DNA of 64,000 nucleotides from NCBI GenBank assembly GCA_963823665.1, contig CAWGMQ010000008.1, forward strand, positions 1,408,001 to 1,472,000. Reading direction: 5' to 3'. The translations under genes and the position numbers were made by a program. The DNA is from an uncultured Planctomycetota bacterium. Lineage in GTDB: Bacteria; Planctomycetota; Planctomycetia; Isosphaerales; Isosphaeraceae. The notes below the pieces were generated by a model. It was given only the letters and a program-made list of their open reading frames with translations, had not been told where the DNA came from and did not search any database. Of the stretch, positions 1 to 64,000 are shown in pieces. The number at the start of each line of letters is the position of its first letter. Position 1 is the first letter of the stretch.

Positions 1-500
1 CATCGCGGCGGACTGCGCATGCCGTCACAACGCGATCGAATGGAGCAGACTTGTCCGCAGAGGACGCCGATTGGCACAGATGGGAACATCGCTCAAGGCA
101 GAGCAAGACTTTTAACCACGAATCACACGAATCACACGAATAGGAAGGTTTCGAGGGAGCTTGCTCGGGGTACCGTCGCCGAAACTCCCGGTCGGGCTTT
201 CGGGGGGACCTGCTGTGATCGCGGCGGTCTGCGCATGCCGTCACAACGCGATCGAATGGAGCAGACTTGTCCGCAGAGGGCGCCGATTGGCACAGATGGG
301 AACATCGCTCAAGGCAGAGCAAGACTTTTGACCACGAATCACACGAATAGGAAGGTTGTGAGGGAGCTTGCTCGGGGTGCCGTCGCCGAAACTCCCGGTC
401 GGGCTGTCGGGGGAGCCTGGTGTCATCGCGGCGGACTGCGCATGCCGTCACAACGCGATCGAATGGAGCAGACTTGTCCGCAGAGGACACCGATTGACGC
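1..500. repeat. Tandem repeat of ~207-216 bp units (about 2.4 copies, may extend left of the window) built from REP-like modules
   Basis: atcgcggcgg(a/t)ctgcgcatgccgtcacaacgcgatcgaatggagcagacttgtccgcagagg recurs at about 2, 218 and 425. The units differ by one 9-bp cacgaatca copy and a few substitutions. Confidence 0.9.
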
Positions 501-552
501 AGATAAAGTCGCAGCGGAGTTCGAATTGCCCATTCCCTTTGGAGGAACAACC

Positions 553-897
553 ATGAATTCTGATTCCCCTGACAGCGACCGGACGCCCCAGGCCGCCGCC
601 CCGAACGGCCGGCCGGAGAGACACATGATCTGGTACACCTGCGATGACGGAGGTGAAGGGCTCACGACCTACACCTACGAGATCGGCGAGGAACCCTGGC
701 AATTTACCTTCACGCACGACGCGGCCACGGGCGTCTACGTCCTGGCCAAGCCCGACGGCACCACCGAGCAATTCCGTGACAACCCGGCGCGGCACCTGGT
801 GGTCGAGCGAGATCCCGTGACCGGCGAGCTGCGACCGGTCGTCAAGCGCGGCCAGCCAACGTACATCTACCTGTGCCGCGAGCAACGCGAGCCGTGA
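553..897 (+). CDS. Hypothetical protein (114 aa)
   Basis: GGAGG RBS at 541 and ATG at 553. High-GC3 codon use starts here. The upstream part of ORF 19..897 is just the translated tandem repeat. Confidence 0.6.
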   Translation: MNSDSPDSDRTPQAAAPNGRPERHMIWYTCDDGGEGLTTYTYEIGEEPWQFTFTHDAATGVYVLAKPDGTTEQFRDNPARHLVVERDPVTGELRPVVKRGQPTYIYLCREQREP

Positions 898-1715
898 CAA
901 CGCACGAAAACAGCGTTCAGCGCAGGCACCAACGGGATTACAAACAGATGAGCCAACCGCCCGGAATCGTCGACCGGTACCTTGACTTGATGCAAGAAGT
1001 TCTCATCAACGCGATCTATCAAGATCGGGCGGTTGACCCGTGGTCGCAGCCGGTCTTCGACGTTCGCAAACGCGACTTTGGCCTGGATTGGCCGCAACAG
1101 GCCCTTACGATGATCGGCCGCATCCGCCTGCGATCGCTACGGGACTGCTGCGAGCTTGTCTTGCGAGAGCGAATCCCGGGAGATTTCGTCGAGACCGGAA
1201 TCTGGCGCGGCGGGGCGTGCATCATGATGGCCGGCGTGCTGGCGGCTTATGACGAGCGGGAGCGCGAGGTTTGGGGATTTGATTCGTTTGAGGGATTGCC
1301 GCCGCCGAATGCGGAGCTTTATCCATGTGATCGAGGCGATCAGCTTTATCGGTTTCCGCAGTTGGCGGTGAGCTTGGAAGAAGTGAGGGAGAACTTTAGG
1401 CGGGTGGGGCTTTGGAGTGATCAAGTTCGGCTCGTCAAAGGCTGGTTCAAGGATACGGTGCCAACCGCGCCGATTGAGCGCATCGCGATTCTTCGGCTCG
1501 ATGGGGATTTGTATGAGTCGACCATTCAGGTTCTTGACGGGTTTTATCCGAGGCTTTCGGCTGGGGGGTTTTGCATTGTTGATGATTATGGGGCCATGCT
1601 GAGCTGCCGGGCGGCGGTCGAGGATTTCAGGCGGGACCACGGAGTGAGTGAGCCAATCGTGGATATTGATGGGAAGGGTGTGTTGTGGAGGAAGGCACGG
1701 AGAGCCGCAGAGTGA
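894..1715 (+). CDS. TylF/MycF/NovP-family O-methyltransferase
   Basis: Motifs ALTMIG, PGDFVETGIWRGG, FDSFEGLP, GWFKDT, LRLDGDLYEST, IVDDYG. GTG start overlaps the upstream stop (GTGA); alternative ATG at 948. Confidence 0.92.
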   Translation: MTTHENSVQRRHQRDYKQMSQPPGIVDRYLDLMQEVLINAIYQDRAVDPWSQPVFDVRKRDFGLDWPQQALTMIGRIRLRSLRDCCELVLRERIPGDFVETGIWRGGACIMMAGVLAAYDEREREVWGFDSFEGLPPPNAELYPCDRGDQLYRFPQLAVSLEEVRENFRRVGLWSDQVRLVKGWFKDTVPTAPIERIAILRLDGDLYESTIQVLDGFYPRLSAGGFCIVDDYGAMLSCRAAVEDFRRDHGVSEPIVDIDGKGVLWRKARRAAE

Positions 1716-1770
1716 TCAAAAGGGGGTCGCGGAGCCGACTCGGTTATATTGCTCTCTTTTCGCTTTCCTC

Positions 1771-1860
1771 ATTCGTGTGATTCGTTAGATTCGTGGTTCA
1801 ACTTCCCCCCGTCATGTCGCAGAAGAGTCTCGACCACGAATCACACGAATTACACGAATC
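1771..1860. repeat. Inverted pair of accacgaatcacacgaat-type REP-like elements
   Basis: attcgtgtgattcgttagattcgtggt (1771-1797) faces accacgaatcacacgaattacacgaat (1833-1859). The same motif occurs at about 115, about 330 and 54155. Confidence 0.75.
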
Positions 1861-2161
1861 GGAAATGTGGGTCAGGGATCTTGAAATCCCAGACCGCGAG
1901 GTTCTCCGGGAGTAGATTTCTGTTTCTTGTCCGAACAGTGATTCCCAACCTTCACTCATGTCTGATCGGATCTGCGGCCATCCGCGTCGATCAGCGGACC
2001 ATAATTCTGGGCCGGTGTTTTTTCGCACGCGATCCGGTCCGCAGTGGCGGCCCCTACGACGAATGCGTTGCTCGCTTTGCATTCGCTCCTTTTCGGTTCC
2101 GTGTCGTTGAAAATGTTCGGTGGTTCAAAGGCCTTGATCTCTTTTCACCTGGGGTCCAGCC

Positions 2162-4417
2162 ATGAGCACGACCGCTGTCGGCGGACTTTCGTCTGTGATT
2201 ATTCCATGCTGGAATCAACTTCAGTTTACTCGGAAGTGCATCGGTGCGCTCTTTCGGCAGACTGGGCCGAACTGGGAGTTGATCGTCGTCAACAATGGGT
2301 CGAGCGATGGGACTGGGGATTATCTGGGTGGGGTTCAGGATGTTTCGCCTGTGCCCGTTACCGTCGTTGCCAATGGCACAAATCGTGGGTTTCCTGCGGC
2401 GGTTAACCAGGGGCTTCAGTATGCGCGGGGGGAGTACTTGGTGTTGCTCAATAACGATGTGGTCGTGACGGATGGATGGCTCGATCAACTGATTGCGCTG
2501 GCCGGTCCATCGGCGGTCGCGAATCCTGAAGAACCCGATCCGAAATCCGAAATCCACAAGTCGAAATCCGAAATCCTAAGTTCGAAATCCGAAATGAAGA
2601 TTGGATTGGTTGGGCCGATGTCGAATTATGCGGCGCCGCCGCAGTTGGTTGAGCATGTACCTTACCGGGATCTGGAGGAGATGAAGGTGTTTGCCCGGCG
2701 CTGGCGCGAGGGGCATCGGGGCACGTGGTTTACTGTGCGGAAGCTGTCGGGGTTTTGCTTGATGATGAAACGGGCCGTTTATGACGCCATCGGGGGGCTT
2801 GATGAACGGTTTGGGCTCGGGTTCTTTGATGACGACGACCTGGCCGAACGGGCAAGGCGGGCAGGCTTTGCCCTGGCGGTGGCACATGACCTGTTCGTGC
2901 ACCACTATGGCAGCCGGACGTTTGTTGGCAACGGCGTCGATGCCGAGCGCGTGCTCAATGAGAATGCGGCGAGGTTCGCGGCGAAATGGGGGGACGCGGT
3001 TCCGCAGGGGCGGAGGGTGGCGCTCGAGCCGTTTGCAGGTAGTCCGCGGACGGCGAAGCGAAGCCATGAACAGACGAGTTTCTGTCCGCAGAGAACGCAG
3101 ATTTGCGCAGGTGAAAGCCGGGAAGATCAGGGACGAGTAAGAAATGGAGAGGCCGCGGCCACACCTCCAACAAAGATAATTTCTCCGCTTGATCTGCGCT
3201 CCTCTGCGTCATCTGCGGACCAACCTTTTCAATCTGGTCCCATTCCCTCTTCGACCCGTGCCGCTGTCTCGCTCACCATGATCGTGCGGGACGAGGAAAA
3301 AAACATCGGCCGATGCCTGGAATCGGTGCGCGGGGTGTTTGATGAGATTGTTGTGCTCGATACCGGGAGTAAGGATCGCACGCTTGAGATAGCGCGATCG
3401 TTCGGGGCTCGGGTGTTTGATTTCGTATGGGTTGATGATTTTGGGGCTGCTCGGAATGCGGCGCTGGCTCGGGCACGAGGCGATTACGCGTTTTGGCTTG
3501 ATGCGGATGATTTGATTGAGCCTACGGAGCGCGCGAAGCTGGAGGAGTTGATTGGGGGCTTGCGGGGCGACCATTCGTGTGCGGGGAGCACGCAAAAGGG
3601 GACAGGCACCGGCGTCCTTGGCCGGAGCCAGTCCCCGTTTGCTCCCGCCTTTGTCGTGCGGTGTGCGTGTGACCCGGGGCCTGACGGGGCGGGGGGAGAC
3701 ACGGTCGTTGATCACATCCGATTGTTCCCGCTGATTGAAGGCGTGCGGTGGACATATCGGGTTCATGAGCAGATTCTGCCGGCGCTGAAGCGCGCCGGGG
3801 TGCCGGTGGAGTGGACGGATATCACGGTGCGGCATACGGGGTACTCTGATAGGGCGCTCCGATTCAGGAAGCTTGAGCGTGATTGCCGCATTCTGCGCGA
3901 GGAGCTGGCGGAACGGCCGGATGATGCGTTTACGTTGTTCAATCTGGGATCGATCGCGATTGAACGGGCGGAGTGGAATGAGGCGCTGGGGTATTTCAAG
4001 CGAAGCCTGGCGGGGTCGGCGCCGAGTGATTCGATCGTTCGTAAGCTGTATGCGAACATTGCGCGGTCTTATCAGATGCTCCGGGATTATCCGGCGGCTC
4101 TCGCGAGCTGCGCCCAGGGTCTTTCGCTCGATGCCGAGGATGCGGAGCTGTGGTTCCGGAAGGCGGTTGTGCATCGGAGTCGTGGCGATTCGGGTGAGGC
4201 CGAACAATGTTGGCGGCGGATCTTGACGCTCTCGCGGCCGCGGAAGTTTGCGAGTTTGGATCAGGGGATTTATGGGCATCTCACGCGGCGGAATCTGGCG
4301 GTGGTGGCGATGGAACGGGGTGATCTTGAGGAGGCGCGGGGACAGTGGCGGGCGGTGCTGGAGGAGTGCCCGGGGGACAGGGAGGCGATTGCGCGGCTGG
4401 CCGATTTTGGATCGTAG
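2162..4417 (+). CDS. Glycosyltransferase with two GT2 domains and C-terminal TPR repeats
   Basis: First GT2: SVIIPCWNQ..VVNNGSSDGT, LLNNDVVV, FDDDDL. Second GT2: SLTMIVRDEE..DTGSKD, WLDADD, RVHEQ. Helical TPR-like tail (FTLFNLG..ALGYF). Confidence 0.9.
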   Translation: MSTTAVGGLSSVIIPCWNQLQFTRKCIGALFRQTGPNWELIVVNNGSSDGTGDYLGGVQDVSPVPVTVVANGTNRGFPAAVNQGLQYARGEYLVLLNNDVVVTDGWLDQLIALAGPSAVANPEEPDPKSEIHKSKSEILSSKSEMKIGLVGPMSNYAAPPQLVEHVPYRDLEEMKVFARRWREGHRGTWFTVRKLSGFCLMMKRAVYDAIGGLDERFGLGFFDDDDLAERARRAGFALAVAHDLFVHHYGSRTFVGNGVDAERVLNENAARFAAKWGDAVPQGRRVALEPFAGSPRTAKRSHEQTSFCPQRTQICAGESREDQGRVRNGEAAATPPTKIISPLDLRSSASSADQPFQSGPIPSSTRAAVSLTMIVRDEEKNIGRCLESVRGVFDEIVVLDTGSKDRTLEIARSFGARVFDFVWVDDFGAARNAALARARGDYAFWLDADDLIEPTERAKLEELIGGLRGDHSCAGSTQKGTGTGVLGRSQSPFAPAFVVRCACDPGPDGAGGDTVVDHIRLFPLIEGVRWTYRVHEQILPALKRAGVPVEWTDITVRHTGYSDRALRFRKLERDCRILREELAERPDDAFTLFNLGSIAIERAEWNEALGYFKRSLAGSAPSDSIVRKLYANIARSYQMLRDYPAALASCAQGLSLDAEDAELWFRKAVVHRSRGDSGEAEQCWRRILTLSRPRKFASLDQGIYGHLTRRNLAVVAMERGDLEEARGQWRAVLEECPGDREAIARLADFGS

Positions 4418-4795
4418 GGTTCGCCTTTGCGGGATGGCTCACGCGTGCCTGCCGCCGACGGGACACGAGCGCCGGGAGATGAGCAAGCGATCCCGTTGAC
4501 CACGCCCGGCAAGTGCGTGGTTCGTATGGGACGAACGTCCTCCAGCCTCGGTCGTCAGCCCGATCTTCTTTCTGAGCGGGCGGGTGTGGTGCCGGATCGC
4601 ACTGACGTGCGAGGTTGGGGGTTCCCCGTCCGAACCACGGTCTCACGACCGTGGTCACGTGCCTGGGCGCCGCGAGCTCGAACGCGGTGGGAGTGGGTCT
4701 ACGCACGCGTTCGGTCCGCAATAGCGAACCCTACATGGTTCTTGCCGCTCGTCGCTCTGATGGGGGCGGATGGTCCGCAATGGCGGGCCCTACAT
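4414..4795. repeat. Intergenic cluster of ggtccgcaat(a/g)gcg..ccctac REP-like elements
   Basis: Copies at about 4713-4733 and 4772-4793, an inverted degenerate copy at about 4414, and another at about 2036-2057. Confidence 0.6.
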
Positions 4796-4826
4796 GTTTA
4801 TGCGTTCTTCTCTGGGAGGGCTCGAC

Positions 4827-6053
4827 ATGGGTCATCGCCTTTTGTTTGCGTCCATTCACAGCTACCTCGACCCGTCCAGCGGTGCGGCGCTCGCCACGCG
4901 CGAACTGCTCGAATTGCTGGCGGGGCGCGGGTGGGATTGCCGCGCGCTTACTTGCGCTGTGCTTGACTATCAGAATGAGACGCCCATTGAGAATGTTCTG
5001 AGTTCGATCGAGCGGCCGGGTTCGCGCGTGGGGGCGGCGCTGAGCCTTGGGGGCGAGGCCGAGGTCTTCGATCTCGAAGTTGACGGCGTGCGCGTCACAC
5101 TCTTGCCCACATCGTCCAGTCGCGCCGATAAGGCACCCAATCCGCGGGAGGGGGCCATGTACATCGACGTGGCGGAGCAGGTGCTCGATCGATTTCGGCC
5201 GGAGGTTCTGCTCACGTATGGCGGGCATCCGGTCAGCCGCTCTCTGATGCTGAAGGCCAGGGCCAAAGGCACCGCGGTCGTTTTCCACCTGCACAACTTC
5301 GGCTATAACGATCGGCGCGGGTTCGAGGACGTCGATGCCATCATCTTTCCGTCGGAGTATTCGCGGCGGCTTTACTCGCGGCGAGTTGGAATCGACGGAG
5401 TTGTTATTCCCGACCCGATCCGGCTCGATAGGGTTATTGCCGAAAACCGCAAGCCGCAATACGTGACGTTCATCAACCCGCAGCCTGAGAAAGGAGCCGC
5501 CGTCTTTGCGCGGATTGCGCTCGAGCTCGGTCGACGGCGGCCGGATATCCCGCTCCTGGTCGTTGAAGGCCGCGGTGCCGCGGACGGCCTGGCGGGCTTG
5601 CCGGTCGATCTCTCAGGGCTGACCAACCTGCACCGGATGGCCAATACGCCCGATCCGCGTGATTTCTATCGGGTGAGCAGGGTGGTGCTCATGCCGTCGC
5701 TCTGGCGTGAGTCGCTGGGGCGCGTGCCGATCGAGGCCATGGCGAACGGAATTCCCGTACTGGCGAGCGATCGCGGAGCGCTACCCGAGACACTGGGCGA
5801 TGCGGGATTCGTGTTCACGATCCCTGATCGGTGCACGCCAGCGAGCAGCGTGGTGCCGACTGCGCACGAAGTGGCGCCGTGGGTGGCTGTGATCGAGCGG
5901 TTGTGGGATGAAGCGGAATTTGAGGCGGAGCATCGGAGGCGGGCGCTGGCTGAGGCCAATCGCTGGGATGGGGACAAACTGGCGGAGCGGTATGAGGGGT
6001 TTTTCCGGTCGTTGTGTGGTGGGGGCGGTCGGTTGTCGGTCAGGATTTCGTGA
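4827..6053 (+). CDS. GT4 (GT-B) glycosyltransferase
   Basis: MGHRLLFAS start after GGAGG. FINPQPEKG and LMPSLWRESLGRVPIEAMANGIPVLASDRGALPE (E-x7-E GT4 motif). Confidence 0.9.
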   Translation: MGHRLLFASIHSYLDPSSGAALATRELLELLAGRGWDCRALTCAVLDYQNETPIENVLSSIERPGSRVGAALSLGGEAEVFDLEVDGVRVTLLPTSSSRADKAPNPREGAMYIDVAEQVLDRFRPEVLLTYGGHPVSRSLMLKARAKGTAVVFHLHNFGYNDRRGFEDVDAIIFPSEYSRRLYSRRVGIDGVVIPDPIRLDRVIAENRKPQYVTFINPQPEKGAAVFARIALELGRRRPDIPLLVVEGRGAADGLAGLPVDLSGLTNLHRMANTPDPRDFYRVSRVVLMPSLWRESLGRVPIEAMANGIPVLASDRGALPETLGDAGFVFTIPDRCTPASSVVPTAHEVAPWVAVIERLWDEAEFEAEHRRRALAEANRWDGDKLAERYEGFFRSLCGGGGRLSVRIS

Positions 6054-6704
6054 ATTGAATGAGCTCGCCCGGCGGTTTCCGTTCGGTTGCCGTGGATCGA
6101 GTTGTCGGCACTATGGTGACTGGCCGGGTCTTGTGACGAGTGCGACGGATGATTGACGCCGGTGGGTTCACATAGTCGGAGCCCGTTTTGATTCGACCGC
6201 GTGTTCACAATTAACAAAGAAATCGCGCAAAGCCGTATCTCGTGACGTTGCAGCCGTATCGATTGAGTGATTGCACTTTTTTTGGAGGCTTTTATTGCCG
6301 AAAACCGAAACCTGACGCATAATAATATTTATAAGAGGAGGGTCAGCGACCGCGCGACGCTGGCGCGAAAGGCGGCTCGCTCTGCTTTCCTACGTGCCCG
6401 TCTATCTCCACTCATCCTGAGAACAGCGGTCAATTTCACGCACAGAGTGACATCCAGTGCCGAAAAGTGCCATTAGCAAAGAGGCTGAGATTCGCTCCGA
6501 GACCCAGGCGGGCCTCACCGCTCCGCGGGATGCGCCTGGCCGCAGACGCGGCCCCCGGCATTATCCTGCGATGTTGGCTGTGTTCGGGTCTGAGAGAGAA
6601 AATGGCGCGGCTATGGCGTTGGGACGCCCGGGACGCGAGCGAGCGATGCAAAGCATTGGCGTGGGCTGGGATCCGTGAATCGAGTGAGACTGTTTTTGGG
6701 CAAA

Positions 6705-6733
6705 TTCGTCTCATTTCGTCTCATTTCGTCTCA
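6705..6733 (+). repeat. Decamer tandem repeat (ttcgtctcat) x3
   Basis: Seen directly. Its counterpart (tgggacgaaa)x3 is at 54251-54278 on the opposite strand. Confidence 0.85.
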
Positions 6734-7185
6734 CTATCGAATCCTTGCGAGAGCCGAGCATGACTCCGCCTGCGTTGAACGAGATTTCATCAAGCGACGA
6801 ACGAATCCCGATCGGCGCGTGCAGAGAGCGGGCGATTTACAGTAGTGTACGAATGCTTTACAGCCCTCCCAGGATTGCCACTTATTGCCATTTTTCGAAG
6901 GGTGCGGCGATCTCCTGGCGCGGATTGGCTGTTCTGTAAGTTCAATGAATATCATCGAATAGGCGCACAGCGCGGCATCTTTCGGCGGTCGCAAGAGCTT
7001 TTGGCACGCGCCACCAAAAATTGCCATCGCAATTCGCCGGAGCTGTTCACTATATTTTTCGGCCATTTTTTCACGCCAGCGGAAGCCAGATCGGCACTGT
7101 CTCGGGCGCGGTCCTCGCCGGGCGCAAGCCCGCCTCCGCCGCTTGCGGCGGCACCTTCCCCACAAGGCCGGGAGGAATGCAGGGG

Positions 7186-7298
7186 CCCCGTCGCGGAGCG
7201 ACGGCCGACAGTGGGGGGCGCAACGGAGAGGCCCCGTCGCGGAGCGACGGGCGACAATGGGGTGCGTCGGAGCGGGGAATCTCGTCGCGGAGCGACGG
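7186..7298. repeat. Three copies of palindromic cgtcgcggagcgacg REP-like element
   Basis: Copies start at about 7186, 7232 and 7281. Confidence 0.8.
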
Positions 7299-7705
7299 AC
7301 CAAAATGGGGCGGGGGTGGCCAATCCGATTCGAACGGGGCTGAATTTGGCCGAAAAAGGGGGGCTCCGGCACAAGTGCCGTCAGGCGTAAACATCAAAAA
7401 TGAAAAGAGATGGGTCAAAACTGCGTACAGGGGCCAAGTGATGCCGTCAGACGTAAGTCCAATCCCAGTAAGGCGCTGACGGCATGACGGCACTTTTGGG
7501 GGAGAGCGATCGTGTTGCAGGGGTAAGGTGGCGGGCAGCGGATAGCGGACGAGTGGGGCTGTGGGCATGGGTTTTCGCTCGCTGCGAGCCCTGAAATCGT
7601 CAGGCTGAAGCCTGACCTACATTGGCGTCGCTGCGTTCCCTTAATGCTTATGGATAAAGGCCCATCGTCAAATGTACAAAACGAACTCGCCTCAAGAATC
7701 AGGGC

Positions 7706-7800
7706 GCAGGACGGAGGGTGGAGGACGGACACTGAATCGCAGGGCGGAGGACGGAGGGCGGAGGGCGGAGGGCGGCTAGCGGAGGAGGGACGGCGGAAGG
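7706..7800 (+). repeat. Degenerate heptamer array (ggagggc/ggaggac)
   Basis: ggaggacggagggcggagggcggagggcgg, seen directly. Confidence 0.6.
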
Positions 7801-7847
7801 GTACACTCGGACGTTGTCGCCGAGCGCGCCGCAGAGCGGCACTGGGG

Positions 7848-7874
7848 CGTTCCGACGCGGAGCATCGGAACGAG
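7848..7874. repeat. REP-like palindrome cgttccgacgcggagc(a/g)tcggaacgag
   Basis: 26/27 match to the reverse complement of 47273-47299. Confidence 0.8.
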
Positions 7875-8352
7875 AGGGGCTTTGGATGCGACATCCTCGG
7901 CGTGGGAGGCGTCGTCATTCGCAAGTGTCGATGGGCTTGGGAGTTACTTCGAGTGACTCGGTGGTCTCAAAAACGTCGTCATTCGTAAGTCCGGTCGCTG
8001 CAAGGAGATGACGACGATGACGACGTTTTGGGGGGTCCGCGCGAGCTATGTGTGCGATTGGAGGACGAAGGCGAGCGCAGGTGATCCGAGACTTGGGACG
8101 TCGCCGGGCGGGGCGTTCGTTTCTGGCGACTGAAAAGGATCTGGAATTCTCTCGTCGGCGATTTCACCCGTCCACCCACAGGCGCAGAGGCTGACGCGTA
8201 CCGCGCACGGCTGGGAGCGATGCTCTTCTCTTGGCATGTCGACGGCGGCATAATCATCATCGGCGGCGGCGGGCGAGTGTGACGGATGGGCAAGGGATCG
8301 ATCGAGCTTGCCGCCGGAATCGAGCAGCTCGGCCCTGGCGGGTAAACGCGGG

Positions 8353-9189
8353 ATGGCTCAGCAATACGTCGTTCGATACGGGCGGATGCGCGTCCTGGGC
8401 GAATTTCGAAGCCTGACGGGTCTGGAACACGGTCGGGGTGAGCAAGTCGTGATTCGCACGGAGCGTGGAACCGAGCTTGGCGAGGTTCTTTGCCCGGTGT
8501 CTGGTCGCACCACTTCCTATATGGCCGGTGCACCTCGGGGCGAGATCCTGCGCGGCGCCACTGCGGAAGACCGTCACCGGGAAGCGGAGATTGACAGCGG
8601 GCGAGACTCGGCATTCGACACGTGCCGGGAGCTGGTCGGCAAGCGGCGTCTCCAGATGAAGCTGGTTGACGTCGAGATGATTCACGGTGGCGAGCGAGTC
8701 GTGTTCTTCTACCTCGCCGAGCAGCGAGTTGACTTTCGCGAGCTGGTCAAGGATCTGGCGCACGTTCTCAAAACGCGGATCGAGATGCGGCAGATCGGCG
8801 TGCGCGATGAAGCCAAGCTGCTGGCGGATTACGGCGATTGCGGTAAGCCTGTGTGCTGCAACACGCATTTGTCGGAGATGCCGCCGGTCTCGATGAAAAT
8901 GGCCAAGTTGCAGAAAACGACGCTCGACCCGGCGAAGATCTCCGGCCGCTGCGGCCGGCTGAAGTGCTGCCTGCGTTACGAGTACGACACATACCGCTCG
9001 CTGGAAGGCGACTTGCCGAGTGTTGGCTCGCGGGTGGTCACAGCCAAGGGAGAAGGGCGGGTTGTGGCCCAGGAGATTCTTGCCCAGAGGCTGGTTCTCG
9101 AGCTCGACGACCACCGGCGAATCATTGTCGGACGCGACGATGTTCAAGCGGACGATCCCCGCAACGAAGTTCATTCTGGATCGAGCTGA
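8353..9189 (+). CDS. PSP1-domain / RicT (YaaT)-family protein
   Basis: RVDFRELVKDLA, RIEMRQIGVRDEAKLL, CGKPVCC, KISGRCGRLKCCLRYE. Confidence 0.93.
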   Translation: MAQQYVVRYGRMRVLGEFRSLTGLEHGRGEQVVIRTERGTELGEVLCPVSGRTTSYMAGAPRGEILRGATAEDRHREAEIDSGRDSAFDTCRELVGKRRLQMKLVDVEMIHGGERVVFFYLAEQRVDFRELVKDLAHVLKTRIEMRQIGVRDEAKLLADYGDCGKPVCCNTHLSEMPPVSMKMAKLQKTTLDPAKISGRCGRLKCCLRYEYDTYRSLEGDLPSVGSRVVTAKGEGRVVAQEILAQRLVLELDDHRRIIVGRDDVQADDPRNEVHSGSS

Positions 9190-9222
9190 ACGAGCTTCGA
9201 AAAGGCAAAGGGCATCACGTTG

Positions 9223-9726
9223 ATGAGCTCTCGCGACGAGCTGGCGCAGGTCATCGCCAACGACCCCCGATACTCACTCGAGGCTTATGCACTCGTCCTC
9301 GAGTCGCTCAGCCAGGCCCGGCAGTTGAAGTTGAAAAACGCCCCTCGAGATCGGCCCGACGCGGCTGCGCCAAGGTCAACTCCCAAAAAAGCTCGTTCGG
9401 GGACGGAACCCCCTGCCAAGCCCCGTGTCTCGGGCCATGTCAACGGCGCCGAACTTTGCGACGCGCTGCGTAGACTTGCTCTGCGTCAATACGGGCTGCT
9501 GGCCGGAACGGTGCTGGCTCACTGGGGCATGCGGTCCACGTCCGACGTGGGAAACATCGTCTACAACATGATCGCCGCCGGCGGCCTCGAGCAGACCGAG
9601 AGCGACTCTCGTTCCGACTTCGACAACCTCTTCGACTTCGAAACCGTGTTCAAGGCTTCCTCACAAGAGGCGATTGCCGATTCCGGGGGCAAACCGGCCG
9701 GCGATCTGGATTCCCCCACGGATTGA
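9223..9726 (+). CDS. Minf_1886-family (PVC-restricted) protein
   Basis: DPRYSLEAY, HVNGAELC, WGMRSTSDVGNIVYNMI, DSRSDF. Confidence 0.85.
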   Translation: MSSRDELAQVIANDPRYSLEAYALVLESLSQARQLKLKNAPRDRPDAAAPRSTPKKARSGTEPPAKPRVSGHVNGAELCDALRRLALRQYGLLAGTVLAHWGMRSTSDVGNIVYNMIAAGGLEQTESDSRSDFDNLFDFETVFKASSQEAIADSGGKPAGDLDSPTD

Positions 9727-9751
9727 ATTCGCTCCAGGAAGGAACTCGCAC

Positions 9752-9922
9752 GTGAATGTAAAGAGAGCTCGCCTGCTCCTGGGTGCGGCCGTCTGTTTGT
9801 TCTTGCTGTGGGTCGGAGTTTTGATTGCGATGGCCGTGTTCTCGGCCAAGCGTCCTCCCGAACGGATCGTGCGGCCGATGCCTCGTGCCTCGGTTGATCA
9901 CAGGAGCGCGGAAACTCGCTGA
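9752..9922 (+). CDS. Small single-pass membrane protein
   Basis: AGGAAGG RBS, GTG start, and hydrophobic stretch LLLGAAVCLFLLWVGVLIAMAVF. Confidence 0.45.
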   Translation: MNVKRARLLLGAAVCLFLLWVGVLIAMAVFSAKRPPERIVRPMPRASVDHRSAETR

Positions 9923-9926
9923 CCGG

Positions 9927-11349
9927 CTACGCCCCGCCGATCTCGAGTCGCGACTTTCCCTTCGGCATGTCAAAGCACGCCACCATAGATCGTTGCTCGC
10001 GGACGAACGTTCCCGGCTTGAGCTCAAGCATCGAGCGAGCCGGCGAGAGAGCACGGTGGTCGTCGCCGGCAATGAGTCGCACGCGCGCGGCCGGTTCAGG
10101 GATACCGTCGTCCCAGGCCGCTTTCAAGGTGAACTGAGGGCACGCGAAAGGAGCGGCGAGGGAGATTGCGCCAGCAGCCCCGCGCTCGATCCGCGTCAGC
10201 TCGCGGGCAGCCCAGTAGCGGGCGATCTCGCTCAGCTTCATCCAGATGAGGTTGTCGTACGCGGCGTGCAGACGCTCGACAACCTCCCGAAAGATCTTGA
10301 AGCCCGTTTCCTCTCCGTTGAAGTACATCCCAGGCCAATGGCAGACCATGACGGCCGGCTCGCCGCGGGCAATCACCTCAGGCAGCCGGCCGCGCTTCAG
10401 GTCGGCGGTGATGAACTGGTCGACCGAGCCGGCAGTGAGGCCGTCCCAGCCGCCGAACCAGTCGCCCGTGCAGCCGATGATCGAGACAATGCATTCGGGG
10501 TCTGGGCCGTCCAGGCCTTTCGCCAGCTCGAGGCGGGGTGCCACGCTCCGCTCGTCCGTGAAGAGATGCCGGAAATAATGCGGTATCTCGAGACCGAAAA
10601 CATCGCGGCAGGCTTCCAGCGTGCCCCGCGAAAGCGCCGGAAGGGCACGGGTGCCGAAACCACCGGGGGTTGTGATCCCATCGCAGGAGATCCCGGCGTT
10701 CTTGAGGATCTTGAGTGCGAAGCCAATGTAGTCGGCAAGCTGGTCGGCGCTCTTGCCCGCGCTCCAGCCCCAATTCTCCATGAAGTCCGACGTGCGCGTC
10801 GGGTATGGGCGCCCGGATTTGGTGTCGATCACCCAGGTGTGGCTGACCATTTCCGGGTGGATGTCCCAATTGGGCATCATCAAAGTGCGCACCAGGTCGA
10901 GGCTCGACCTTGAGCTCCTGGCTCGACCACCCAGGCAGCTCGCGGTCGAGCCAGCCCACGCAGGCGGGGTAGGGCACGAGACTGTACTTTCCCTTGATCC
11001 CGCGCTCGGCGCACCACTGGCCGAACCGGCGCACGAAGGCATCGGGAATCTCGCGCGGGAGGGTCTTCCAGGGTTGGTGATACTGGTCGGGGAAGACCTC
11101 GTGGAACTGGGGAATTCCGAAATGGGCGAGATTGACCAGACATGTCGAGTCATCAATGATCAGGCTCACGGGCACGCGGCCGCGTGGATTGATGACGGAG
11201 ATTCCATCCGGGGGATTCGGGGGTCTCGAACCGGCTTCCTGGGCGCACGCTGTTCCCGCAGGGAACGAGCGTGCCGGGTCGCTCAGGATCAAGCCCGACG
11301 CCAGGCCGGCCCCGGTCGATTGCAGGAAGTGGCGACGGCTCAATACCAT
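9927..11349 (-). CDS. Tat-exported hypothetical protein (polysaccharide-deacetylase-like), split by a frameshift near 10905
   Basis: SRRHFLQ Tat signal and IIDDSTC in the N-terminal frame. Continues in the 9927..11156 frame (NWDIHPEMVSHT..CHWPG). Confidence 0.7.
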
Positions 11350-11505
11350 TGCACGCTGATGAGACGTTCTTGATTGCGGATCGTCACGCCCGCCATGATA
11401 TCAACGCGAGAACGAAACCCACCAGTCCGGGATCGCACGGGTGAGCAGCCGTCTTCGGAGCAGAATCGGTCGAGCACAAGATCGTGAATCGCGAGGGCTG
11501 TTTCC

Positions 11506-12108
11506 ATGATCGAGCTTCAATCGCGCTGGATCGAGATCGAGGGCGGGCGAGTGCACTACTTGATCGAAGGCCCCGAGCAAGGTCCTGCGGTCGTTCTGCT
11601 GCACGGCGCCAGCTTCAGCGCCCAAACCTGGAAGGCGATCGGTACGCTCGAGGCCCTCGCCGGTGCAGGATTCCTCGTCTACGCGGTCGACCTGCCGGGT
11701 TTCGGTGAGTCGTCGCCATCGCACGCCTCGCCGCGCACCTGGCTGCGGCTTCTGCTCGACTTGCTGAAAGTCGAGAAACCGGTCGTCGTCTCCCCGTCGA
11801 TGAGCGGCCGGTTTTCGCTGCCGCTTGTGACCGAAGACCCTGGCCGCGTGTCCGGATTCGTGGCCGTGGCACCAGTTTCGATCCGGTCGTTCCGCAGTCA
11901 GCTCGGTCAAATCACCGCGCCAGTGCTGGCAGTGTGGGGTGAAAACGACTCGATCGTGCCGATTGCGGAAGCCGACCTGCTCGTCGGCAGCGTGAAACAA
12001 GGCCGGAAGGTCGTGATCGCTGGAGGAACCCACGCTCCGTACATGAGCGACCCGGCGGCGTTTCATCAGGCACTGCTGCATTTTCTCGCTGCGGATGTTC
12101 GTGTCTGA
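11506..12108 (+). CDS. Alpha/beta hydrolase, ABHD14-like
   Basis: [20 protein letters not shown], nucleophile elbow VSPSMSG, WGENDS, THAPY. Confidence 0.85.
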
Positions 12109-12124
12109 GCGAATCCACGGCTGC

Positions 12125-13099
12125 CTATTCGGTTCGATCAACGAACTCAACGGGCTTCGTGGCGCGCTCGTTGACTTCGAGCCGAAACACGTCCGGGCGG
12201 GAGTAGTGGCCGACCACATCGAAGTCGAATTTGGCCCTTGTGAGCTGTGCTCGATCAAGCTCTGCGACGAGGACGCACTCGCCTTCGTGTCGCGGTCCAA
12301 CCAGGACTTCTCCCAGCGGCCCGACGATGCAACTGCCGCCGCGGATCAGTTCTTCCTGAGAAGCGGGGAAGCGGTCGGTGGGATACCCGGATGGAAGATC
12401 GTTTCTCGTCAGGAACTGGCAAGCCGAGAGCACGAAACAACGGCCTTCCAAAGCGATGTGCCGGACGGTCGGCAGCCACGTTTCGCGGTCATCCACGGTG
12501 ATCGCGCAATAAAGCTCGATGCCCTTCGCGTACATTGCCATCCGCAAGAGGGGCATGTAGTTTTCCCAGCAGATGACCGAGCCGATCCGGCCGAGCTTTG
12601 TCGCCACAACCGGCAACGTCGATCCGTCGCCACTGCCCCAGATGACGCGCTCCATCGCCGTTGGAACGAGCTTTCGGTGCTTTCCGATCAATTCGCCGTG
12701 AGGCCCGAATATCAGAGCGGAGCAGTAGAGCGTGCCTCCAGCTCGTTCGATCACGCCTACAACGATGTGCAGGCCATGGTCCTTGGCGACCGATCCGATG
12801 AAATCGCACGCGGGTCCGGGCACGGGGATCGCGCTCTCAACGAGACGGCGGAAATCTTCACGGCCTTCCGGTGAACGAATACCGAGACTCACGCCGAAGT
12901 CGTGTCCCTTCAAGTAGCCGCCGATGAAGGCCTCGGGAAACACGATCAACTCGGCCCCTCGCCCGTTGGCATCAGACGAGAGCACCGCAAGTTTCTCGAG
13001 CGACCTGGGAGTGTCGAAGAGCACCGGCGCCGCCTGGACGACAGCCGCGCGCACCGTGCCGGATGAAACCGCTGAAGACGCGTCTTCCCTACTCTCCAT
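12125..13099 (-). CDS. Nitrilase / carbon-nitrogen hydrolase
   Basis: Catalytic E-K-C triad: FPEAFIGGY, HRKLVPTAMER, ICWENYMP; C-terminal FDVVGHYSRPD. Confidence 0.93.
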   Translation of the reverse strand: MESREDASSAVSSGTVRAAVVQAAPVLFDTPRSLEKLAVLSSDANGRGAELIVFPEAFIGGYLKGHDFGVSLGIRSPEGREDFRRLVESAIPVPGPACDFIGSVAKDHGLHIVVGVIERAGGTLYCSALIFGPHGELIGKHRKLVPTAMERVIWGSGDGSTLPVVATKLGRIGSVICWENYMPLLRMAMYAKGIELYCAITVDDRETWLPTVRHIALEGRCFVLSACQFLTRNDLPSGYPTDRFPASQEELIRGGSCIVGPLGEVLVGPRHEGECVLVAELDRAQLTRAKFDFDVVGHYSRPDVFRLEVNERATKPVEFVDRTE

Positions 13100-13103
13100 T
13101 TGA

Positions 13104-13616
13104 CTATCGCGCAGAGCGCCTTCCGAAGAGCTGGGTCTCGATCATGTAGCTCTGGGTGCCCAAGGGCGTCAATCCAATGCCGTACATCGGAGGCATGTAT
13201 CCACCTCCGTAGAAGCCTGGGTAACCGTAGCCGTATCCAACGGCAGGATAGCCGTAACCGTAACCGCCCATACCGTAGCCGTAACCGCCCATACCATAGC
13301 CGTAACCGCCCATGCCGTAGCCGTAACCGCCCATGCCGTAACCGCCCATGCCGTAGCCGCCCATGCCGTAACCGCCCATGCCGTAGCCGCCCATGCCGTA
13401 GCCGCCCATGCCGTAACCGCCCATGCCGTAGCCGTAACCACCCATGCCGTAGCCCCAGCCCGGGTATGCGTAGCCCCCGCCCCAGCCGACGGCCACACCT
13501 CCGCCCCCGTAAGCTGGAAATTGGGCCCTGGCATTGCCCGCTGAGCCGATCAGGATCACGAGTCCCAGCACCAGTGTTGCGCACAACTTCCCGATGTGTT
13601 GCAAGAGCCGGCCCAT
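13104..13616 (-). CDS. Secreted Gly/Tyr/Met-rich low-complexity protein (GGYGM repeats)
   Basis: GAGGAG RBS, signal peptide ending ARA-Q, and 15/21-bp tandem repeats at about 13250-13452. Confidence 0.75.
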   Translation of the reverse strand: MGRLLQHIGKLCATLVLGLVILIGSAGNARAQFPAYGGGGVAVGWGGGYAYPGWGYGMGGYGYGMGGYGMGGYGMGGYGMGGYGMGGYGMGGYGMGGYGYGMGGYGYGMGGYGYGMGGYGYGYPAVGYGYGYPGFYGGGYMPPMYGIGLTPLGTQSYMIETQLFGRRSAR

Positions 13617-13882
13617 CGCGGTGCTCCTCTTTGAAGGGGGGCGACTTCCGCGGTTCCGATATGGAACCCGAATGTTGTCGCTCACCCACGCTTGTCATTA
13701 TAGGTCGTACGGCGGTGCTGGACCAGCGCCACAGTTTCAGTCGCGCGAGATCACGCCAGTGCGAGTGATCATGGTTCGGGCGCGCAGAATTGTGAAATGG
13801 TACCCGCGAGTACACGCACTACTTAACCGAGAATGCGTAATTCGCCGCGTCTGTCTGGCCGAACTCCAGAGGGCTCACCCGC

Positions 13883-15136
13883 ATGAGAACGATAGTCACA
13901 TTGGTGGCCGCCGGCCTGTTCGTTGTCGTTACCCCTCAACCTTCTTCGTCGGCACGCGGAGCGGAAAATCCGGCGCAAGTGAACGACGCGTCGATTTTTC
14001 CGCGGGCTGATCCGGCAGCGGCGGGGATCAATCTCAAGGCGCTCGACCAGCTCAAAGCCCGGTCCGAGGCAACGAAGTCGGATGCCGTGGTCATCGTGAA
14101 GGACGGAAAGCTCGTCGCGGATTGGAACTTCGGCCATTCCCGGATCAAAATCGAAGCCATGTCGGCGACCAAGTCCATCGTCAGCCTCGGGATCGGGCGG
14201 CTGGTCGATATGGGCAAGATCAAGTCCGTTGAGCAGCCAGTCTGGGACTTTTATCCGGAGTGGAACCAGGGCCGCAAGCGCAAGATCACGATCAAGCACC
14301 TGCTCAACCACACGAGCGGATTGCAGCATGAACAGGACGAGATCATTTACGAGCGGCCCGATTTCGTGCGACTGGCTCTGGCCGCGGAGCTGACCGAAGA
14401 CCCCGGCTCGAGGTTCTCGTACAACAACAAGGCTGTCAACCTGCTCGCGGGGATCATCGAGCGGGCTTCCGGAAAGCGTATGGACCGCTTTATCGCCGAT
14501 GAGATTTTCGCACCGATGGGTATTAGCGACTTCCGCTGGTCGCTCGATGAAGCCGGCAACCCACACGGCATGGCGGGGCTCGAGATCACGGCAATCGACC
14601 TCGCGAAGATCGGACAGCTCGTCCTCGACGAGGGCAAGTGGCAGGGCCGCCAGATCCTGAGCCGGGAGTGGATCGGGTTGTCGACCAGTCCATCCCAGGC
14701 CCTCGAGCCGGCTTGCGGGCTTCTCTGGTGGCGCATACCGAAGATGAAGCTGCAAGTCGACGATGGAACAATCGCATTTCTCAAGGAGCAAGGCATCACG
14801 CCCGGTTCGCTCAAGCGACTGGAATCGCTTCGGGGGAAACCGTTCGAATCGACCGCGATGTGGAGTAAACTCCGGCAGATCGTGCAGGAGGACGCGGTAC
14901 TCAAGACCAAGTTGGCGGGCCTGAACAAGACGCCGTTTGAGTCGACTTTCGTGACGGAGGGTAAGCCCCGCGTGATCGAGGCGAGAGGATACCTCGGGCA
15001 GATGCTGACGATCCTGCCTGACTTCCGGATCGTGGCCGTTCGGCAGCGACAGGGCGGGCCCAAGGTGGATCCGAAGAAACTCGATCTATACTTCAGTGAG
15101 TTCTGGAGTATGGTTGAGGGGCTGGTTCAATTTTAG
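13883..15136 (+). CDS. Secreted serine hydrolase, beta-lactamase class C-like
   Basis: Signal peptide, SxxK (SATK), LLNHTSG, YNN, and ARGYLGQ. Confidence 0.88.
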   Translation: MRTIVTLVAAGLFVVVTPQPSSSARGAENPAQVNDASIFPRADPAAAGINLKALDQLKARSEATKSDAVVIVKDGKLVADWNFGHSRIKIEAMSATKSIVSLGIGRLVDMGKIKSVEQPVWDFYPEWNQGRKRKITIKHLLNHTSGLQHEQDEIIYERPDFVRLALAAELTEDPGSRFSYNNKAVNLLAGIIERASGKRMDRFIADEIFAPMGISDFRWSLDEAGNPHGMAGLEITAIDLAKIGQLVLDEGKWQGRQILSREWIGLSTSPSQALEPACGLLWWRIPKMKLQVDDGTIAFLKEQGITPGSLKRLESLRGKPFESTAMWSKLRQIVQEDAVLKTKLAGLNKTPFESTFVTEGKPRVIEARGYLGQMLTILPDFRIVAVRQRQGGPKVDPKKLDLYFSEFWSMVEGLVQF

Positions 15137-15153
15137 GTTGCGCCGCCCGGATT

Positions 15154-15900
15154 CTACCTGGCCCGACCCTGGTTGGCGACCGCCGCCATTGCCTGGGCGA
15201 TTGCGTCGGAATCGCCCAGATAGTAATGCCTGAGCGGTTTGAGCTGGTCGTCGAGCTCATAGACCAAGGGCACACCAGTTGGTATGTTGAGCGACAAAAT
15301 ATCTTGATCAGAGATATTATCGAGATACTTGACCAGCGCTCGCAGGCTGTTGCCGTGTGCGGCGATGATTGTCTTCTTGCCGCTCTTTATCGCCGGAACG
15401 ATGTTCTGGTGCCAGTAGGGAAGAAAGCGGTCGACGGTGTCCTTGAGACACTCCGATAGAGGCAGCTCGCCTCGATCCAATCCGCGGTAACGGGGGTCGC
15501 TGCCGGGGAATCGGGGGTCCGTTTCCTCGAGCGCCGGCGGGCGCACGTCGTAGCTGCGCCGCCAGATAAGAACCTGGTCGTCGCCATACTTCGCCGCGGT
15601 CTCGGCCTTGTTCAGTCCCTGAAGCGCGCCATAATGGCGCTCGTTGAGCCGCCACGAGAGCTCGACGGGAAGCCACATCAGGTCGAGCACATCGAGGGTG
15701 ATCCAGAGTGTGCGGATCGCGCGCTTGAGCACCGAGCAAAACGCCACGTCAAAAGAAAAACCCTCGGACTTGAGCAATTCCCCCGCCTTCAGGGCTTCGG
15801 TCTTGCCGGTGTCTGAAAGGTCCACGTCAGCCCAGCCGGTGAAGAGATTGTCCTTGTTCCAGACGCTTTCACCGTGGCGCAGCAGAACGAGCTTGATCAT
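15154..15900 (-). CDS. gpmA: 2,3-bisphosphoglycerate-dependent phosphoglycerate mutase
   Basis: [44 protein letters not shown]. Confidence 0.97.
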
Positions 15901-16234
15901 GGCGTGTTCCCGGTTGACCGGCGTGACGATAGCAATTGACTTCGGCTTTGTATCCCGACGGCCCGAAGGAATCATCGTAGCGCCGGAAGCTGAGGCTCGC
16001 AAGCTCCAGAGAAACTGGGGGGCGCCATCTTGACCCGCGGGTGCGCTGGGCGATTGAATCTGGTTGGCTCCGTCGCGGCAGTGCGGTCCAGGGGCGACGG
16101 TGGGACGGACGCACTGTCGCGAAGCGAAAGTGAGGTCTGGCGGCGCGGGCGCGAAATGGGGATTCTGGATCTGGCGAAAGTCGATATCGGGATTTCCAAA
16201 AGAGGCTAATGATCGAGTTCCGAAAGCCATCCTC

Positions 16235-17041
16235 ATGACGGTGAGCTGGAAAGACGTGCGACGGGCGAGGATTCCGATGGGGGACCTGCCGGTGCTGGCC
16301 GAGCTGCGGGGCCATGGGGCGATTCGCGTGCTCATGGCGGGCGAGGTCGCCTGGATTTCGTGGGAGCCAGGATCGGAGCTGATGCAAGAGATGCTCGTGC
16401 GACGGATAATGCCGCTGGAGGGGGCGGCGCTATATACCGAGCGCGACGGGTGCTGGTATCGATTGGCGGAACACCTGCCGCGATTCGACGTTCCGACGGG
16501 CGACGGCTCGGACTGGCCCACGCTCGAGAGGACGATTTTCCCCGAGCCGGTGAAAACAACGCGACCGCAGGGCCGCTGGCACGATCCGGTCCGGATCCGA
16601 CTGGTGCGCGATGGGGCGACGACGCCGTGGCCGGCGAGCGCGCTGCGCAGCACGCCGGAAACGCTCGCAGCGTGGGCCGAGCGGGCGACCACGGCAGCCC
16701 TCGTCGCGCTCCATGGCGCGTGGATCAGACCCGGATCTGCTGGCGGGCCGGACGGTCTCGTTCTGGTGACCGGTGCGGCGCGATCATTGCCGCTGCTCGA
16801 AGGGGGAGTGCGGTTCTGGGGGGCCGAACTGCTCTTGCCGCTGGGTTTCCGGGCCGAGCCCGACCTGCCGCATTCGGCCGTTCGCCGCGCGGCCGGGGCG
16901 ACAGCCGAGGAGCTGGCGGTGCTGGACGAAGAGGGGATCGAGGTCATCCCCCGAGCGGTTTTTAAACCACTCTCACGCGCGGCGGTGCGGCTGATGCTCA
17001 TGGAAGGACGCGCAGCTACCGGCAGGGAGCCGCCGCAATGA
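16235..17041 (+). CDS. Putative bpX2-like component of a MoxR-vWA-beta-propeller ternary system
   Basis: Pattern [28 protein letters not shown], recalled from this family. Stop overlaps the next start (ATGA) and the gene sits upstream of the vWA gene. Confidence 0.65.
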
Positions 17042-19935
17042 CATTTCCGCGGGCGGCTCTCTATCTCCAGATCCCGGCTTCGTACTGCCGGTCGATCGGC
17101 GGACTGAGGTGGGCACATTACGGCGAAGCGGTCGAGTTCCTCGAAGGACCGGCTGCCGGGCTGACGTTCGCCTTTGCGCCGGAAATTGCGCTGTTCCTGG
17201 AGGGCTTTCGAGGCATGGACGGTGGCGTGCCGGCGTTCGGACACGTCCTGCACTTGCTGTACTTGATCGGGCTGGGCGACCGGACCGGGGCCGACGCGAG
17301 CCGGTCGGCAAACTGCCTGAAACGCATTGCCAGCCAGTTCCGCGCTCTAGGGTGCCCCTTACGAAATGCCGGCGCACTGTGCGCAGCGATCAGTTCCGAG
17401 GCGCCGCGCGCCGCCGATGCGCCCGCGCTCGCCACGATTCACGCGATCTTGACCGACGGAAACTGGGTGCCGTCGGTGATGCTTTCGCCCGGTTTGCCGC
17501 TGGCGATGAGCGAGGCCGAGGAGCCGGGGCTCGAGGCCCTTCAGTTCGAGGAGCTCGTGAGCCGGCGGCTCGAGGCAATGAGCGACGTCGAGATCCGCCA
17601 CTGGCTGCGCCATGGCCGCGGGCCAGTGGGCGAGGGCACTCTTCGGCTCTTACCCGAGCGGCCTCGAAGTGCGGTTGATGTGTTCTCGGCGATCGAGCGG
17701 CGGCCGCGGCTGGCGGGTACGCTCGCGCTGGCTGCCCGGCTGGAGGGGGTGCTCTGGCTTCCCTCACGGCGGCTGGAGCGGCCTCTACTACAAGGCGGCG
17801 GCTATTCCGACGTCACGACCCGCGGCGCGCCGGAACGCATCCTACCGATTCAGCTTGCCCTGGACGGCGAGGAGTTCATCCGGCGGTTTGCCGAGGGAGA
17901 GCTGCTGTATTTCCACCGGGAAGAACCGCGCGACACGGTCACGGAAGAGCTGGTCCTGCTGCTCGATCAAGGTGTGCGCACATGGGGAAACGTGCGGCTG
18001 GTGCTCTCGAGTGCAGCGGTTGCGCTTTCGCGCCAGGCCCAGCGCCGGCGAATCGCCGTCAAGCTGGCCGCCACCAGCAGCGACGGCAGGCCCGTCGATC
18101 CCACGTCGATCGACGCGGCGGCGCTCTCGAGCTTGATCGAGGCCAGCGATCTCTCGCTGCATCCCGGCCCAGCGCTCCGGAGGCTGCTGGCAGACGCGAG
18201 CGAAGGTCGTCGGGACGTGGTGGTCTTGACCCATCCGCTGAACTTGAACGAGCCGGAGGTCATCGCGGCCGCGCGGGCCGTCGCGAGCAGCGGCGGAGCC
18301 GGCACGCGGCTCTTTGCAGTGGCGGTTGATTCAAAAGGGCGGCTCGAGCTGACGGAGTTGCGCCGGGGGTTGCCGATCGTGCTGGCGCGGAGCAAAGTCG
18401 AGATCGGAGTCCAGGAGAAGCCGGCACCCGTGACCGGAGCTTTCACGGATCTTCCGCTCGGGCCGCGGCAAACGCCGATTCGATCCTGGAAGGGAGATTT
18501 CGAGCCGATCGGGTTCCCGTTCCGGTGCGGGTTGCTCGAGGAGCTGGAGCGGTCCGAGTCGAGCGGTGCAGAACCGATGTCTCACGCGTTCGACTTCGAC
18601 GAGAGCGGGGAGCGGATTCTGGCCGTCGGAGTCGGGCTCGGTCATCTCCTGTTCACGGCCAGGATCGACGGAGCGGAATTCGAGCATCTGCCGATGCCGG
18701 TACACGCGGGTAAGCCGGTGCTGCTTGATCGTAAGGTGATCGGCGTGGCGGGCGGATTCGTCGTCGCGGGCAACAGCAGTTGCGGCGCCTGTCTGGCGCA
18801 CTACGATTTCCCATCGGCGCGCTGCGTGATCCACGGGCTCGGCAGATTCATGGCCTCGGTGAGCTGGACGTATTTTCGCGACTTGCACGCGATCGTGATC
18901 AGGCCACCAGAAAAGGATGGTGAGGCCACGGCGCTGGACCTGTCGGCGACGGGCCCGGATGCGAAGGGCACGAGTCGGGCTCGCCGTGCTCTCGAGCGGG
19001 CTCTGGAGCGCGAGCAGATCTTCACCGTGATGGCTCAGCCCGGCTGGACCTGGGACAGCGAAACCTCGGCCGAACCGGGTGACCACGCGCTGGCGCTCGA
19101 TGGGAATTCCGGGATGCTGCGCTTCGAGCTCGGGCCGGACCACCTGGAGAACTCGGTTATGCCACTCACGGACGGGCAGCCCGCGCTCAAGGGTGGGCAG
19201 ATCGTGCGATCCAAGTGGGGCGGAGACGTACTCGCGGTGCTGGTGCGCGGCGGGGCGGCGCCGGGGCTCTATTTCATCTCGACTGCTCGCTGCGCGGTGC
19301 TCGGAATGTTCCAGCAAGGCCGGCGAACGGGCTCCGGGTCGTTTGCTCTGTCACGCGACGGTCGACGCTTCGCGGTGCTCTCGGCCACCGGTGATCTCGA
19401 GGTGCGGGATGTTCCAGGCGACCAGACGGCGGTCTTCGTCACGCCCAGGGAAGAGGTTGTCACCCATTTTCTATCACTCGGAAAGTCGTGCCTGCTGGTG
19501 CGCGAAGTGGATGAAGCGAGCCGCCATGCCCACGACCGGTGCCTCTTTCGCTGGGACCGGGGGCGGCTTGAGGTGGAGCGCGACGAGGTCTTCACCGTTT
19601 TTTCGCGTCTGGGCGGAGTGCTGACCCAGTCGCGGAGTCTGCGGCGCGGCGATTCCGAAGTGAACCGACATCAGCTTCGCTTCGTCGGGGTCATCGAGGA
19701 GGGGCGACTGCGGATCCTGATCGATCGCTATAATCATTTTGTGGTGTTCGATGCGCGGGGGAATCTGGTCTGCATCTTCTACGTGATCGGAGACGACGCA
19801 GCCGCCTTGCTGGTGGACGGGACGTACTGGGGGTCGTACCGGCTGATTGGCCGCGAGGCGCTACCCGGGGCGGCCGAGCGCATCGGCCGGGCACTTCTCG
19901 AGGCCGAAGGCGGAGCGGTGACAGGTGGTGGGTGA
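17038..19935 (+). CDS. vWA-domain protein of the ternary system (bpX0-like N-terminus, vWA, beta-rich C-terminus)
   Basis: [37 protein letters not shown] followed by degenerate [17 protein letters not shown]-terminus has propeller-like strands ([19 protein letters not shown]). Confidence 0.75.
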
Positions 19936-22777
19936 CATCGTGACGATTCGAGTTCCTTTGCGGCTCAGACGAGCGCCCCATGGCTTTGCGGCGAGCGCGC
20001 TGTATTTTCCCAGCCGAGAGCCGGCTCTGCTGTTCGCCGTCTGCGCGGGTCTGGACCTCGACCCGTGGGGGCGAGTCTTCGCCGTCGAGAGCGGTTTTCT
20101 GCTGGTGCTCGAACAGCCGGCCACCGGCGCGGTGTCAGGGGCCGTTCGCCTGAGAAAGTTGACCGACGGGTTGTACGCGCCCGCCGATGCAGTGCTCCTA
20201 CCGGCCTTGCTCGACGATGAAGCGAGCGGAGTGACACGTGGCCGGGGCGTCGTGTTCCTGCATGGTGGGCGCGTGCTCGAGTTCGACCGCGAGTCCGCAA
20301 TCGATCCCGGAGCGCTTCTTCATGCACGGACCCGCGCTCGGCGGGCCTGGTGCCCGCTGCCCCAGCCGGAAGAGCCGGCCGAGCGGCTCACTCAAGTTGT
20401 TCTCGACGTGCCGGATCAGGATCCCAATGACATCTACCGAGAGATCCGGAAGGAGCTCAATCGGGGCAACTCGCAGTCCGGAACGTCGCGGCGGCCGGAG
20501 ACCGGTCCCGCAGACGAGGATGATCGCGGTGAGAACGCACGAGGCGAAGGCGAAGCGTCCGGATCGGAGACGGGCGAAACCGAAGGCGGCGCCCCAGAGC
20601 ACGCGCGGCGAACTCTGAAGAACGCGGGCGGCTCTGCGGTACACGGGATCCTGGGACCGCTCTACGGGGCGATCGGGGCGATGCGTGAAAAAATCCAGTG
20701 GGAGTGGGTCGATCATTCGGAATTGATCAAGAAGCTGGTGCGCGAGTTCAGGGAAGGAGACAAGGCGCTGGCGCTCGAGCGAGCGATCCCGATCATGCGA
20801 CCTGGCGAGGGTTTTCCGTCCTGGATCCCGGTGCGGGCCAACTGGCTGCCATGGACCCGGGCGGTCTACAACCTGGCCGAGCTGCTGCGACGGCCCGGCC
20901 GCGGCGAGGCAATACCAGTGCGCATGGCCCGCGATGACGCGGTGCGGGAGTTGATGCTGGAATATCGGAAAGCGGCCGAGGAGGCTGTGAGGCAGGGCGA
21001 CTTCCGCAGGGCGGCCTACATCTACGGCATCCTGCTCCAAGACGATCGCACGGCGGCCAGCGCACTCGAGCGTGCCGGGCTGCATCACGACGCGGCGCTC
21101 ATCTATGCGAACAAGCTGAACGATCGTGCTGCGGCGGCGCAGGCGTATGAGGCCGCCGGCGAATTCGACCGCGCGCTCGATCTATACAATCGCATCGGGC
21201 AGCACGAGCGGGCCGGCGACCTGCTGCGCCGGATCGGCGAAGAAGAGGCCGCGGTCGCGGAGTACGTGGCGGCGGCCCGTGAGCTTTCCACCGTCGCGGC
21301 AAACCACCTTGGTGCCGGAAGGATTCTGCTGGAGAAGGCGCGGCGAGTGGAGCTGGCGATCGAGGAGTTCAGGAGCGGGTGGCAGCGCCGGCCGGCGGGG
21401 AACTCGACGCAGTGCGGGCTCGAACTGGCCAGATTGCACGCGCGGGGGAACCAGGCCGCCGCTTTCCGGCGGCTGCTCGACGAAGCCGATGCGATGTTCG
21501 AGACCCCAGGCTACCCGTTCGACGGCTACTTCTACAACGAGATCGTACGCATGGCCGACGATCCAGCGCTCGAAGAGATCACGGAGGAAGTGCGAGACCG
21601 GGCGCTTCAGGCGACTGCGCGAAGCCTCCGGCGCGGACTGGAGAACCGGCGTTCATCGGCCATGATGGTCTCGAAGCTCCTGGGGCGGTCGAATTTGTGG
21701 CCGGCTGCGCTACTGAGCGACGCTGAATATGCGCTGGGAAAGGCGATTGAGGGACGTCACGTCGAAACGATCGTCCAGCGGTCGGCGCCATCGGGGCACA
21801 GCCTTCAGATTGGGCGAGGAAGTGTTACTGCGGCCTGCCAGGCAGCGGTCTCGGGAGAAATCTTCCTGGGCTTCGAGAGCGGGTTGATCTGCATTTTCCG
21901 GCCGGATAGCGAGCAGGTGGTCGAGGTACCCACGAATCACGGCACGGTCGTCGCGGTCTCGGTGGATCCGCAGGGCCAGATGCTGGCCTCGCTCCACGAA
22001 TCACACCGAGGGCTCAAGCTGTGCTGCTTCCGGAGGCGCCCGGACGGGTCATACCGATGGCAGCCGGAAATCGGAATCGATGCGGCCAAGAAGCACTGGC
22101 TGACGCCGATGCTGCGCATGGGCGTTGAGCGGCTGGTGGGGGTGAGCGACGGACGCGGGCTGATCGTCTTCGACGCGGCGTCGGGATTGGCGCGGGAGCG
22201 ACTGCGAGTTGCCGACGATGAATCGGTCGCGCCGTGGGCGGGGGTGCTGCTCGTCGCCGGCGAGCGGCGCAAACCATCGGCCAGCCGTGTGACAGTGCTC
22301 ACGCACGATTCGACGCAGTGGGTGGTGCTCGACCCGGCGGACGATCGGCTCTACCAGACCGGCTGCAATTGGCTGCCGGCTGAGACCGGAGCGCATGCTC
22401 TTGAGTCAGTTCCCCTTTCCTGGCGCCATGCCGCACCCTTGCTCGAGCTGGTGGGTGTGGACGGAAGCGGCAGGGTGCACGCCGCCGAGTTTCACGTGGA
22501 TGAGCGCTCGGTGGAGCTGATCGCTTGCCGGACGGCCACGACCGACGGGGGTTACGTGGGCGCCTCGCATTGCGGAACCAGTACAGTCGTGGCCGTTTCG
22601 CGCTCGGGTATCGATTGGTTGAGCTTTCACGGAGACCGGTTTCGCCTGTCACAAAGGGAGGAGTGCTCGCTCCCTTCCGCGATTGCGTGTTTCGCGACGC
22701 ACACGCGAGACGCACTGGTGGTGTGCTCACGGGGGCTGCTGATTCGCGTCCCAGTGCCACGGCGTGGTGCGCGGTAG
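19925..22777 (+). CDS. bpX3-like + TPR/helical + beta-propeller protein
   Basis: LYAPADAVLLPALLDDE, ALERAIP, GDFRRAAYIYG, TPR-like AAQAYEAAGEFDRALDLY, WD-like C-terminus (VVAVSVDPQGQMLASL). Start may be GTG 19940. Confidence 0.7.
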   Translation: MVGDIVTIRVPLRLRRAPHGFAASALYFPSREPALLFAVCAGLDLDPWGRVFAVESGFLLVLEQPATGAVSGAVRLRKLTDGLYAPADAVLLPALLDDEASGVTRGRGVVFLHGGRVLEFDRESAIDPGALLHARTRARRAWCPLPQPEEPAERLTQVVLDVPDQDPNDIYREIRKELNRGNSQSGTSRRPETGPADEDDRGENARGEGEASGSETGETEGGAPEHARRTLKNAGGSAVHGILGPLYGAIGAMREKIQWEWVDHSELIKKLVREFREGDKALALERAIPIMRPGEGFPSWIPVRANWLPWTRAVYNLAELLRRPGRGEAIPVRMARDDAVRELMLEYRKAAEEAVRQGDFRRAAYIYGILLQDDRTAASALERAGLHHDAALIYANKLNDRAAAAQAYEAAGEFDRALDLYNRIGQHERAGDLLRRIGEEEAAVAEYVAAARELSTVAANHLGAGRILLEKARRVELAIEEFRSGWQRRPAGNSTQCGLELARLHARGNQAAAFRRLLDEADAMFETPGYPFDGYFYNEIVRMADDPALEEITEEVRDRALQATARSLRRGLENRRSSAMMVSKLLGRSNLWPAALLSDAEYALGKAIEGRHVETIVQRSAPSGHSLQIGRGSVTAACQAAVSGEIFLGFESGLICIFRPDSEQVVEVPTNHGTVVAVSVDPQGQMLASLHESHRGLKLCCFRRRPDGSYRWQPEIGIDAAKKHWLTPMLRMGVERLVGVSDGRGLIVFDAASGLARERLRVADDESVAPWAGVLLVAGERRKPSASRVTVLTHDSTQWVVLDPADDRLYQTGCNWLPAETGAHALESVPLSWRHAAPLLELVGVDGSGRVHAAEFHVDERSVELIACRTATTDGGYVGASHCGTSTVVAVSRSGIDWLSFHGDRFRLSQREECSLPSAIACFATHTRDALVVCSRGLLIRVPVPRRGAR

Positions 22778-22886
22778 TGATGCACTCACGGTCGCCGCTG
22801 AAGACGAGGCAAACTGGATGGACTGGGCATGTAAATCATTCAGACGAGTTGCGTTGAAATGGTGTCGAGGGTGTTGAGCAAGGGGA

Positions 22887-22915
22887 TTGCAATTGAGGCT
22901 GGCATTTCCTATGCT
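22887..22915 (+). promoter_or_regulatory. Sigma70-type promoter for rpsO
   Basis: TTGCAA, 17-nt spacer, TATGCT, about 70 nt upstream of the rpsO ATG. Confidence 0.6.
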
Positions 22916-22984
22916 TAAACCCTCAAAGAGTAAGTGGATCAATCAGGGACGGCTCTAACAAGGCCGGCGGTATTGGGGCGTGAG

Positions 22985-23254
22985 ATGGCGATCACGAAGG
23001 AGAAGAAGCAGGAGATCATCGGCACATTCGGCCGGGCCGAAGTGGACACGGGTTCGCCCGAAGTGCAAGTTGCCTTGTTGACGGCCCGGATCAATGACCT
23101 GACGGATCATTTCAAGACACACGCGAAGGACCATGCCAGCCGCCGTGGGCTGCTGATGATGGTCTCGAAGAGGTCGAGCCTGCTGAAGTATCTGCGGCTC
23201 CACAATCGCAAGAAGTATCTTGAAGTGATCAGCCGGCTGGGAATCCGCAAGTAG
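22985..23254 (+). CDS. rpsO: 30S ribosomal protein S15
   Basis: [33 protein letters not shown], 89 aa. Confidence 0.98.
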
Positions 23255-23649
23255 ACGGTAGCCTTCTCGCTCGCCGCCTGCGGGCGGTCGATTCCGGTGC
23301 GCGTGCAGGGTGCGGTAGGGAGGTCCCGGGTTCTGCCTTGTCAGCATTGCAAACCCAAGTGCCCGTGCGGAGCCCGCCAGGGTTTCGTAGGCCGTTTCTG
23401 GAGATTGTGGTTCTATCGTGATCGGAAGCAGCCCCCGTCAGGTGTCCACTCACTCTTGCTCTCTTAACAAGCTGTTGGGGTTTAAACCGGCCTGTCGAGA
23501 ACGATGAGGGCCGGGTTGATCGCAACGGTTTGGCGTTGAGTCGAAGTGGGACCGCTGATGAATGAGACAATGACGCGGCGACACCCGACCGGGTCCATCG
23601 TGATATCCTCAAAAAGCCCCGCATTGGCGCGGCCATGCAGGTAGGGTCC

Positions 23650-26034
23650 ATGTCCAGTACTTTTTCGTCACGTAAGCTTGTCGAGAAGACCGTCGGCGGC
23701 AAGCAGATCAGCATCGAGACGGGATTTTTGGCAAAACAAGCCAGCGGCGCGGTGGTCGTCCGGATCGGCGACACGATGACGCTGGTTGCGGTGGTGGCGG
23801 GTCCAGGGCGGGAGGGGCTCGATTTCTTCCCGCTGACTGTAGACTACCGTGAAAAGACCTATGCCGCGGGCAAGTTCCCCGGCGGGTTTATCAAGCGCGA
23901 GGGACGGCCGACCACCAAGGAGATCCTGACATCGCGGCTGATTGACCGGCCGATCCGGCCGCTTTTTCCGGAGTCTTATCGCGACGAAGTCCAGATTCAG
24001 GCCGGGCCGATATCGGCAGACCGGCAGAATGACCCGGACGTGCTTTCGATGATCGGGGCTTCGGCCGCGCTCATGCTCGCCCGAGTGCCATTCTTCGGGC
24101 CGGTGGGCGCGATCCGGCTGGGGAGGGTCGATGGCCAGCTCGTCGCGTTTCCGACCGCGGCCGAGCTCGAGGACAGCGATCTGGACCTGATCGTCTCGAG
24201 CACAGAGAACACGATCGTGATGATCGAGGGCTTTGGCGAAGAGCTTCCCGAGCCCGAGATGGGCGACGCGATCATGGAGGCGCATCGATTGAATCAGGAG
24301 TTGATCGCGCTTCAGAAGGAGCTGATCGAGGCCGTCGGTTTGCCGCCACTCGAGCTGCCAGAACCGCCCGTGGATGCCTTGCGGCAGACGATTTACGAGC
24401 GTTACAGCGGCGCCTTGCGTGAGGCGAAGCAGTTATTGATGAAGGCCGAGCGAAACAGTGCGACGCGTGCCCTCGAAGAGACGATCATCAAGGAGCTGGT
24501 GCCGACCACGAAGGCTGCCTCGAGTGGGGAAGCCGCGGGTTCCTCTGGCGACCCGGCCCCGAGCCCGGTCCCCGCTGACGCGGTGGTCACCGCGGCGAGG
24601 GTGAAGGCAGCCTTTACCGCCGTCGAGGAGCGGGTCGTGCGGGAGCTGATCCTGGACGGGACACGCCCGGACGGGCGCGGCCCCAAGGACCTCCGGTCGA
24701 TCAAGTGCGAGGTCGGGCTATTGCCCCGGGCGCACGGCTCGGCCGTGTTTCAGCGCGGCGAGACGCAGGCGCTCGTGACGACGGTGCTCGGGACCGGTGC
24801 CGACGAGCAGCGGGTGGACGGGATCATGGATGAATACAGCAAGAAGTTCATGCTCGATTACAATATGCCCTCGTTCGCGGTAGGCGAGGTCAGGCCGATT
24901 CGCGGGCCGGGGCGGCGCGAGATCGGCCACGGCGCGCTCGCCGAGCGTTCGGTGGCGCCGATTCTGCCGGGTGCGGCTCAGTTTCCGTACACGATCCGCG
25001 TGGTGTCGGACATTCTCGAATCGAACGGATCGAGCTCGATGGCCTCGGTCTGCGGTGCGACCTTGAGCCTGATGGACGCGGGCGTACCGATCAGCGATCC
25101 GGTGGGAGGAATCTCGATCGGGCTGGTGCAGGATGCCTCGAGCGGCCGGCACATCCTGCTGACCGACATCATCGGCGACGAGGACCACTTCGGTGACATG
25201 GACTTCAAGGTCGCCGGCACTCAGCGCGGGGTGACCGGCATCCAGCTCGACCTCAAGAACCGCGGGATCACCGAGGTGATCATGCGCGAGACGCTCGAGC
25301 AGGCGCGCGAGGCACGGCTGGAGATCCTGCGGGCGATGCTGCGGGCGATCAAGCGGCCGCGTGAAGAGATCTCGGCGAACGCACCGCGATTGATCCAGAT
25401 CCAGATCAATCCCGAGAAGATCGGGCTCATCATCGGGCCCGGTGGCAAGACGATTCGCCGCCTGCAAGAAGAGACCGGCGCCAAGATCGACATTGACGAC
25501 ACCGGCGTGGTGACGCTCTCGAGTCTCGAGGCCGCGGGGGCCGAGGCCGCTCGCGACAAGATCGTGGCGATGACGGAAGGGGTGCAGCTCGGACGGATCT
25601 ACGAAGGTAGGGTGACCTCGATCAAGGAGTTCGGCGCCTTCGTCGAGATCCTTCCCGGCAAGGACGGGCTGGTGCACATCAGCGAGCTCTCGGAAGGATA
25701 CGTCTCGAGCGTGACAGACGTGTGCCGGGTGGGCGATCCGATGCTGGTCAAGGCGATCGCGATCGACGACCAGGACAGAGTGAAGCTCTCGCGAAAGGCG
25801 GCCATGGCCGAGCGCGGGCAAGTTGACGAGATCGCCACGCGACCGCGGCCTCCGGGGCCGCAGGGCGGGGAAGGAAGAGGAGGCGACCGGGGCGGGCCGC
25901 CGCCGCCGCGCCGGCCAAGCGGCGACCGCGATCGAGGCCCGGACCGCGATCGCGGGGGTTATGGGGGCGGAGACCGGGATCGCGATCGCGGTGGCTACGG
26001 CGGGGGAGGGGACCGAGGTCCTCGGCGGCCCTGA
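23650..26034 (+). CDS. pnp: Polyribonucleotide nucleotidyltransferase
   Basis: [52 protein letters not shown] and S1 domains, RG/DR-rich tail. Confidence 0.98.
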
Positions 26035-26083
26035 GCGGCCTCGTCTGTGTGCGCCGCCCCGGTGTGCGCTAATCCCGCTGCAA

Positions 26084-27100
26084 ATGGGCAAATTGAGAAC
26101 AGGAAAGGTTAGCCAGGGCGGGCCCAGAAAAAAGACCGGTATCCCGGCGAGGGGCGAGTCGTCTCGTGGCGAATCCATCGACCACCAAGGTTTCACGAAG
26201 CCAGGCAGAAGTCAGGTCGAGCCCCCGCGCGCGGGCGAAGATGGCATCGGAGATATTCGAGACGGCGCGCCGGGAACGGAAACCGGGGGCGGACTGACAA
26301 CGGAAGCCTCCGGGGCTAGACCGGTCGACTCGGAGCAGGACTCGACCCGGCGGTTGCGCGCTCAATACGCGGAAATCTCGCAGCTTGCGGGGGGGCTGGC
26401 GCACGAGATCCGCAACCCCCTGTCGACTTTGTCGCTGAACCTCGACCTGCTGCTGGAGGATTTTCAAAACCCGGAGACTCCACGAGACCGGCGGGTGCTG
26501 CAGCGGCTCGAGCGGCTTCGGCCGGAAGTTCAGCGGTTGCACGGCATCCTCGAGAGCTTCCTGCGATTCGCGCGGGTTCAGGAGCTGAAGCTCGAGCCGA
26601 CGGACCTGAATACCGTCATCGACGAGATGCGGGATTTCTACGAGCCACATGCTTCGACCAAGGGGATTGTAGTTCGCACCAAGTTTGCGCGCGACCTTCC
26701 CCCCGTGCATCTCGATCGCGAGCTGTTCAAGCAAGCCGTCTTGAACCTGGTTTTGAATGCCGAGCACGCGATGCCCGAGGGCGGCGAGCTGATTCTCACG
26801 ACTCGCCGCCAAGGCCGATGGCTCCGCCTCGATGTGGTCGATACAGGAGTGGGGATGACGGAGGAGGTTCGATCGCGGATCTTCGACGCGTTCTTCTCGA
26901 CTCGCGCCGGCGGCAGCGGCCTGGGCTTGCCGACCACCCGGAAGATCATCGAAGCGCACGGTGGCGAAATCGATGTGCAGAGCGATCTGGGCAAGGGCTC
27001 GCAGTTCAGCGTGCGGCTGCCGGTTTACGAACGGGTGCCGACGGATCGGAGCGGCACGCCGGTCGAACCCGTGCCGCGCGGGCTCCCGCCGCAACCGTGA
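26084..27100 (+). CDS. Cytoplasmic sensor histidine kinase (start uncertain)
   Basis: H-box [11 protein letters not shown]-box NLVLNA, G1 DTGVG, F-box FFST, G2 GSGLGL. Confidence 0.9.
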
Positions 27101-27137
27101 GATCTCCGTCCGTCTCTTCGAGCGCGAGCAAGGACCG

Positions 27138-28508
27138 ATGGATCAGCAGATCCGCGTGTTGGTGGTGGACGACGACGAGCCGCACGCCACGGCCGTGGCC
27201 GAGAGCCTCGAGCGTGTCGGCTACGACTGCGTCGTGGCCACCAGCGGCGCCGAAGGGCTGAAGCTGATCGAGGAACAAGTCTTCGACATCATCATCACCG
27301 ACCTGATCATGGAAGGCGTGGGAGGCCTCGAGGTGCTGGCCAAGGCCAAGCGCGAGATCCCTGACGCCGAGGTCGTGATTCTGACCGGACACAGCACGAT
27401 CAAGACAGCCGTGACCGCGATTCAGGCCGGGGCTTCGACCTATCTCACCAAGCCGCTCGATATCAACGAGCTGCGAACTGTCGCCGACAAGGCTTCGCAC
27501 TCACAGCGGCTGCAGCGATCAAACATCGAGCTTCAGAAGCAGCTCAACGAGAAGTTCGGCTTCGAGGGGGTGATCGGGAATTCGGAGGCGATGCATTCGG
27601 TGGTGGCCAAGCTGCGGCAGATCGCACCCACGTCGGCGTCGGTGCTCATCACCGGCGAGAGCGGAACGGGAAAAGAACTGGTCGCCAAGGCGCTGCACGT
27701 CAATGGCCCGCGCCGCAACAAGCCGTTCGTGCCGCTCAATTGCGCCGAGCTCTCGGAGAACATCCTCGAGAGCGAGCTCTTCGGCCACGTGAAAGGGGCC
27801 TTCACCGGCGCCGATCGAGACCGGATCGGCCGCTTCCAGTACGCCAACGGCGGCACGCTCTTCATGGACGAGATCGGCGACATGCCCACACCGATCCAGA
27901 TCAAACTGCTCAGAGTGCTCGAGACCGGCGAGATTGTACGCGTCGGTACGAACGACCCGATCAAGGTCAACGTCCGGCTGATCTCGGCCACTAACTGCGA
28001 TCTGGGCGGCGCCATCGCGGAGGGAAGGTTCCGGCAGGACCTGTACCACCGCTTGAAGGTTGTGAGCATCAAGCTGCCGCCGCTTCGCGAGCGACGCGAC
28101 GACATCCCACTCTTGACCGAACACTTCCTCAAGGACTTCAGCGCTTCCCATGGCAAGCAGGTAGCGGCGATCACACCGGCAGTTCGCAAGGTCTTGATGG
28201 CGCACTCGTGGCCAGGAAACGTCCGTGAGCTCAAGAACACGATCGAGAGCATGGTCGTGATCGATGTCGACGGCCGGCTGGACCTCGACGACCTCACCGA
28301 AGACCTCCAGTCGGCGACCACCGGAGCCACCGGCGTGGGTGCGGCGGGGTTCGATTCGCTGGTAGGAAAATCGCTCGAGGATATCGAGAAGCACTACATC
28401 GCCGAGACCTTGAAGCTCACAAGCGGCAACCGCGAGGATGCTGCGAAAATGCTGGGCATCGGCGAGCGCACTCTCTATCGCAAGCTCAAGGAATACGGGC
28501 TTGGCTAA
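27138..28508 (+). CDS. NtrC-family sigma54-dependent response regulator
   Basis: REC (VVDDD, TDLIM), Walker [23 protein letters not shown], Fis HTH. Confidence 0.95.
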
Positions 28509-28653
28509 AAGCCTCGGATCGTTCGACTTGGACCGAGCGCGACGACCGCACGCTGCGATCGATTCAACACGGCAGGAGCCACAAGTCCGATCTTTCTGAA
28601 CGAAAGATCACTGTGTATACTGGCAGGGTCGATGGGTTTGGGAGTCATTGTCG

Positions 28654-30735
28654 ATGGGAATCATCCGCCAGTTGCCGCAGGCGGTTATCAATCAGATTGC
28701 CGCGGGCGAGGTCGTCGAGCGCGCTTCGAGCGTGGTGAAGGAGTTGCTCGAGAACGCCATCGACGCCGGGGCCACGCGGGTGGATCTTTCGGTCGAGCGG
28801 GGTGGGAAGGATTTGGTGCGGGTTGCGGATAACGGCGCCGGGATGGCCGACGACGACTTGCTTCTGGCGTTTCAACCGCACGCGACCTCGAAGCTGGCCG
28901 ACGCCGAGGATCTGTACCGAGTGCGGACGCTCGGCTTTCGGGGCGAGGCGCTGGCGGCGATTGCCGAAGTCGCCAAGGTGCGCTGCCAGAGCCGCACGGC
29001 GTCATCCGAACACGGTTCGGAGATCACGATCGAAGCAGGGATCTTCGGTCCCGTGAAGGAATGCGGCTGCCCCACCGGCACGGTGATCGAGGTGCGAAAT
29101 CTCTTTCAGAACATTCCCGTAAGGCGAGCGTTTTTGAAGTCGGACATGACAGAGGCCGGGCATGTCGCGGAGATGTTTTGCCGGGTCGCGCTGGCCCATC
29201 CGGCAGTTCATCTGACGTACCGCTCCGGAGGAAAGCTGATTCACGACCTGCCGCCGGTTCCGGGAATGCGAGAGCGGATTGCGGTTTTCTTCGGCCGTGA
29301 GCTCGCCGAGTCTCTGCTGTGGATTGAAGGCCGGCTCGACGACTTGAATCTGTGGGGATTCGTCGGGCATCCATCACAGAGCCGGTCGACCGCCAAGGGG
29401 CAGTTCTTGTTCCTCGGCGGGCGGTATGTGCGCGACCGCTCGCTCGGCCACGCGCTCAATGAGGCGTATCGCGGTTTGCTGATGGTGGGCCGGATGCCGG
29501 TGGCATTCCTGCACCTGGAGATTCCGCCGGAACAGGTCGATGTGAATGTGCATCCGACCAAGGTCGAGGTGCGGTTCCGCGATCCGCAGCGGGTTTACAG
29601 CCATCTACTCTCGACACTGCGGCAGACATTTCTGAAGAGCGATCTGCACACGCGACTCCAAGCCTCTCAGGAAGCGGCGATTGCGGAGGCCCTTCGGCAG
29701 CCCTCCGGCGAGCAGGGGCGGGTGCCCGCGAGCCAGTCATCCGGATTGGCATTCGGCGGAGCGCCGCCTCGAGTCGAGCTTGGGCGTGCTCGATCTGGCC
29801 GGCGACCCCAATGATCGCCAGCGGGTGGCATCGTGGTTCGAGCCCTCGGGCGGCAAGCCACGGATTCCGGATTCCGTTGGTCTGCCGGCGCCCGGTGCCT
29901 GGGCACAGTCGTTGCCCCTGGCAGGCGCCGTGGGGCCGGGTGAATCATTTGACGAGTTTTCAGCGATGCAGGGAAGCCCCGGGGAGACCCCGGAGGATTT
30001 CTCGTCGGAGCCTGGGCGTTCTGGACCGAACAGCAATGCCAGGGCACGCTCCGTTGGAATTGCGGCGGAGGATGGAACGGTGGATTCGAGCGTCCCATCG
30101 CCGGACCAGCGGAAGAGGGCAGAAAACGTCGATCTTTCGATGCGCACCGAGCAAGCCTCGGAGCCGGTCCGGAAGGCAATTCAGGTGCACGACAGCTATC
30201 TGATCGCCGAGACGGGCGATGGGATGGTGGTGATCGATCAGCATGCGCTCCACGAACGGATTCTGTACGAGGAGCTGCGGAACCGAGTCGGCGCGGGAAC
30301 ATCGAATCGCAGAGGCTGCTTGTGCCGGAGCCGGTGGATCTGCCGGCAGCGGAGGCGGCGCTCGTGATCGAGCAATCCGAGCTGCTGGCTCAGCTCGGGC
30401 TGGAGGTCGAATCGTTCGGCGGCGACACGGTCTTGCTCAGGAGCGCACCGGCGATGCTCGAGCAGGTAAATCCAGAAAGGCTGGTGCGCGACCTGGCCGA
30501 ACATCTGCGAACGCAGCCTCTGCCGCCGAGCCGCGACGGGATGCTCGCCGAGCTTATGCACATGATCGCCTGCAAGGGGGCCGTGAAGGCCGGCCAACCC
30601 CTTTCGGCGACCGAGATCGAGGCACTCCTGGCACGCGGAAGCCTGGTGGCCAACTCGCATCACTGTCCCCATGGTCGGCCAACGGCGCTTGTCTTCACGA
30701 AGGCTGACCTTGAAAAGCAGTTCGGGCGGACCTAG
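28654..30735 (+). CDS. mutL: DNA mismatch repair protein MutL, split by two frameshifts (about 29770 and 30300)
   Basis: IAAGEVVER, KELLENAIDAGA, HATSK, LGFRGEAL, DVNVHPTK. DQHALHER is in a second frame; ACKGAVKAG and CPHGRP are in a third. Confidence 0.93.
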
Positions 30736-30877
30736 CGGTCCGGTGCGGCCGCGAAGTCCGGATCAACCCCTTTCACGGGTCAGCAGCGTTAACATAGAAT
30801 CTTGTAAGGCATTGGGATCGCTCGTCGAATCGGCGAGGTTGAGGTTGCTCCCCGTGTGTGGGAGGAGGTATGCGGAG

Positions 30878-32380
30878 ATGATATGCGTGACGATCGGGCG
30901 CGGCCGCCATTCTTCCTTGGCGGAAGAATGGAAGAGTGCGGCTGACGCCGGGGTGCAGCTCGCCGAGCTCCGAATTGACTGCCTCCGCCGCGAGCCGGAC
31001 TTGAAGCGGATTCTCAAGATTCGCCCAACGCCGCTGGTTTTCACGATCCGGCGGGGTGCCGACGGGGGGCTCTGGCGCGGCAAGGAGGATAAGCGGCAGC
31101 AGCTCCTGCGCGAGGCGATCGCGGCAGGCGTCGATTACGTCGATCTCGAAATGGACATCGCGGGGAAGATCCGCCGCTTCGGTAAGACCAAGCGGATCAT
31201 CAGCTACCACAACTTGAAGTCGACGCCGGTCGATGTGGAGGATTTCTCCGACCAGTGTGCCGAGCTCGATCCCGATATCATCAAGATCGCGACCGCGGCG
31301 TCCACGCTCGCGGAGGCTTCGCGGGTCCTGCACCTGGCGACGAAGTCGAAGGCACCCATGATCCCGATCGCGATTGGTGAGGTCGGGGTGTTCACGCGGA
31401 TTCTCGGCCGCAAGTTTGGAGCGCCGCTCACGTATGCAGGCTTCAATCCCGAGCGCGTATTCGCAGCCGGAATGCTGCCCCACGGCGTCTTGAGGCATGA
31501 CTTTGCATACGACTCGATCGACGCGAACACCGAGGTGTACGGCGTCATGGGAGACCCGATCGAGCACAGCCTGAGCCCGGTCGTCCACAACGCGGCATTT
31601 CGCGAGCTTGGCTTGAACAAGGTGATGGTGCCGTTTTTGGTGCCCCCTGCCGAGCTGGAGTCATTTTTCAAGGAGCTGCTCTGGCTCGACGTGAAGGGCT
31701 GCAGCGTGACGATCCCGCATAAGGAAACGATCGTGCCGCTGTTGCAACAGAAGGAGGGTGCAGTCGAACGGACCGGAAGCTGCAACACCGTCGTTTTCAA
31801 CGAGGATGGCCAGCGTGTCGGTTACAACACCGATTACCGTGCCGCGATGGACTCGCTCGAGGTGGCGATGAGCGGGCACGAAAGCGACGAATCGTCGAGC
31901 CCGCTCTTTGACAAGCAGGTGCTGATCCTGGGAGCCGGCGGGGTCGCGCGGGCGATCGCTTTCGGCCTGGGCAGGCGCGGGGCTCACGTGTCGATCACCA
32001 ACCGACATGACGAACGTGCAACCCGGCTGGCCGAGGAGGTCGGCTGCCGCAGCGTCACGTGGTCCATGCGGGCTAGCACCGTCGCGGATGTCGTGATCAA
32101 CGCGACACCGGTCGGAATGCACCCCAACGTGGACGACACCCCGCTGCCGCCGGCGGCATTCAGCCGGCCGGGAATGATCGTCTTCGACACGATCTATCAT
32201 CCCGAGAACACGATGATGATCAAACTGGCGCGGGAACGAGGCTGTAAGACTGTCACAGGAACAGACATGTTTATCCGCCAGGCTGAGGTCCAGTTCAAAC
32301 TGTACACCGGACGAGACGCACCGATCGACGCGATGCGCGACGCTCTCACGCTCAAGCTCACTCCGCTGCGCCAGACTTGA
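30878..32380 (+). CDS. aroE: Bifunctional type I 3-dehydroquinate dehydratase / shikimate dehydrogenase
   Basis: ELRIDCL, YVDLE, IISYHN; HSLSPVVHN, SVTIPHKE, NTD, ILGAGGVARA, INATPVGM. Confidence 0.93.
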   Translation: MICVTIGRGRHSSLAEEWKSAADAGVQLAELRIDCLRREPDLKRILKIRPTPLVFTIRRGADGGLWRGKEDKRQQLLREAIAAGVDYVDLEMDIAGKIRRFGKTKRIISYHNLKSTPVDVEDFSDQCAELDPDIIKIATAASTLAEASRVLHLATKSKAPMIPIAIGEVGVFTRILGRKFGAPLTYAGFNPERVFAAGMLPHGVLRHDFAYDSIDANTEVYGVMGDPIEHSLSPVVHNAAFRELGLNKVMVPFLVPPAELESFFKELLWLDVKGCSVTIPHKETIVPLLQQKEGAVERTGSCNTVVFNEDGQRVGYNTDYRAAMDSLEVAMSGHESDESSSPLFDKQVLILGAGGVARAIAFGLGRRGAHVSITNRHDERATRLAEEVGCRSVTWSMRASTVADVVINATPVGMHPNVDDTPLPPAAFSRPGMIVFDTIYHPENTMMIKLARERGCKTVTGTDMFIRQAEVQFKLYTGRDAPIDAMRDALTLKLTPLRQT

Positions 32381-32381
32381 C

Positions 32382-32948
32382 ATGAAAGACGACCCGATGC
32401 CGCCAGAGCAACGAGGCCGCGGTCTGGCACTCGTGGGCTATCGAGGAACCGGCAAAACCACGGTCGGACGGCTGCTTGCCAGAGCGATGAACCGGAGATT
32501 CGTGGACGTCGACCTGGAAATCGAGGAGCGATCGGGCCGCTCGATCGTGGCGACGTTTGCCGAAGTGGGGGAAGCGGCGTTCCGCGACTGGGAAGAGCGG
32601 ACCATGGCCGATGTGTTTGAGCAATACCCCCAGGCTGTCGTCGCGACCGGCGGCGGGTCGGTCATGCGGGAACACAACCGGAGCCGGATGCGCGGGTTCG
32701 GGCAAATTGTATGGCTCACCGCGGACGCCGGCGAGCTGGCACGACGGCTGCAAGCCGACGAGCGTGGACAGGCCGTCAGGCCGGCTTTGACCTCGAGAGG
32801 GGTGATCGAGGAAATCGCGCACGTATTGCGAGAGCGCACGCCGATCTATCAAGGACTGGCCGATCTGGTCATCGAGACCGGTGGCAGAAGCCCCGAGGAA
32901 GTCGCTCTGGCAATTCTTCCAGGCATCGCGACCTGGAGCTCGACCTGA
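32382..32948 (+). CDS. aroK: Shikimate kinase
   Basis: GYRGTGKTTVG, GEAAFRDWE, VATGGG, ERTPIY. Confidence 0.93.
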   Translation: MKDDPMPPEQRGRGLALVGYRGTGKTTVGRLLARAMNRRFVDVDLEIEERSGRSIVATFAEVGEAAFRDWEERTMADVFEQYPQAVVATGGGSVMREHNRSRMRGFGQIVWLTADAGELARRLQADERGQAVRPALTSRGVIEEIAHVLRERTPIYQGLADLVIETGGRSPEEVALAILPGIATWSST

Positions 32949-32987
32949 CGGAAGCAACCCCCTCCTTCGCTCTTTCGGAGCCTCGCC

Positions 32988-33939
32988 GTGTTCGCCACCT
33001 GGCCCGTACTGGTAGGTTTGGGGGCCGGATTCTTCGTGATCGGGACGGTTGTGGGAAGTTTTCTCAACGTTTGTATCTACCGGATTCCGTGGCAAAAAAG
33101 CGTGATATGGCCTCCTTCCCGGTGCCCGCGGTGTTTCGCAGCGATTTCGGGCGTTGATAACATCCCCATCGTGAGCTGGATCGTTCTGCGTGGAGAATGC
33201 CGGCGATGCGGCTTGCCGATCTCGCGCCGCTACCCGCTCGTGGAAGCACTCACCGGGGCGCTTTTTCTCGGCGCATTCGCGCTCGATGTGATTGCAGGAC
33301 CGCGCGGCGCGTGGGGAACGATACCCCCGATTCAACTGGCAGCAGCGGCCTACCACTGTGTCTTTCTCGCCATGCTCCTGGCCGCCGCAGTGATCGATGC
33401 TGACCTCTGGATCATTCCGGATGAGATCACAGTCACCGGGATGTTTCTCGGAATTGTGATCGCGACGATCTGGCCGCAGGTCCGGGCCTCGCCGGCGGTT
33501 GCGTCGGGCCATCTCGCGGCCTTCTGGACGGGCGTCCTGGGTGCTTTGGTGGCCGCGGCCGTGACTTTCGCAGTTCGCCAATTCTTCTCGTTCGTATTCC
33601 GGCGTGAGGCAATGGGTATGGGCGACGTGACGTTGATGGGCATGATCGGTGCATACCTGGGATGGCAAGCGGCCGTTCTGACTTTCTTCCTGGGTGCGTT
33701 TCTGGGCTTGGGGCACGCGCTCTGGAAGTTGGTACGGTACTTGAAAAAATGGCTCGATCGGCGGCCAATTATCGACCAGCGATCGCGAACTGCCTTATGG
33801 ACCGTACTTGAGTTTGGCCGCGGCATTGCTTTATTTTGCATGGCAATGGGTCTGGCCAATCTGTTCGCGGAATCTCTTCTTACCGCTGTACGTGATATTC
33901 TGGTGGACGTTAGGAGTCAATTTCGACCAGCCCAACTGA
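32988..33939 (+). CDS. pilD: Prepilin peptidase (A24), frameshift near 33770
   Basis: GSFLNVCIYRIP, CxxC pairs, IDADLWIIPD, MGMGDVTL. C-terminal ELPYGPYL lies in another frame ending at TGA 33939. Confidence 0.88.
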
Positions 33940-34049
33940 GACGATTTTGGTCGCGAGCAGATGATGCCGGAGAGGCCCTCCGGAGCGATCGAATTCGGTC
34001 GCAGGGCAGTGCGGCTGGCCCCGCGGCCCTCTTGCGACGGAGTTTGCCA

Positions 34050-34428
34050 ATGCCCTACGAATACAAAAGGCGCCGGCCCTCGATCATCCGCAACTTCTGG
34101 GTCTATCGCCGGTTGATCGGGACAGCGGTCGTGCTCGGGCGTGATGCTCTGGTTCATCATGGTCAACCACGAGCAGGTGACCGTCCACTTTCCGTTTGGC
34201 CTGGGCACGTTAACCAGCACGAGCGGAATTGTCATGCTCTTGAGTGCCTTGGTCGGAGCGCTCGCCACGATTCTGGTCACGACCGTGATTCTCGCCATCC
34301 GGCGCATGCGTCGCACTCAAAATCCGCACGATCCCTCCAGGACAACTGCCACCGTCGACGAACGACCGCCCGTGGACTACGCTGCGAAAACCAGCGAAGG
34401 CTTTTCCAATGCTCACTGGTCAAACTGA
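34050..34428 (+). CDS. LapA-like small membrane protein, frameshift near 34140
   Basis: MPYEYKRRRPSIIRNFW.. joins LWFIMVNHEQVTVHFPFG..TM segment. Confidence 0.65.
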
Positions 34429-34601
34429 CGAAAAGAGATCTGTGAGTCGGACCATTAGGGCACATCGCGTTTCAAGCGGGCAGGACAAGTTTTTGAGATC
34501 GGCACAAACGGCAAAACTGGACGAACCGCCAGGCGCCAGGCGGCAAGCCGGGCCGTCCAATCGCGCCAGCGCTCACCTGCCTTTCGCCGGCGAACATCGG
34601 A

Positions 34602-35210
34602 GTGCTCACGGTTCTTTGCGCCGGTGTGTGCTCGGTTGTGGGATGTTCCGGGCAATCAGGGCTTTTGACAGGTGGTCCGACGATGGGCCAGCTCAAGACC
34701 AGCTTGAGCCACCTCGAGTACGAGAACGAGCAGTTGAAGAAGTCAACTGCCAAGCTCGAGCGAGAGAACCGATCGCTGGAAGACCGGCTGGTGCAGGAGC
34801 AGATGGAAAACGGCGACGTGACCGCGCGACTGGACGACGCCCGCAATCTGCTGCGTGAACGCGGGATCGACGACGACGTGAGACTGGGATCGCACCGAGC
34901 CGGTGAAAGCACGGGGGTCTCCGCGGGCGAGCGCGACGGCGCCGAGCGCTCGAGCTTCTCTGACGGGTCGCGTTCGCGGCGACGGAGAACGCCGTTTGCA
35001 CAGATCTCAGGAGGAGGTGATTCGGTGGCTCCGATCGACGTCGGTGATCCAGCCGAAGACGACTCCACCGGGCGCCGGAAGGCGGGCACCGGGGGAAGAG
35101 CAAGGCGAGCCTCGGAGGACGACTCGGATCGCCACTCCTACCAGCGGGCACCTCGAGACTGGCAGCCCGTGGCCGACAGTTCGGACGACTCGGAGATCCG
35201 GATCCGCTAA
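34602..35210 (+). CDS. Hypothetical lipoprotein-like protein with coiled coil (start uncertain)
   Basis: VVGC lipobox-like motif followed by heptad segment LEYENEQLKKSTAKLERENRSLEDRL. Confidence 0.6.
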   Translation: MLTVLCAGVCSVVGCSGQSGLLTGGPTMGQLKTSLSHLEYENEQLKKSTAKLERENRSLEDRLVQEQMENGDVTARLDDARNLLRERGIDDDVRLGSHRAGESTGVSAGERDGAERSSFSDGSRSRRRRTPFAQISGGGDSVAPIDVGDPAEDDSTGRRKAGTGGRARRASEDDSDRHSYQRAPRDWQPVADSSDDSEIRIR

Positions 35211-35249
35211 AGCGCCGGAAACGAGCGCGGCGATCGGCCCGCAGGCAAG

Positions 35250-36028
35250 TCACGCGTGCCTCCTCGAGGGTCCCGCGATCGGAAAACGCACGGTCATCGA
35301 CGTCCCGGCGTTCCCCGCTGATTCGACGGTGACGGACCCCTGGAGCTGCATCACGAGCTCATGGCAGATGGCCAGCCCCAGTCCGCTTCCCTCGATCCCC
35401 GCGCGCTCGTCTCGGGGCAGACGGACAAATGGCTCGAAGACTCGCTCGTGGGATTCCATGGGTATGCCCGGGCCCGGAATCAGCAACGGTGACGTGCCAG
35501 GAATCGGCGACTGCTCGCCCGGAGATGCGAACCTGGCCTCCCGCCGGGGTGTACTTCAGGGCGTTGGAGGCGAGATTTCCGAAGATCTGCTGGCAACGCG
35601 ATGCGTCGGTGACGACCGACGACTCCGGGTGAGTGATATGACATTCCCACTTGATTCGACGCGAGGCAGCGACCGGCGCGAATTGCCTGTCGATCTCATT
35701 GACCAGGGCGCCGATCGTGTAAAACCCGAGGCAGAGCGGACGAGCACCCTGCGCGGCGGCCGCGTAGTCGAGGGAGCTACGCGTGAAGCGAAGCAGAGTC
35801 GTCGCAGAGCGACACCATCGTCTTGAGATGCTCGCGCTGGTCTTCGGCGACCGGCGACGGTGACTCCCCGAGGATCAAGTCGAAGCCCGCCCGAAGCGAG
35901 GCCAGTTGACGGCACAATTCATGGCTCAGGTTCGCCAGAACCGACGTGACTTGGGACCCGTCGGACAAGAGCGGCGAGATTCGCAGACCGTGAATACCAG
36001 CCGAAATTTGGGGCAAGCGGACATCCAT
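35250..36028 (-). CDS. Cytoplasmic sensor histidine kinase, split by two frameshifts
   Basis: ANLSHEL H-box, QIFGNLASNALKYT and ADSGPG in a middle frame, FEPF..GSGLGLAICHELV in the last frame. Confidence 0.82.
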
Positions 36029-36145
36029 GGCCTGATTGTCCCTGCAGGATTGCTCTTGAGCCGTGCATCGCGGCACCATCTTCGCGCATCCGCGGACGAA
36101 TGCCGGAGGCATGCAACCGGTCGCAACGAGCCCGGCACGGGCGCT

Positions 36146-36406
36146 TCAGGAGACCTCGATTTGGTTCGCCAGAAGGGGATGGCCGTCGGTCAGGTCCAGC
36201 ACCGCCTGATGCGCCAGTTGTTTCGCGTGGTAGGTTCGCGATCGCCCATGCAGGACGATCTTGTCATCCGAATAAACCACATGAAGATCACGAATCCGCC
36301 CGCTGGCGACACGGTTGATGTGACCTTCGATGAACTGTGCAACTTCAAGGTGATTCTTACCGCATTCGAACCGGCGCAGCTCTGTTCTCGAGCTGTACAT
36401 CCGCAT
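36146..36406 (-). CDS. Small BON-like protein (planctomycete type)
   Basis: GRIRDLHV..IVLHGRSRTYHAKQLAHQAV..NQIEV; GGGAG RBS. Confidence 0.75.
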   Translation of the reverse strand: MRMYSSRTELRRFECGKNHLEVAQFIEGHINRVASGRIRDLHVVYSDDKIVLHGRSRTYHAKQLAHQAVLDLTDGHPLLANQIEVS

Positions 36407-36450
36407 GCCAGTCTCCCATCTGTTCGAGCTCTTCGGCCGGGCCACGTCTG

Positions 36451-36467
36451 AGCAAACAGCGTGCCGA
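36451..36467 (-). promoter_or_regulatory. Sigma54 (-24/-12) promoter
   Basis: Minus strand TCGGCACGCTGTTTGCT has GG-N10-GC and matches TGGCACG-N4-TTGC, about 45 nt upstream of the BON-like gene. Confidence 0.7.
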
Positions 36468-36827
36468 ACCAAGGGATTGGGAGGCCGTCTCAAAGCATCG
36501 AGCTTCGGGACTGGGAACGAACGAGATTCTATAGACTAAATCGAATGTGAATCTGAATTAGTCGAAGAGGAGTCGGTCGTACCATCCTTGATCCCATCCG
36601 GCAGTCAGTCGAATCCGAGCGTCGTACGGCATGTTGCCCGGGTCTGGATCCAGGCCAGGCATCCGGGCCTGACTTTTTCCACCGAGGCAAGCCAGCACAA
36701 TCCGGCTCGCCTGACCTCGGCAAGAGCACAGCCTCATCGAAGGATCAATTGCGAGGGGACCGATCGACTCGCCTGAGGGTGCTCCAAGCACACCCAGACT
36801 AGCGAGTGGCGAGCCGGCCGTCAAACA

Positions 36828-37484
36828 TTATTCTCCGTGCGGCATTTCGATGTGGCGGCGGAGTGGTCTCGACGGCGTTGGCGGCGCGTCCTGATCGGGC
36901 GCCTCCAGCAGCTCGTCGGTCTGGATGATCGACTCAGCGAGCTTGGCCATCGGGATGCGCCGATCCTGGCTTTGCCGCTGCAACAACCGAAACGCCTCGC
37001 TCTCACTGAGCTGCCGGCGCGACATCAGAATGCCTTTCGCCCGCTCGATCAACTTCCGCTCTCGCAGAGTTGACTTGAGCTGATCAATGTCCTCCTGAAG
37101 GACCTTCAGCTCACGCGCTCGCGCGACTGCAACTTGTATTGCAGCGTGCAAGCTCGGATTGGTCGCCGGCTTGAGCAGATACGAGATCACGCCATCCTCG
37201 ACGGCTTGGTCGATCAAGTTCGGGTGACCGTGAGCGGTCAGAATGATCACCGGAGTGCCGGGATCAACCGCGATCTGCCGCGACGCGGCCAGTCCGTCCA
37301 GGCCGGGCATCTCGATATCCATGAACGCGACATCGGGAAGTGTGCGCCGACACATCTCGATCGCCCGTTGACCGTCGCTCACGACGGATACCACGTCGTA
37401 GCCCAGCGATTCCAGTTGATTCTGCAACGCGACCGCAACCGACTTTTCGTCATCCGCGATCAATACTCGATAGGGACGCGTCAT
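36828..37484 (-). CDS. ANTAR-domain response regulator (PdtaR/EutV/NasT-like)
   Basis: REC (IADDE, MDIEMP, YLLKP) plus ERKLIERAKGILM..SESEAFRLLQRQSQDRRIPM. Confidence 0.93.
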   Translation of the reverse strand: MTRPYRVLIADDEKSVAVALQNQLESLGYDVVSVVSDGQRAIEMCRRTLPDVAFMDIEMPGLDGLAASRQIAVDPGTPVIILTAHGHPNLIDQAVEDGVISYLLKPATNPSLHAAIQVAVARARELKVLQEDIDQLKSTLRERKLIERAKGILMSRRQLSESEAFRLLQRQSQDRRIPMAKLAESIIQTDELLEAPDQDAPPTPSRPLRRHIEMPHGE

Positions 37485-37794
37485 CGCCGTGATCCTTGGT
37501 TACGCGATCAGAATAGATGAAGAGCGAACACGCAGTTTGAATGCCGTTCCTGAAATTCCAGAAGCGTGCACTCGAGAAAATCTCAATTCCGAATCCGGTT
37601 GAATGACGCCTGGAGATCGCACAATCATTCACCGATTGTTGTACGCCCGAAGTCATGACATTATGCACATGCTCAAACGGGCTTGACGACTTTCAGCCGA
37701 CCGTCAGAATGCCGTTCGTGAAGACGAGTCCCCGAAAGGCGAACTGATCAATCGTTGATCTCTAATTAGACTACTACGAAGGAAAACTGCACGC

Positions 37795-38298
37795 GTGACT
37801 CGCCAATCTTGCTTGATCTTGGCATTTGACGATCTGGTTGTCGGCGATGAGTGGGAAAGCGGGCGGAGAACCATCACCGAAACCGACGTCGTCCTGTTCG
37901 CCGGCCTTTCCGGGGATTTCAATCCGCTGCACGTCGACCATGCCTCAAGCCAGACAGGCCCATTCGGGCGGCCCGTGGCCCACGGACTCCTCGGCATGTC
38001 AATCGCCACTGGCCTGATCAGCCAGGCGCCCCGGATCGATACCATCGCTTTCCTGGCCATCCTCGAGTGGAAGTTTCTCCATCCTATCGCTTTCGGTGAC
38101 ACCATTCATGCCGTCTCGAAGGTCGCGTCACTCGCGCCCCACGCCAACGGGCGTCGTGGGGTCGTCACCTGGCATCGCCGTGTCTTCAATCAAAATGCAC
38201 GCCTCGTTCAGGAGGGTCTCACTCAAACTCTCGTGCGAGCACGATCACGTGATACATCGCCCGAGACTAAGATTGACCCTGAGAGCCTCCCTGACTGA
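37795..38298 (+). CDS. MaoC/PaaZ-type dehydratase
   Basis: RTITETDVVLFAGLSGDFNPLHVD, VAHGLL. Confidence 0.9.
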   Translation: MTRQSCLILAFDDLVVGDEWESGRRTITETDVVLFAGLSGDFNPLHVDHASSQTGPFGRPVAHGLLGMSIATGLISQAPRIDTIAFLAILEWKFLHPIAFGDTIHAVSKVASLAPHANGRRGVVTWHRRVFNQNARLVQEGLTQTLVRARSRDTSPETKIDPESLPD

Positions 38299-38421
38299 AT
38301 GTCGTTCCACTCGAGAGCGCAGCTCTGCCACGAAGTTACACTATCTTATCATCGAAGTCCTAATACTTTCGATGACATTTCACCTAAAAATTCCTGAAAA
38401 CTTTTCCATGAGAGCAAGCAG

Positions 38422-39243
38422 ATGGAACGCAGATCTCCGCCGGCAGAACGCTCGACCGCCCTGGTGACGGGTGCGGCACAGGGGATCGGCAGAGGGATCG
38501 CGCAAGCGCTCTCGAGTGCTGCGTACAGAGTCATGCTCGCTGACATCGATGACGCGTTGCTCGCCGAGGCCGCTGCCGACTTGAAAGGACAGGGCTTCGA
38601 CGTCGTCGGCCAGCATCTCGAGGTCAGAAGCGCAGAAGACTGGACGAGCGCGATCGAGGTCCTCAGCTCGCGTTGGGGAGGGCTCGATGTCCTGGTGAAC
38701 TGCGCAGGCATCAGCCCGCGCGGAACGGCTGAATCGACCGACGAGGCACTCTGGGAACACACGCTCGGCATCAACTTGAAGGGCCCTTGGCTCGGCATCA
38801 AGGCCGCACTTCCACTGTTGCGAAAGCGCCGCGGCACGATCATCAACATCGGGTCAACACGCGCCACGCGGCCGATGCCCGGCCTGTTTTCCTACGGCGT
38901 GAGCAAGGCCGGCTTGTGGGGTCTTACGCAGCAAGTGGCGGTCGAATACCTGAACGAATCCGTCACGTGCAACATGATTGCGCCGGGCTGGGTCGACACT
39001 CCGAATGAGCGATTGATCCAGGCAAAGTTCGGCCGTCCAGACTTTCCCCAGGGGATCCGCAACTTGACCACACCGGAGGAAATCGGTGCCGCCGTGGTGT
39101 TCCTGGCTTCAAGCTCGGGCCGCAAGATCAACGGAGTGATTCTCTATATGGACGGCGGCCTCCAGATCGCCGATGACGCAGGCATGGTCTACTTGCCCGA
39201 TCGCATCCGCCCGCCATACGAGCAGCGAATCGAAGAATCCTGA
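38422..39243 (+). CDS. SDR-family oxidoreductase
   Basis: TGAAQGIG, LVNCAG, YGVSK, APGWVDT. Confidence 0.92.
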   Translation: MERRSPPAERSTALVTGAAQGIGRGIAQALSSAAYRVMLADIDDALLAEAAADLKGQGFDVVGQHLEVRSAEDWTSAIEVLSSRWGGLDVLVNCAGISPRGTAESTDEALWEHTLGINLKGPWLGIKAALPLLRKRRGTIINIGSTRATRPMPGLFSYGVSKAGLWGLTQQVAVEYLNESVTCNMIAPGWVDTPNERLIQAKFGRPDFPQGIRNLTTPEEIGAAVVFLASSSGRKINGVILYMDGGLQIADDAGMVYLPDRIRPPYEQRIEES

Positions 39244-39347
39244 TCGTGACGATCGAGTCGGCATCGTCTTGATCATTGCGCTCTGTGGTCCTACATTCAC
39301 GAAATCGATGGATGTCCGACTAGCGGGCCGGTCAGGGGGTCACAACC

Positions 39348-40163
39348 ATGAGCGAATTCGTCTATTGCCTCAACACGAGCACGATTCGGCCGACGCCTCT
39401 CCTCAAAAAGATCGCGATCGCCGGCAAAGCAGGCTTCGCGGCGATCGAGCCGTGGAACGACGAGATCACCGAATATCTCCAGCAAGGAGGAAGCGTCGCC
39501 GAGCTGAAACAAGCAATCGCTGATGCCGGATTGAAGGTCGTCAGCGTGATTGCGCTCCACAGTTGGGTTACATCCGAGGGCGACGCGCATCGCCGCGTGC
39601 TCGATGAGTGCCGTCGCCGGATGACCCAGGCCGCCCAGCTAGGAAGCCCCTATATCGTCGCCAGCCCGCCCCAGGAAGTGGTCGACGTGAACCGCGCAAG
39701 CGACCGCTTCGCCGAGCTGCTCGAGCTGGGCGAGCAGGCCGGCGTGGTCCCGTCCATGGAGTTCCTCGGCTTCGTCGACGGTGTAAAGAACGTGGCGACC
39801 GCTTGGGCTATCGCCGCCGGCAGCGGCCAGCCCCGAGCGGAAGCGACCATCGTTGCCGACGTCTTCCACATGATGCGCGGCGGAGGCTCGATCGACGATT
39901 TGCTCTCGATCACGGGCGATCGACTGGCCTGCTTCCACATCAACGATCTACCGCCCGTGCCCGACCCGCTGAAGCAGCGAGACGAGGATCGAGTGATGGT
40001 CGGCGAGGGAATCGCTGACCTCCCGCGGGTGATCGCCAACCTGCGAACGATCGGATATCGCGGTCCGATATCGCTCGAGCTGTTCAATCGCAAGCTATGG
40101 GAGCAAGACCCACTCGAGGTCGTGACGCGTGGGCTCGAGCGGATACGCAGTTTGGTCGAATGA
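39348..40163 (+). CDS. Sugar phosphate isomerase/epimerase (xylose isomerase-like TIM barrel)
   Basis: CLNTSTI, IEPW, MEFLG, DVFH, HIND, GEG..L, SLELF. Confidence 0.9.
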   Translation: MSEFVYCLNTSTIRPTPLLKKIAIAGKAGFAAIEPWNDEITEYLQQGGSVAELKQAIADAGLKVVSVIALHSWVTSEGDAHRRVLDECRRRMTQAAQLGSPYIVASPPQEVVDVNRASDRFAELLELGEQAGVVPSMEFLGFVDGVKNVATAWAIAAGSGQPRAEATIVADVFHMMRGGGSIDDLLSITGDRLACFHINDLPPVPDPLKQRDEDRVMVGEGIADLPRVIANLRTIGYRGPISLELFNRKLWEQDPLEVVTRGLERIRSLVE

Positions 40164-40184
40164 TGATCGGAGTTTTCCGGGCGC

Positions 40185-40982
40185 TCAGTACTTCGCCAGC
40201 TCGCTCGGTGCGCTCGTCCTGGTTGATCTGGCGCGAGGCGTCAGCCGCCCCGTCCAGCATCATCTTCAGCTCGCTGCCGACCGCGATGAACTGCCATCCT
40301 TCACGCGCCCGCCGCAGGGCGTCGGCCGCGGTGAGAACGTGCAGCCCGCAGGGAAGCCGGTTTCGCTGTGCCGCTTCCCGGATCCGCGTGAGCGTCGACT
40401 CGAACAGCTCCTTCCCAGGCTGCGCGCCGTCGGCGTGCGCATCGAATAAGCCAGGTCGTTGGGACCGACGAACACCGCATCGACACCAGGCACCGAGTAA
40501 ATTTCGTCGGCGATCTCCACCGCCTTGATATGCTCGGTTTGAATGATGACCAGTATCTCGTCATCGGCCTTCCTGTAATACTCGGCGGCGGTGGCCCCGT
40601 AATTCAGTGCGTGCATGCCTCCGCCGACGGAGCGGTTCCCGCGCGGCGGGTACTTCGTAGCGGCAACGATCGACCGTGCTTCAGCGGCATCCATCACCAT
40701 CGGAGCGACGATTCCCATCGCGCCGCAGTCGAGCACGCCTTTGATCAGCTCATGCCGGCCCGTGGGGATGCGAGCCAGCGGAACACAGCCGGCATCGGCG
40801 ATGGCGCCGAACATGAACGCCGCGGTCTGGATGTCGGTGTGAGTGTGCTCCATGTCCACCGTGAGCCAGGGAAATCCGGCGCGGGCCATGAACCGCGCCG
40901 CGGCAATGCTCCCCAGCGACAGCCACGTGCCGATCTGAGGTTTGCCGGCCGCAAGCGCCCTCTTGACTGGATTCTCTTTCAA
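40185..40982 (-). CDS. HpcH/HpaI aldolase, frameshifts near 40430 and 40210
   Basis: TTG start after [35 protein letters not shown]. The C-terminus ([20 protein letters not shown]) is in other frames. Confidence 0.87.
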
Positions 40983-41250
40983 GTCACTTCCTCTTGCGAA
41001 AAGCGGTCGAGACCCACGGAGAAGCTCCCGCGGCGGGATTCTCACCACGAGACGAGTCTCGCACGACAGCCCTGCGGAGGCAAGAGTGGCGCCGTGTAAG
41101 CACCTCGCCGCCGGGGCCCTCCGGGTAAAGCTCTTCACCCATTCTTCACCGTTGCTGCTTGGCCTGTGCCGGTAAGATCAAGCTGGTTAGGATGTCCGGA
41201 GCGACACCCCTGTAGCATGACGGTCCCTTACCCGCAGCTCGACCCGATCC

Positions 41251-42394
41251 ATGCGAATCACACTCGTCACGGAAACCTTCTTTCCGCAGGTCAACGGCGT
41301 GTCGAGGACGCTCGGCGAGCTGGCTCGACACCTGCGCGCTTGCGGTGACCTGGTACAGCTTGTCTGCCCCGATTACGGAACAGAAGCCAGGCAGGAAGGC
41401 GTTCTCCCGGTCCCCTCGGTCGTCCTGCCGTTCTATAAAGAGCTTCACTTGCCCCGACCGCCGTTTGGACGCGTGCATCGTGCGGTTGCGGCATTTCGCC
41501 CGGAAATCATCCACATCGCGACCGAAGCAACACTGGGATGGAGCCTCCTCCGGCACGCACTCAGGTCCAGGATCCCGGTCGTTTCCAGTTTCCACACAAA
41601 CTTCGACCAGTACAGCACCCATTACGGACTCGGTTGGTCCAGAAGTCTGATCTGGCGCGTATCTGCGCTGGTTTCACAACACCACGCAAGAGACGTACGT
41701 TCCCTCGAACACGACAATCCGAGATCTCGAAAAACGCGGCTTCGAGCGACTGCACCTGTGGCGCCGAGGCGTTGATAGCGAGATCTTCCGGCCCGACCGG
41801 CCGGGAAGATACGACGTGCGCCGCGCCCTCGGCTGGTCGCCGGACGACGTGGTCATCACCTATGTCAGCCGGATCGCGCCCGAGAAGAACGTCGATTATC
41901 TCGCGGATGCCCTCACAATCGTGGCGGCGCGGCGGCCGGACGTGCGGATCCTGTTCGTGGGCGACGGCCCATCGCGCCCGGCCCTGGAAGCCCGAATCGG
42001 CGGCATCGCTCACTTCGCGGGCTACCGAAGCCGAGCCGATCTCGCCGACCACTACGCAGCCGGCGATGTCTTTGTCTTCGCCAGCCGCACCGAGACTCTC
42101 GGGAATGTCGTCCTCGAGGCGATGTCTTCCGGTCTCCCGGTCGTGGCGCTCGAGGCCGGCGGCGTGAGCGAGACCGTCCAGTCCGGCTCGAGCGGAATTC
42201 TGGTCCCGCCTGAAGAGCCCGCCGAGCGATTCGCAACGGCCGTCCTCTGGTTGATCGAGCAATCGGATGAGAGACGCCGGATGGCCGAGGCCGCACGGGC
42301 TTACGCGGTCAGTCAGACCTGGGAAGCGATCATGGACTCGCTGCGACTTCGATATCACAGTGTCATCGGCAAGTCCGTCGATGTGTTGACCTAG
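41251..42394 (+). CDS. GT4 glycosyltransferase (PimB/MgtA-like), frameshift near 41660
   Basis: VTETFFPQVNGV, HIATE, SSFHTNF; then SRIAPEKN, FASRTETLGNVVLEAMSSGLPV. Confidence 0.9.
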
Positions 42395-42667
42395 GCGCCC
42401 GCTCAGCTCGGAGCCGCCCAACCGGGACGACCGTGCCGCATCCCCCCCTTTGACAGCGTGCTTCGCGTCGGGTACACAAGATAATGTTCGCCGCGACGTC
42501 CCTCCTCTTTCAAGACCCGCCATGAACCGTTGCCCATCCGTCGTGGCCACGAACAACACTGGGCGAATTCTCCCGATGCGGCACACCGGCTCTTCGGGTG
42601 CGCCGATTCCAGGGGCGATTCCCCGCCGAAAATCTCGATCCACTCGGTTTTAGAGGCATGAATTGCG

Positions 42668-45323
42668 ATGACGAGGCGAGCACGATCACGAACGGCATTC
42701 AGGCTGCTGGGTGTGGCCGCTCTGGCGTTAATCACCGCGACTGGAGGTGCAGCCGCCCCGCCCACCGAAGCCAAACCCGAGCTGGTGCTCAAGAAGGGAG
42801 ACCGGATCATCCTGATCGGCAACACCCTCGCCGAGCGCATGCAGTATTTTGGTCATTTTGAGACCTTGCTACACGCCCGCTTTCCCGGGCTCGAGCTCGT
42901 CGTTCACAACCTGGGCTACTCGGCCGACGAGCTCAACCTGCGGCCCCGACAGGCTCACTTCAATGATCATGGCCACACACTCAAGGACGAAAAGCCCGAC
43001 GTCTTGATCGCCGCGTTCGGATTCAACGAGTCGTTCGCAGGGCCGGCCGGCCTGGCGAAATTCAAGAAGGACCTCGAAAACTTCATCAATACGTCGACGT
43101 CGACGAAGTACAACGGCAACGCAGCCCCCCCGGCTCGTGCTCCTCTCGCCGATCGCTCAGGAAGACCTCAAAAACCCGCACATCACCGATGGCAAGCAGA
43201 ACAATGCGAACATCGAGCTCTACAGCCGCGCGATCGAAGATCTTGCCGGCAAACTCGGCGCGGTCTTCGTCGACCTCTTCGGCCCCACCAAGCAGCTTTA
43301 TGGCTCAAGCGACCAGCCGCTCACGATCAACGGCGTGCATCTGAGCGACCTCGGTTACAAACGGCTCGCGCCGATCATGATGGACGCTCTCTTCGGACCG
43401 GCGCCCGAGCCGCCAAAAGCCGATTTGACTGCCCTCTTCGCCGCCGTGCAGGAAAAGAACCTCCAGTTCTTTTACGACTACCGCGCCGTCAACGGCTGCT
43501 ACATCTACGGCGGCCGCAAGGCCCCGTTCGGCGTCGTAAATTTCCCCGCCGAGTTCGCAAAGTTACGCATGATGATCCGGGACCGCGAGCGACGAATATG
43601 GGACGTGGCACAGGGCAAGCCCGTACCCCAGGCAATCGACGACAGCAACACCGGCGACTTCGTCGCCGTAAAGACCAATGTCCGGGCGCCGATCAAGATC
43701 ACCACTCCCTACGAGGAAGCCAAATCGTTCACGCTTCCGGAGGGATACGCGATCAACTTGTTTGCTTCGGAGGTCGAATTCCCCGACCTGGAAGACCCTG
43801 TCTCGATGACCTTTGACTCGAGAGGCCGGCTCTGGGTCACGACCATGCCTTCGTACCCCATGTATCTCCCCGGCAAGAAGCCGAACGACAAGGTTTTGAT
43901 CCTCGAAGACACCAACTCCGACGGAGTGGCCGATCGCTGCAAGGTCTTCGCCGACGAGCTTCACGTTCCAATCGGCATCGAGCTGGGCGACGGCGGCGTC
44001 TATGTCTCGCAAATGCCCAGCTTGATGTTCCTCAAGGATTCCGACGGCGACGATCGCGCTGATTCGCGCGAGCTCGTCATGCACGGGTTCGATACCGCCG
44101 ATTCGCATCATGCGATGCACGCCTTTACGTGGGACCCGGGTGGTGCGCTCCACTGGCAGGAAGGCACCTTCCACTACTCGCAGGTCGAAACGCCCTACGG
44201 CCCCAGGCGGTGCAACGAGGCCGGTATCTTCCGCTGGGAGCCCAGGACGAAGAAGTTCGACGTGTTTGTTTCCTACGGCTTCGCCAACCCGTGGGGGCAT
44301 TACATCGACCGCTGGGGCCAGAACTTCGTGGCCGACGCCTCGGGCGGGGCCAATTACTACGGGACCGCTTTCTCCGGCCAGGTGATCTACCCGCAGAAAC
44401 ACGGCGGCATGAAACAGTTCTTCCCGATGCAGTGGCGGCCCACGTGCGGCTGCGAGCTGGTTTACAACCGGCACTTTCCTGACGACACCCAGGGCGACTA
44501 TCTGCTCAACAACGACATCGGTTTTCAGGGCATCCTGAGGTATCGCGTCAAGGAAGACGGCTCGGGCTTCTCCGGCACGCCGGTCGAGCCGCTGCTCAAG
44601 TCGTCCGATCCAAACTTCCGTCCAGTCGCGCTCCAGTTCGGCCCGGACGGGGCCTTGTACGTCGTCGATTGGTTCAACCCCCTGGTCGGCCACATGCAGC
44701 ACTCCCTGCGCGACCCCAACCGCGACCACACCCGCGGGCGCATCTGGCGCATCACCTATCCCAAGCGACCGTTGCTCGAGCCTGCCAAGGTTGCAGGCGC
44801 CACGGTGCCCGAGCTGCTCGACCTGCTCAAAGTCTACGAAGATCGAGTGCGCTATCGCGCCCGCCGCGAGCTGCGCGAGCGGCCCGAGCAAGAAGTCTTG
44901 AAGTCTCTCGAAACCTGGATCGCCCACCTCGATAGGAGCGACCCCGAATACTGGCGGCAGATGCTCGAGGCACTCTGGCTCCGTCAGAGTCTCGACCAGA
45001 TCGACGAGAAGCTTCTCAAACAGATTCTCACCTGCCCGGAGCCGAAGGCCCGCGCCGCGGCAACCCGCGTCGTCTGCTACTGGCGCGACCGCGTCGCCGA
45101 GCCACTCGAGCTCTTGCGCAAGCAGGTCAACGACGACCACCCTCGCGTCCGGCTCGAAGCCGTTCGCGCCTTGAGCTTCTTCGAGGGGCCCGCGGTCGCC
45201 AAAGCGCAGGAGGTCGCGCTCGAATCGCTCTTGCACCAACAGGACGAATATCTCGAATACACGCTCAACGAAACCACCAAGACACTCGACCGGCGCGCCA
45301 AAGACCAGGGAGCGACCAGGTAA
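42668..45323 (+). CDS. PVC-type membrane-bound dehydrogenase-like protein (SGNH + beta-propeller + HEAT), frameshift at the C7 run 43125-43131
   Basis: Signal peptide, IGNTLAER, FGFNES, NGVHL; LFASE..P..FDSRGRLWV, DTNSDGVAD, FGPDGALYVVDW, RGRIWR, HEAT repeats. Confidence 0.85.
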
Positions 45324-45347
45324 CTCGGGACCAGACGGCGGAGTAGC

Positions 45348-47165
45348 GTGATGTCGTCGCTAAATGGGATCGCAAAGCTCTATCTGGCTGCGGCCCTTTC
45401 CATCGCCCTGATATCGGCAACCAGCGCCCTCGCTCGCCCATCAAGCGAACCCGCCCCGCCCGACGACAGCCCGATGGTGAAGCTGCTCAAGAGCAAGCGC
45501 GTCCCCGAGGATCGCCAGGGCACGGTCGTCGAGCTGATCGGTAAACGAGGAACCGCCGACGATCTCGCATTCATCTACGGGCAGACAATCGCCGCGGACG
45601 GGTTCGCCCCTTCCGTGCGAGTCAAGGCTCTCGAGGCCCTGGCCGCCGCCGCCGCCAATCGCAATCTCAAGCCGCCCGCAGGCCTTGATAAGCTCTTGCC
45701 TCTGGTCCAGCGTGCGACATCAGAATCAGGAGCATCGGTCGGAAGAGCTGCAATACGCTTGGCGGGCATCTGGAAGCTCGAGCCGGCAACGAAGTCACTC
45801 GCCGAGATCGCCCGATCGGAAAGCGTCGACGAATCCCTGAGAGCCGGCGCATTCGACGCCCTCGCAACAATCGGCGGCAAGGCCGGCTCGGCCCCGATCG
45901 AAGCCCTCGCCGGCGAAAACTCACCGCAAGCCACGCGGCTCCTGGCCATCGCCGCCCTCGCCAAGCTCGATCTGAACGGCGCTGCCACGCGCGCTGCGGA
46001 GTTTCTCTCCAGGCCACCCCAGCCCGGCCGCAACCTCGTCCCCCTCTTGCAAGCCTTTCTCGACCGGCAGGGCGGTTCCGAAATGCTGGCGAAGGTAGTC
46101 GGCGGCCGCACCATCCCGCCTGATTCAGCCAAGCTCGCCCTGAGAGCCGTCTACACGCTAGGCCGATCAGACCAGGCGCTCGTGGAAACACTTTCTCGAG
46201 CCGCCGGCATCGCCGAGCTCAGCAAGCCGCTCTCGGCGACCGAGCTCAGCAACATGGTCTCCGAAGTCGCCGCCAATGGAGACCCGGCACGCGGCGAAAA
46301 CGTCTTCCGCCGCTCCGACTTGAACTGCATGAGCTGCCACGCCATTTCCAAGGCCGGCGGGGATGTCGGCCCGGATCTGAACGCCGTCGGCTCGATCTCA
46401 CCGCCGGACTATATCATCAACTCGATATTGAACCCCGACCAGGCCATCAAGGAGCAATACAACACGCTGGTGGTCCTGACCGTCGAGGGGCAGGTTTTCC
46501 AGGGAATCGTCACCGACAAAGACGACCAGCGCGTCGTCCTCAAGGACGCCACGGGAGCAACCCGCGTCGTCCCCGCGGCATCCATCGAAGACCAGAAGAC
46601 CGGCGGGTCGCTCATGCCCAAGGGCCTGGCCAATCTGATGACCCGCGGCGAATTCCTCGACCTCGTCCGCTTCCTCTCCGAGCTCGGCAAGCCCGGACCC
46701 TATGCGATTCGCCCGGTCCCCGCCATCCAGCGCTGGCAGGTCCTCAAAGAAGTCTCGGACGACCTCGCGAAGTCCGTTCCCGAAGCCGGCATGTTTCGCG
46801 ATCAGGTCAAGGGCGCTCCACCCGAAAAGTGGGCCGTGGCCTACGCCAAGGCCGACGGCTCGCTGCCGCTGGACGAGTTGAGATCAAAGAATAGCGGCGA
46901 CGTGCTCTATCTACAGGGCGCGATCGATGTCTCGGCGGCCGGCGCCGTGAAGATCGATGCTGACTCCGCCACTGGGGCCCGGCTCTGGTTTGACGAAACC
47001 GCCGCGACGCCAGGATCAGCTTCGTTGACCTTACCGGTCGCAACAGGCCGGCATTCAATCACCGTCAGAGTGGATACGCACACCCGCCCGTCGCGCACGA
47101 TCCGCATCCAGGTGGCGAAGCCTCCGGGTTCCACGGCCGAGTTCACCGTGGTCGGCGGTCGATGA
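45348..47165 (+). CDS. HEAT-repeat protein with PVC-type heme-binding cytochrome c domain
   Basis: GDPARGENVF, CMSCH (CxxCH), GPDL, SILNP, SLMPKGL. Confidence 0.88.
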   Translation: MMSSLNGIAKLYLAAALSIALISATSALARPSSEPAPPDDSPMVKLLKSKRVPEDRQGTVVELIGKRGTADDLAFIYGQTIAADGFAPSVRVKALEALAAAAANRNLKPPAGLDKLLPLVQRATSESGASVGRAAIRLAGIWKLEPATKSLAEIARSESVDESLRAGAFDALATIGGKAGSAPIEALAGENSPQATRLLAIAALAKLDLNGAATRAAEFLSRPPQPGRNLVPLLQAFLDRQGGSEMLAKVVGGRTIPPDSAKLALRAVYTLGRSDQALVETLSRAAGIAELSKPLSATELSNMVSEVAANGDPARGENVFRRSDLNCMSCHAISKAGGDVGPDLNAVGSISPPDYIINSILNPDQAIKEQYNTLVVLTVEGQVFQGIVTDKDDQRVVLKDATGATRVVPAASIEDQKTGGSLMPKGLANLMTRGEFLDLVRFLSELGKPGPYAIRPVPAIQRWQVLKEVSDDLAKSVPEAGMFRDQVKGAPPEKWAVAYAKADGSLPLDELRSKNSGDVLYLQGAIDVSAAGAVKIDADSATGARLWFDETAATPGSASLTLPVATGRHSITVRVDTHTRPSRTIRIQVAKPPGSTAEFTVVGGR

Positions 47166-47464
47166 AAGCCCGTCGCCGGCTTGAACCGGTCGGCGAAGAG
47201 CCACCGCTCGCTCAGGAACAGGCCGGAATTAACCTCTCGATTTCGGTATTCACCCCACCACCAACGAAACCCCTCGTTCCGACGCTCCGCGTCGGAACGG
47301 TGTTTGTGCCGCTCCGCGGCGCGCTCGACGTAAGTCGGCGGAAATGGTTTCCGGCCCGTTCCTTGCGCGTCAAGAGAGCACACGTGCGCCGAAGCGAACA
47401 GGTCCGGACGAATCCGGACCAGATCGCTGCTGAATGCACGACCGACTTCATCTCTGCCGAAACG

Positions 47465-49822
47465 TCACTCACTCTTTTTCTCGCCATCTTTGGGCTTGCG
47501 AATCTCTCCCTCCCCAAAGAAGGTCTTGAGCTGAGTTTCGCTGTTGATGAGGGCAAAGTTCTCGAACGTTGCCGAGTACGGTTTGTCCGAGATATTGCTG
47601 GCACACAAGCCGATCTTGAGCTTCGAATTGAAGCCGACCTCGACTTCTTGCAGCGGCAGGGGCGGCGAAGTCAGGTCTTGACTGAACCCAGCCTGCACGC
47701 GATCCTTTCGTCGCCTCAGAACGAGATAGACCGTTCCCTCGGGCACGGGCGGATACACCTGGTTCTCCACGTGTTTTCCGTCCTTCACAACCTCGAAGAG
47801 CACCTTGTGAATCGGGTGCAAGTCGTCAAGGGAAACGCCCGCCGTGCGCTCGACCCTGACGAAGTTGTTTATGTCCTGATAGAGAATCAGGCCCGCTCCC
47901 TGGAACGTGAATTGCAGGTCGTTGCCCACGCGATCCTTGGGCAGCTTTGCGCCCGGAGCCATCTCGCCGGTGACCTCGACCATGGCGGCGAAGTCGCCTT
48001 CCACGTCAATCAGGGTCATCGGGGCGTTGTGCAGCGGCTTCTTCTTGTTGGCCCGCTGGCGGATCAAAGGCGCCAGCGTACGAATCTTGCCGCCAGGAAC
48101 GGTAATCTTGATCTTCAGGTCATCTTCATCCTTGACCAGCTTGCAGTCGTTTTCGGGATCGATCAGCGGACCGAGCATCGTGATGCTCGCGCGCTCGAGT
48201 TCCTTCAGCATTTGCATGACTTCGCGCAAGTCGTGGATCGGGCCGGGCTTCTTGGGCAGTTCGATCTCCTTGGGCTTGGCATAGACCAGCTTGCCCTGAA
48301 GATCGCGGTGCGCCATCTGAATGACGATCTTTCGCGCCGCGTCTCCTGTGCCACTGAGCGCAACCTGCACATTCCCGGCCGCCATCGCGAACTTGGGATC
48401 GCGCTGGAGCTGGACGGCCGTGGTATTGGGCAACGGCGGCCATGTCCCGTCGCCATTGGGGCTGACCGACCCGGCCGAAGCCGGCGCGACGTGAATCAGA
48501 ACATCCTTCACCTTGGCCTTGGGATCGACGATCTGCGCCTTGATCTGGAGGCTCGCGCTGCTCGCCTGGATGTCCTTTAGCTCCATCATCAGACCACCGA
48601 CGCGGCCCGCGAGTGCCCCGCGAAGCTCGTCCGCCGGTACAACGAAGCCAATCGTATCGACCGACCCCATCTTGGCCACCACAACGCCGACGAATTTCCC
48701 GGTCTTTTCCTCGACAACCGGACCGCCGCTATTGCCCGGTTGCATTGAGCCGTCAACCTGATACAGGTCCAGCAGCCCGAAATCGTCTTTCACGAGCCGG
48801 GAAATCCGTCCACCGGTGATCGTCACTCCCGGATTGCCTTTGCTTTCATTCACTTTGGACAAAATCCCGCCGAACGGGAAACCCGCAGCGGTGTAAGCCA
48901 TTCCTTCGGTCGCGTCGGACTTCTTGAGCACGTCGAGCGGCTTGGGCGGCCTCTTGACATCATTGACGACGAGGAAAGCCAGGTCCTTGCTGATATTGCC
49001 CGAGCTGTCTGCTGCAATGATCTGGGCCGGGTGAGATTCTTCCTGATTCGGGCCCTGCGCACTCCGGAACACAGCCTCGATCTCGATCGTGGCCCCTTTG
49101 GGTACCAGCCGCGCTGGCAACTCGGAGAGGTCCGTGTCCACGACATGCCGGTTGGTCGCCACGACCACTTGGCTTCCCCGCACATCGATCACAAACCCAC
49201 TACCAGATGCGAAAGTCTTGCCCGCGATCTTGTTCTTCAAGTAGACGGTCGCATCCTTCAAACGCCGGGCGACCTCAATGCTATCGAGCACCGGACTCGG
49301 CGCCACAGCATCAGGGGTCTCTGCAACGGCGACCGTGCGCGTGATGACCGGCGCTGCCGGCTCGGGTGCCGGAATGTTTGCCACCGCCTGGCCTTGAGCG
49401 GGCGGGTTCGCCGGGCCGTTTCCGCGCATGAGGACAACAACCAGAATTCCGAGCAGCAGCACCGCGACACCGCCAATTCCACCCACGACGAAGATCATCG
49501 GCGACTGGCCCGATCCTTGAGCGGGCTGTCCCCTGGTTGGCTGCGCGGCCGCAATCGAGCGACGCGAGCCCGTGCTCCCGACAGGCGGAAGCTGCTCGAC
49601 CTCCTCGAGGTCCGCGTAAGCGGATGAGCGGGGCTTGGCGGCCGCCGGCCGCGGACCGGCCGACGACCCTGGTTTCTTCATCGCGGCGGACGAAGTCCCG
49701 CCCGACGCACCCTTCACGTCGAACATCTCGCCGCACTTCGGGCAGCGAATCCGCGCTGCCTTCGACTCGTCAGGAATCGAGCCCTTCGACTGGCATGAAG
49801 GGCAGATCACAACCTTGGCCAC
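47465..49822 (-). CDS. Zinc-ribbon + TM + trypsin-like (S1) serine protease + C-terminal ConA/DUF1349-like domain
   Basis: GGAGG RBS and GTG start; CPSC..CPKC; TM segment; ATNRHVV, DLAFL, GNSGGP; FQGAGL..NNFVRVER. Confidence 0.85.
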   Translation of the reverse strand: MAKVVICPSCQSKGSIPDESKAARIRCPKCGEMFDVKGASGGTSSAAMKKPGSSAGPRPAAAKPRSSAYADLEEVEQLPPVGSTGSRRSIAAAQPTRGQPAQGSGQSPMIFVVGGIGGVAVLLLGILVVVLMRGNGPANPPAQGQAVANIPAPEPAAPVITRTVAVAETPDAVAPSPVLDSIEVARRLKDATVYLKNKIAGKTFASGSGFVIDVRGSQVVVATNRHVVDTDLSELPARLVPKGATIEIEAVFRSAQGPNQEESHPAQIIAADSSGNISKDLAFLVVNDVKRPPKPLDVLKKSDATEGMAYTAAGFPFGGILSKVNESKGNPGVTITGGRISRLVKDDFGLLDLYQVDGSMQPGNSGGPVVEEKTGKFVGVVVAKMGSVDTIGFVVPADELRGALAGRVGGLMMELKDIQASSASLQIKAQIVDPKAKVKDVLIHVAPASAGSVSPNGDGTWPPLPNTTAVQLQRDPKFAMAAGNVQVALSGTGDAARKIVIQMAHRDLQGKLVYAKPKEIELPKKPGPIHDLREVMQMLKELERASITMLGPLIDPENDCKLVKDEDDLKIKITVPGGKIRTLAPLIRQRANKKKPLHNAPMTLIDVEGDFAAMVEVTGEMAPGAKLPKDRVGNDLQFTFQGAGLILYQDINNFVRVERTAGVSLDDLHPIHKVLFEVVKDGKHVENQVYPPVPEGTVYLVLRRRKDRVQAGFSQDLTSPPLPLQEVEVGFNSKLKIGLCASNISDKPYSATFENFALINSETQLKTFFGEGEIRKPKDGEKKSE

Positions 49823-50138
49823 GGTGCGCCCTCCTGTTGATGACTGATAAGATGATGTGTACTCTGCCGTCGAGACGCGAACGAGCGCGATCCGGCTCAA
49901 AGAACTGCTAGGCGCGGATCGCGCGTAACGTGCACTTTGCCATTTCAACCAGTTCCGCCCAAGGCTGCAACGATGTTCTGCCGGAAGTCTCAAAACACCC
50001 CTGATCGATTCCGGCCACTCAACCGACTTCTGGCCGTCACAGAAGCTTCGCGCAGCCCAGGTTTCCGGGCAGGGCGTAGCTTCCGCCGATCCGGCCAAGA
50101 TATCCTGAAGCCAGTCGAGCCTTGAGGAGCGCGTGCAC

Positions 50139-51416
50139 ATGGGCGTCACCATTCACTATCGCGGCCAAATGGCCGATCTCGCTCGCATCGAAGATTTCGA
50201 AGACCGCTTGATCGACTTCGCACTCGAGTTCGGCGGCCAGGCCCAGATCTGGCGAACCTGGGCCGACGACAACCCCGAGCGGTTAGTCCGCGGTGTGATC
50301 CTTGAGCTCGCACCGGGCCAGGAGTCGACCAGTCTGCTCATCTCCCCCGAGGGCTGGCTGATCGGATTGCTCGAAATTCAAGATGCCGAAGAAGGGCGGC
50401 TCGCCGGAGCCCCCCTGGGTCTCCACCAAGACCCAGTTCGGCCCCCTCGAAGGCCATGTGGCGCTCGTCGAGATGTTCGCCGCGCTCAAGCGCGAGTTCC
50501 TGCCCGATCTCGAAGTCTCGGACGAGGGAGGCTACTGGGAAACGCGCGACCTGGCCGAGCTGATCCGCAGACGAACGTTCATCGACGGAGCAATCGACGC
50601 CTTGGCCAAAGGGCTCAAGCAATTCGGACTCAGCGCCGAAGCGGCCGAGGATCCGGAAATCCTGGCACGACACGTCGAGCGGGTCGCGGCACACGTTCAT
50701 CGCAGCCTCGGCCGCCCGGCCGAACACCCCCCGGTGGAGTTCGACGACGAAGACTCGGCGGACGCGGATGCGACAGAGAAGCAATGGGACGAGCTCTACA
50801 AGCACAATCGCCGCCAGCAGGAACGACTGCGCGCGCCATCGAAGAGCTCACGAGCCGTGGCCTCGACTACAAAACAGCGTTCGAACAGGCCATGCGCGAG
50901 ATCGTACCCGAGCTCCCCGAAGACGACCGCGAGCCTGCCGAGGCGCAGTGGCTCGACGACGACCAGGATTCGTTTGAATCACTCGAAGACGACATCGCAG
51001 GGCAGGGCACCGGCTTCGACGAATCCGACGACGATCTGCCGGCCGAACGCCATCCACTCTTACAAAAGGCGACGGACTTCTACGTCGGTCTCGATAAGCT
51101 CCTCCCCGAAGACGACCCGCCACTTGCTCCTCTGGTGCGAACACTTTACCAAGGTGCCGGAGAAATGGTGGGCGGCCTGGCTCAGGCCCTGTCCAGAGCC
51201 GAAGCAGGCGCCGTCGACCCCGGCCTCCGCCTCGTTCAGCTCAAGCGCGCCCTGCGCGGCGTCGCATTCGCCCGCGGCGCCGTGTTCCCGCTCCGATCGA
51301 CCTTGGGAAAAGAAGAGTCTGACAAGCTCTTCGCCACGCTCGAGAAAATGACTTCAGAGATCGTCTCCGAAATCGGCAAGCTTCGATCCCAGCTCGCAGG
51401 CGATGATTCCACGTAA
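50139..51416 (+). CDS. Conserved hypothetical protein, two frameshifts (about 50410 and 50835)
   Basis: MGVTIHYRG start; middle frame STKTQFGP..H..VSDEGGYWETRD; acidic linker and helical C-terminus. Confidence 0.65.
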   Translation: MGVTIHYRGQMADLARIEDFEDRLIDFALEFGGQAQIWRTWADDNPERLVRGVILELAPGQESTSLLISPEGWLIGLLEIQDAEEGRLAGAPLGLHQDPVRPPRRPCGARRDVRRAQARVPARSRSLGRGRLLGNARPGRADPQTNVHRRSNRRLGQRAQAIRTQRRSGRGSGNPGTTRRAGRGTRSSQPRPPGRTPPGGVRRRRLGGRGCDREAMGRALQAQSPPAGTTARAIEELTSRGLDYKTAFEQAMREIVPELPEDDREPAEAQWLDDDQDSFESLEDDIAGQGTGFDESDDDLPAERHPLLQKATDFYVGLDKLLPEDDPPLAPLVRTLYQGAGEMVGGLAQALSRAEAGAVDPGLRLVQLKRALRGVAFARGAVFPLRSTLGKEESDKLFATLEKMTSEIVSEIGKLRSQLAGDDST

Positions 51417-51470
51417 GAGGCACCTCCGCGTGCCGACCCTCATTTTTGCCAACCCTGATTCGGCAGCCGC

Positions 51471-51647
51471 CCCCCATGCAACACCGTTGCGCCCCCCCGA
51501 AAACGCCGTCATGGCCGTCAGCGCCTTACAGGGCTTGGAGTTACGTCTGACGGCACGCCTTTGGCCCTGACCGCTGTTTTGAAGTATCGTCTTGCGCTTA
51601 ATAGACTTACGCCTGACGGCGTTTTTGTCTAATCCCCCGTTTTTCGG
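51471..51647 (-). repeat. Iteron/origin-like array of GCCGTCA x2 and TGACGGC x2
   Basis: Directly downstream of the helicase-like gene; homologous to 7350-7523. Confidence 0.6.
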
Positions 51648-53107
51648 ATGGTGATCCGCCGGTTCTTGTAATCTCTCTCGAACAAGATGAACATTCCCCG
51701 GCTGCGAAGTGCCGGCGCGATGCGCCGCAGCTCGTTCGTCAAACCCGATGGTGTTTTGGGCCAACGGGCGAGCGAGCCCCGCTTCTTACCCACCATTTCG
51801 TTGAGTTCTTCGAGCAACTGAGTCGCCGTTCCCCGCCACTTGATCCCATAGCGTGCTCCTTCGAGTAGGGCAGTCGCCACGCTCGACTCTTCAATCTGCG
51901 TCGCCGTCGCTTCCTTTCGATTCCCTTTGTAGGCGGAAAGCATGGTCCCCGGTTTCCAGCCCAGCGCCCGTCCGACTGCTTCGCCGAACGCCGCAAAGTC
52001 AGCCATGCGCGGCAGCTTCGGAACATTCACCGAAGGCAACTCGCGCAGTCCACCGGCGACCGCGTCAAAGAGTGCTCCAAGAATCCGCGGCTGGTCACTC
52101 AGGAACGCGGCCCAGAACTGATCCTCGCGCCGACGATTGACCGCCCGGATCGGCGCCAGCCGCAGAACAACCGTACGGTCGCTCAAATCGCCACGCCGAA
52201 CAAACTCTTCGATTCCGTTCAAGATCACCGGTCGCTGCGCATGCACACACGTCCGCTGGGTATTTGAAAACAGCGCCCGGCCCGCGAAGCCTCCTCCCGT
52301 CGCCAGCAGGCAAAGCCCATCCGAGAGCCACGAGGAAATCACACCGATGTTGTCGTACGCAAGCAGCCAGCCGTTCACCGCGGTGACCATCATGTCGCGA
52401 GTGCTGCGAGGCTCGGAGAGCAGAGGCGCCGATTGCGGGTCGATCAAGAGCCGCACGATTTTGGCCAGCGTGCTCTTCGCCGAGCCCTGTTCACCGTAAA
52501 GCGCCAGGATCGGGTACGGCCCCGCTGGCCGCAATGCCGCCGCCATCCAGACGACCAGCAGCCGAAAATCGCGATCGCACAGGTTGACATACGGCCGAAG
52601 CAATTCGATCGACCCTCCGCGAACAGGCAACGGCAGCGGCAACTGCCCTCCCGGCCTCTCGAACTGCACGCCGGGCCTTCCGACAACGCTCCATCCGCCG
52701 GCCCCAATCTCGACCGCCTGCCCGCTCGAGTCGCCGAGGTCAACGTAATAAACCGGATCGCCGTTCCCTCCGCCGCCACCAGAGCCGACACGCACGAAAA
52801 TGGACGGCGTGCCCCCATCAAACCGTGCAAACGCCTCGAGCGCCCCGAGCACGCGCCGCACGGCGTCGTTCGAAGGCAGCTTCTGGCATTCGCGGAAATA
52901 ACCCCCGATAAGCCAGTCGCGAAACGCGCCCGACCTGAGCTCATAAACCTCACTCCGGTTGTCGACAGGAACCCGCGCAAACAACCGCCCATCCGTCGAC
53001 CGGAAAAACTGCGCACGCTCCGCCAGCCGCATGAGTCTCTCGACCGGCTCTTCAACGACGAGAGTCGTCGTCGCGATGTCCTCGGTATGTGCAGTGTCGA
53101 CCGTCAT
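51629..53107 (-). CDS. Phage/satellite-type primase-helicase-like P-loop ATPase (no primase domain recognised)
   Basis: Walker A GEQGSAKS, AYDN, SDGLC..ATGGG, RALFSN, RPVILNGI, DLSDR, LPRMADF, WPKTP..LRRIAPALR. Confidence 0.75.
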   Translation of the reverse strand: MTVDTAHTEDIATTTLVVEEPVERLMRLAERAQFFRSTDGRLFARVPVDNRSEVYELRSGAFRDWLIGGYFRECQKLPSNDAVRRVLGALEAFARFDGGTPSIFVRVGSGGGGGNGDPVYYVDLGDSSGQAVEIGAGGWSVVGRPGVQFERPGGQLPLPLPVRGGSIELLRPYVNLCDRDFRLLVVWMAAALRPAGPYPILALYGEQGSAKSTLAKIVRLLIDPQSAPLLSEPRSTRDMMVTAVNGWLLAYDNIGVISSWLSDGLCLLATGGGFAGRALFSNTQRTCVHAQRPVILNGIEEFVRRGDLSDRTVVLRLAPIRAVNRRREDQFWAAFLSDQPRILGALFDAVAGGLRELPSVNVPKLPRMADFAAFGEAVGRALGWKPGTMLSAYKGNRKEATATQIEESSVATALLEGARYGIKWRGTATQLLEELNEMVGKKRGSLARWPKTPSGLTNELRRIAPALRSRGMFILFERDYKNRRITIRKTGD

Positions 53108-54027
53108 CGTAACTTCCGTCTCCCAATCTGCTCTGACGGCCTTGCGCCAGAAGGCGAGCTCCGCCACGCCCCTCGCCGCGCAATTCCCGCCGGCCACCGC
53201 CCATCCTCGTCATCTCCGGCAGACCCGCTACAAGTCCCAAGTAGGGCTTCACTCCCAATCATCGGCCGCTCAGCCCTCCGAGATTCGTTTTAAGGCGTAT
53301 ATAAGCCTTTTTAACGTTCAAACTGCCCACCCCGATCGACCACTTCGTTTTGTATATTCGCCGCGCGTTCTTACGCCACAAGGATTAAGGGAACACATTT
53401 GCTCGGTCGAGATGGCGAGCGACGGTCCGAATTCGAAGCCAAAACCTCGCCTGTGACCACGTCCCGTTTGGTCCAAAATCGCCACGGAGTGTCTCACGCC
53501 AGGATTCCAGTTGGCTGCCCTCCGCAAGTGCCCATGCGAAAAGGGTTTTGGCGGATCCCTCAACCCTTTGCCCTTGATAAGAAATGATAATCCATGATTA
53601 AAGAACGGAGAATCGCGCCCTCCTCCTCGTTCAGAGTTCGGCGGGAAAACCCTGCGCTCACCGGATGACATGGTAAACCTGCGTGACGCTGCGCAGACGT
53701 CCCGCCGAGCGGTAAAACCTGCCTGGAGTTCGAAGCGAATCTCAGCCTCTTTGCCGCCGGATCGTCGACACCGAATTCCGCCGATAAGGCCCGCTTTTGA
53801 TCCGCCCACGCAGTCCCTCGAATCGGCCCGGTCTTGGGTTCGTTCGCGCATTTCAGCCACGTTGTCAAGTCACCTTTCGTGGGTGTTTTCGTGATCTAAC
53901 CTTCACTCTAATTCCTGGTTACGCATTTCCGACCACCTGAGCTGCGTTGGGTTCGTTCGTCACATTCTGCGGCTCACAGGATTGGCGTTTCTGGAGCAGC
54001 CAGACCTGGGGTGCCCGAGTGATTTTG

Positions 54028-54085
54028 CTCCCGGGAGGGCGAAGCTCCTGCTGAGCCTCCCGGGAGGGCGAAGCTCCTGCTGAGC
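54028..54085 (+). repeat. Exact 29-bp tandem duplication of a REP-like unit
   Basis: ctcccgggagggcgaagctcctgctgagc x2. Confidence 0.9.
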
Positions 54086-55274
54086 CAAGACCCGCAGACG
54101 CCGCGCCCGCGGCGCCCCGTGACGACCAAGAACGCAATCGAAATGTACGCTCTCATTCGTGAGATTGGTAAGATTCGTGGTCAAGCGTCCCCGGCCTTGT
54201 CGAACGACAGCGTCGCCACGCTTTGCACGCTCCAAATAAGTAGAAGTGGATGGGACGAAATGGGACGAAATGGGACGATTCAGCCCAAGAAAGTCTGTTT
54301 TTTCTCGCTCTCTTGAACCCCTCCGATGGCTATCCGGAACGCCTTGAAGCCGTACGGAAATACTGAGGACCAAAGAAGATAACACCACGAGGCCCGCTCC
54401 GTGCTCCCTCGCCCTGACGGGTGAAAACTCACCCCGGCCGTGGTCCGGACCTGTCCCACTCGCGGCCGAGCCCAAAACTCGGCGACATTTCGCCGCGTAC
54501 CGGTCCCCCTTTGCACGCGCAGTCCGGCTCCGTTCTTCCCACTGCGCAGGCGCGTCCATGCTGAGTAGACATCCTCGAGCACGCGCTCGAGCGAACGAAG
54601 GAGTCATTCCCGGTTCCAGAGAAGTGGGTGGCTCGCCCCCCGCGCCGACTCCAGTGTCGGCGATCGAGATCGACCTACATATATTATGCGACGGGTTTCC
54701 CGGATTTGGCCATTTCGCCGGCAAGAAAACCTGAATTCTTCTTCACGTCGCAACGGATAGAACGACCAACTCGATCGAAATTGCGAATTTGCGCGGGCCG
54801 CGGCCCAAAAACGGGGAAAACCCTAAGGCTTCAGCCCTCGGAGGAGGCGACAGCACGTAGCCAGGGTACGTCAGCCCCTGGAACTGGAACAATCGATTCG
54901 CCAAACCCGCGACCGGAACCCCCCGTGAGAGTGGTCAAGATAATTGACTGACCTCCGATCAGGATAATCGATGGAAATCGTGTGATTGGATGGATGTACT
55001 GAGTACCGGTGGCCTCTTCTCTTCTGTCCCGGATCATCGTTCCGTTCCCTCTTATCTCTAGGTGACGGAACGGGGAACGGACCGATGATCTCGCTCACAC
55101 TCGGGTGGCTAGAGGCGAAGGACAGCGGCCACGCCTCCACACGCCACCGGCATGATGGCCGTTGTTCCCGTTCTCATCTTCTCTGACAATTGTCATTGAA
55201 CGAACCTCGCGCTCGGGTTAGGATGGCCTAAAAGTCCGGCTGCGGATCTTGCTTCGTCCGGAGACGCCGCTATC

Positions 55275-56738
55275 ATGCCGACCCGATCCGAAAGCCGTGT
55301 CACGGTGAGCGGCAAGCCCTCGAAGGCGGTCGAATTGCTCCGCAAGCGGCTCCGCCTGAGCGTGGGCGGGATGATGATCGTCGTGCTCGGGATCGGGGGC
55401 GTGCTCGGCTGGGCCGCCCGCCGCGCCCACGAGCAGCGCGACGCCGTCGCGGCGATCACGACACCCCGCCGGAACACGCGAGGCCGCGTCTTCTACGATT
55501 GGCAATTCGTAGCTGGCAAGTTCGACAAGGCCTCCAAGCCGCGAGGGCCGAGCTGGCTGCGTGAGGCACTCGGCCCCGACCTGTTCGACACGGTGGTCGG
55601 AGTCACGATTGAAGGCGACAACGTGGACGATGAATTCGTGGTGAACGTCGGCAAGCTCCACGGCGTCGAGATGGTCGACGTCGTGGGGCACGCCGCCCCT
55701 GACCTGACGCCCGCCGCGATGGCCCAACTCTGCACCCTGACTCGCCTGAAAAAACTGAACACTCGGGGGGTCGCGATTCCTCGCGGGTTCGTGACCGGCC
55801 TGGCGGGAAGGACCGGGCTGCGCAGCCTCTGGTTGCCGCAGGCGGCCGTCACGGACGACGAGATGGCGATCATCGGCTCCTTTACCGACCTGGAATTCCT
55901 GCAACTGGACGGAAGCAACGTCACCGACCAGGGCTTCGCCCATGTGGCGAACCTGAAGAAGCTGACCATCCTGGACATGCCGGGTGTCCGCATCACGGAC
56001 CTCGCTCCGGTCGCAGATCTCGTGCAACTCGATCTCCTCTTCCTCGCCCCGGGTAGGGCCACTCCCGCGCGGTCCGTCCCCGGCCCCGGCGGCCCGTCGA
56101 GCCTGGGGCCACTCCGCCGCCTGACGAAAGTCACGCAGCTCACCCTGGGGACTACGCGGATCGAGGATCGAGAATTGGCGGTCGTCGCCGGGCTCCCCAA
56201 GCTCTACAACTTCATGATCGGAGGGAGGGGGATCACGGAGGCCGGTTTGGCCCGGATCGCCGAATCCAAGAGCCTGGCTTGCCTCAGGCTCGCCGACACG
56301 TCGATCGCGGACTTGCGGCCTCTCTCCCCGCGCCTCCATGCGATCTCGACCCTCTGGATGGAGAACTCCCATCTCACCGACGCCGGGATCGAGCCCCTGT
56401 CGAGGGAGATTCGACTCACGGACTTGACCATCGCGGGTTCGAGGATGACCGACGCGGGACTCAATCACCTCGCCTCGCTGACTTCCCTCTCGAGGTTAAG
56501 GCTCGATCGGTCCGCGATCACGGATGCGGGGCTCGCCCGCCTGAAGTCTCTCAAGTTACTGGAAACCTTGTCGCTGACCGAGACCAAGCTGACGGATTCC
56601 TCAGTCGAGACGCTGGCGGGATTCCAGTCCCTCAAAAGCCTCAACCTCGACGGGTCGGGGATCAGCCCGGCGGGTATCGAGCGACTGAAGCAGGCCCTCC
56701 CGAAAGCTCGGATCTCGTCGGCCAGGATGCCCGAGTGA
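55275..56738 (+). CDS. Membrane-anchored leucine-rich repeat protein (planctomycete RNI-like)
   Basis: RLRLSVGGMMIVVL..GW anchor; repeated LxxLxLxxxxITDAGLxxL. Confidence 0.9.
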   Translation: MPTRSESRVTVSGKPSKAVELLRKRLRLSVGGMMIVVLGIGGVLGWAARRAHEQRDAVAAITTPRRNTRGRVFYDWQFVAGKFDKASKPRGPSWLREALGPDLFDTVVGVTIEGDNVDDEFVVNVGKLHGVEMVDVVGHAAPDLTPAAMAQLCTLTRLKKLNTRGVAIPRGFVTGLAGRTGLRSLWLPQAAVTDDEMAIIGSFTDLEFLQLDGSNVTDQGFAHVANLKKLTILDMPGVRITDLAPVADLVQLDLLFLAPGRATPARSVPGPGGPSSLGPLRRLTKVTQLTLGTTRIEDRELAVVAGLPKLYNFMIGGRGITEAGLARIAESKSLACLRLADTSIADLRPLSPRLHAISTLWMENSHLTDAGIEPLSREIRLTDLTIAGSRMTDAGLNHLASLTSLSRLRLDRSAITDAGLARLKSLKLLETLSLTETKLTDSSVETLAGFQSLKSLNLDGSGISPAGIERLKQALPKARISSARMPE

Positions 56739-57481
56739 TCGAATGACGGTCGGCGGCAGGGCCAGCTCGCCCGGCGTGGTGGGTCGCCTCCTCCGAGCCC
56801 GCCGGCCCGCCCGCGTGGGTTCGCCGGCGGTAGTCGGCCCGTGTCGAGGCAATGGGGTATGAGAGGCGGTGCCGGACGGCCCGACGGCAGGGTGCGTTTT
56901 TCGGGGCAGGAAGCGCACCGCTGAACGAGCGAATAGGATTCTTTCCCTCTTGGGGTCTTCGCGCGAGCCGACGAACCGTGAGCCGCGTTGCGCGCGTCGG
57001 TCCGACGACACCGAAGCAGTTTCTACGAAGAATCAGCCGTGCCCTCACTTGGCAGTTCATGAACATCCCGACGGCACCTTGGAGATGGGGCGACTGAAAT
57101 GGGTGCCGCGATTCGCCTCCCCTTGGTCGGAGACCATACCCGAGGAACGGAGACGGCTGAACCGCTCACCACCACCCCGGCGCTGTGGGCTGCACGTCTC
57201 AGTGCATTGAGCGAGCGTTCCGTTCCCTGACACTCTATGAGGAACGGGGAAGGACTTGGCGAGGCCCCTCTGTTTCCAGGCCGCCGCTCACTGCGCAGGG
57301 TCGAACGCCTCGGTATGAGCCGTTCCAGCAGGGTCCGTGCCGCAGGCACTAGGTCGACCCCGGTCAGGGGGTTCCCAAGCTTTTTTCGTGGTCTTCGACA
57401 GCGTACGATCTCCTGCTGTGTCGATGAACCCCGCTGATCAAGAGCGGACACGACGCATCCTCTGCGGGTGGTCGTTGACCA

Positions 57482-58066
57482 TCACGTTATCTCGATCAGC
57501 CGACGGCCTGGGACGGTAAGCGGCGACAGGAATCGCAAGAGATACGCCCAGTCCTGGCAGGGGTCTTTGCTGCGATGGACTGCTTCCAGAAGCGACAGAG
57601 GTAGAACGAGGACGTCGACGACTGGCACGACGCGAGCTCGTGCAAGTTTCCAGAAAGGCGTCTTCGGAACGTAGTCGCGCCAGAAGCCCTGCCATCGCGC
57701 GATAGTCGCTCGGTCAACACCAAACAGGGTCGAAAGGTCGCGGACTCGGCGCGGCGTTGGACCTTGCCGCATGGCGCTGACCAAGATCACCACGGCACCA
57801 AGGTAGACCTTTCTGCCGAGAAAACGGACCGATGGCGGCGGCGTCCTCTTTCTGCAGCCATCGCGATCACAGCAGAAGCTGAACCGCGCGCGATACTCCT
57901 CCGGCAGATGATCCGGCCCGCCCCTCGGTACCCGCGGGTAGTTGGCAGATTGCAGGCGACCACCGCACGAGGATCCATTCTGCCGAGTAGAATCGGCCAG
58001 GTCCTTGTCGATCGACAAAAGGAACGACCAGAAACTCCCACTTCAATGCAACTCATGCCCTATCAC
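57482..58066 (-). pseudogene. Decayed accessory ORF of a Mu-like/IS21-like transposon (Cys-rich, DUF6431-like)
   Basis: CGGRL..ANYPR.PRG, RFSFCC..GCRKR.PPPSVRFLGRKVY. In-frame TGA at 58043-58045 after AGGAG/GTG start. No intact transposase follows. Confidence 0.7.
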
Positions 58067-58104
58067 GGTCTGCTCCTTGGACTGAGAACAGTGAAAGAGG
58101 ACAC

Positions 58105-58163
58105 GCCATGCCAAGGCTCTCACTTGATCACGCCAACTGATAGTGGTTCTCGCCAAAACCTCA
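58105..58163 (-). mobile_element. Putative transposon terminal repeat
   Basis: Minus strand begins TG-aggttttggcgagaacc and has repeated ttggcg(a/t)ga(a/t)c / ttggcatgg boxes. Confidence 0.45.
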
Positions 58164-58200
58164 AATAAGTTGATCAGAATCCGCGGATTTCGCATCGATT

Positions 58201-59004
58201 ATGTTGACCACGCTCACGAGAGGGAAGCGATTTACAAAGGCGGATCTATCGCGAATCGCATCGCTCGATGAGCACGCTCGCAAGCCGGGCCTGAAGGAGG
58301 TTCTTGCCAGCTCATTTGAAGGCGCAAGCCTCCTGGAGGCACTCTTCGAGATGGAGGCGTCCTTACGCGCTGGGTTGCGCGACCTCGTGCCAGATTTGAT
58401 CGTCGGCCCACGTGCTACCGCGCTGCTGGCTTTTCTGGGGGAACCCGACGATTTGGCCTGGCTCGTTGAGCGAGCTAGCGCCGTGGAGAACTCGATAACA
58501 GAGCGCGGAGTGGCTGGGATGGTCGTAGGGGCGATCTTGCAGCCGCGATCCGAGAAGGAATGGCTATTTATCGAACGGTGCGCACGAGGTGAATACGGCG
58601 ATGGCGACGTTCCAACAGGCGCGACCCGGACATGCGCGGTCGCAACACTCTGCTTGATCGGGTCAGCCAGAAGCCGTCGGACTCTTGAGCAACTAGACAT
58701 GGCCCATCTAGACCCGGCCCATAAGGAAACCTTCGCCGCGGCGACAGCCGCTGTTCGTTTTTTTCAAGCAGACTCAAAGGTCCTGTCGGATCGCGACCTC
58801 AATCTGCTGGCCAGCCGGTTGACTACCCACGTCAATACACTTCGCGGAATGCCAAACGACGGTCCCTACTTCAACAAGAAACGAGACAAAGCCTACATTT
58901 TCATCGATTCCCTCATTTGGTGCGACGTGAAGGGCAGCGCAACGTTTCGTCAGGTAGGCGGCATCTGGAAGCTAAGCGGACTATTTCTGGAGGCTCCAGA
59001 ATGA
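58201..59004 (+). CDS. Hypothetical protein (possibly 5'-truncated by the adjacent transposon end)
   Basis: 267-aa open frame with no recognisable motif. Confidence 0.5.
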   Translation: MLTTLTRGKRFTKADLSRIASLDEHARKPGLKEVLASSFEGASLLEALFEMEASLRAGLRDLVPDLIVGPRATALLAFLGEPDDLAWLVERASAVENSITERGVAGMVVGAILQPRSEKEWLFIERCARGEYGDGDVPTGATRTCAVATLCLIGSARSRRTLEQLDMAHLDPAHKETFAAATAAVRFFQADSKVLSDRDLNLLASRLTTHVNTLRGMPNDGPYFNKKRDKAYIFIDSLIWCDVKGSATFRQVGGIWKLSGLFLEAPE

Positions 59005-59267
59005 GTACCTTCGCCTAACCAGCCATTCGTCGGCCACAGGTCGCGCCCCTGTACCCGTTTTGGGCGGGAAACCGGGGAGTGGAACTCGGTCGCGATTGGC
59101 AGGAGATGTTGTCATGCCAAGAACAAGTACAGTAGCACGTGCTTCGCACGGACGCCGATTTCGAGCCGTTCGAGCACGTCATGGTTGAGACGCATCGGCG
59201 ACAACCACTCCGTCCCTTCGTGCAAGATCACATGCAAAACCATCCACGTCCCTGTTTCCGTCCTATA

Positions 59268-59931
59268 TCCATCTAAAAATACCGCCGTACCCGACGGCAA
59301 TACTCCGCGTATTCCTGCCTGTAGCGCTCCTTCAAATACGCCTCTTCGCGCAAGACCTGACGGTGAAACAGCCATACGCCCGCACCGGCATAAACCAACA
59401 GCATCCAGTTCGAGAAGATCAGGAATTGCCCGATCAAAATCAGCCCGAACACCACATAAATGGGATTGCGGCTCAGCGCAAAGATGCCGCCCGTGATCAG
59501 TTTATCGGGCCCGTCTGTGTCGATGCCGATACGAAAGCTCCGCCCGAATGAGACGAGACTCCACAGCAACAGCAACAGCCCCGCCAGGCAGAAGGCCACC
59601 CCCGCCCACGAGACGACCGCCGAATGGAAAAACTCCTGCGTGCTGACCGTAGCCCACCCGAATGCCGCGGCGAACACAAGATAAAAGTAAAAGAACGCAA
59701 ATGGCGGAATCAAGAAATCGGTATTATCCAGAGCACCGAATTTCATGGCATTGATCCCGCTCCTTTTCAGCAGGAAAGCCCGGGTCAATACCATCCCAAG
59801 CATCAGTAACAGGGTCAGTGCTGCGAAGTATTTCTGCATGAGCTTCCTGAAGCGTCGTCCCCCCCAGCCGACTGGTGGCGCCTCCGTCCCCCGTGCCGTC
59901 GGTGGTTCGCGGAACGTAGAGTGCGTGAAAC
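59268..59931. repeat. Direct repeat copy 1 (~660 bp)
   Basis: Near-identical to 61993-62651; gene offset 2725 bp. Confidence 0.95.
59273..59839 (-). CDS. Isoprenylcysteine carboxyl methyltransferase / PEMT-family membrane protein (copy 1)
   Basis: LITGGIFALSRNPIY, REEAYL..YAEYCRRVRRYF; several TM segments. Confidence 0.9.
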   Translation of the reverse strand: MQKYFAALTLLLMLGMVLTRAFLLKRSGINAMKFGALDNTDFLIPPFAFFYFYLVFAAAFGWATVSTQEFFHSAVVSWAGVAFCLAGLLLLLWSLVSFGRSFRIGIDTDGPDKLITGGIFALSRNPIYVVFGLILIGQFLIFSNWMLLVYAGAGVWLFHRQVLREEAYLKERYRQEYAEYCRRVRRYF

Positions 59932-60388
59932 CCACCGCCACTAAAGCTCGATCCGACGCTTTGGAAACCACGCTCATGCCGGCGCCGCCGTGCGCGGCTG
60001 GAAGCAAGCAATCTAACGCACCGCCCCGCCGCACACAACCGGATGTCGCGCACGGCCGGCACGATGCTGTGGTGCGTGCACCCCTGGACTCGCTCGACTC
60101 GCTCCCGGCCCACAATCTTGTTGAAATCAGCCAAACACCCGCGGATCATGATGCTGCGACCGACGCTCGTCATGCACAAACGCCTTGATCTTCTCGACGC
60201 GATCGAGGATCGTCAGGGTAGCCGTCCTGACACGCTCACTGCCGCTCATGAGTACGCGGCGAAACCGAAACCATCGGGGACCGGCTTCGCCTACCGTCCG
60301 ACGCCTTTCTGGCTTGACGGCCGTCTTCTTGTTCTCCCGTGCACCCGCCGATTCTGCTGGCAAGCCAGGAACTTGGGCGCTAAAGCGA

Positions 60389-61264
60389 ATGCGAATGCCA
60401 AAACGAAAGCGAGACTTGCGGAGAACGGTAATTTGGGTCGACGATGACGCGCTCTATCTGCGTTACCATGCGGATTTGCTCCGCGACTATACAGGTTGGA
60501 ACATACTTGCTACGAACACATGCGAGCATGCGCTGGCGTTGCTCTCTTCTCGGAATCCGCAAGTTTCCGCCGCCATTATCGACGTCATGATCGCGAACGT
60601 CGCCCCGCTCGATCCGTTGAGCGCAAAAGGAGGATTTGCAGCAGGCATCGCCCTCGCACGGCGAATCCGCGAAATCAGTCCAAAGCTCCCCATTCTGGCC
60701 GTGAGCCTGTTGCAAGAGGCTTCCGCCTGGTTCCGCGAGAACTCGAGGATGTCCTTTCTATCCAAGGGCTCATCCGTTGTTGACATCGCCAAAGAATTGA
60801 CCATGTTGTGGGGGAGAAAACGCGCGACGATTCCATTCTCACTCTTCATCGTTCACGGACATGATGATCTGGCAAAGCTTGAGTTGAAGAACTACCTCCA
60901 GAACGTTCTCAAGCTGGGCGAGCCCGTCATCCTGCACGAACAACCCGATATGGGCCGCACCGTTCTGGAGAAATTCGAAGACTATGCTGCCGCTGCGAAC
61001 CTGGTATTCGTGCTCCTGACGCCTGATGACAGCGCTGCCGCCGCGGACAGCGCCGAGAGTAAAAGGCGCGCCCGCCAGAACGTGATCTTCGAGATGGGCT
61101 ATTTTCTCGCGAAGCTGGGCAGGAAAGCCGGTAAGGTCCTACTTCTTTACAAGGGACCCCTTGAGCTTCCGTCGGACATCTCTGGGCTGATCTACATCGA
61201 TATCAGTGCAGGTATTCCAGCGGCTGGGGAATCATTACGTCGTGAGATCTTCTCGTCTTCGTGA
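60389..61264 (+). CDS. Receiver (REC) domain fused to CAP12/Pycsar-type TIR (predicted nucleotide-binding) domain
   Basis: REC: WVDDD, IIDVMI, AVS, LSK. TIR: FIVHGHD, ILHEQP..GRTVLEKFE, LLTPDD, RARQNVIFEMGYF, ELPSDISG. Confidence 0.88.
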   Translation: MRMPKRKRDLRRTVIWVDDDALYLRYHADLLRDYTGWNILATNTCEHALALLSSRNPQVSAAIIDVMIANVAPLDPLSAKGGFAAGIALARRIREISPKLPILAVSLLQEASAWFRENSRMSFLSKGSSVVDIAKELTMLWGRKRATIPFSLFIVHGHDDLAKLELKNYLQNVLKLGEPVILHEQPDMGRTVLEKFEDYAAAANLVFVLLTPDDSAAAADSAESKRRARQNVIFEMGYFLAKLGRKAGKVLLLYKGPLELPSDISGLIYIDISAGIPAAGESLRREIFSSS

Positions 61265-61285
61265 CAAGATCTTCAGGAGAAGCCG

Positions 61286-61669
61286 ATGAATTCGCCGGGC
61301 GGTCGTCCAGATGAAACGTCTCTTGTCCACTCCGTTGAAGCTGAGGTCCGCGTGGGCAACGAGCAGGGCCTTCACACTCGGCCATGCTACGCCCTCGGCA
61401 TGATTGCCGGCCAGTTTCAATCGGACATATCCATCGTGCTCTCAAATGGGGCCGACCGTGCATACGACGCGAAGTCGATGCTCGATTGGGCTAGCATGGC
61501 CTTGGAATTTGGCTCGTATCTCACCATTCGGGCTGTTGGAAGCGATGCAGCACGAGCGGTCGCCACGATCAAAGAAGCCGTCGAATGCGGCGATCATGAG
61601 GAAATGTACAAGTTATACGATCGACTTGCGAGGGAAAACCTGTGGCTTCCTCTCAAAGAGCGCTGGTGA
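61286..61669 (+). CDS. Divergent HPr-family phosphocarrier protein
   Basis: AGGAG RBS; NEQGLHTRP (His15 motif), DAKSML (Ser46 motif), IRAVGSDA..AV; short N- and C-terminal extensions. Confidence 0.85.
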   Translation: MNSPGGRPDETSLVHSVEAEVRVGNEQGLHTRPCYALGMIAGQFQSDISIVLSNGADRAYDAKSMLDWASMALEFGSYLTIRAVGSDAARAVATIKEAVECGDHEEMYKLYDRLARENLWLPLKERW

Positions 61670-61992
61670 CGTGGCTAAGTGCCTTGCCTCCTTTCACAAG
61701 TAATCGGCCGGTTCAGCGCGAAGCTCAGCCTTTATCCTCCACTCCTTGTGTTCAGAACCAGCCCCCCGCACGACGAGCCCGCTTCCGCTACGATTTCACA
61801 ACTCTTCCTTCGTTACCTTCGTGACCTTCTGTTCAAAACCCACAAATTTGGCGTTCACCGCTGCCCCAAGTCCGCATGGTGGAGCGACCACAGCGTGCCC
61901 GACTGGTCGCGTGCCCTATCGCACGCTACCTGCCTTCCTGCCTTCCTAATCAAGACCCCTTACCATCGACGATCTCCAATCAATAATCCATG

Positions 61993-62651
61993 TCCATCTA
62001 AAAATACCGCCGTACCCGACGGCAATACGCCGCGTATTCCTGCCCGTAATGCGCGTTCAAATACGCCTCTTCGCGCAAGACCTGACGGTGAAACAGCCAT
62101 ACCCCCGCACCGGCATAAACCAACAGCATCCAGTTCGAGAAGATCAGGAATTGCCCGATCAAAATCAGCCCGAACACCACATAAATGGGATTGCGGCTCA
62201 GCGCAAAGATGCCGCCCGTGATCAGTTTATCGGGCCCGTCTGTGTCGATGCCGATACGAAAGCTCCGCCCGAATGAGACGAGACTCCACAGCAACAGCAA
62301 CAGCCCCGCCAGGCAGAAGGCCACCCCCGCCCACGAGACGACCGCCGAATGGAAAAACTCCTGCGTGCTGACCGTAGCCCACCCGAATGCCGCGGCGAAC
62401 ACAAGATAAAAGTAAAAGAACGCAAATGGCGGAATCAAGAAATCGGTCTTATCCAGAGCACCGAATTTCATGGCATTGATCCCGCTCCTTTTCAGCAGGA
62501 AAGCCCGGGTCAATACCATCCCAAGCATCAGCAAGATGGTCAGTGCTGCGAAATTCTTCTGCATGAGCGTCCTGAAGCGGCGTCCTCCCCAGCCGAATGC
62601 TGGCGCCTCCGCGTGCCGTCGGTGGTTCGCGGAGCATAGGGTGGGTGAAAC
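61993..62651. repeat. Direct repeat copy 2 (~660 bp)
   Basis: Near-identical to 59268-59931. Confidence 0.95.
61998..62564 (-). CDS. ICMT/PEMT-family membrane protein (copy 2)
   Basis: 188 aa; differs from copy 1 at a few residues (e.g. KERYRQEYAE vs NAHYGQEYAA). Confidence 0.9.
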   Translation of the reverse strand: MQKNFAALTILLMLGMVLTRAFLLKRSGINAMKFGALDKTDFLIPPFAFFYFYLVFAAAFGWATVSTQEFFHSAVVSWAGVAFCLAGLLLLLWSLVSFGRSFRIGIDTDGPDKLITGGIFALSRNPIYVVFGLILIGQFLIFSNWMLLVYAGAGVWLFHRQVLREEAYLNAHYGQEYAAYCRRVRRYF

Positions 62652-62762
62652 TGAAGTGCGCCCCTCGGATTAGACCACCTGAGGGCCGCCTGGTTCTCGG
62701 CTCGGGTCAACGCTCCGGTGCGGCGTGAGAGGTCGGGCCATCGATATTACTCGAAGAACAGT

Positions 62763-62945
62763 TCAGCCGCCCAAGACATCGCCGAGCCAGGCCCAGGCAT
62801 AAGTCCACTTCTGGCGAGCGAGGTAGACTGTGATGCCGAGGGAGGCCGCGATCTCCTCGTGACCCAGGCCGGCGAACTGGCGGAACTCGATCACCTTGGC
62901 CGCGACAGAGTCCTCAGTCGCGAGTCGCTTGAGGGCGTAATCGAG
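62763..62945 (-). pseudogene. C-terminal (sigma4) remnant of a planctomycete-type ECF sigma factor
   Basis: LDYALKRL..AAKVIEFRQFAGL.HEEIAASLGIT..RQKWTYAWAWL. The upstream sequence is a gagaccca(a) repeat and non-sigma sequence. Confidence 0.75.
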
Positions 62946-63414
62946 AGAGACCCAAGAGACCCAAGAGACCCAGAGACCCAGACACCCATTCTCTGCAGTC
63001 GACAGTCGGTCCCCGGGAAAGCCAGACGCACGTGGCTCGCACCGGTTTGCGTCCCGCGATCGCTGGGTGCCTCGCGGCCTCCGTGGGCGAATTTCGCCAT
63101 TGTTCTCAAGAGCTCCGGCTCCCCGCCGCGCTGCCCTCGGCAAGCGTCGGAGGGGCTGACTCGAACAGGAAGCTCGCCAGCGCTGGGCTCCTGGTCCGAG
63201 GGCCAGGATCGCCTGCGTCGTGGTGCGGACGTGCTGCCCGTCCCCCTGCCGCAGCGCTGCCGGGCACGGCGGCGGGGTTTTCGGGAAAGGCGTGGAATTC
63301 GCCGCCCGATCTAGGACAATGCGTTTTGTCTCACCAAACCTCTGAACGACCTGAGAGGCCGCACGGAAGCCAGGCGCCGCCCGCGACTCCCGACTGCTCG
63401 AAGGACGGTGACCG

Positions 63415-64000
63415 ATGCCGCCGACGAACGCCAACGATCCACTCCGCACCACCGATCACGCGCCGGATTCGGCACCGGTGGGTGCAGACGTCACTGACAA
63501 TTTCGCGGAAGGCTCACCTCCTGTCGATGGGAGCACGGCCGCGTATGTGCCGGGCGAGCGCACGCAGCCGATGGGTACGAAGTCGGAACGTGCTTCCGCA
63601 TCGATTGCAGTGCCCGGCTACGAGATCGAGGTCGTGCTCGGCCGCGGCGGCATGGGCGTGGTGTACAAGGCGCGGCACCTGGCCCTGAAGCGCATCGTGG
63701 CGCCGAAGATGGTGCTGGCCGGCGGACATGCCGGGCCGCGTGAGCTGGCGCGCTTCCGCATCGAGGCAGAGGCGGTGGCGCGGTTGCAGCATCCCAACAT
63801 CGTGCAGATTCACGAGGTCGGCGAGACCGGCGGACACGCGTACTTAGCGCTTGAGTTTGTCGAAGGGGGCAACCTCGCGGGCAAGATCGACGGCAAGCCG
63901 ATGCCGGCCCGGGACGCTGCCCGGCTGGTGGAGGCGCTGGCGCGAGCGATGCAACTGGCGCACAGCCGCAATGTGGTGCATCGCGATCTGAAGCCGGCCA
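63415..64000 (+). CDS. Hanks-type Ser/Thr protein kinase (runs off the window)
   Basis: LGRGGMGVVYKARH, VAPKMV, RLQHPNIVQI, LEFVEGG, HRDLKPA. Confidence 0.92.
   Translation, partial: MPPTNANDPLRTTDHAPDSAPVGADVTDNFAEGSPPVDGSTAAYVPGERTQPMGTKSERASASIAVPGYEIEVVLGRGGMGVVYKARHLALKRIVAPKMVLAGGHAGPRELARFRIEAEAVARLQHPNIVQIHEVGETGGHAYLALEFVEGGNLAGKIDGKPMPARDAARLVEALARAMQLAHSRNVVHRDLKPA

Follow-up and report, generated by a model that had tools for sequence, protein, structure and literature searches.

In the window (the whole 64,000-nucleotide stretch of DNA analysed here, from an uncultured Planctomycetota bacterium), a receiver domain fused to a TIR domain is encoded directly upstream of a divergent HPr, and this pairing recurs elsewhere in the receiver-TIR family, at three other loci and in one natural fusion protein. 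We regard a functional link between HPr and the receiver-TIR protein as very probable. By analogy with the Detocs defence system, the cassette may be an HPr-fed, Detocs-like, phospho-gated predicted NADase acting in anti-phage defence, a proposal that, taken as a whole, is tentative and falls somewhat short of probable. The cassette and its flanking repeats comprise the following features:

59265..59931, minus strand: left direct-repeat copy, ICMT/PEMT methyltransferase gene with upstream DNA (CDS 59273-59839)
60389..61264, plus strand: receiver-TIR fusion gene (P0001, 291 aa)
60428..60811, plus strand: receiver domain, residues 14-141 (codon of the phospho-acceptor Asp65 at 60581-60583)
60842..61207, plus strand: PF10137 TIR domain, residues 152-273 (codon of the predicted catalytic Glu235 at 61091-61093)
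61275..61279, plus strand: AGGAG ribosome-binding site in the 21-nt intergenic gap
61286..61669, plus strand: divergent non-housekeeping HPr gene (P0121, 127 aa; His30 codon at 61373-61375, Ser64 codon at 61475-61477)
61990..62651, minus strand: right direct-repeat copy, ICMT/PEMT methyltransferase gene (CDS 61998-62564)

The layout is the one given in the original prediction, a two-gene unit with a gap of 21 nt and an AGGAG ribosome-binding site, which we place at 61275. The start of the first gene is ambiguous (ATG at 60389 or 60395), with a clear ribosome-binding site absent at either position, and a promoter scan returned two sites against 0.8 ± 0.9 in shuffled sequence, which is not significant. 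GC at third codon positions has a median of 0.74 across the window and is lower in the two genes, at 0.65 and 0.61. Short-read contigs from 4/4 soil runs, drawn from three studies, contain nearly identical fragments of the cassette, but no contig spans the junction between the genes.

The TIR domain is recognised by the Pfam CAP12/Pycsar TIR family (PF10137) over residues 152-273, with 110 bits against a cut-off of 24.7. The N-terminal half matches the Pfam receiver family (PF00072) weakly, over residues 14-111, with 23 bits (E 1e-4) and thus under the cut-off of 30.2. Despite this score, the N-terminal half of the 60389-61264 product is, as judged by family profile and predicted structure, a genuine receiver, because a profile built from 49 sequences of the receiver-TIR family matches solved receivers (best E 1e-12) and the N-terminal half of the AlphaFold model (pLDDT 84.8 and pTM 0.62 for the receiver-TIR protein) superposes on solved receivers with an rmsd of 2.0-3.3 Å. 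A fold search with this model gave no TIR chain among the matches shown; the domain is assigned as TIR from its profile matches, together with alignments to the solved chains of Cap12 and PycTIR (E 2e-4 to 0.015). The receiver had been predicted to keep its acidic pocket, phospho-acceptor Asp, Ser and Lys, and to be fused to a TIR domain bearing the Glu of an NVIFEMG motif. Alignment bears this out: D18/D19/D20, D65, S106 and K126 are all present, as is E235, which aligns with the Glu of the NV(V/H)(F/L)E motif in the solved Cap12 and PycTIR chains. Across a family alignment of 318 rows, Asp65 is conserved in 299 of the 300 rows that have a residue at this position, Lys126 in 294/318 and Glu235 in 318/318.

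A majority of the best 120 homologues carry both the receiver and the TIR Pfam domains; other architectures include NB-ARC-receiver-TIR and receiver-receiver-TIR (P0209, P0141, P0182). The receiver-TIR family is rare and patchy. With P0001 as query, no receiver-TIR was found in 400 genomes of the phylum, and around the genome carrying L038 none of 144 and none of 400 genomes matched. Another sample of 400 genomes gave three matches (two receiver-TIR proteins with kinases and one TIR-TIR protein), and two of 120 family-level genomes matched, with the same two receiver-TIR proteins as in the 400-genome sample. No further HPr-linked locus was found in these samples (400, 144, 400, 120 and 400 genomes). 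Plasmid and phage relatives were TIR-only, with 0/1142 and 0/4 matching records, respectively, spanning 80% of the query.

The product of the second gene passes both HPr models, PF00381 with 60 bits against a cut-off of 23 and TIGR01003 with 55 bits against 47.9. His30, Arg32 and Ser64 occupy what we take to be the His15, Arg17 and Ser46 positions of HPr, and a C-terminal extension of approximately 25 aa follows the domain, so the description of this protein as an HPr with both His and Ser motifs and an unusual extension stands. It had also been described as an orphan, and it is not the housekeeping copy. HPr is encoded four times in the source genome (G000; 16.5 Mb, 91.9% complete), whose gene content we read as that of a soil planctomycete. 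One copy belongs to an hpf-ptsN-ptsH cluster located 43 kb farther on in the same contig (neighbour names are from translations); with a separate ptsH in that cluster, we rejected the window HPr as the housekeeping gene. The window gene is outside any ptsH housekeeping context, with no PTS operon around it, and its product is the most divergent of the four copies (61 bits vs 81-96), being only 34% identical to the housekeeping HPr. A homologue search with it returned no match besides itself, and the ESM Atlas gave generic HPr clusters only, under 0.9. Enzyme I is encoded in trans in G000 (TIGR01417, 500 bits vs a cut-off of 341.7), and is above the cut-off in genome G435 also.

The remaining two HPr genes of G000 are likewise orphans (L002:1477-1785 and L003:1477-1788), the former on the same strand as, and downstream of, a hybrid kinase-receiver gene, and an orphan HPr in genome G436 (L269:1462-1767) has Cys at the His15 position. 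G000 also encodes two more PF10137 TIR proteins, in which the TIR domain is N-terminal (L006:1459-2385 and L007:892-1917).

The cassette was said to contain neither a histidine kinase nor a nucleotide cyclase, and its surroundings agree. The nearest kinase detected with a small-kinase profile (25823-27100) is 33 kb upstream and none is present in the approximately 20 kb downstream; Pfam scans of 13 and 29 window ORFs gave no cyclase; and profile matches for a stand-alone receiver consist of the fusion itself and a sigma-54 regulator at 26961 only. The neighbours are methyltransferase, LRR, ECF and Ser/Thr kinase genes. The two methyltransferase copies on either side of the cassette, which the original prediction did not mention, are 97.5% identical (14/567 nt differ), with 13 of the 14 differences lying within 39 codons of the start or 20 codons of the end and the middle near-identical, a pattern as after recombination or gene conversion. 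Pure assembly duplication of this gene was rejected in view of the 14 differences, and the gene was unmatched in 40 relatives. The methyltransferase copies are probably outside the function of the cassette, which, judged from its position between the repeats, appears to have arisen by insertion or by tandem duplication and replacement; recombination between the repeats could delete it. Elsewhere in the window, three genes at 16064-22777 carry the bpX2, bpX1 and bpX3 domains of a MoxR-vWA-beta-propeller ternary conflict system, and a seemingly frameshifted gene extends over two plus-strand frames (50133-51416). A 522-aa ORF (51629-53197) has a P-loop motif but no Pfam match, and resembles the ATPase of a mobile element.

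Three scans (those of genomes and metagenomes covering 37 and 7 of 64 parts, best 80 each) yielded 239 loci, 52 of which have a receiver-TIR ORF, split in one case, the other 187 being TIR-only. Conserved adjacency of receiver-TIR and HPr had been proposed as a check on the original prediction, and we found a same-strand HPr gene abutting the receiver-TIR gene at three of these 52 other listed loci (L038, L169 and L115), together with the HPr-receiver-TIR fusion P0216. The spacing is close throughout: 21 nt in the window, a 4-nt overlap at L038, 5 nt at L169 and 8 nt at L115, where the HPr gene lies upstream. The first HPr profile matched L169 (E 7e-4) and L115 (0.046) weakly, and L038, L169 and L115 all pass the Pfam HPr cut-off of 23, with 98, 29 and 38 bits. 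No HPr was found anywhere in the 187 listed TIR-only loci, giving 3/52 vs 0/187 (Fisher p 0.0098, against controls that include near-copies and are mostly from other taxa); for an assumed chance of 0.0005-0.002 per locus, three in 52 has a probability of 3e-6 to 2e-4. P0216, a single chain found among the 27 longer or odd sequences of the best 150 representatives, is a single sequence on a single contig. A second fusion was not found among 5614 candidates with the HPr-receiver part of P0216 as query, a local profile over the 268 collected proteins gave none besides P0216, and the ESM Atlas searched with P0216 returned receiver-TIR clusters without HPr. A single-sequence model of P0216 had a pLDDT of 41. 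Viral scans with the L169 HPr recovered only L169 itself, and with the L038 HPr nothing. Support for the pairing beyond the window thus comes from three loci and one fusion only. Co-folding of the receiver-TIR protein (residues 8-291) with HPr (residues 12-127), run without controls, scored 0.29 against a mark of 0.32.

The five HPr-linked proteins occupy three branches of a 58-row unrooted tree, formed by the window protein, by L038, L114 and L169, and by L115 and P0216, the last two grouped with a support of 100. L114, sister to two HPr-linked proteins, is itself without HPr. None of the three branches holds a small-kinase locus in this tree. The tendency of HPr and kinase to exclude each other does not reach significance (p 0.11). 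A single HPr-linked clade was rejected (AU p 2e-9; quick tree, LG+G4). Since there are three separate branches and the partner HPrs are mutually only 15-27% identical, repeated recruitment of HPr is the simplest reading; an old link with losses also fits the unrooted tree. The HPr of L038 is 61% identical to the hprK-linked housekeeping HPr of its own genome, and the contig at this locus ends inside the receiver gene, so a kinase may still lie upstream. Because the pairing recurs in three lineages and in one fusion, it is likely that HPr replaces the usual kinase.

That usual kinase is a small histidine kinase encoded in the same operon in 26 of the 52 listed receiver-TIR loci, one of them a contig-edge fragment. 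The kinases are 256-310 aa long with the phospho-His 34-81 residues from the start, which leaves no room for the usual sensor domain. A stand-alone receiver is also present in 24 of the 26 small-kinase loci, the remaining two running off their contigs, and its Asp was located by pattern in 22 of the 24. The cassette of kinase, spare receiver and receiver-TIR (L010, L011, L023 and 23 more) occurs in two gene orders, each mostly confined to its own branch. About 10 more of the 52 loci have other kinases nearby and about 12 have neither partner, some because the contig ends. Two loci found after the 52-locus count, the prophage-borne L302 and L328 from a genome of the same genus, have kinase, receiver and receiver-TIR with HPr not near; L327, with a small-kinase cassette, may repeat a counted locus and was left out. 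A close relative of the small kinase was not found in G000, where the best full-length matches have 24-29% identity. At L302:1899-5606 and L330:4121-8551, the receiver and receiver-TIR genes stand behind large kinase-like genes (807 and 916 aa) whose N-terminal regions have no assigned domain. Some 12 kb beyond the cassette of L321, on its downstream side, a gene that matches PF10137 weakly (E 5e-5) is followed by one for an Mrr-type nuclease (L321:11380-12868).

The original prediction saw the cassette as a CBASS or Pycsar system with the sensor exchanged for a receiver. Detocs is a better model, because the commonest partners at the listed loci are the small histidine kinase (26/52) and the spare receiver (24/52). 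Detocs consists of the sensor kinase DtcA, the stand-alone receiver DtcB and the receiver-effector DtcC; as the preprint describes it, defence needs the His of the kinase and the Asp of the effector, with the spare receiver put forward as a buffer against leakage (Rousset et al., bioRxiv 10.1101/2023.01.24.525353). All three parts are found in 24/52 listed receiver-TIR loci, and the set of kinase, spare receiver and receiver-TIR is, by this analogy, a candidate TIR-armed Detocs-like system. The window protein likewise has the DtcC feature of a receiver with a phospho-Asp fused to a predicted nucleotide-destroying effector. In contrast, the window locus has neither a DtcA kinase nor a DtcB stand-alone receiver, and HPr is there instead; lacking these two defining features, it is not filed as a Detocs member. 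The effectors also differ, being TIR here and PNP, REase, TOPRIM and membrane hydrolase where the Detocs text names them, and the DtcA legend lists TPRs, whereas the kinase of the receiver-TIR family is approximately 270 aa without a sensor domain (10.1101/2023.01.24.525353). No Detocs-named profile was among the PADLOC matches, and the library may hold none. Detocs was probably anticipated bioinformatically in a 2020 study by Burroughs and Aravind, where receiver-TIR effectors may also be listed.

Cap12 of CBASS and PycTIR of Pycsar share with the window protein the PF10137 TIR domain and its Glu-bearing motif, and NAD+ depletion is given as their known output (PMC10952713). Here a receiver takes the place of the STING or cNMP-binding domain and a cyclase is absent among the neighbours scanned; the NCBIfam Cap12 profile scores 25 against a cut-off of 450, with NF050171/2 far under their cut-offs. 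With neither a STING or cNMP sensor domain nor an adjacent cyclase, membership of CBASS or Pycsar was rejected. The TIR half also matches five PDC-S35 profiles of PADLOC (best E 1e-47), but the best profile is covered at 121-238 of 264 only, the receiver replacing its N-terminal part, and a second gene follows; a literature search found no paper on PDC-S35. Going by gene content and domain matches, the window cassette is a candidate Detocs-like variant and belongs to none of Detocs, CBASS, Pycsar or PDC-S35.

The partner protein has the HPr fold of the PTS, with His15, Arg17 and Ser46, and Enzyme I is encoded in the genome. A parallel is provided by Bc1009 of Bacillus cereus, an HPr-like gene in a kinase-receiver cluster beside RsbK-RsbY, although no TIR is involved in the account given there (PMC9912610). 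Bc1009 was proposed to affect RsbK-RsbY phosphate transfer, with direct passage from HPr to the receiver proposed but not shown, and its deletion left sigB expression unaffected, so that it was ruled out as a SigB regulator in that account (PMC9912610). We found no report of HPr-to-receiver phosphotransfer and no paper on a receiver-TIR with HPr in the open-access literature, in line with the earlier statement that such a system is undescribed. No sequence-level observation named as refuting the original prediction was made here.

We propose a Detocs-like switch in which HPr, presumably loaded by the host Enzyme I, would phosphorylate the receiver and thereby switch on a TIR predicted to destroy NAD. 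Phosphate would be exchanged between HPr His30 and Asp65, so that the receiver tracks PEP:pyruvate through the PTS; as HPr would charge the receiver and also discharge it, this one protein would stand for kinase and spare receiver alike. Receivers self-phosphorylate from phosphoramidates and phospho-HPr is a phosphoramidate, so we favour HPr as the protein that shuttles phosphoryl groups between Enzyme I and Asp65. Receivers commonly oligomerise upon phosphorylation, and TIRs of the Cap12/Pycsar family are active as oligomers; by analogy with Cap12/PycTIR and Detocs, the phosphorylated receiver would oligomerise the TIR domain, leading to NAD+ cleavage. Phosphorylation is taken as the activating state throughout the family because the spare receiver fits it being the toxic one, as in Detocs. 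Infection or a metabolic block would push receiver phosphorylation beyond a threshold, and the outcome would probably be a halt of phage-infected cells. Given a functional link, phosphotransfer between HPr and Asp65 has an even chance or slightly better. It is more doubtful that HPr has repeatedly been rewired as a direct receiver phosphodonor, making a kinase-free immune switch that reads PEP:pyruvate and destroys NAD+ when phage disturbs carbon metabolism.

If high PEP is enough to keep HPr loaded, a simple donor would poison uninfected cells as well; some further gate would then be needed, and none was seen. This difficulty of constant loading by Enzyme I does not arise if HPr, as a true partner, acts by binding, either as an antitoxin-like inhibitor or as bait for a phage protein that would free the TIR. 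HPr regulates many proteins through binding, all the evidence for a functional link applies equally to this alternative, and four of the five partner HPrs are strongly diverged (15-35% identical to any HPr compared), as would be expected of a dedicated surface or decoy. The phospho-site of the receiver, however, is complete in every HPr-linked member for which it is sequenced, His15 and Ser46 are kept in 5/5 partner HPrs and Arg17 in 4/5, and a search of G000, at 91.9% completeness, did not find HprK, the enzyme that would modify Ser46. The tie to a phage kinase suggested in the original prediction, with HPr as decoy, gained no support. Retention of His15 and Ser46 is not proof of phosphorylation, since both residues also cap helices. 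We consider action by binding unlikely. That the adjacency is incidental seems very unlikely. The effector would then be a stand-alone or orphaned Detocs-like protein phosphorylated by host kinases or acetyl phosphate, beside one of the orphan HPr genes that are common, as the two others in G000 illustrate. The three closest homologues of the window protein come without known gene context, about 12 of the 52 listed loci are partnerless and the same-genus genome has a kinase-linked receiver-TIR with HPr not near, all of which would suit a chance neighbour, but the tight coupling in four loci, the one fusion and the count of 0/187 in the listed controls argue against it.

A rather unlikely reading, though one that bears on the biological role, is that the cassette is a metabolic or dormancy regulator, in which, under carbon stress, PTS status would gate either NAD+ turnover or a signal produced by the TIR domain. 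Starvation is naturally signalled by PEP:pyruvate, and the surroundings of several loci are in keeping with such a role. The search for a defence island at the window locus, suggested with the original prediction, found none: the window, L038 and L115 sit among ordinary genes, metabolic ones in the case of L038 and L115. A five-member acidobacterial branch (L021, L027, L028, L033 and L037) occupies a fixed site, four members lying beside uvrC and four near sensor kinases, and may serve ordinary signalling instead of defence. Against a purely metabolic function, L169 is placed in a prophage behind a DpnII-type restriction cluster (two methylases and an endonuclease), between phage lysozyme and Mu-F genes, and its sister L114 follows LmuB beside a Mu-F gene at a matching prophage site; the family is, moreover, rare and patchy, and in PADLOC the TIR half hits no profiles other than defence ones. 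The related prophages of L169 and L114, with different defence cargo at the same Mu-F head gene, likely mark a cargo hotspot; L114 also has a C13 peptidase-like gene. Elsewhere, a capH-capP regulator pair lies directly upstream of a cassette of receiver-TIR, kinase and receiver (L102:3848-7342), L009 follows SIR2, L101 follows a nuclease-helicase and L302 precedes a terminase. Defence neighbours are nevertheless found in a minority of receiver-TIR loci: a handful of 90 flanking genes are defence-like and most are ordinary or unnamed, in a count that omits 14 loci whose neighbours were read separately. On balance, a defence role for the receiver-TIR/HPr pair is moderately probable.

Bacteria have two main His-phosphate pathways, the PTS and the two-component systems, which the proposed switch would join by transfer from HPr to a receiver. 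This transfer is made testable by the two-gene unit and by the natural fusion P0216, with NAD+ loss as the readout. If the cassette is also anti-phage, it would be an immune system that senses metabolic state and not a phage molecule, and the wider family would extend the Detocs design by a TIR effector and a kinase without a sensor domain. If the proposal is true, the probable shutdown would be tied, via HPr, to the carbon state of the cell.
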